From: a virus | Lineage: Duplodnaviria > Heunggongvirae > Uroviricota > Caudoviricetes | Direction: 5' to 3' (one strand) | IMG/VR virus record: IMGVR_UViG_3300013383_000021 | Location: 1 to 27,766 of that record | Length of the DNA stretch: 27,766 bases | In this document: positions 1-27,766 of the stretch, one piece after another | Numbering within the stretch: position 1 is the stretch's first letter | How the letters are laid out: the number at the start of each line of letters is the position of its first letter | Notes under the pieces: model-generated | Seen by the model: only the letters and a program-made list of their open reading frames with translations | Databases searched by the model: none | Told to the model about the DNA's origin: nothing | Position numbers and translations under genes: made by a program

Positions 1-783
1 CCCGCAGCTAATATTCATATCATCAGCATACCTAGTATACGCGAACCTTCTACCCTTCCCGTCAGGGCTATTCGCCGGGTCCTGCAGGCTACGCAGAAAC
101 TTGCTGAACTCAAAATCAAATGGAATCATAATCAGGTTGGTCAGCATCGGGCTAATCGGCGTTCCCATAGGCAGCCCTCCATCCAGGAAGCAAAGCGACA
201 GAGCTTTTTTAAGTTCCTCTCTCCCGTTCTTGTGTTCCATGATGAGGCAGAACGGGTAAATTACAGACAGCGCGTTCCATACAAACTTCGGGGTAGTGTT
301 AGGAAAGAAACCGCTGATGTCGGTCTTTAAATACCACTTGCTCTTATTCCACTGGTGGACTTTAGCAGCATCTACACTGCTTCTATTCTTAACATAAGCG
401 TACGCAGCGGCGTGGCTGCTCGCATAAAACTCAGATTCTAACAGCAGCTTCAGTTCTCGCAGACAGTTCATCAGTTCATCGTCCGGCGCGTTAATTTCTC
501 TCATACCGCCGCTCTTTTTCGGGATAAAGAACCTGTGGTAATGCGTGTGGAGATCGCTCTCAAGTAGCCCTTGATACTTCCTGTTGAATGCTTTCAGCAG
601 TTCGATCTTCTTCTCCGTGTCGAACCCTGCCAGAATTCTCTTAGGCAGTCGTTCATATGTAATCGTCTTAGTGTACACTGTCCTCGACTCTCGTACGTGC
701 TTATCCTGCAGCAGTGCGAGCATAACATCTTCCAGAGAAATCTGCTTGTAATTCTCTGTGACTTTAGCTGTTACATAAATCAT
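1..783 (-). CDS. Retron-type reverse transcriptase, N-terminal 261 codons, runs off the window edge
   Basis: Hand translation from ATG at 783 (SD AAGGAG) is open to position 1. Motifs: IPKKSGGMREINAP, AYAYVKNRSSVDAAKVH (retron region X-like), YLKTDISGFFPN, LPMGTPISPMLTNL, YTRYADDMNIS. Absent from the ORF track because no stop lies in the window. Confidence 0.93.
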   Translation of the reverse strand, partial: MIYVTAKVTENYKQISLEDVMLALLQDKHVRESRTVYTKTITYERLPKRILAGFDTEKKIELLKAFNRKYQGLLESDLHTHYHRFFIPKKSGGMREINAPDDELMNCLRELKLLLESEFYASSHAAAYAYVKNRSSVDAAKVHQWNKSKWYLKTDISGFFPNTTPKFVWNALSVIYPFCLIMEHKNGREELKKALSLCFLDGGLPMGTPISPMLTNLIMIPFDFEFSKFLRSLQDPANSPDGKGRRFAYTRYADDMNISCG

Positions 784-801
784 ATTGTTCTCCTTGTTCT
801 T

Positions 802-1124
802 TATCTGAAACTATATATGGCTTGGCTTGAGCCTGTAGGCATCTATCCTGACGATAGGTTTATTGCTACCTATAGGCGCAGACGCGACGCTGTGCTAACC
901 CACATTGGTGGATAGAGCATAGGTGCCGTGATTCTCAATAACCGAGTGGGTGTCCTCTCGTCTGCATGCTGGAGGAGGGTATCGACGAGCTTGAGCCTAT
1001 GAATACCGGCAGCGGTAACTAAATCTGAGTCGCCTGTCGTCGTCCCCGCCTCTCCGGACAATGTATTACTCTTCCGTTCCGGCAAGAGTTTCTATTTTTT
1101 TCAAATAGAAAGTGCTTTCAGATA
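802..1124 (-). ncRNA. Retron ncRNA (msr-msd) 1, directly upstream of the RT
   Basis: a1/a2 inverted repeat UAUCUGAAA (1124-1116) / UUUCAGAUA (810-802). Unpaired G at 1115 faces a G at 811. It is followed by two msr-like hairpins and a long branched region. Confidence 0.8.
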
Positions 1125-1160
1125 GTTAAATCAGGTTTGGTTGTTAGTTAACCACTAGCG

Positions 1161-1835
1161 TTAGTATGCTTCCATAGTAAAATCAAAGGCGTCGATCAGA
1201 ACCATCTTCTTGATCGGACGCCCGTTCACAAAATTCATAAAATTTGCCACCGCGCAAGAGCAAATCATCCGCACAGAAGGTGCGATACTAAGTTCCAGAT
1301 TACACGCAGATCGAGGAGTCTCAGCCAGGGCTTCCTCCTGGGTAAACTGCATGGAGTTAATCAGGTTTCTAACCATCTCGTTAGACCCCCAATCCGCAGC
1401 GAAGTGCTGCGCGTCTGTCAGCCGAAGTCTGGTATCAAACACAGCTTTGATGTATGGATTTCTAACGTTGTCTTCGCAAATTTTTCTACGGAGGTCAATG
1501 TTGTCTACCATAAGGAAGACGTAGCCGGACAGACGCTGGTTGGTGTATCCTTCCTGAACCACATCGATGCCGTTTGCGTCTGGGTTGATACTCAACATCA
1601 AATCTTTTACAGCCTCAGCTTTATTTCTACCGATATCGCTATCCTTGAACATCTGATTCGCGATATTGTGCGGCTCAACTTTATCGAAATCATACAGAGT
1701 AACCTTCTCAAGCCCAGCTCTCGCCAACAACTCAGCTACCGTGGAGCCGGACGCGCCACATCCAATGATATGTACCCTCTCCTTGACCTTCGTAGGGTTA
1801 AAAAACTCAATACTCTTCGATAAATTCATCTTCAT
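1161..1835 (-). CDS. ThiF/E1-like adenylyltransferase (ubiquitin-activating enzyme-like)
   Basis: IIGCGASGS nucleotide-binding loop, DFDKVEPHNIANQ, VDNIDLR, and a C-terminal Cys (SACN). Confidence 0.92.
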   Translation of the reverse strand: MKMNLSKSIEFFNPTKVKERVHIIGCGASGSTVAELLARAGLEKVTLYDFDKVEPHNIANQMFKDSDIGRNKAEAVKDLMLSINPDANGIDVVQEGYTNQRLSGYVFLMVDNIDLRRKICEDNVRNPYIKAVFDTRLRLTDAQHFAADWGSNEMVRNLINSMQFTQEEALAETPRSACNLELSIAPSVRMICSCAVANFMNFVNGRPIKKMVLIDAFDFTMEAY

Positions 1836-2178
1836 ACCTCCTTATAACATCAAACAGCTTAGAAACAGATTTTTCATCAACAGAACAAGCATCTTTAACC
1901 AGCTCGACCATCCACGGACGCCATAATAAATTTCCAGTTTCTTTTGCTAAGAACCTCGAAAGATTGTCGTCCCAACTATGAGTATGCCAACTCGCGTTTT
2001 CTACCGTTAATATTCTCCCACAATACCTTTCATGGTCACTACTAAAACAACCCGCACCACCAGATCCAAGAAGGAATATACTTCCTGGGTTAATCTGTTC
2101 AGCAATACGCGCATCTGGTCTTAAGAGCAGCTCGCTCCACTCTTTAACTCTAAATTTCTGACCAACCACGATATTCAA
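1807..2178 (-). CDS. Hypothetical small protein with a VDE..L-type C-terminal motif
   Basis: 123-aa ORF, SD GAGGTG, TTG start, tightly packed in the operon. Confidence 0.7.
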   Translation of the reverse strand: MNIVVGQKFRVKEWSELLLRPDARIAEQINPGSIFLLGSGGAGCFSSDHERYCGRILTVENASWHTHSWDDNLSRFLAKETGNLLWRPWMVELVKDACSVDEKSVSKLFDVIRRYEDEFIEEY

Positions 2179-2191
2179 AATACCACCTCTA

Positions 2192-2524
2192 TCACAACAA
2201 CAAACAGTTCATAAAAATCTCCTCATCAACGGATCTCTTTAATCGCAATACGCTTTTATAAAAGAGCATCTCCTTCTTGCCAACCCTCACTATATACCAG
2301 CCACCAAATTCACCCTTAATGATCTCGCCGCCGTCTCTTATGAACTCGCTAAAGTAAGGATCGTCCCCCGCGTACATCACATTGACGGCGCATATAAATC
2401 TTTCGCCGGTGATAATGTCTACGCTCCGCGACACAGCTCCATTCGGCAATGCCGCCCGTAAGTTATCATCAAATTCATCCCACGTTTTTGGAATAAACTC
2501 AACCTGCTGCCCAGGTCTAAACAT
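2192..2524 (-). CDS. Hypothetical small protein ending VDEEIFMNCLLL
   Basis: 110-aa ORF with SD GAGGTG. Confidence 0.8.
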   Translation of the reverse strand: MFRPGQQVEFIPKTWDEFDDNLRAALPNGAVSRSVDIITGERFICAVNVMYAGDDPYFSEFIRDGGEIIKGEFGGWYIVRVGKKEMLFYKSVLRLKRSVDEEIFMNCLLL

Positions 2525-2533
2525 TATATCACC

Positions 2534-2878
2534 TCACAACAATAAGCAATTCACAAGCGTCTCTTCGTCAACACGCTTCTCTCCTAATGGGAGCGGTGCC
2601 ACTTTATCCAATCCACTCTCCAGGCACTCATCTCTTACTTCGCCAGAGTCAATATGCCAAATCCAATAGTCATCCGGTTCCAGATAAATCGTAGCGCCGT
2701 ACTTATCCGGGGCGTTAAAATTGTCACCTTCAACCATTTCGAGTCCATCACTGACGCACTCCTGGAATACTAAATGAAACCTACGTTTCACGTGCTCTAC
2801 CGCACTCTCCAAATTCCCATAAACACCGGACAAATCAACACCCTGGTCTGTCTCGGTTATCACACAATACACTTTCAT
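2534..2878 (-). CDS. Hypothetical small protein ending VDEETLVNCLLL
   Basis: 114-aa ORF with SD AAGGAG immediately after ncRNA 3. Confidence 0.8.
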   Translation of the reverse strand: MKVYCVITETDQGVDLSGVYGNLESAVEHVKRRFHLVFQECVSDGLEMVEGDNFNAPDKYGATIYLEPDDYWIWHIDSGEVRDECLESGLDKVAPLPLGEKRVDEETLVNCLLL

Positions 2879-2892
2879 ACCACACTCTCCTT

Positions 2893-3092
2893 ACTTATGC
2901 GCCTCTGAACAGCTGAGGCGGAGCGAGGTGATACCATATTGGTAATATCGAGACTCCTACCAGCTGTTTAAGTTCAAAAGTTTTCCCGCTCCCAGCGCTG
3001 AAAACTTTTGAAGCTGCACCAATCATTTTGTTATTTCCTCGTTCCGATAAAAGTGATATGCGGCTCAACATATCTGTACAGGCACATATAGT
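2893..3092 (-). ncRNA. Retron-like ncRNA 3 (orphan msr-msd)
   Basis: a1 UAUGUGCCU (3088-3080) pairs with a2 AGGCGCAUA (2904-2896). G3079 faces G2905. Hairpin GAUAUG/CAUAUC, then ACUUUU-A-UCG-GAA-CGA-GGAAAU, and a perfect 13-bp TTCAAAAGTTTTC/GAAAACTTTTGAA hairpin. Confidence 0.65.
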
Positions 3093-3093
3093 T

Positions 3094-3789
3094 TTACTTA
3101 TTTAAAATCTTACCACCATACCGGTCAGGATGCTCATCAATATTTTCGTCTACGTCTTTCATGAACTCTTCAAGCTCAACTGCCACGTTCATGATCCACT
3201 CAACCCCATCCTGTAAATCACGCACATCCACGCCCTCGAAACATTCAATATTGTCGAAAATCACTCTACACAAATCATATACAACAAAATCGTACTTCCC
3301 CGTCGTGATTTTCACATTGTTGTCTTCATACAGGACGCCTTCTCTGACATCGTAAACCTGCGCAGAAATGCAGCCTTTCTTGTTAAAAATCTGGAAGACG
3401 TAAAAATCATCAATGTCTGTCAATAAGTCCTCTCTATACTTCATATCGGTAGAAGAAGGAGCGACGCCCATATTTACGTGCGAGTGGCCATACAGCCGAA
3501 CCTTATTAAATGTCTCCGCGTCAAGAGAGTTTTGCCAATTCACATAGTCTTCGTCATCAGGCTCAGTGCTTGTCGATGTAACCTTCTGTGGAAAGACCAA
3601 GATGTCTTCCACAATAAACTCAGCCGGTTTTTCCGACCGTCTTACAACTCCATGCCACCCAACCTCCAAGTTCCTATTCATAATAAGTAAGCACGTTTTC
3701 ATCCATGCCTTTTTACTGTATGTGATTTCGCACGGACTAGTCGCAGTCAACAAATCCGTTGCGTTAGTAGCTTTAATCATCATTCTCAC
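3094..3789 (-). CDS. JAB/MPN-domain metallopeptidase (deubiquitinase-like)
   Basis: E(VGWHG) and H-S-H-x7-S-x2-D (HSHVNMGVAPSSTD) JAMM motif. Confidence 0.9.
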   Translation of the reverse strand: MRMMIKATNATDLLTATSPCEITYSKKAWMKTCLLIMNRNLEVGWHGVVRRSEKPAEFIVEDILVFPQKVTSTSTEPDDEDYVNWQNSLDAETFNKVRLYGHSHVNMGVAPSSTDMKYREDLLTDIDDFYVFQIFNKKGCISAQVYDVREGVLYEDNNVKITTGKYDFVVYDLCRVIFDNIECFEGVDVRDLQDGVEWIMNVAVELEEFMKDVDENIDEHPDRYGGKILNK

Positions 3790-5188
3790 TCTCCTTTATC
3801 CATTTGATTGCTTCAATATAATTAACCATCTGTCCGTCCGGTAATTCCAACACTACGGCGTCTTCTCTGAACAACTCTTCGAGGAACGATCTCAGTACGA
3901 CAGTATCACTAAGATTCAGATTTCCATTTTCAGCACACGTTGTATCTACCGCATAAACGTAATCACATTTATCGCAAGATTTCTCAAGCGCCTGTTGCCA
4001 GCTTCCCATGCAACCATATTTATCGAGATGTGTGTTAGGGAGATAGCTGCTGTATTCGCGGCTATACCCATATACCTTGATGGGCAACACCGCTCCTCCG
4101 AAAGAGAGTCTCCACGCGGAGCACATCCTTACCTTGATATTGGAGTCAACGAAAATCCCTGTCATTAAACTCTCAACATCACTTTCTGTTAGCCCTACGT
4201 ACGAAGACCGCGCATAAAAAACTGATGTCCGATTATTGATGTACTCTCTTGCAATTTCCGGATCAAACAGCGTCATATAGCCGGTTACGACGTACAGAAT
4301 ATTCCCATCTTTGTCGCTGCTCTCAATAGACACGTTTTTGTTCGACAGGAAATAGTCCATCAGCTCGTTCTTGCTCTCAACATTACTGTTGTCGATTGCT
4401 GCCACCAACAAAGACTGTTCTTCGTACTCTCTGTACAAATTTTTCAAACCGGACATCATCTTGCTAATTGAATTTCTCGTACGCTCCATTTGTTCTGCAT
4501 ATTTTTCTCGCTGGATATTTCTCAGTCTAGCTTCATAGCCATAAAGATGATATCTTTTTTTAGCTGAATCCACATCCACAACAGCAGTGACCATATCATT
4601 CATCGCTTTGCAGACCGCGCTTCTACAGGAATCTTCTTTGGACAGAATCTTAATAAATTCTGACTCCGCTTCTGTTCTATCTTTGATATACCACGGGCAG
4701 AACATATTGAAGAGGCACGCCAAGTAGTGCCATGAACTATAGCTGTCCACATTGGTGAGGACAACCGTGCTCTTCTTCTTATTATTCCTAAAGATTCTCA
4801 GCATAATGTTGAGCTGTTCTTTCATCAGGCCAAGCTCTCTTGCCGTCTGCTCTTCCCAGTCGCTTGCGATCTTCATGTTGCCAACTAAAGATTCGGCGAC
4901 TTTAACTTTGTCCCATACGCAAAATGTAATCGTGTTATCTTGAGAAGTTACTTCCGAAAAACGCTCCTTGTCTTCCGCCCACGTACTCCAATCAGCACAG
5001 TTAGAATCTACCACTCTGACCGTAACACGCGCGTCCGCCGAAACTCTTGACCTTAAAAACAGCCGAGCCATCGCAAGCGCGAAGTCATCGCCTTTGAACG
5101 TCCCGTCACCAACAATATTAGAGAACTCAGACTCCAGCTCTGGACTCAACACTAAAACTTCGCTGCGTTTCAAACAACTTGAAAACAT
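3773..5188 (-). CDS. Large coiled-coil protein with a putative C-terminal prokaryotic E2-like domain
   Basis: Start moved to ATG 5188 (SD AAAGGAG). LPNTHLDKYGCMG resembles the prok-E2 His...Cys motif. It lies between the Ubl and JAB genes. Confidence 0.6.
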   Translation of the reverse strand: MFSSCLKRSEVLVLSPELESEFSNIVGDGTFKGDDFALAMARLFLRSRVSADARVTVRVVDSNCADWSTWAEDKERFSEVTSQDNTITFCVWDKVKVAESLVGNMKIASDWEEQTARELGLMKEQLNIMLRIFRNNKKKSTVVLTNVDSYSSWHYLACLFNMFCPWYIKDRTEAESEFIKILSKEDSCRSAVCKAMNDMVTAVVDVDSAKKRYHLYGYEARLRNIQREKYAEQMERTRNSISKMMSGLKNLYREYEEQSLLVAAIDNSNVESKNELMDYFLSNKNVSIESSDKDGNILYVVTGYMTLFDPEIAREYINNRTSVFYARSSYVGLTESDVESLMTGIFVDSNIKVRMCSAWRLSFGGAVLPIKVYGYSREYSSYLPNTHLDKYGCMGSWQQALEKSCDKCDYVYAVDTTCAENGNLNLSDTVVLRSFLEELFREDAVVLELPDGQMVNYIEAIKWIKESENDD

Positions 5189-5269
5189 ATTTTTTACTCC
5201 TTTCTTTGTGAACTCTTGGCAAGTCACCTAGTGTGACCAGGCTACCTCCCAACAGCTCGCTACATTATG

Positions 5270-5298
5270 TACGAGGCCGGGCATTGCCCGGCCTCGTA
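5270..5298. repeat. Perfect 13-14 bp hairpin between the Ubl and E2-like genes
   Basis: TACGAGGCCGGGCA-T-TGCCCGGCCTCGTA; no U-tract on the transcribed strand. Confidence 0.8.
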
Positions 5299-5316
5299 GT
5301 CGTGTGCTAATTTGAA

Positions 5317-5556
5317 TTAGATTGCGTTACCCTGCGCCTTAACAATAGCACTCAGGGTACATACTCCAACAGCACCAAGTTCTGCAAAGGTGCAATCCAT
5401 ATCATCAGGCATCAGAATCGTGCCGGACAGAGAGTTGACGCTGCGGCTGTAGTCAACCCCAATCTTTTCAAACAGAGAACGAGGGGTTTCCGCGTTTTCG
5501 TTTACGGCTTGACCATCAAAACGACGGGTAGTGCTACGAACATTAACAATAATCAT
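5317..5556 (-). CDS. Prokaryotic ubiquitin-like (beta-grasp) protein
   Basis: 79 aa with a beta-beta-alpha-beta pattern and C-terminus IVKAQGNAI. SD AGAAAGGAAG. Context is E1/E2/JAB genes. Confidence 0.7.
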   Translation of the reverse strand: MIIVNVRSTTRRFDGQAVNENAETPRSLFEKIGVDYSRSVNSLSGTILMPDDMDCTFAELGAVGVCTLSAIVKAQGNAI

Positions 5557-5601
5557 ATTATACTTCCTTTCTGTTAGTGCGTTTATGTTTATCGGTTACT
5601 T

Positions 5602-5991
5602 TCAGCCTGCCACTACGATCTTGGAACCGACACGTGCCAGCATAACGTCGATTTCTTCCAGTGCTTCGCGCATCTGAGCTTCAATCTTTTCGACCTTCTC
5701 GATAACAGACGCATATCTCTCAGCGACAACCTCGCGTACGGGGCGGTCAGCTTCGGTAATGAGACTCACAGTTACGACTGCGCGGCCAGAACCGTCGCAG
5801 GATTCAGCCTCATAGATGATGCCGGTCGGTGCCACCGCACCTCTTTCACCGACGAGAGTGTAGAACAGCGCATCGCCGTCTTCGTCCAGTAGCTGCACGG
5901 ACTTAGGGCGATACAGAGTTGCGCGTTCAATTTCCTCGATACTGAAAGCGCTCTTAAAAGTTACTGCGTTACCACATACAATAATATCCAT
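5602..5991 (-). CDS. Hypothetical protein, C-terminal coiled coil (129 aa)
   Basis: Start re-assigned to ATG 5991 (SD AAAGGAG). The longer start in the track lies inside ncRNA 2. Confidence 0.8.
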   Translation of the reverse strand: MDIIVCGNAVTFKSAFSIEEIERATLYRPKSVQLLDEDGDALFYTLVGERGAVAPTGIIYEAESCDGSGRAVVTVSLITEADRPVREVVAERYASVIEKVEKIEAQMREALEEIDVMLARVGSKIVVAG

Positions 5992-6019
5992 ACTATGTAC
6001 TCCTTTTTTCGTGTTATTG

Positions 6020-6361
6020 AACTCAGTTATAACCAACGTTACATTCCTAAACATGGATGCTCGCCCACTCTGGATACCCATAAGAGCCTGGGTAATGTAA
6101 GCCTGCGAGCGGAACGCTTACGTTACTCGACTGCAAGGCTCAGCTTATCCGCTTTGCTTCGACCCTTTTGTTAGGGTGTCCCGAGGTATCTGTGCTGCGG
6201 ATGTGGTTGGCGAACCTGCACCGTAATCGCGAGCAGGCAGGAGCAATTGCCTGGCAGCGGCGGCCTCTCTTTCAGCAATATGTTACTATCCCGTTCCGGC
6301 AATAGTTTCTCTCTTTTTTTTTGAGAAAGTGCGAATGCTTTGTCGGTTATTAACTGGAGTT
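6020..6361 (-). ncRNA. Retron-like ncRNA 2 (orphan msr-msd)
   Basis: About 24-bp interrupted a1/a2 stem (6361-6333 with 6046-6020). G6332 faces G6047. Followed by CACU, a UUCUC/GAGAA hairpin and ACUAUU-G-CCG-GAA-CGG-GAUAGU, which is near-identical to ncRNA 1 with compensatory changes. Confidence 0.75.
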
Positions 6362-6390
6362 ACTGACGTTTGTTCAAATTGCGATTCTAT

Positions 6391-7257
6391 TTATGCGTTA
6401 TCAATTCTCTGCTGGCCGTTATTCCAAACGACCAAGCAATCAGGATCGGGAACACCTTTGGTTTCCTTACCATCCAGCCATCTAGACAGTACGTAAGAGG
6501 TTGTCAAGAACACACGGTGACGGTAATGCTTACACCGGCCATCAATAGTGGAATCCTTAATCCAATCTCTCAGTCGGACGATCTGTCTGTCCAAACTAGA
6601 CTCAGCGTAACCGGTCTGGAGGACATTCCAGAAGTATTCAAGCTTAACATCGCTTGCCCCGGCTTCTTTTGCCAGATACAGAGCAGCCGTAACCGGAGCA
6701 GTACCAAGCTTACGCTGCTTCACCTTCAAGAGACTATTGACCCAGGAGAATTCAGTAATATGCTTCGAAATCATGTCCGCTCTCTTAGCTTCGTTCTCCA
6801 AGTGCCTCGCACTAAACTCGTTCAGAACCATACAGATTGCAACCGAGCGCTTGTAAGAAGAAATCTTGCCTCTGTTTCCACCCTCGGCCATCCACAATGC
6901 GTCGGCTTCGCTTCTCGCTCTGCCTCGGTCAATGTACGGACTACGCTCCATGTTGAACAGGAAGAACAGCTTCACGGTCTTGCCGCAACGTTTCACAGCT
7001 TCCAACCGGTGATGGCCGTCAATAAGAACACCGGCCTTATCAAACATGATAAAGCCGGTAGGGGTGTCTTCTTCCCACGTACCATTCATCATGTGGGACT
7101 TGTACTTATTCACGGTGTCCTTACTGATAGGGCGGTTGCCGCCAGACAAAGCCAGCAAACCCGTTGCCATCTCCGGAGACACGTAAGCGTATGCCAACTG
7201 TCCTCCGTTCCGTTCTTCGAGCAACAAATTGCTCAACAATTCTTCATAAGCTGTCAT
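6391..7257 (-). CDS. ParB/Srx-like (DGxHR) N-terminal domain protein
   Basis: NRPIS..V..Y...M..G.W and IMFDKAGVLIDGHHRLEAV motifs; SD AGGAGG. Confidence 0.75.
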   Translation of the reverse strand: MTAYEELLSNLLLEERNGGQLAYAYVSPEMATGLLALSGGNRPISKDTVNKYKSHMMNGTWEEDTPTGFIMFDKAGVLIDGHHRLEAVKRCGKTVKLFFLFNMERSPYIDRGRARSEADALWMAEGGNRGKISSYKRSVAICMVLNEFSARHLENEAKRADMISKHITEFSWVNSLLKVKQRKLGTAPVTAALYLAKEAGASDVKLEYFWNVLQTGYAESSLDRQIVRLRDWIKDSTIDGRCKHYRHRVFLTTSYVLSRWLDGKETKGVPDPDCLVVWNNGQQRIDNA

Positions 7258-7285
7258 TTGTATGTACCTCCTAAAAAAAATTTGC

Positions 7286-7362
7286 TGGTGGTTCCTGCCC
7301 GGCTCGAACGGGCGACCATCCAGTTATGAGCTGGACGCGCTAACCAACTGCGCTAAGGAACC
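7286..7362 (-). tRNA. tRNA with CAT anticodon (elongator Met or Ile2)
   Basis: Cloverleaf; TCCAG-CTCATAA-CTGGA; TTCGAGC T-loop; encoded CCA. Confidence 0.93.
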
Positions 7363-7369
7363 AGGTACG

Positions 7370-7402
7370 TTTAAGGCCGCTGATAAATTCAGCGGCCTTA
7401 AA
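7370..7402 (-). terminator. Hairpin, probable terminator or processing stem
   Basis: TTTAAGGCCGCTGA-TAAAT-TCAGCGGCCTTAAA. Confidence 0.55.
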
Positions 7403-7438
7403 CTGTTAATGAAAGCAAGTGTCCGTATAAAACGAACG

Positions 7439-7512
7439 TGGCAGCGCCGGATAGTGTCGAACTATCGTTCACGGAGTCAAAGTCCGTTGCATTACCGTTA
7501 TGCTACGGCGCT
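7439..7512 (-). tRNA. tRNA-Gln(TTG)
   Basis: ACGGA-CTTTGAC-TCCGT; acceptor AGCGCCG/CGGCGCT; CCA. Confidence 0.92.
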
Positions 7513-7618
7513 ATTTAAATCAAGCAGAGCAGAGTTTAAAGCCATTCCAGGCTATGTAAAGAAAGGAGGTGGTTTATCAACAATAACAGGTAGGAGAATC
7601 ATTTTCTGTTGCTTGACA

Positions 7619-7693
7619 TGGAGCAGGCGGCGGGTACTGACCCCGTGTTCCCGGTTTGGAAGACCGGTGTTCTAACCATTGAACTACACCTGC
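7619..7693 (-). tRNA. tRNA-Gly(TCC)
   Basis: CCGGT-CTTCCAA-ACCGG; CCA. Confidence 0.9.
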
Positions 7694-7694
7694 G

Positions 7695-7769
7695 TGGACT
7701 GAGTGGTCAGATTCGAACTGACAACCTCCTGACCCCAAATCAGGAGCGCTTCCATTGCGCTACACCCAG
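7695..7769 (-). tRNA. tRNA-Pro(TGG)
   Basis: CCTGA-TTTGGGG-TCAGG; TTCGAAT T-loop; CCA. Confidence 0.92.
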
Positions 7770-7772
7770 AGA

Positions 7773-7846
7773 TGGAGCTACCACCCAGAATCGAACTGGG
7801 ACTTATTGCTTACGAAACAACCGTTCAACCATTAAACTATAGTAGC
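7773..7846 (-). tRNA. tRNA-Thr(CGT)
   Basis: GTTGT-TTCGTAA-GCAAT; acceptor GCTACTA/TGGTAGC; CCA. Confidence 0.85.
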
Positions 7847-7847
7847 A

Positions 7848-7923
7848 TGGAGGCCGATGTGAGACTTGAACTCAACGTCTGCGGGTTACAAAGCCGCAAT
7901 TTTACCAGTTAAACTAATCGGCC
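7848..7923 (-). tRNA. tRNA-Thr(TGT)
   Basis: GCGGC-TTTGTAA-CCCGC; CCA. Confidence 0.88.
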
Positions 7924-8072
7924 ACGCCACCCTGCAAGGCAGGGTAACTATGTAAGGGAGATCAAAAAGGGGAACTCCTGTCTCTTCCAGGATGCCAACA
8001 CACTACTACGATTTACCAGAGGCAAACCGCCACTTTTCAGGTGTCATAGTCCGCAAACTATGGGCTTTTCTT

Positions 8073-8149
8073 TGGTGAGCTACCTCGGATTTGAACCGAG
8101 ACTTTACGCATTCTAAGTGCGGCCTCTCTGCCTATTGGAGTAGTAGCTC
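8073..8149 (-). tRNA. tRNA-Leu(TAG) with a short variable loop
   Basis: CGCA-CTTAGAA-TGCG; TTCAAAT T-loop; A73-CCA. Confidence 0.85.
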
Positions 8150-8154
8150 GTTTG

Positions 8155-8496
8155 AACTTGCTGCAACCCAGCCTGGTGGTTGACCCGTGGGCGTTGATAA
8201 CTGACCCGAACCATTGACCCAGGATTTTGTAAAACTTTAACCATTGAACGTTGACTCTTAAATTTTAATCTTCTGAAGATCTTTGAGCCGTGAATTTTGA
8301 AATTTGAGCTTTGAAGTTTGAGCTTTATAGCAGACTTTCTTCTATTAAGAACTTGGATTAACAGTCCAATCTTTTTACAAGCACAAAATTTCAAATTTTG
8401 CTTTGTAGTTGGCACATATTTGATCATTTTTTACATCGAACCAAGTGCCATCAGCACGATGGGTTACCGTTTTAGGTTTTCGGATTGCAGCAAGTT
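8155..8496 (-). ncRNA. Candidate ncRNA closed by a 15-bp terminal stem and containing 7-nt periodic repeats
   Basis: AACUUGCUGCAAUCC (8496-8482) pairs with GGGUUGCAGCAAGUU (8169-8155). TCAA/TTAA-like units recur every 7 nt at 8237-8265 and 8283-8325. Confidence 0.6.
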
Positions 8497-8503
8497 GATT
8501 ATT

Positions 8504-9157
8504 TTAATATTCTACAGTGATTTCAGTGGTTGCGTTGGCAATAGACAGCTGCGAATCCACATCCGTAGTAAAGGCGTCGATCCAATCGCTCAAAACCTTG
8601 ATTTCATCACCGATGCCAAGCGGATCGACCAGCTCATAGGTGTTATTTGCGATGTAATCCTCTCTCAGCTTCTTAACCACCTCAGAATCCTTAGATGTCT
8701 TAGCTTCTTTGGGCTGCGACTGAAGGAAATTCATGATGTACTGCTCGGCTTTCGCCTCAATCCACTCGCCTTCATGTTTTGCGACCTCGGCACGAGCTTT
8801 TTCGTACTGCCGAACCATTATATCCAGCAAATCCTTCTTAGCTGTGAGTCCATGGTTCTTCATCTCGATAGCTTCGGCCACAGTGTAGGTCTCACCACCA
8901 ATTACCACCTTGATTTCGGCATTGGAGAGCACAACCGCTCTCTTAATAGCAGTCCGACGAGCAATCAAATCCGTAACGGACTGATAATCAGACTTCATCT
9001 CCTTTTTGAGGGTTTCAACCAGTACACCACCGACCTTTTTGTCGCTCACTTTCTTGCTGGTGACGAAAACCTTACCAGAAGTGGCGTTGAAAATTCTAGC
9101 GTCCAAAACCTTCAGCTCCGCGAGAGCTTTGTGGATAGTCATAGTCTCTTTGTTCAT
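8504..9157 (-). CDS. Uncharacterised alpha-helical/coiled-coil protein embedded in the tRNA operon
   Basis: 217-aa ORF, SD GAGG, strongly helical pattern (IHKALAELKVLDARI). Confidence 0.85.
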   Translation of the reverse strand: MNKETMTIHKALAELKVLDARIFNATSGKVFVTSKKVSDKKVGGVLVETLKKEMKSDYQSVTDLIARRTAIKRAVVLSNAEIKVVIGGETYTVAEAIEMKNHGLTAKKDLLDIMVRQYEKARAEVAKHEGEWIEAKAEQYIMNFLQSQPKEAKTSKDSEVVKKLREDYIANNTYELVDPLGIGDEIKVLSDWIDAFTTDVDSQLSIANATTEITVEY

Positions 9158-9207
9158 GTCAATTCCTCACTTTCTTACTTATAGCTTATAGAATTAGATT
9201 TTTATCG

Positions 9208-9298
9208 TGGTCTCCCTGGGTGAATTCGAATCACCATATACCTTATGAGGGCCTTCCAATTATAAGTTGGAAGCTATAACCAATTTAGCTACAGGGAG
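9208..9298 (-). tRNA. Atypical tRNA: TAT anticodon (Ile) with an extra arm carrying CTCATAA
   Basis: Acceptor CTCCCTG/CAGGGAG-A-CCA; TCCAA-CTTATAA-TTGGA; about 19-nt extra region; GGTGA-TTCGAAT-TCACC. Confidence 0.7.
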
Positions 9299-9486
9299 AT
9301 ATTTGTTCGGCAAACACAACCGCTCTATCAATCAGTCGGCCTAACCAAAGGATAGAGCTGAGTTGTGTCGCCCAACCTGCCTGAGAGCTTTCTTGCCTAG
9401 CCTGTACTTAACCGGGTGTCTGCAATCAATGTTTAGGTTGCTGGTTTTGACCCTCGCCCCAGAACCAGTTAACTAGAGCGATTGAG

Positions 9487-9572
9487 AGCTGCTAGGCGGA
9501 ATTGCACCGCCTTGAAGTCATAAGTGAGGCACGGAAGGAGTGTGCCACACCTCTTCACCCGCTTTGAGCAGC
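9487..9572 (-). ncRNA. tRNA-like element A (acceptor + T-arm, no D-arm)
   Basis: GCTGCT/AGCAGC acceptor-like stem; GGCGG-TGCAATT-CCGCC; no encoded CCA. Confidence 0.45.
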
Positions 9573-9574
9573 GT

Positions 9575-9637
9575 GTACGGCAACCAGAATTGCACTGGAA
9601 TAACTGCGGTCAGACAGCCAACCTCTTTTACGCCATA
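9575..9637 (-). ncRNA. tRNA-like element B (D-armless, about 63 nt)
   Basis: TATGGCG/TGCCGTA stem; CCAG-TGCAATT-CTGG; central GGCTG/CAGTT hairpin. Confidence 0.45.
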
Positions 9638-9702
9638 AGGTTATATACATGGAGCAATATATGGTTTATTTCGCACTATACATCGCGCAGTTTAATTGCG
9701 CG

Positions 9703-9778
9703 TGGCACCAGCACTAAGACTCGAACTTAGAACTACGATTTTGGAGACCGTTGTTTTTCCATTTAACACTATACTGGT
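9703..9778 (-). tRNA. tRNA-Trp(CCA)
   Basis: ACGGT-CTCCAAA-ATCGT; G73-CCA. Confidence 0.9.
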
Positions 9779-9893
9779 AAGTAAAAGCACCGTCAGCACC
9801 CGGTGCTTTGGGGAATAATTTTTAAGAAAGGAAGTGAACAATGAACAATACCATGCCTGGTTTAACCTATCAAAGTGCTGTTTGATGGTCTTG

Positions 9894-9985
9894 TGGCGAG
9901 GAGCTGAGGTGTCGATCCCCATACGGTTACCAGCCGTACCAGCTGTTTTCAAGACAGCGCTGCGAGCCGTCGCAGGTAACTCCCC
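9894..9985 (-). tRNA. tRNA-Ser(TGA)
   Basis: GCTGT-CTTGAAA-ACAGC; long variable arm; G73-CCA. Confidence 0.92.
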
Positions 9986-10028
9986 GTGCATTTTAATCTT
10001 ATGTTTTTTAACCGCTCACCGTGGTTAT

Positions 10029-10057
10029 ATTATACAAGATTATTTTTCAAACGTCAA
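10029..10057 (-). promoter_or_regulatory. sigmaA-type promoter of the tRNA operon
   Basis: TTGACG-17 nt-TATAAT. Confidence 0.85.
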
Positions 10058-10065
10058 CCCCTTTT

Positions 10066-10092
10066 CGCGAAACTCGTTAGACGAGTTTCGCG
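10066..10092. promoter_or_regulatory. Palindromic operator-like site upstream of the -35
   Basis: CGCGAAACTCGT-TAG-ACGAGTTTCGCG; second copy at 23125-23145. Confidence 0.7.
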
Positions 10093-10169
10093 GTTCAGGA
10101 GTTACCCTGGGCAGCTTGCGACTACCCAGGGCAAGAAACAACCGCAGCGGAAAAGGCAGGGCTGCGGTG

Positions 10170-10331
10170 TCACTCTTCGTCTTCGATATGTACTCTGTAA
10201 CCGCTCTTCCACCAGGCAGCTACACCAGCAAGGCCAGAAACACAGGCCATCGTAGACCAGCCCATCAGCTGGAAGGTAATTGCGGAGACCAGAAACACGG
10301 TCGCCGCGAGCGCTGCAAATTCACGTTTCAT
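10170..10331 (-). CDS. Small hydrophobic/membrane protein (53 aa, not in the ORF track)
   Basis: SD AGGAGGTG, then MKREFAALAATVFLVSAITFQLMGWSTMACVSGLAGVAAWWKSGYRVHIEDEE*. Confidence 0.7.
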   Translation of the reverse strand: MKREFAALAATVFLVSAITFQLMGWSTMACVSGLAGVAAWWKSGYRVHIEDEE

Positions 10332-10597
10332 TTCAGGAGCACCTCCTTCAGGTAATTGCGGATCTTGACGCGGGTTTCTCCGAGCCGACCAATAAGACGA
10401 ACTTCTTCCTCCAAAAGCTGCTTGGTTTTCTTGTAATCATCAAGGGAGGCTTGCAGGTCGCAGACAGTTCCACCTGCCTTGCGTTCTTCGGCTCGCTTCT
10501 CGTAATAAGCCGCGTCATATCCAGCCTTGTTGATCTCGTCTACAAACTCTTTTTCTTCTTTCAACAAATCCAACAACGCAATCTGCAGTTCCATCAT
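10328..10597 (-). CDS. Hypothetical coiled-coil protein
   Basis: 89 aa; its start overlaps the ardA stop codon. Confidence 0.75.
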   Translation of the reverse strand: MMELQIALLDLLKEEKEFVDEINKAGYDAAYYEKRAEERKAGGTVCDLQASLDDYKKTKQLLEEEVRLIGRLGETRVKIRNYLKEVLLK

Positions 10598-11262
10598 TCA
10601 TCTTCCTCCTCTTCAAAATCCATCACCCGGTATTCATCGAGGATGTCTTCGGGGCCATCGTAATATTCCGTAAAGCTCGAACCATCATGCAAGACATATC
10701 CAGCAGAGGTGAAGCAACCGCCCTCTTCGTACCTGGCGTCTCGGCCATAGCTCTCATAGTCGATGTATCTAGCAAGCGTGCCGAGCTTATCCGTATCGTA
10801 GCAGCCACTTTCTTCGATGTAATAATAACCAAGGTCGTAGTCGTTATCTACACCCGAGAAAACCATATAGCTATCCAGGTTATCCATGAGGTTGATGAGG
10901 TCTTTTACAGAGTTGCCGCAATCTCCAACCTCAACAACCGCCTCAAACAACTCAAGGTCGCCATCGCTCAGTTCGTCCAATCTTGCCGCCAGGTAATTCA
11001 GCTCGTTCAGATTTTCGTATTCGCCCAGCTTGCTGTAAAGACCGTCAACATAGCAGTCATAGTCCGTGATGAACCATTCCTCATAGAGCTGACCGAAGTC
11101 ATCCTTCTGGCCGATCCCGATACGCTTGAACACTTCTTTCAGTTCCTCAGCGGTGGTGGGAAACTTCATCCATTCACCGACCAGCATTCCCTCGTTATAC
11201 TTGCCAAGATTGGTGATAAAGGCGGCAAAGGGATAATCACCACCGTATTTGTACTTTGCCAT
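10594..11262 (-). CDS. ardA: Antirestriction protein ArdA (DNA mimic)
   Basis: AFITNLGKYNEGMLVGEWMKFP, YEEWFITDYD, LGEYENLNELNYLA and YIDYESYGRD motifs; very acidic. Confidence 0.92.
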   Translation of the reverse strand: MAKYKYGGDYPFAAFITNLGKYNEGMLVGEWMKFPTTAEELKEVFKRIGIGQKDDFGQLYEEWFITDYDCYVDGLYSKLGEYENLNELNYLAARLDELSDGDLELFEAVVEVGDCGNSVKDLINLMDNLDSYMVFSGVDNDYDLGYYYIEESGCYDTDKLGTLARYIDYESYGRDARYEEGGCFTSAGYVLHDGSSFTEYYDGPEDILDEYRVMDFEEEEDE

Positions 11263-11274
11263 AACGAAACCTCC

Positions 11275-11685
11275 TTACTTAACGTCAACCAACTGGCCGC
11301 CGATGTAATCGAACCGGGCCAGGACTTCATATTTGTGTTTGTTGTCAAGCACCATATAGGAACTAACGACCATACCAGTAGGGATGTCGCCTCGATATGC
11401 AATGTAATCATGACCGCAGTCACAATCTTCCACATACCCTTCGCCATTTCCACCGGCAATCCAATCCTCTTTTACGATATAGATTGCGTTGGGGTCCAGA
11501 GCGTCATTGACGTACTGCTGGTGGGTGATCAGCTTAACCTTGTTATCATTAAATCCGGGCTGTTCCTGTTCAATTACCATGGTAGTATCATCACCAGCAC
11601 ACTTCACCGTTACGACGATTCCCCACACTGCCATAGCTGCAATGACGATTGCCAGAATAGCGATACACTTTTTCTTGACGTTCAT
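11275..11685 (-). CDS. Hypothetical protein with an N-terminal membrane anchor
   Basis: KKK followed by a hydrophobic stretch; SD AGGAGG. Confidence 0.8.
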   Translation of the reverse strand: MNVKKKCIAILAIVIAAMAVWGIVVTVKCAGDDTTMVIEQEQPGFNDNKVKLITHQQYVNDALDPNAIYIVKEDWIAGGNGEGYVEDCDCGHDYIAYRGDIPTGMVVSSYMVLDNKHKYEVLARFDYIGGQLVDVK

Positions 11686-11714
11686 TTTAAGTTCCTCCTA
11701 CCTGTTTTCTTTTT

Positions 11715-12002
11715 TTAGATTACAATTTCCAGATCGACGTACTTGGTATGCTTCCCAGGGCTAGGTACAACCAGCGCCGGACCATCATGGTTATGGTTAC
11801 ACAGCAGCCTGCTGAACGGATACAGACAACCACTTCCATCAAAATCCACCAGGATTTCACCGGCATGATTCTCACCGGCATAGATTTCATTCGGAAGAAC
11901 CACGGTCAATTCCTCATAGATTGCAGTAGTAGGACACATACTGTACACCGTTTCCTTTTCGTGTGCCAGCGTTCCATAGTTGGCAAAGATTGTTACCTTC
12001 AT
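11715..12002 (-). CDS. Hypothetical protein
   Basis: 95 aa, SD AGGAGG. Confidence 0.75.
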   Translation of the reverse strand: MKVTIFANYGTLAHEKETVYSMCPTTAIYEELTVVLPNEIYAGENHAGEILVDFDGSGCLYPFSRLLCNHNHDGPALVVPSPGKHTKYVDLEIVI

Positions 12003-12014
12003 ATGTATACCTCC

Positions 12015-12392
12015 TTACAGGACTCTGCATTCAATAACAGGCACACCACCTTCTTCGAGCTTCTTGTAAGCCTCAGCCTGTTCCGCCCATACCTTTTTGT
12101 CGTGCTCGAAGCCATCATGTTCCATGATGTGCTTCTTGAACTGATCCGATTTCGTGTTTCGGATGGCGTACATAGTCCCATCCTTAACAAAGAAGCCACT
12201 TTTCCGGAGCACCTTGTCCACGCCGAGCTTCTTTAGTACGCGCCAATAGTCAAGGTATTGATTGAACTGAACGTCTTCCAGTTTGACAACGTTCCTCACA
12301 ATTCCGCGAGTCCTATTGTCGTTGTCTTTGATAGTGATACTGGTTTTACCAATCTTGACGTTTTTGCCAACCAAATCCATCATGCTTGCCAT
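12015..12392 (-). CDS. Hypothetical protein
   Basis: 125 aa, SD GAGGAG. Confidence 0.75.
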   Translation of the reverse strand: MASMMDLVGKNVKIGKTSITIKDNDNRTRGIVRNVVKLEDVQFNQYLDYWRVLKKLGVDKVLRKSGFFVKDGTMYAIRNTKSDQFKKHIMEHDGFEHDKKVWAEQAEAYKKLEEGGVPVIECRVL

Positions 12393-12516
12393 GGCTGTTC
12401 TCCTCTCTTAACAATTTATCCATAAAATGCAGCAATTTGTTTACATTGAAGACATAACCAATTCATTTTGCACTCGTAGCATGAAATTGCTATCTGTCAA
12501 AGAAGGAGGTGAAACT

Positions 12517-12723
12517 ATGCAAATGATTTCTGTCAACTCTAGTCATATTGACAGCATCGGTTATGAAAACGGGACCCTGTACGTTCGGTTTAGTTCCGGT
12601 CCTACATATGTATACTCCAACGTACCTGAAGCAGTTTACGCCGGGCTTATGTCCGCTTCTTCTCACGGATCTTACCTCGCACGAAACGTTAAAGGCGTCT
12701 ACGCATACCACAGAGTCGGTTAA
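12517..12723 (+). CDS. KTSC-domain protein
   Basis: SSHIDSIGYENGTLYVRFSSG..YVYSNVP..VY.GLM.A.S.GSY pattern; SD AGGAGGTG before ATG 12517. Confidence 0.9.
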   Translation: MQMISVNSSHIDSIGYENGTLYVRFSSGPTYVYSNVPEAVYAGLMSASSHGSYLARNVKGVYAYHRVG

Positions 12724-12872
12724 TCAACAACTACTAGCACGGTGGCTGGGCCGTTGACGGACACATCCAAGTCCTGATACGGTTCGGCCATTTTTACCTC
12801 GACACCCTCCCTGGAACTCAGCTCTTCCACGAGTTCCTTTGTAGAGAAGCGACTTAAATCTTTGTAGTTCAT
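12720..12872 (-). CDS. Small phage protein, BC1881-like family
   Basis: STKELVEELSSREGV...EPY...GPATVLVVVD; SD AAGGAG. Confidence 0.7.
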   Translation of the reverse strand: MNYKDLSRFSTKELVEELSSREGVEVKMAEPYQDLDVSVNGPATVLVVVD

Positions 12873-12935
12873 TTGTTCTCCTTTCTGCCCATAAGAAAAG
12901 ACCGTGCTGATTAGCACGGTCTTGCAAATGGTTTA

Positions 12936-14063
12936 TTAACTTAAAAGCTCTCTAATTCTATGTCTGACTACCTGCTCAACCAATTTAAGCCGCTTCGCAG
13001 ATAGATTGTAAGTGGGCTGTCTCTGGAAACTAAATTCCAGCATACTCCGGAGCTTCTTTTTGTGGTCCGCTGTCATAAACTCTTTTGCCTTCTCGATGAA
13101 ATCATCATAAGCTCTTGGATAGAGTGTGTTAGCATACCGAACCAGAGAATTTGCGTTTTTGAAATCGTCCGACCCAGCCAAGTTGAACAGCGAGTTACCA
13201 TGGTCAAACAACGGAGCTGGTTTGGCAATCTTATTTGTTTGGTTGTCCACTAGGAATCCAAAATTCCCATAGTGGCGATCTGTATTACAGATGATTGCGT
13301 CCAAAAGGTACATATCCGCAAGAGCAGAGGTGAACCCAAGGTCAGCGTAGAACTTTTCCAGCACACTAATACCTTCTTCGTGAACCAACTGTCCTACTGG
13401 TACATACGAATATTCTTTTGACGTGAACAGCTCACACGCCGAACAAAGAACGCCCTTCCATCTTGATAAACTATATGGGACTGCTTCAATTTCCAGCGCT
13501 GACGCTATTTGATAAGCGTAAAGCTCCGAGTATGGTTCATACCCGGTGTTAGAAGCACCAGAGGTTCCACCCTTGTACAAGTAAACCTTACCACGAATCC
13601 GCCGCCAGCATTTTGGCAGCATACCATTTGTAGTGAACTCTGGGCTTGATACCAAATCGGTGTTTGGAACATTACCAACACCGGTAAAAGCAACCGCCGC
13701 AAGAGCCTGATTGAAATTGTTGTCGTACAAGTTTACCTGCTCAAACGTTGTCGGGTCATCAACCCGTTCAACCCAATAGCAGTCATTCAGCGACAAACCT
13801 TTTGACAGTGTGATGATTCCTAACTGTCTGTTCAGACTTAGGTTGCATTTGGACAGCAGGGCGTTCACATACGCTCTGTTCTTTGGGATTGCTCTGCTCT
13901 TGATCCATCTGGAAAGGCCATCCACCGTGGGAGTAAACCCTATAGGCAGAAGGCTTTCCTTGTTTTCATTTACCCATAAAATTTCATACTCAGGGTTTGC
14001 GCTATCTGGATTTGCGGAGAACCGAAGAAGCGGTTCATTAAAATGTTTCAGGTAATATTCCAT
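12936..14063 (-). CDS. HipA/CtkA-like Ser/Thr kinase
   Basis: NGMLPKCW, LYKG, SELYAYQIA, NTDRHYGNFG and APLFDHGNSL motifs. Confidence 0.85.
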   Translation of the reverse strand: MEYYLKHFNEPLLRFSANPDSANPEYEILWVNENKESLLPIGFTPTVDGLSRWIKSRAIPKNRAYVNALLSKCNLSLNRQLGIITLSKGLSLNDCYWVERVDDPTTFEQVNLYDNNFNQALAAVAFTGVGNVPNTDLVSSPEFTTNGMLPKCWRRIRGKVYLYKGGTSGASNTGYEPYSELYAYQIASALEIEAVPYSLSRWKGVLCSACELFTSKEYSYVPVGQLVHEEGISVLEKFYADLGFTSALADMYLLDAIICNTDRHYGNFGFLVDNQTNKIAKPAPLFDHGNSLFNLAGSDDFKNANSLVRYANTLYPRAYDDFIEKAKEFMTADHKKKLRSMLEFSFQRQPTYNLSAKRLKLVEQVVRHRIRELLS

Positions 14064-14095
14064 TGGCAATTCACCCCTTTCCGTGTTGGTGCTAC

Positions 14096-14125
14096 ATTAT
14101 ACCATTAGAGAATTATGAGTGTCAA
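14096..14125 (-). promoter_or_regulatory. sigmaA promoter of the kinase gene
   Basis: TTGACA-18 nt-TATAAT with extended TG. Confidence 0.75.
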
Positions 14126-14140
14126 ACCCGTATCTCTGCT

Positions 14141-14539
14141 TTATGTATATGTTTTTACCTTCCTATACCCATCTGGAACCATATCGCCCACGACGATATT
14201 CCATCTGATACTATAGGCTTCTGTTCTGCAATATGCTTGCGTGTCTTCCATCCATACCTCCAAAACCATCGTACCATTTTCTTCCGCTACACGTTCGTGG
14301 CTTTCCAGCATGTGCAAGTAGCAACCTTCTAGGTTGTCGTATACTTCTACGATTCCGCGTTCCACTTTGTCGCCTATCTTAGTGTAAGCAAGGATATAAA
14401 CGTATGGGATTTCCTTTTCGACTATATCCCAACTCTCGCCCTGTAGTTCAGTAACTTCCATAGCGTACTCACGAGAGGTATAACCTTTGTCGTAGGTCGT
14501 GCCTTCGTTGGTCTTTGTGCGGATCGTGTACAGCTTCAT
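14141..14539 (-). CDS. Hypothetical protein
   Basis: 132 aa, SD AGGAGG. Confidence 0.8.
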   Translation of the reverse strand: MKLYTIRTKTNEGTTYDKGYTSREYAMEVTELQGESWDIVEKEIPYVYILAYTKIGDKVERGIVEVYDNLEGCYLHMLESHERVAEENGTMVLEVWMEDTQAYCRTEAYSIRWNIVVGDMVPDGYRKVKTYT

Positions 14540-14570
14540 ACATAGCCTCCTGTCGTGTAAGTGCTACCAT

Positions 14571-14599
14571 ATTATAGCACCTACACCACCAGAGGTCAA
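14571..14599 (-). promoter_or_regulatory. sigmaA promoter
   Basis: TTGACC-17 nt-TATAAT. Confidence 0.7.
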
Positions 14600-14602
14600 A
14601 CG

Positions 14603-15058
14603 TCAGTAGCATTCTCTGTCACGCTCTCTCTGCTCTTTGTATTCCAGGAGATACTGGGCGGCTTCGCGACACACGTCGCTATCGAATTTTTGGAGAAGCT
14701 TTGCTACTTCTGCAATCCGCGCGTCCTTCTTCGCTTCCTTAGCGAGCCACCTGTCGTACACATCGCTATCAGTCATCATGCCCATGGTGCGATAGAGGTC
14801 ACTCACAGACCTTATACCAGACAGCCATTTCTGACCGTCCTGGGACTGCAACGCCGTCGCCACCTGGACAAGCCCTTGGTTACGGAGCGCACCTGGGTTA
14901 GAACAGCCGACCCATTTCAGCGGACAGCCGTCGCAGTCCTCGCGGTCGGTACAGTAGGTACGTACCGCTTTGATGGCTTTATGCCAACTATCGCAGGTGC
15001 AATAGCAGCAACCATCTACGCGATAGTTTTTGCAGTTTTTGCATACGTTCACTTCCAT
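14603..15058 (-). CDS. Cys-rich hypothetical protein, possibly metal-binding
   Basis: CKNC, CCYCTC and C..C.GC clusters; SD GGAGG. Confidence 0.75.
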   Translation of the reverse strand: MEVNVCKNCKNYRVDGCCYCTCDSWHKAIKAVRTYCTDREDCDGCPLKWVGCSNPGALRNQGLVQVATALQSQDGQKWLSGIRSVSDLYRTMGMMTDSDVYDRWLAKEAKKDARIAEVAKLLQKFDSDVCREAAQYLLEYKEQRERDRECY

Positions 15059-15171
15059 TTTTGTTCCTCCTCTTTCTAATAAAAACGCCCGCTAAATAAT
15101 AGCGGGCGTTGGAGACTTGCTAAACCACCGTCGTGGTAAAAAGAAAGCCGTACTTAGTACGGCGGTATGTG

Positions 15172-15483
15172 TTAGTCAAACCATTTCAGTTCGTGCGGTT
15201 CCAGGGTTACGTCAAAGCAGATACAATCCCAAAACCAATTTGCACTATCCCCATTTTCAGCACGGTCAATAACAAGCGCGAACTCGCTTTCCCAGCTGAC
15301 GTCCTTAACAAGAGTCAATCGCTCGATGTCAAAACACGGCGGAAGCTCATAATAGATATTCTCTTCTCCATAGATGACATCCACCTCCACTTCATCGACC
15401 GAAATCTTGACGGGAGCAACACCGACCCGCGCAAAACCATGAGCGCTATTTACTACTTCTGTTTTTATGTACAATTTTATCAC
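15172..15483 (-). CDS. Hypothetical acidic protein
   Basis: 103-aa ORF in the leftward block. Confidence 0.65.
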   Translation of the reverse strand: MIKLYIKTEVVNSAHGFARVGVAPVKISVDEVEVDVIYGEENIYYELPPCFDIERLTLVKDVSWESEFALVIDRAENGDSANWFWDCICFDVTLEPHELKWFD

Positions 15484-15628
15484 CCTATCCCTTTCTCTTA
15501 TTGTATAATATACCGTTAGAGGAAAAAATTCCAGAGGTAAAATATTCCTCTGTTGATAGAGTGGATTGCCTAGCGCTCACCGTGCCCCTCTACAAAATAG
15601 AGGGGTGCCGTCAACGTTAGGTATACCA

Positions 15629-16051
15629 TCAAATTCCTAGAGCGTGAACCTTCGCCTTGACGCTCTTGATAGAGCTGGCGTGGCAAGTAAAGACCACTTT
15701 CACTACCCCTTTACCACGCATGGCGGTGTAAGGAATCATGATTGTCCGGAGATAGCGCATGAACTCCATGGCAGGCTTGCCCTTCAAAACCACGTAACAC
15801 TTCTTCATGTCGGGAACTCGCCGGGTCGCTGCTTCCAGCTTATTGATGTGGTTGATACCTTCCATAGCGTCCAAAATACCATTCCGTCCCATAAGTTCTA
15901 CGTGGGCGCGAACCAAGTTTCTGAACCGCTCCGGGTAACTATACCAGGAGAGGCCGGTCATCTTGCATTTTACCACCATAGCGATAGCTTTGTTCCCTTC
16001 TTCTTTCCAAAGAAGGTCAAAGGTCTTTTCTCTTTTTTCTCCGTATTTCAT
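15629..16051 (-). CDS. Hypothetical basic protein
   Basis: 140 aa; SD GGGGG. Confidence 0.7.
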   Translation of the reverse strand: MKYGEKREKTFDLLWKEEGNKAIAMVVKCKMTGLSWYSYPERFRNLVRAHVELMGRNGILDAMEGINHINKLEAATRRVPDMKKCYVVLKGKPAMEFMRYLRTIMIPYTAMRGKGVVKVVFTCHASSIKSVKAKVHALGI

Positions 16052-16101
16052 AGTTACCCCCTAAAGTAAAACCATCCTAGCAAAACCAGGATGGTTATTG
16101 A

Positions 16102-17034
16102 TTACAGATTAAATGCTTCTTTGTAAAACTCGTACATCTTTAGTATGTCAAAGTAATTCTTTTTGTGGCGAAACACGCCCTCAATTACAGGCTGATTTGC
16201 GCGGTCAAAAATATTCACGCCAGACTGCTCAATCTTATGCAGTTCGTAATACCGCCCAGACCTCCAAACATTTTGATATGTGTGGCGGTGTGGGTAGCCT
16301 AGCGCCTGGTATTTTTTGGCCATCCTGCTGCATTGATTATTGACCGCTGCTAAAGAATACCCTTTCCCAGACTCACCCGATCCGACCAAAACCATTCGTT
16401 TTAAGAATAAATCCACAGACATGTCTTTTATTGCTTGAGCTGTTCCGACACCTCTCGGCCTGACAGAATACCTACATTCACAGTATCTTTTTAACGTGTC
16501 GCAAATGTTATCGGAAAACCCACTTGTGATAATCGAACCATCCTGCCCATAAACAATTCTATCATCTAAATCTACGTCATTATCCTTCAGGGCAACGATT
16601 TCCGAATTGTTTAGTCCAACCCAGTTCAGGCAAAAGACGGGGTATTCTATATAACCAGCGTCGATAGGAATTACTTTTTTGATAGACTCCACTAACTCAA
16701 CATCATCTCTGAACAAAGATTGCCCCAGCGGCTCTATCAAACGAATATCCTCCGGGGATATTTCAAAAATCCCATCTGACACGTCGGGGAAGATATTATT
16801 TTCCTTACACCATTTCGAGTACAGTCTTAATGTGCTAATGGTGCTTTTTACAGTTCCAAACTCTGTTAACCCTATCTTACCGATAGTATAAACACACTCA
16901 TTTTTGCCCATTTCTGCAATATCTTTTCCTGCTTCCACCTCGTAAGGTTCTGTCCTTGCAAAAGCCCAGGCAATCGACTTCTGTGTAGACTTCACCTCTC
17001 TGCAAAATTCCATCTTGACATCCTCGTTATACAA
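16102..17034 (-). CDS. Degenerate tyrosine-recombinase-fold protein, MrpR/YopR-like (SPbeta lysogeny repressor family)
   Basis: TTG start giving MYNEDVKMEF; EAGKDIAEM; integrase-like GLNNSEIVALK lacking the catalytic Arg; VWRSG in place of HxLR. Confidence 0.65.
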   Translation of the reverse strand: MYNEDVKMEFCREVKSTQKSIAWAFARTEPYEVEAGKDIAEMGKNECVYTIGKIGLTEFGTVKSTISTLRLYSKWCKENNIFPDVSDGIFEISPEDIRLIEPLGQSLFRDDVELVESIKKVIPIDAGYIEYPVFCLNWVGLNNSEIVALKDNDVDLDDRIVYGQDGSIITSGFSDNICDTLKRYCECRYSVRPRGVGTAQAIKDMSVDLFLKRMVLVGSGESGKGYSLAAVNNQCSRMAKKYQALGYPHRHTYQNVWRSGRYYELHKIEQSGVNIFDRANQPVIEGVFRHKKNYFDILKMYEFYKEAFNL

Positions 17035-17187
17035 TATACCACCACCCTTTAGGCAATGATACCATGTATAATCAAAATTCGTCAAGCGGAAGTTGTTACA
17101 ACAAAAGCGCCGTTGCGCACCACCTCCATTTGTGATATGATTAGTGTACCCTTCCAGGGAGGGCCGAAGCCCTCCCCTTTAGGGCGG

Positions 17188-17298
17188 TCAGGCCGCTCCT
17201 GCTTCCATGGCTTCGTCGATGGTGGCATACTCTACCCCATCGGAACCCATGTAGCCGTAATCGGTGTAGTCACCGGTTACATATGTATGGTTGCTCAT
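17188..17298 (-). CDS. Small acidic peptide (36 aa)
   Basis: MSNHTYVTGDYTDYGYMGSDGVEYATIDEAMEAGAA with an upstream purine-rich SD. Confidence 0.55.
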   Translation of the reverse strand: MSNHTYVTGDYTDYGYMGSDGVEYATIDEAMEAGAA

Positions 17299-17464
17299 AC
17301 AGCGTCCTACCTTTCCGCTATCCTGGCAGTAGCTTGCTAGGATAGCTTTTTTGCAGGCATAGACAGAATCCATCTATGTTATTCCTGCGACCTCGCAGGC
17401 CAGGACAATCCCAGCCTACGAACGCTCCCGGCCTAACGCCTGTTTATAGTCGCCGGGACGACTT

Positions 17465-17791
17465 TTAATTTGAACCGAACGGGTCGATTCCGTATTCCAT
17501 AAGGTGACTATATTTATCTACTTTGTCCATATTGTCGAACTCTTTCGCTTCATCCAGCACCTGGACAAATAACTCCATGCGAGTTTCAAAACTATGAATC
17601 TCGTCCCCTTCCATAGCCCTAATACGGCCTAACAGGTTCACGAGATGGTTCCACTCCTTCCACATATAGACGTCAATGAGGCCATATGTGTGCATAGCCT
17701 CAACCATATTGAAAAAGCCTTCTGCTTGTCTGTTGCTAACGTAACTTGCCAACATATCAGACATAGTGACCTTGTTTTTGTTCATTTCCAT
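17465..17791 (-). CDS. Hypothetical protein
   Basis: Start at MEMNK after AAAGGGG. Confidence 0.75.
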   Translation of the reverse strand: MEMNKNKVTMSDMLASYVSNRQAEGFFNMVEAMHTYGLIDVYMWKEWNHLVNLLGRIRAMEGDEIHSFETRMELFVQVLDEAKEFDNMDKVDKYSHLMEYGIDPFGSN

Positions 17792-17916
17792 AGTGATTCC
17801 CCTTTCTGAATGCTGTTTAGCACTCATCGCGTCCTTCTAGCAGGTAGAGGGATACCATCAATGCTAACTCCACTCCGGCTATAGCCCCGCCATTGGCGGG
17901 GCTATAGCCTTTACCA

Positions 17917-18687
17917 TTACTTTTCCTTCTTAGAGCGGATTTCGTTATTTGCCCCGTTCTTTCTAGTACGGTAGCACCGGAAGACAAGGTTAACGAGTCC
18001 CTTGTCATTTTTTTGGGCATAGTGCCCGTTTTCTCCCGCCTTATCAACGGCAGGCAGGGAGGCGGTACGGAAGAACACGACGTCCTTCCAGATCATCTTG
18101 ACGCCGCCATCAGGGTCCACCCAACGCTGAACCAGTTCGGTGAACTGCTCCTGAAGCGCGTCACGACCCGTCTTAGTCCATCCCAGTTCGTCCCTTTTCA
18201 GGGAGTCCTCGGGAGACAAGGAGAACGTTTTGTCTCCATTATCCCGCGCCCACTTGAGCGCGGTATTGTACAGGAATACGCGGCACGCCGCCTTAAACCC
18301 GTCCGCGCTCTGCCCCTGGCACTGGGATACCACGTCCCAGAAGTAAATACGGGTATCCGTGCCCGTCTTGACCTCATAGGTGCCGTTAGTATCCGTCACA
18401 GAGACGGACGGCGCACATTCGTTTTCTGCAAAGTGTGCAAGGGCTTCGGGGTATGTCATCTGGGTATACCCCCAGATAGCGCGATACCTGGAGCAGTCAT
18501 TATAGCGCTGGACAGCCGACGCCACGTTCGCCTCCGCCTGGACAATTTCGCCAGGCATGACTTCCACACCCTTGTTCAGGGCATTACGTGCCGCCACAGC
18601 GTCACGAACGGCCTGAAGCAGTTCAGTTTCAGTGACACCCTTATTTTCCCGCAGTACCTTCTCCATCTTGCTTTCATTCTTTGCCAT
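17917..18687 (-). CDS. Hypothetical protein
   Basis: Start at MAKNESK after AGGAGG. Confidence 0.8.
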   Translation of the reverse strand: MAKNESKMEKVLRENKGVTETELLQAVRDAVAARNALNKGVEVMPGEIVQAEANVASAVQRYNDCSRYRAIWGYTQMTYPEALAHFAENECAPSVSVTDTNGTYEVKTGTDTRIYFWDVVSQCQGQSADGFKAACRVFLYNTALKWARDNGDKTFSLSPEDSLKRDELGWTKTGRDALQEQFTELVQRWVDPDGGVKMIWKDVVFFRTASLPAVDKAGENGHYAQKNDKGLVNLVFRCYRTRKNGANNEIRSKKEK

Positions 18688-18753
18688 GATATTTTTCCTC
18701 CTGTTATGTAAAATGTGTTTCAAAAACAAATCAGAGCGGCGGGAAAGTTCGGT

Positions 18754-19272
18754 TTAGCGCGGGTATAGTCTTTCATCATGGACATACAGCCAGAGTTCGT
18801 AGCCGTCTAACTCCCAGGTTTCTACCGCGTACGTGTACGGGTTAACACTGATATACGGCGCGATATACTCCGGGCTACCGTTCTTGATGTCTCCTAGTTT
18901 CCCGTCCATGTAGATTTCGCCTGTTTTCACTTCCATGACAAGGACATTCATTTCGTCGTCATGGCGATTTGCTACACAAAACTGTCCTACAGTCATGACA
19001 GGTTCGCTAGGAGTAATCTCTTTTTCAGGTTCAACAACCTTAAATTCTGCTACTTCGGCGGGGTCATCGAACCATACATTGATGGTTTTACCGTCGGGAA
19101 GGTTGACTTCAAGTCTAACGTTCAGGTCGCACACATATGCATTGACGCCCCTAACGGTACTACGATAAATAGGATACCCGGCACGTTCGACACTATCAGC
19201 GTCCATTTCATAGTCAGTAGGCATAAGTTCATCAACGATCGCCCAGGCTTTTTCTCTGGTTCTTGCTTTCAT
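18754..19272 (-). CDS. Hypothetical protein
   Basis: 172 aa, SD AAGGGG. Confidence 0.8.
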   Translation of the reverse strand: MKARTREKAWAIVDELMPTDYEMDADSVERAGYPIYRSTVRGVNAYVCDLNVRLEVNLPDGKTINVWFDDPAEVAEFKVVEPEKEITPSEPVMTVGQFCVANRHDDEMNVLVMEVKTGEIYMDGKLGDIKNGSPEYIAPYISVNPYTYAVETWELDGYELWLYVHDERLYPR

Positions 19273-19329
19273 TTTTCAGTTCCCCTTTTTTTTGGCGTTT
19301 CCGCCGCTCTGATTTGTTTTTGAATTATG

Positions 19330-20065
19330 AATTATCATTATTGTAGAAAAATAAACGCGCCCCATTGCCTGGAACGTTGCCCATAGGGGTGTGCCATAAC
19401 AATGGGGCGCGTGAAATTTCCATTGATACATTTTTCCGTTTCAACCTTCAAGTCAACCTAGCAATGGCATTTCACGCAACGAGCCGCGCAACCTTGAAGA
19501 ATTTTTGGGGACATTTTTCCACTCCGAACGATGATAGAGTCGCTACTTCCAGCACGTTCATCATTGTTTAGCATGACACGGCACTTCCCGGAACGCCCCG
19601 TCCCCTGGTTCCCGGCACTATCACACAAAAATAGTGCTCCCGTCGGACGTTTGACAAGTCACGACCGAAAGATAGTTACTACCCTATCCCTTGCTATCAA
19701 ATCGAGCTTGCCAGGCCAGTCAATCGCTACAGGATGTAAAAACTGTGCGATACCACGTGTTCCCACGTGGGGTATGTACCCTAGACACGACCACCCCTAT
19801 TTGCTACAGCATATACGCTTTTTTGACTTTGGGGGGTGGTACTCACTCTAACGATAGAGTATCACCATAGCCTTTGTACAAATCACCTAACGGCATTTTG
19901 TACCAGCAGTCAATCAACGTAGCGTGTAGACTGTCATTGTAACGCTGTTTCACGGTAACACCCTGGTTTGTGTCCAGGGGGCGTTTCCGTCTGTCCAGCT
20001 ACTTCCACGGAGTTTCGGTTATGAGTTATCATAATGCCCCAAAACTTTTCGCTCTTTCGAGCTGT
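19330..20065 (-). ncRNA. Candidate large structured ncRNA (about 740 nt)
   Basis: No minus-strand ORF of 60 aa or more; directly downstream of a promoter; many hairpins (GCTC-GAAA-GAGC, CCACGTG/CACGTGG, GCACTA/TAGTGC, GCGCCCCATTG/CAATGGGGCGC). Confidence 0.4.
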
Positions 20066-20069
20066 CCCC

Positions 20070-20099
20070 ATTCTACCACATCCGGTCGGCTTTTGTCAA
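20070..20099 (-). promoter_or_regulatory. sigmaA promoter
   Basis: TTGACA-18 nt-TAGAAT with TG. Confidence 0.75.
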
Positions 20100-20284
20100 G
20101 CACAACTTTTGTGATTCGCGGGATTTTTTGCCGGGCATTCGCTCCAGTAGGGCAAGGCCGCCTAGCTGGCCTGGTCTACAACACATACAATCAATGTAGG
20201 CATACCACGCCCACCATAGCACGCTGTCGCTGTTCGCCGTTCGGCCTTTGGTGGGCGTTGTGTCGCCCCCTTGACTGTACCTGT

Positions 20285-20313
20285 AGTATACCACCGGCGC
20301 ACACTCCTGTCAA
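20285..20313 (-). promoter_or_regulatory. sigmaA promoter
   Basis: TTGACA-17 nt-TATACT with TG. Confidence 0.8.
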
Positions 20314-20760
20314 CCCCTTTTGTCAATTTTCTTTTGCACATTTTTATGTGGAAAAGTGTGTGGTTGATATATTGGACAGGTGTACGATTTATTGGACATG
20401 GTAGTAAATAGTTAGCAGGCTAACTATTTTGCTCTGGAAGCGCTGCTGTGGGACGCAGACCCAATTATCTAACAACGTTAATTACTAACGTCCCATTTCC
20501 CGCCTATGGGGTGTAGAGGGGTGATTATCATATTTTGAGGCTCTTTTTTTAATATAATATGGAATTAGTTACTCCACCATTTCACAACTTTTTTCTCCCA
20601 AACTTCCGCCCCTCCCCACACAACACATTGATTATCAGAACTTTTTTATTCGCTTTATTCCACTAAAGTTTCCCCTTCATTTCTCCCGCCTCAGATTTTG
20701 GGGCGTAAACAGTAGCTCATAATTTTTGGAAAATTTCTTGGAATCCGTCGTCCAAAAATC

Positions 20761-20789
20761 TTGACATTTGAAAGCATTTTCGCTATAAT
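20761..20789 (+). promoter_or_regulatory. sigmaA promoter of the recombinase
   Basis: TTGACA-17 nt-TATAAT, a perfect consensus. Confidence 0.85.
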
Positions 20790-20839
20790 GGTAACATAAT
20801 CAGTAGAAAACATTTCAATTTTAAAAGGAGGTTTTGCCA

Positions 20840-21727
20840 ATGAGCAACCTGATTTCTTTCCCTAACAACTCTATTAACGGCGTCAACGGAACTATTAACT
20901 TCGGCAACAATTTTGTCAACCCTACGTCTATCGACGTCAACTCTGTCCGCCGCTCACGGACGTTGAAGCAATCCGCTGCCAGCCGGATCACCGCTCAGAG
21001 TGACCAGCCGGTAGAGGTCATCACCGCACCTGACCGAGCGGCTGACCCCATCAAGAATGTTGAAGACATCCGTAGAGCGTGCTCCTATCTACTGGACAAC
21101 CACCGTTACAGAGATCACATGCTGCTGGTTATGGGCATCAACTTCGGCCTGCGAATCAGTGACCTGCAGCGTCTCCGGTTCACTCATATCCTGAACGAGG
21201 ACTTCTCCTTTAAGGAATCCTTTGAGATCCTGGAGAAGAAAACTGCCTCCACCCGTAAAAGAAAAAAGAACCGCTACGTTGTTATCAACGACGCGGTCAT
21301 GGACGCTGTGGAACTCTACCTGGAGCACGCACCCTACCCCGTTAGCCTATCCGACTTAGTGTTCCGCTCCGAGAGCAACAACCGTGGTGCTTACGAGCCT
21401 GGCCCTCTCAACAGAAGATCCGTCAATCGTATCCTAGAAGATATCGCCGACCACTGCGGCTTTGACTTCCGGTTCTCCTCTCACTCTCTCCGCAAGACGT
21501 TCGGCTACCATCAGATGATGATGTCCGGTAACGATCCTCGCAAGCTGGTACTCCTCCAGAAGATGTTCGGCCACTCCTCCATGAACGAGACTCTTTGCTA
21601 CATCGGCCTCACCAAGGAAGAAATGACCGAAGCTTACACCAACCTGAACCTGGGCGGCAACGGCTACGACTACCAGCTCGCTGCTCTGTATGAAGCACCT
21701 GCCGACTCAACCCCCGCTGCCATTTGA
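20840..21727 (+). CDS. Tyrosine recombinase/integrase
   Basis: GLRISD, HSLRKTF, FGHSS and TLCYIG give an intact R-H-R-H-Y set; SD AGGAGG. Confidence 0.93.
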   Translation: MSNLISFPNNSINGVNGTINFGNNFVNPTSIDVNSVRRSRTLKQSAASRITAQSDQPVEVITAPDRAADPIKNVEDIRRACSYLLDNHRYRDHMLLVMGINFGLRISDLQRLRFTHILNEDFSFKESFEILEKKTASTRKRKKNRYVVINDAVMDAVELYLEHAPYPVSLSDLVFRSESNNRGAYEPGPLNRRSVNRILEDIADHCGFDFRFSSHSLRKTFGYHQMMMSGNDPRKLVLLQKMFGHSSMNETLCYIGLTKEEMTEAYTNLNLGGNGYDYQLAALYEAPADSTPAAI

Positions 21728-21740
21728 CTTCTGAGGTCTA

Positions 21741-22756
21741 TTTCCTCCACGTAGACTTACAAAACTCAGAAAGATAATCTGTTGGGTATGTAGGTATATA
21801 CCCCTGACCGTTCCGTTCTACTTTCTCCACGTAGTGTGGGAGAAAACATGATAGGTAAGTTCAACCGTCTAATCTCCCTCTTACGGAAGGCCGCTGCAGC
21901 GGCATCTTGTAGGTCGCTCCGCTCCCGAAATCGCTCCCGCTCTTTTCCGTAGAGAGAAAGAGGTGGTGTTCCATCCACCAGCACTGCCTGACCCTGAACG
22001 CCCTGCTCCTCACCCAATAGCTGTCCCGCGCTGTTTCTTTTTAAGAATTGAAAATACCGTAAGGTAGTCCGTGGCTATGCGGCTTCCCACCCTAGCCACT
22101 TCCGCAATCAGCAACCCTTCTCCTCCCATTTCCTTCTACGGGCTAAAAAAATGAATCCCTACGCGAAGCGTTACAAGTCCCGCCTCCTGTCGCAAAAACA
22201 GCTCTCCCCTTCAACCATCCACGTCGGCTCCGTCCTGCCAACCCTCTTCGCTGACCTCCAACCTACCTCGCCCTCACGCTTTCTTTTGTAGAAAGCTCCA
22301 ACCTCTCCAACGAGAAGGTCATGGCCGGGAAGCCTGACCACCATTCCGTTACGCCGTCCCCGCCAATAGGAAAAGTTCTCCTACTCCATTTTTCTTGTAC
22401 GGGCTAAAAATAAAAAATCTCTGGGAGCGCAGCGCCTTATCCCCCCGCCGCTGCAGCGGCCATACACAGGATGGAGATATGACGGTCTGCTACCTTCCGA
22501 AACTTAGCTCACCTCCGACGAACAACACAGCGCTCCCCACATCCACCACGCCCTTACCCACTTTTCCTCTACGGATCACTTTTCCTTCTACCTGCTAACC
22601 TACGTTCTTTCGCCCCTACCATCTCCCGTCCATCCCGGCGTAGCCCTACCCACCACCAGCGTCATGGCTATCACTCGAACAAGCAAGACAGCTCACCTCA
22701 CTTTCTCTCCACGGACTACGCCGCAGGCGTGCTTTCCCTTTTTCCTTCTACGGACT
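21741..22756. repeat. Dispersed TTTYCYYCYACG(G/T) repeats in a non-coding region
   Basis: Copies near 21741, 21821, 21947 (reverse), 22129, 22389, 22561, 22579, 22701 and 22741. Confidence 0.65.
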
Positions 22757-22829
22757 GCCCGCCTCTCCCTAGGCCGGGGCGAAGAGAGTGGACGGCTGAT
22801 CTACTAGGTACGCCACGGACTACCTTACG
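22058..22829. repeat. Perfect 18-bp inverted repeats flanking a 736-bp segment
   Basis: CGTAAGGTAGTCCGTGGC (22058-22075) and GCCACGGACTACCTTACG (22812-22829). Confidence 0.85.
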
Positions 22830-23124
22830 AAAGATAGAGGTGTGACTACTTATCATGCCAGCAGAGAAAACTGTCAACTTATTTTAGGTGTATTAAGATA
22901 TAGAATCAAGAGGGGATTCTTCTTCCAAAATAGACAATTAACGTTGATATATCAACATAAATTCGATTTGTCAACCTGGAAACGACTGGCGGATTTTGAC
23001 CCCAAAAGTAGAACTGAGTGGCGGGAAATTGTTACATGGATGGCGGAAATATTGTTAAAAGCATAACAAAGTGTCAACCTAGTTGACAAAAATGTGTCAA
23101 CAGTTTTTCTGTTTTGTCAACTCT

Positions 23125-23185
23125 GAAACTCGCCAGACGAGTTTCGCTCAACCCCCTTGACGTTTGAAAGAAAAACTTGTATATT
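23125..23185 (+). promoter_or_regulatory. Operator-like palindrome plus sigmaA promoter
   Basis: GAAACTCG-CCAGA-CGAGTTTC, 11 nt, then TTGACG-17 nt-TATATT. Confidence 0.75.
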
Positions 23186-23415
23186 ATAATCAGGCGGCGA
23201 GGCCGCGAGATTTTTGAAGTTGAAAGGAGTGGTGTTCAATCAATATCACATGTGACCACACTACCTACCTGGAGGACGAACTCCCCAACCTGTACCCGAA
23301 CGAAATTTACGACACACACGAAAGTCAGTCCGCCCAGCTCTTCCCTTCCCCGTTAGCTCAGGACAACAGCCAGCTGCTCTTAGCAGGGGAACGTCGCCAG
23401 GCTGAGAAGCAGTTT

Positions 23416-24159
23416 GTGTTCATGAAGCTTCCGATGCGAGCCAATAGCTGTTTCTGCACCGGGGTAAACTTCCCCAACCTAGCTAGGCTGGCTATGCTCT
23501 CGACGTATATACGGCGCACACGGAAGCTAAGGCATCCATACGACATATGTGAGAATGACGGCCTGCTCGTGATTGGTAATGCCAGAGCACAACGCCCCAT
23601 GCGGAAGAAGGACATGAGGGAGGTGCTGCAGCTTAGTCAGCGGATGTTTAGTAAATTCTTTACGGACTTGGCGTCAAGCGGTCTGTTGCTGCAACAAGAG
23701 GACGGCACGTTCGCAATCAATAACAAATTCTTCTTTAGGGGTAAGATCATGACAACCCAGCCAGGGCAGTGGAGCCGCACATATGTACCGACAGCTAAGC
23801 TGCATACTGACAGATACCGGAGACTGTTCTCCTCCAATTTGAAGAATCTGAAAGAGATTGGCCTGATACTACGACTGGCACCATTTATAAACAGCTACCA
23901 CAACGTCCTGTGCCGCAACCCGTATGAGCAGGACGCGAGTGTGCTCAAGCGATTGCCTATGACAGACATTTGCCGTCTGGTCGGGATGGACGCATCCCAC
24001 GCCGCTAGGTACGGGAGACAGCTAGAAGGAAAGTTTGCTGACATCACGTATGAGTATAACGGGGCTACGTATCACCTTTGTACTACCAGGACGTATTCGA
24101 ACGGCCAGAAGCTTATCCATGTGAACTCAAGTGTGATCTCTTTCCTGCCTTATACATAA
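23416..24159 (+). CDS. Putative winged-HTH/RepL-like DNA-binding protein; true start probably further upstream
   Basis: MRKKDMREVLQLSQRMFSKFFTDL...G....GTFAINNKFFFRG pattern. The frame is open from 23224 and SD AAAGGAG lies at about 23223-23229. Confidence 0.5.
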   Translation: MFMKLPMRANSCFCTGVNFPNLARLAMLSTYIRRTRKLRHPYDICENDGLLVIGNARAQRPMRKKDMREVLQLSQRMFSKFFTDLASSGLLLQQEDGTFAINNKFFFRGKIMTTQPGQWSRTYVPTAKLHTDRYRRLFSSNLKNLKEIGLILRLAPFINSYHNVLCRNPYEQDASVLKRLPMTDICRLVGMDASHAARYGRQLEGKFADITYEYNGATYHLCTTRTYSNGQKLIHVNSSVISFLPYT

Positions 24160-24289
24160 AACGCCTAGCTAGCCAAGGGAAAACAGAGCAAACTAAAGGG
24201 GTATATGTCTATATACCCTACGGATTATCTCCCTCGTCTTCCTACAGCTACACAGGGGCTTTTACACCAAACTGACCATCTGATAGGAG

Positions 24290-24562
24290 GTGATAGACAT
24301 CAGCGCACACAACACCTGCACCAATTTATGTAAGTGCTGCGTGTGGTACGACGACTGCAACTCGTTTCAGGAAAATAAGAAAACCGACACTACCCCAGAA
24401 AAAAATAGTGTATACTTGTATTATGAGCTGGACAGCCAGTGCGAATTTTTTGACCCGACCGTCGATCCGGAAGACCTTGGCTTGGTCGAGCTAGACGGGC
24501 GGTGGGTCGAAGCGGCTGAAGCTCTGATAGTAAATGTCATGACAGAGATGACAGAGATTTGA
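24290..24562 (+). CDS. Hypothetical Cys-containing protein
   Basis: C..C.CC.W...C pattern; SD AGGAGG. Confidence 0.6.
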   Translation: MIDISAHNTCTNLCKCCVWYDDCNSFQENKKTDTTPEKNSVYLYYELDSQCEFFDPTVDPEDLGLVELDGRWVEAAEALIVNVMTEMTEI

Positions 24563-24578
24563 GATGGAGGAATGTAAA

Positions 24579-24899
24579 ATGGGTTTATTTGACAAGATGA
24601 AGAAGCGCAACGAAGAACAGTATGTACCCCACGTACACTACCCGGACGAATGGCCGTCCGACATGAAGATCGAGCCGGGCGTCACCCCGACCGTGGTGAT
24701 CTGTGAACCCGGCGCTAACCGCTATAGAATTATCGCTACGCAATATTGGAGTCAGCGCATGATTGGCGAACTGGCCACTACCTCTCCCCGTGTCCACGTC
24801 ATGCGGGAAGATGACACAGTGATTGAGGCCACCTTCCCTGGCGAGTGGTTCAAAATTGAATCCCCGCAGATGGAAGAACTGCGGAGTAAGAAGAAGTAA
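24579..24899 (+). CDS. Hypothetical protein
   Basis: MGLFDKMKK start after GGAGG. Confidence 0.75.
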   Translation: MGLFDKMKKRNEEQYVPHVHYPDEWPSDMKIEPGVTPTVVICEPGANRYRIIATQYWSQRMIGELATTSPRVHVMREDDTVIEATFPGEWFKIESPQMEELRSKKK

Positions 24900-24916
24900 A
24901 AGAAGGAGATTGAATA

Positions 24917-25447
24917 TTGGAAAATAAGATGGAATTTGAAAATGGTATGAAGTTGTTTGTCTTCTCTCACAAGGAGTTTGGCGATATGCGAGTCCTCACA
25001 ATCGATGGAGAACTCGATCCATGGATAGTGGCGGATGACGTTGTTGACTCGTTAGATTACGACAGTCCGTTCCAAGGGGTTGATGTTATCGTCAACTCTT
25101 TCGTGGATTCGGACGACAGATGTAGGGTCACTATAGAGGACGAAGAGGGCGAGTCTACCAGTAACAAGTTTACAGTTGTCAACGTGTCTGGCCTGTACAG
25201 TCTGATACTCCACAGTGTTTTCTCTGAGCGCAGACAAATGTTTAAACGGTGGGTAGCGGATGAGGTGCTGCCGGGAGCTAGACAAATGACCCTCCAGGAG
25301 TTCAGAAGTAGGATCGCTCCGACGGTGTTCTTAGAATCAATAGAGAACCGGCTTAAAGAGTTGGAGGGCACCATTGTTGGAATAAAGGATGACGTTACTA
25401 ACATCAGAGATAACTTTGTTTTTAAGCCTGTGAAGCTGTATAAATAA
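24917..25447 (+). CDS. BRO-N domain protein (phage antirepressor-like)
   Basis: FSHKEFGDMRVL, PWIVADDV, SGLYSLI and FKRWVADEVLP motifs. Confidence 0.88.
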   Translation: MENKMEFENGMKLFVFSHKEFGDMRVLTIDGELDPWIVADDVVDSLDYDSPFQGVDVIVNSFVDSDDRCRVTIEDEEGESTSNKFTVVNVSGLYSLILHSVFSERRQMFKRWVADEVLPGARQMTLQEFRSRIAPTVFLESIENRLKELEGTIVGIKDDVTNIRDNFVFKPVKLYK

Positions 25448-25553
25448 AGCTGGGCATCAGAGTGATAGACCCCTACCTGGCGGCGGTGCCACCAGGTAGG
25501 CAATAGACGACTCGAGGAGATGATCACTTTCATGATAAGAGAGGTGCTTTTGA

Positions 25554-27113
25554 CTGTTCGCACCTAAGTTATACACAACATATAAGATAGCTTTCAAGCT
25601 ATTAAAAGAGAACAATTTTTCTTTACGGGTAGACCTGCGCCCTTACGAGATAAAGCAGGCGGACAATTTATTATTCTATCAGATACGGCGTATCACAGGC
25701 GAAGAGGCGACCTGTGCGCGGCGTATTTGTTTTGTCGATTGCAAGGGTAGCTCCTCTGATACGGACGCTATGACAGAGTTAATCATGGATGGGTTCTGGC
25801 TGAACGGCACTCACTTCGTGTTGTGTGAACGATCGGCGAGCATGACCCGCAACTCTATCTTGAGCTTCGTTGACTCAGCCATAGCGGAGCCGGTGTACGA
25901 AGCAATCACCATGGGTGCTGCCCCCGGCCCGACCGTCATAAGCAAACTGATGGCTTATAGAGGTTTGTGTCTTTCTTCTTGCCATTGCTTAAATGGCTTC
26001 CGCCCTAAAGTGATTATTGTACCGGATTATGAGTGTGTACTTCCCCAACAGCATATTAAGTACATATACGACGAAGAGACATCCTTCACCAACGCTGACG
26101 GCAAAGAGATCCCCTGGACACAAAAGAATGTGGCGGACGGATATAGAGATATCAACGTTACTCCCTTTGACGGCTGCGGCATACATCACCCGGCTATTAC
26201 GGACGAGGTTCAGTTCCGGCTGTCATCTGCTGATAGTCCGACGACGATACTTTGGCGAGCACCATACATCAAAGGTCTCACCTGCGAGGTTGACTACCCT
26301 ACCTTCTACGCCGAGCGGGGTATCACCTCTATCAAAGACATCTGGGGCGTATCACATGATGTAACCCCAGACGCCGAGCCGATGATTATTCTAAGCAAGA
26401 GTATGTATAAGGGCTTCAAGTATTTTCAGATAAACAAAGATGCGACAGACTGGGCGTATTACTGGGAGCAGTTTGAGAAGTACGGTTGTTGCCTGGGCGT
26501 CGCTAAATGGAACTTCAACAAAGACATCGAGCCGGTTTACACGAGGTGCAACTACCAGGTTCTTCAGACACTCAACCTCCCCTATCAAGAATTCGTTGAG
26601 CTTGCTACGGACTCTATTGAGTGGGCACAAAAGATTATTGACGGCGACCCTTTTTACTCTATGTGCTTCCTAGGTCTAACGGCAGACAAGTGCAACCCCT
26701 TAAACGATTATGCGAAGTCCGTAATGAAGAATCCCGCCATGCTCAAACAATACGAGGTGCGGAGTTATTTAATTAGCCTACTAACTAAATACATAGACGA
26801 GATGTGCTGCGGCAAGATATGGATCAAGAGCTGCTTCAAATTTCTAATACCCGACCTGATTGCATTTATGGAAGCAGCGGCTGGGCTAGATCCTGTTGGT
26901 TGTCTCGGCGACAATGAGTTCTACTGTATAACAAAAGAAGGCCCAACGCGCGGCGACAAGTTGATTACGCGCAACCCTCACATTTGTGACAGTGAGAACG
27001 TCGTGCTGTGTGCGGTCGATAATGAATTAACAAGCAAGTACCTTAGTCATCTGGTTAACACATGTATCATCAATTCTAAATCAATAATCCCACAAAGATT
27101 AAACGGAGCAGAT
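25554..27113 (+). CDS. YonO-like (RdRP-related double-psi-barrel) phage RNA polymerase, exon 1
   Basis: Frame open from CTG 25554 (7 nt after GAGGTG). Motifs PFDGCG, R.PYIKG, CNYQVLQ, TRNPHI; ends ...RLNGAD at 27113. Confidence 0.85.
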
Positions 27114-27392
27114 TACTCCTAAACAAAGTCCTTCCCTACGGTAACGTAGGTGTAAGCCCGGTGTGAACCGTTTATCAGCGGGTGTTGAACAAACGTCAGG
27201 AGCAGTAGGAAATGACTGCTAGTTGTTCAGCTAACAGGGGAAGCCGGAAGGTAATCCTGTGCAAGCCTTTAAGGAATGTGCAACGACTATGGGTGATGAA
27301 TGTAGCCCAGTAGGAGTTCTATTGATACGGACTTCCAAGCGCACCGCTGCCGCTACGCGGTAGATGATATAGTCTTTCTACGAGAGTAGAAG
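27114..27392 (+). mobile_element. Group I intron (279 nt, no ORF) in the polymerase catalytic motif
   Basis: Exon ends in U. P7 GACTAT (27285-90) / ATAGTC (27369-74). P9 TTCTAC-GAGA-GTAGAA is followed by terminal G27392. Splicing restores GAD-FDGD. Confidence 0.9.
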
Positions 27393-27676
27393 TTTGACGG
27401 AGATTTAGTTTTAGTATTTGATGACGACAGGCTGCTAAATGGCGTAGACAAAAACGCTATACCTGTCATAGACGTAGATGATAAGATCACAACAGAGCCG
27501 GAGGAATTTACACCAGAGAATAGATTGAAAGTAATCTTACGGACAATGAAGAATTTGATTGGCGAGTACAGTAACTACGCAACAGCGTATAGAAACAGAT
27601 GTGGTAAGACGGAAGAACAACGAGACAAGTATGAGAAGTACATTGACATTATAAGTGTCTTGACAGGTAAATCCAT
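27393..27676 (+). CDS. RNA polymerase exon 2
   Basis: FDGDLVLV...IGEYSNYAT...VLTGKSI; in frame after splicing. Confidence 0.85.
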
Positions 27677-27766
27677 CAACAATCGGTGGCCTACGCTGTT
27701 GCCAGCGTAGTGCAAAGTCAGTGAACCTACACATGTAGGGTGTCGGTCAATAACCGGCTAACGGAG
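27677..27766 (+). mobile_element. Second group I intron, 5' part, truncated by the window edge
   Basis: P1 CCAU/GUGG with U-G at the splice site; shares GTGAACC...GGGTGT...GCTAAC with intron 1; in-frame stop at 27708-27710. Confidence 0.7.

Follow-up and report, generated by a model that had tools for sequence, protein, structure and literature searches.

Linkage of a retron-type reverse transcriptase with a candidate ubiquitin-like conjugation set in gut phages

Genes of the cassette

The window, by which we mean the entire 27,766-nucleotide stretch analysed here, is the beginning of the circularly permuted record (106,272 bp) of a large gut phage. The cassette genes all lie on the minus strand, as do the ncRNAs and the neighbouring ORFs described below, and read 5' to 3' in the order ParB-like gene, ncRNA2, 129-aa protein, ubiquitin-like (Ubl) candidate, E2-like protein, JAB, ncRNA3, three small ORFs, ThiF/E1, ncRNA1 and reverse transcriptase (RT). 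The original prediction had proposed this co-directional order from ncRNA2 to the RT on the basis of the nucleotide sequence; every element of it was found, at matching or close coordinates. The gene calls made for the RT, E1, E2-like protein, JAB and Ubl were likewise borne out within the reach of the tools used, that is, profiles, motifs, fold and C-terminal tail.

The RT gene spans the ends of the record, which overlap by 19 nt, and is cut by the start of the window: its N-terminal 261 codons occupy positions 1-783 (PF00078, E=6.7e-12), whereas the last 133 codons are found at record positions 105869-106270. The full-length protein matched the NCBIfam model retron_St85_RT with an E-value of 1.7e-46 (158.8 bits, 270 of 289 profile positions), compared to 3.7e-18 for the group II RT and 5e-6 for the Drt2 models, and all of the 25 top RT matches in PADLOC were retron RT models, with E-values down to 7.5e-40. 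By these profile matches, the protein belongs to the retron RT clade. However, the curated cut-off of retron_St85_RT is 235 bits, a score that the window RT does not attain, and the RT reaches the curated cut-off of no retron model; it therefore fits none of the described retron types. NAxxH and VTG, which we take to be the signature motifs of retron RTs, are absent from the consensus of the RT alignment, which reads STVDAVKRHQ and RNWNLGVMLN at those places; the window RT itself has SVDAAKVHQ at the first of them.

The E1-like adenylating enzyme (1161-1835, 224 aa; PF00899, E=1.7e-24) is a minimal member of the ThiF family. Its length is 222-224 aa across the cassette family, the ThiF profile spans residues 19-221, and its best NCBIfam matches include 6A-MBL cap2_3 (1.2e-20), ThiF (2.3e-20) and MoeB. 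Its sequence contains a GCGxxG loop and, within a PxSAC motif, the conserved Cys178; no separate mobile domain bearing a catalytic Cys was found, Cys178 being the sole conserved candidate noted. The candidate JAB/JAMM metalloprotease (3094-3780, 228 aa) was recognised by a motif of the form E...HxH(x7)SxxD, in which E39 and H99-S-H101...S109-S110-x-D112 are invariant among eight members with identities down to 27%. Matches to the Pfam Prok-JAB profile were below threshold and limited to two of these eight members (best E-value 0.046), and a sequence search of solved structures returned no match for this protein.

The E2-like protein (3773-5188) has 471 aa when read from the ATG common to all homologues. 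Two AlphaFold2 models (pLDDT 87.7 and 87.9) predict an N-terminal domain of the alpha/beta type, a set of long helices and a C-terminal domain, with an N-terminal extension of 270 residues. The motif PNxH(x5)CxG is conserved among 29 sequences: P384, H387 and C393 do not vary, and N385 and G395 are nearly invariant. Foldseek returned no match with these models, and VIA-align gave lists dominated by RWD, UBC and UEV structures, including Ubc9 (Z 6.6, rmsd 3.1 over 92 residues) and 8tyz_C, the E2 of a bacterial E1-E2-Ubl complex (Z 5.6). These models indicate that the C-terminal domain adopts a UBC/RWD-like fold, with moderate Z values (5-7). The original reading of this protein, which would have fallen had the fold been absent, is thus upheld at that level.

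The Ubl candidate (5317-5556, 79 aa) had no match in Pfam. It resembles the ubiquitin, YukD and TmoB clusters in a protein language model (0.84-0.86), a weak likeness that serves as a lead only. It terminates in KAQGNAI, the counterpart of a conserved family tail whose consensus is KADNA followed by zero to two residues, as judged from the C-termini of 26 clades; this consensus tail ends in Ala, with neither a terminal Gly nor Gly-Gly. From the conserved tail and the language-model likeness, the protein is treated here as a candidate Ubl. The missing Gly-Gly end, together with a minimal E1 whose best matches include ThiF and MoeB, would also suit a sulfur-carrier or small-molecule biosynthesis set of the ThiF/ThiS, MoeB/MoaD or CysO/Mec+ type. 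We consider such a set very improbable: the large E2-like protein, with its predicted UBC-like fold and invariant PNxH..C motif, is always there, the cassette holds no sulfurtransferase or biosynthetic partner genes, and the genomic context is that of a phage.

Upstream of the Ubl candidate lies the 129-aa protein (5602-5991), identified by family alignments as a core member of the cassette: it is present in nearly all loci and always adjoins the Ubl gene. Its family comprises 1,475 representative clusters, all stand-alone and of about 130 aa. The remaining ORFs are particular to certain lineages. The ParB-like gene (6391-7257, 288 aa; phrog_5931, E=1.2e-30; ParB-like phrog_1033, E=1e-3) is an upstream neighbour outside the core, seen in the lineage of the window only. 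The 123-aa ORF (1807-2178) had no match in family searches and has homologues confined to the same lineage; the 110-aa (2192-2524, C-terminus VDEEIFMNCLLL) and 114-aa (2534-2878, C-terminus VDEETLVNCLLL) ORFs are likewise lineage-specific. Of the components in the original list, the three small proteins fall outside the conserved core. Between the Ubl and E2-like genes, the sequence contains a perfect 14-bp GC-rich palindrome (5270-5298); in relatives, this site is occupied by a tRNA gene (loci L005 and L006) or by an ncRNA copy (L004).

Three retron-like ncRNAs

As judged from sequence comparison, the three ncRNAs have a common layout: a1, a conserved G, hairpin 1, hairpin 2, a UAACA.UUG-like tail, a long and fast-changing msd, and a2. 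The retron-like msr-msd ncRNA1 (~802-1124; fold z=-2.6) has its a1 UAUCUGAAA at 1116-1124, the conserved G at 1115 and its a2 UUUCAGAUA at 802-810, giving a 9-bp a1/a2 pairing; the loop of hairpin 2 is CCGGAACGG (1074-1082) and the msd is U-poor and about 230 nt long. In relatives, both ends of ncRNA1 are near-invariant, the middle is unalignable, and the architecture is common across clades. ncRNA3 (~2893-3092; fold z=-3.0) is a second retron-like msr-msd, closed by a 12-13 bp pairing of a1 (3080-3092) with a2 (2893-2904). Its hairpin 1 and its hairpin 2, with loop UCGGAACGA (3039-3047), are followed by two long msd hairpins, and orthologues are present in the related loci L009-L012. ncRNA2 lies in a 309-nt intergenic gap (6082-6390) and has an 84-nt repeat in common with ncRNA1; its msr module (~6253-6340) includes a hairpin 2 with the loop CCGGAACGG (6291-6299). 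The fold of the whole ncRNA2 region was not significant (z=0.27), and the a1/a2 pairing claimed for it was not sustained in the window phage, where it is weak; it is strong in relatives, reaching about 28 bp in L007.

The two-hairpin 5' module is common to all three ncRNAs, as is the motif YCGGAACGR (three matches compared to 0.63 expected; none of 100 shuffles reached three). Hairpin 1 forms in each copy although the sequences are unrelated. Hairpin 2 covaries strongly across clades: in a cross-clade alignment of 18 sequences, 97.5% of cells were paired, compared to 72.8% after shuffling (0 of 500 shuffles equalled the observed value) and 29-42% in slid controls, and double, compensatory changes occurred in six of its nine pairs. 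A retron-shaped ncRNA bounded by a perfect a1/a2 repeat of 8-12 nt, which differs in sequence from one to another, with a G right after a1, was seen in about 15 of the 23 representatives of clades. The window phage has three ncRNA copies for its one RT, and relatives have as many as about five. Their msd parts are about 100-240 nt long, mostly U-poor and weakly structured, and are replaced between close relatives.

Co-inheritance of the RT with the ubiquitin-like genes

The original prediction could have been overturned by independent assortment of the RT and Ub genes in relatives, which was not seen, whichever gene anchored the search. E1, JAB and E2-like genes were present in all 77 IMG/VR loci that were anchored on the RT and extended far enough upstream, an RT was found at most 3.5 kb downstream in all 79 testable viral loci anchored on E1, and all three Ub genes were present at 50 of the 52 testable loci from bacterial genomes. 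Co-occurrence was thus at least 96% from any anchor, and the RT-Ub linkage is close to obligate. The RT and Ub genes are passed on as a set, with changing flanks: among 24 representative loci, each has the cassette in common with all 23 others and the flanks with just 0-13 of them, and adjacency persists at 21-30% identity of the E2-like protein and 40% identity of the RT, with both flanks replaced.

A different view of these loci treats the retron and Ubl set as independent systems that stand side by side merely because of the inherited gene order of a phage group. Every locus belongs to a Clostridia-type phage or prophage of the gut or rumen, and these may form one broad group, so that part of the linkage could reflect inheritance rather than function. 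The interleaving of ncRNAs with Ub genes, also noted in the original prediction, is true of the window but particular to its lineage; in most lineages the additional ncRNA copies lie scattered at a distance from the Ub genes, downstream of the RT, indicating that RNA position is not tied to these genes. In addition, two RTs occur without Ub genes. However, these two are nested among cassette-bearing RTs in the RT tree, which points to secondary loss, and adjacency outlasts the divergence and the replacement of flanks described above, with a co-occurrence of at least 96% from either anchor. We therefore regard independence as improbable, and it is highly likely that the cassette is a single functional unit.

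Our favoured explanation, held with some reserve, is that one conserved phage cassette joins a retron with a complete Ubl conjugation set, the Ubl machinery standing in place of the toxic effector and the RT-msDNA serving to sense or regulate. In this scheme, the E1 would adenylate the C-terminus of the Ubl, from which, in the lineage of the window, the JAB would first trim one or two residues. The E2-like protein would then accept the Ubl at Cys393 and hand it on to target lysines, and the JAB might also undo conjugation. The RT would make msDNA from each ncRNA, with priming at the G after a1, and the RT-msDNA complex would, by analogy with known retrons, form the sensing or regulating arm of a system in which the Ubl machinery replaces the customary toxic effector. 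The msDNA may gate or target conjugation, as originally proposed; that control runs from RT-msDNA to conjugation and not in the reverse direction is a tentative choice, on the doubtful side of even. The arena is most likely a conflict of the phage, or of its lysogen, with other phages or with host defences.

A further explanation takes the cassette to be a module for counter-defence or host takeover that serves the phage's own infection. The Ubl would be put on proteins of the host, such as those of its defences, and the msDNAs would serve as cofactors or decoys; the RT may itself be under the control of the Ubl machinery, much as the CD-NTase of type II CBASS is regulated by Cap2 and Cap3. 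In close relatives the co-directional block that holds the cassette also includes the anti-restriction gene ArdA and DpnD/PcfM-type genes, a setting that fits counter-defence as well as defence. The cassette is retained in very many phages and is core-like, unlike a variable moron, and long, U-poor msd parts with fast turnover suit an arms-race role. Nevertheless, the characterised retrons and the Bil, Bub and CBASS Ubl systems are all defence systems in the literature searched, the sequence points to no host target, complementarity of the msd parts to the phage's own genome was not above chance, and no external target was found for them. We consider counter-defence a possible but rather unlikely role, and retain the retron joined to a Ubl conjugation set as the better account. 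Our literature search found no paper describing a pairing of a retron with a ubiquitin-like set.

Comparison with known systems

PRTRC is a ParB-related, ThiF-related cassette of plasmids and ICEs. As in PRTRC, a mobile element here carries a ThiF-type E1 together with E2-like and candidate JAB proteins and, in the phage lineage of the window only, a ParB-like gene directly upstream. However, the cassette E1 scored 34 bits against TIGR03736, for which the cut-off is 144.75, and the JAB, E2-like, Ubl, 129-aa and ParB-like proteins had no match at E<=0.01 in NCBIfam, including the PRTRC models TIGR03734-03742. Membership was rejected, as no protein reaches these models.

Type II CBASS likewise attaches ubiquitin-like conjugation enzymes and a JAB protease to a nucleotide-polymerising enzyme, and the cassette E1 matches the PADLOC CBASS E1-E2 models, over the ATP-binding part (residues 17-98) only. 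In contrast to CBASS, the polymerase of the cassette is an RT with RNA templates, the Ubl is free-standing and a cyclic-nucleotide effector is absent. Membership was rejected on two grounds: (i) the cassette has no CD-NTase and (ii) its E1 and E2-like proteins are encoded by separate genes, not as a Cap2-type fusion.

The BilABCD and Bub operons are bacterial ubiquitination-like anti-phage systems (10.1101/2023.09.04.556158; 10.1101/2023.09.26.559546), and the Bil papers make no mention of an RT. Their four roles would recur in the cassette, in its E1, its E2-like protein, its candidate Ubl and its candidate JAB-type peptidase. Structural alignment places the E2-like domain with the E2 of 8tyz_C, and, as in these operons, its predicted UBC-like fold has a candidate catalytic Cys after an HPN-like motif; some Ubl precursors have extra C-terminal residues that the JAB could trim. 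The cassette differs in that (i) its JAB, E2-like and Ubl proteins have no Pfam (JAB sub-threshold only), NCBIfam or PADLOC profile match, (ii) its E1 is minimal, without a separate CYS domain, (iii) its E2-like protein has the long N-terminal extension, (iv) its Ubl tail, KADNA, has no Gly and (v) it is phage-encoded and adds the 129-aa protein, the RT and the ncRNAs.

Mestre and colleagues reportedly distinguished 13 retron types in 2020, a retron being composed of an RT, an msr-msd ncRNA and an effector. The cassette is retron-like in that its RT scores best with retron profiles (the St85 family, and PADLOC types II-A, I-A and III-A), an ncRNA with a1/a2 inverted repeats, a G after a1 and msr hairpins lies just upstream of the RT, and accessory genes are adjacent and co-inherited. 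It departs from retrons in that its RT lies below all curated retron cut-offs and family has the consensus DAVKRH and NLG where retron RTs have NAxxH and VTG, a single RT serves several dispersed ncRNAs, and the msd parts are long, mostly U-poor, weakly structured and swapped between close relatives. Finally, the cassette is phage-borne, and the partner of its RT is a putative five-protein set for Ubl conjugation instead of a toxin.

Layout and linkage of the RT and Ub genes

The window covers the opening 27.8 kb of an IMG/VR phage record of 106,272 bp with a completeness rating of 99%, and every gene discussed here is carried by the minus strand. Read 5′ to 3′ along this strand, a ParB-like gene (6391–7257) is followed by ncRNA2 (within the gap 6082–6390), the genes of a 129-aa protein (5602–5991), a 79-aa Ubl candidate (5317–5556), a 471-aa E2-like protein (3773–5188) and a 228-aa JAB protein (3094–3780), ncRNA3 (about 2893–3092), three small ORFs (2534–2878, 2192–2524 and 1807–2178), a ThiF-type E1 (1161–1835), ncRNA1 (about 802–1124) and the N-terminal part of the RT (1–783). 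The order of elements proposed in the original prediction, from ncRNA2 to E1, ncRNA1 and RT, matches that located on this strand. The RT gene is cut by the window start, the remaining 133 codons being found at the opposite end of the record. As the record ends (window positions 1–19 and 106254–106272 of the whole record) also overlap by 19 nt, the assembly is circularly permuted and the RT gene is whole, its split reflecting the choice of start point only.

Nine tRNA genes (Met, Gln, Gly, Pro, Thr ×2, Leu, Ile and Trp; 7286–9778, minus strand) lie just upstream of the cassette (RT and ncRNAs, E1, JAB, E2-like protein, Ubl candidate and 129-aa protein) on the same strand; tRNA genes are found inside it in some clades, between the Ubl and E2-like genes in the related loci L005 and L006. 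The small proteins encoded by 2192–2524 and 2534–2878 (minus strand) are paralogues limited to the lineage of the window phage, and share a C-terminal tail, VDEExxxNCLLL, with a CaaX box-like ending. A match to the Pistol ribozyme lies at 17386–17463 (minus strand; 64.4 bits against a gathering score of 34.5, with the full model covered). Promoter and terminator scans gave signals at chance level.

Independent assortment of the RT and Ub genes, which the original prediction had named as evidence against a joined system, was not seen. Scanning IMG/VR with the RT alignment identified 311 contigs, from which 81 RT-anchored loci were fetched. E1, JAB and the E2-like gene were located just upstream of the RT in all loci with enough upstream sequence (77/77), and the Ubl and 129-aa genes were present as well in almost all; in the four loci without upstream Ub genes, the RT is about 3 kb or less from the contig end. 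A scan anchored on E1 yielded 389 contigs, and in 79 of the 80 loci fetched the RT was found no more than 3.5 kb downstream, the sequence stopping 330 nt past E1 in the remaining one. Among bacterial genomes, nearly all occurrences of the RT are in Clostridia MAGs of animal or termite gut origin, where 50 of 52 testable loci have E1, JAB and the E2-like gene. Of the two exceptions, one is a Defluviitaleaceae MAG (locus L177, 9965–11588), in which an RT of the cassette clade is directly followed by an RNase H gene (PF00075, E=9e-45) and neighbours an integrase where an integrated element ends; in the other, the RT is placed between MazG and integrase genes. No cassette-type E1 was found elsewhere in these two genomes. 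In the tree, each of these RTs falls within a group of RTs that have the cassette (support 0.88–0.95), which suggests secondary loss.

When 24 representative loci were compared, each had the cassette in common with all 23 others, and flanking genes with 0–13 of them only. Co-occurrence from either anchor, together with changing flanks, demonstrates that the RT and Ub genes do not assort independently. The ParB-like gene and all three small ORFs are confined to the lineage of the window phage; the adjacency of E1, ncRNA and RT and the set of five proteins are the only features general to the clades.

Components of the putative conjugation machinery

E1 is a minimal ThiF-family enzyme (PF00899, E=1.7e-24) in which the GCGxxG loop and the Cys of a PxSAC motif are both invariant. 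The JAB candidate bears the full JAMM motif (E39, H99-x-H101, S109/S110, D112) in all members of its family and gave a sub-threshold match to Pfam Prok-JAB. In distant clades (loci L004, L005, L006 and L012), the JAB protein has an extra C-terminal tail of 70–100 residues, low-complexity, acidic and aromatic-rich, which is absent from the window protein.

Profile searches with the 471-aa E2-like protein returned no match, and those of the E2-like and JAB families against solved structures found nothing. Across 29 E2-like sequences, with identity down to about 20%, P384, H387 and C393 are invariant and N385 and G395 almost invariant. AlphaFold models of the whole protein (pLDDT 87.7) and of its C-terminal domain (pLDDT 87.9, pTM 0.82) are of high confidence; in the latter, the predicted secondary structure elements follow the order of the UBC fold with a three-helix insert, behind an N-terminal extension of 270 residues. 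In Foldseek comparisons with the PDB, AFDB clusters and Swiss-Prot, neither model matched an E2. In an exhaustive VIA-align comparison, RWD, UBC and UEV domains dominated the list, including Ubc9 (Z 6.6, rmsd 3.1 Å over 92 residues), the E2 chain of a bacterial E1-E2-Ubl complex (8tyz_C, Z 5.6) and kinetochore and GCN2 RWD domains (Z 5.5–7.3). These Z values are moderate; taken together with the conserved motif, they lead us to accept a predicted E2-like catalytic domain in this protein.

The 79-aa Ubl candidate had no match in profile searches; its sequence pattern is compatible with a beta-grasp, and its language-model likeness to clusters of ubiquitin, YukD and TmoB was weak. Conservation is strong in the C-terminal tail, which ends exactly in K-A-D-N-A in most clades, with 1–2 residues beyond the consensus tail in the lineage of the window phage (here KAQGNAI). 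Such a pattern would be expected of a tail used for conjugation, with any surplus residues removed by a peptidase, though the tail seen here ends in Ala, not Gly. The 129-aa protein is always encoded next to the Ubl candidate, and this adjacency is kept in either order, the Ubl gene being ahead in L098, L099, L101, L108, L124 and other related loci. The family of the 129-aa protein is a large orphan one, with 1,475 representative clusters (>1,000 at 50% identity), all stand-alone, and the ESM Atlas provided no lead for this protein. The idea of a second modifier, suggested by its C-terminal Gly in this lineage, was rejected as this residue is not kept from clade to clade.

A retron-type RT and its ncRNAs

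The RT matches Pfam RVT_1. With the full-length protein, the best NCBIfam match was retron_St85_RT (E=1.7e-46), followed by group II intron RT (3.7e-18) and Drt2 (5e-6), and the best 25 PADLOC matches were all retron RT models, of several types. Retron profiles lead but the score is below the curated cut-off of the retron_St85_RT model, and we therefore assign the RT, on sequence grounds, to the retron type, outside every described type. The signature motifs of retron RTs are NAxxH and VTG; where these are expected, the consensus of the RT alignment reads DAVKRH and NLG.

The three ncRNAs have in common a 5′ module (msr) composed of the arm a1, a G, a hairpin of free sequence, a second hairpin and a UAACA.UUG-like tail. 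The window has three copies of the hairpin 2 loop, YCGGAACGR, where 0.63 are expected, and no further copy in an ncRNA context was found in the 106-kb genome. In ncRNA1 and ncRNA3, the complementary arm a2 lies just ahead of the ribosome-binding site of the next gene and closes the whole RNA; the arms of ncRNA2 are weak in the window and reach about 28 bp in one relative. The same plan recurs in distant clades with different arm and hairpin sequences and pairing kept: about 15 of 23 clade representatives have perfect a1/a2 arms of 8–12 nt around a retron-shaped ncRNA of about 255–360 nt, with the G directly after a1. In an 18-sequence cross-clade alignment of hairpin 2, 97.5% of the cells are paired versus 72.8% in shuffles (0/500 as high), slid controls give 29–42%, and six of the nine pairs have changed on both sides. 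This anatomy, as predicted from sequence, is that of a retron msr-msd. Rfam searches with the ncRNAs retrieved neither retrons nor other families, and ncRNA1 had no match in GenBank phages.

The template (msd) parts are long, and are U-poor and weakly structured in ncRNA1 and ncRNA2. When phages with RTs of 80–95% identity are compared, alignment is limited to the msr module and the end with a2, the middle of the ncRNA being replaced. Against the phage's own genome, the best complementarity of the msd parts is 13–14 nt, no better than that of shuffled sequence. Two other readings were rejected: (i) msd-encoded peptides, as the ORFs of 43–71 codons that begin within the msr module of each window ncRNA do not stay open in relatives and no consistent frame was found in the msd parts, these long frames arising because of the U-poor composition, and (ii) a DGR-type template/variable repeat, as the 84-nt repeat concerned (1032–1115 and 6249–6332) is the msr module common to two ncRNAs. 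It is specific to the lineage of the window phage that extra ncRNAs lie among the Ub genes; most other clades have theirs downstream of the RT, up to 10 kb off.

Proposed function and relation to known systems

The best reading of these sequences is that the cassette is one unit, a retron with a Bil-like conjugation machine as its effector arm. E1 would adenylate the Ubl tail, the Ubl would be passed on to Cys393 of the E2-like protein and thence to targets, JAB would trim the Ubl and reverse conjugation, and RT-msDNA would be the sensing or regulating arm. By analogy with CBASS, in which the CD-NTase is regulated by Cap2/Cap3, the reverse arrangement is a live alternative: the Ubl machinery may regulate the RT. 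Equally live is the possibility that the cassette serves counter-defence or host takeover, as suggested by the ArdA-containing neighbourhood in relatives. A further scheme can be formulated, which we put forward tentatively and consider rather unlikely: a new retron type with a Ubl-conjugation effector, in which one RT would make several msDNAs from fast-evolving templates, each a separate sensor or specificity element, jointly setting when, or onto what, the Ubl is conjugated. Were it true, this would be a nucleic-acid-programmed protein-tagging system for virus-virus or virus-host conflict.

The cassette is abundant, being present in hundreds of IMG/VR contigs and many Clostridia MAGs from animal guts, so that whatever it does matters for a large part of gut phage biology. 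In the part of the literature covered by our search, including Bil/Bub papers and a viral RT survey, we found no account of a Ubl system coupled with a retron or RT; this survey reports retron-like RTs in viruses, with partners not named (PMC13681634). A relation of this clade to PRTRC cassettes was not borne out by profile comparison. A natural retron serving several template RNAs would be of practical interest for multiplexed in-cell DNA production, and the window provides an example with three ncRNAs interleaved with Ub genes. Retrons are classified by their effector, and to our knowledge a protein-conjugation machine is not the partner in any type described so far; we class the cassette as a putative new retron type. 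Work on ubiquitin-like systems of bacteria has until now dealt with them as host defences, whereas the full predicted Ubl set described here is carried by phage genomes.
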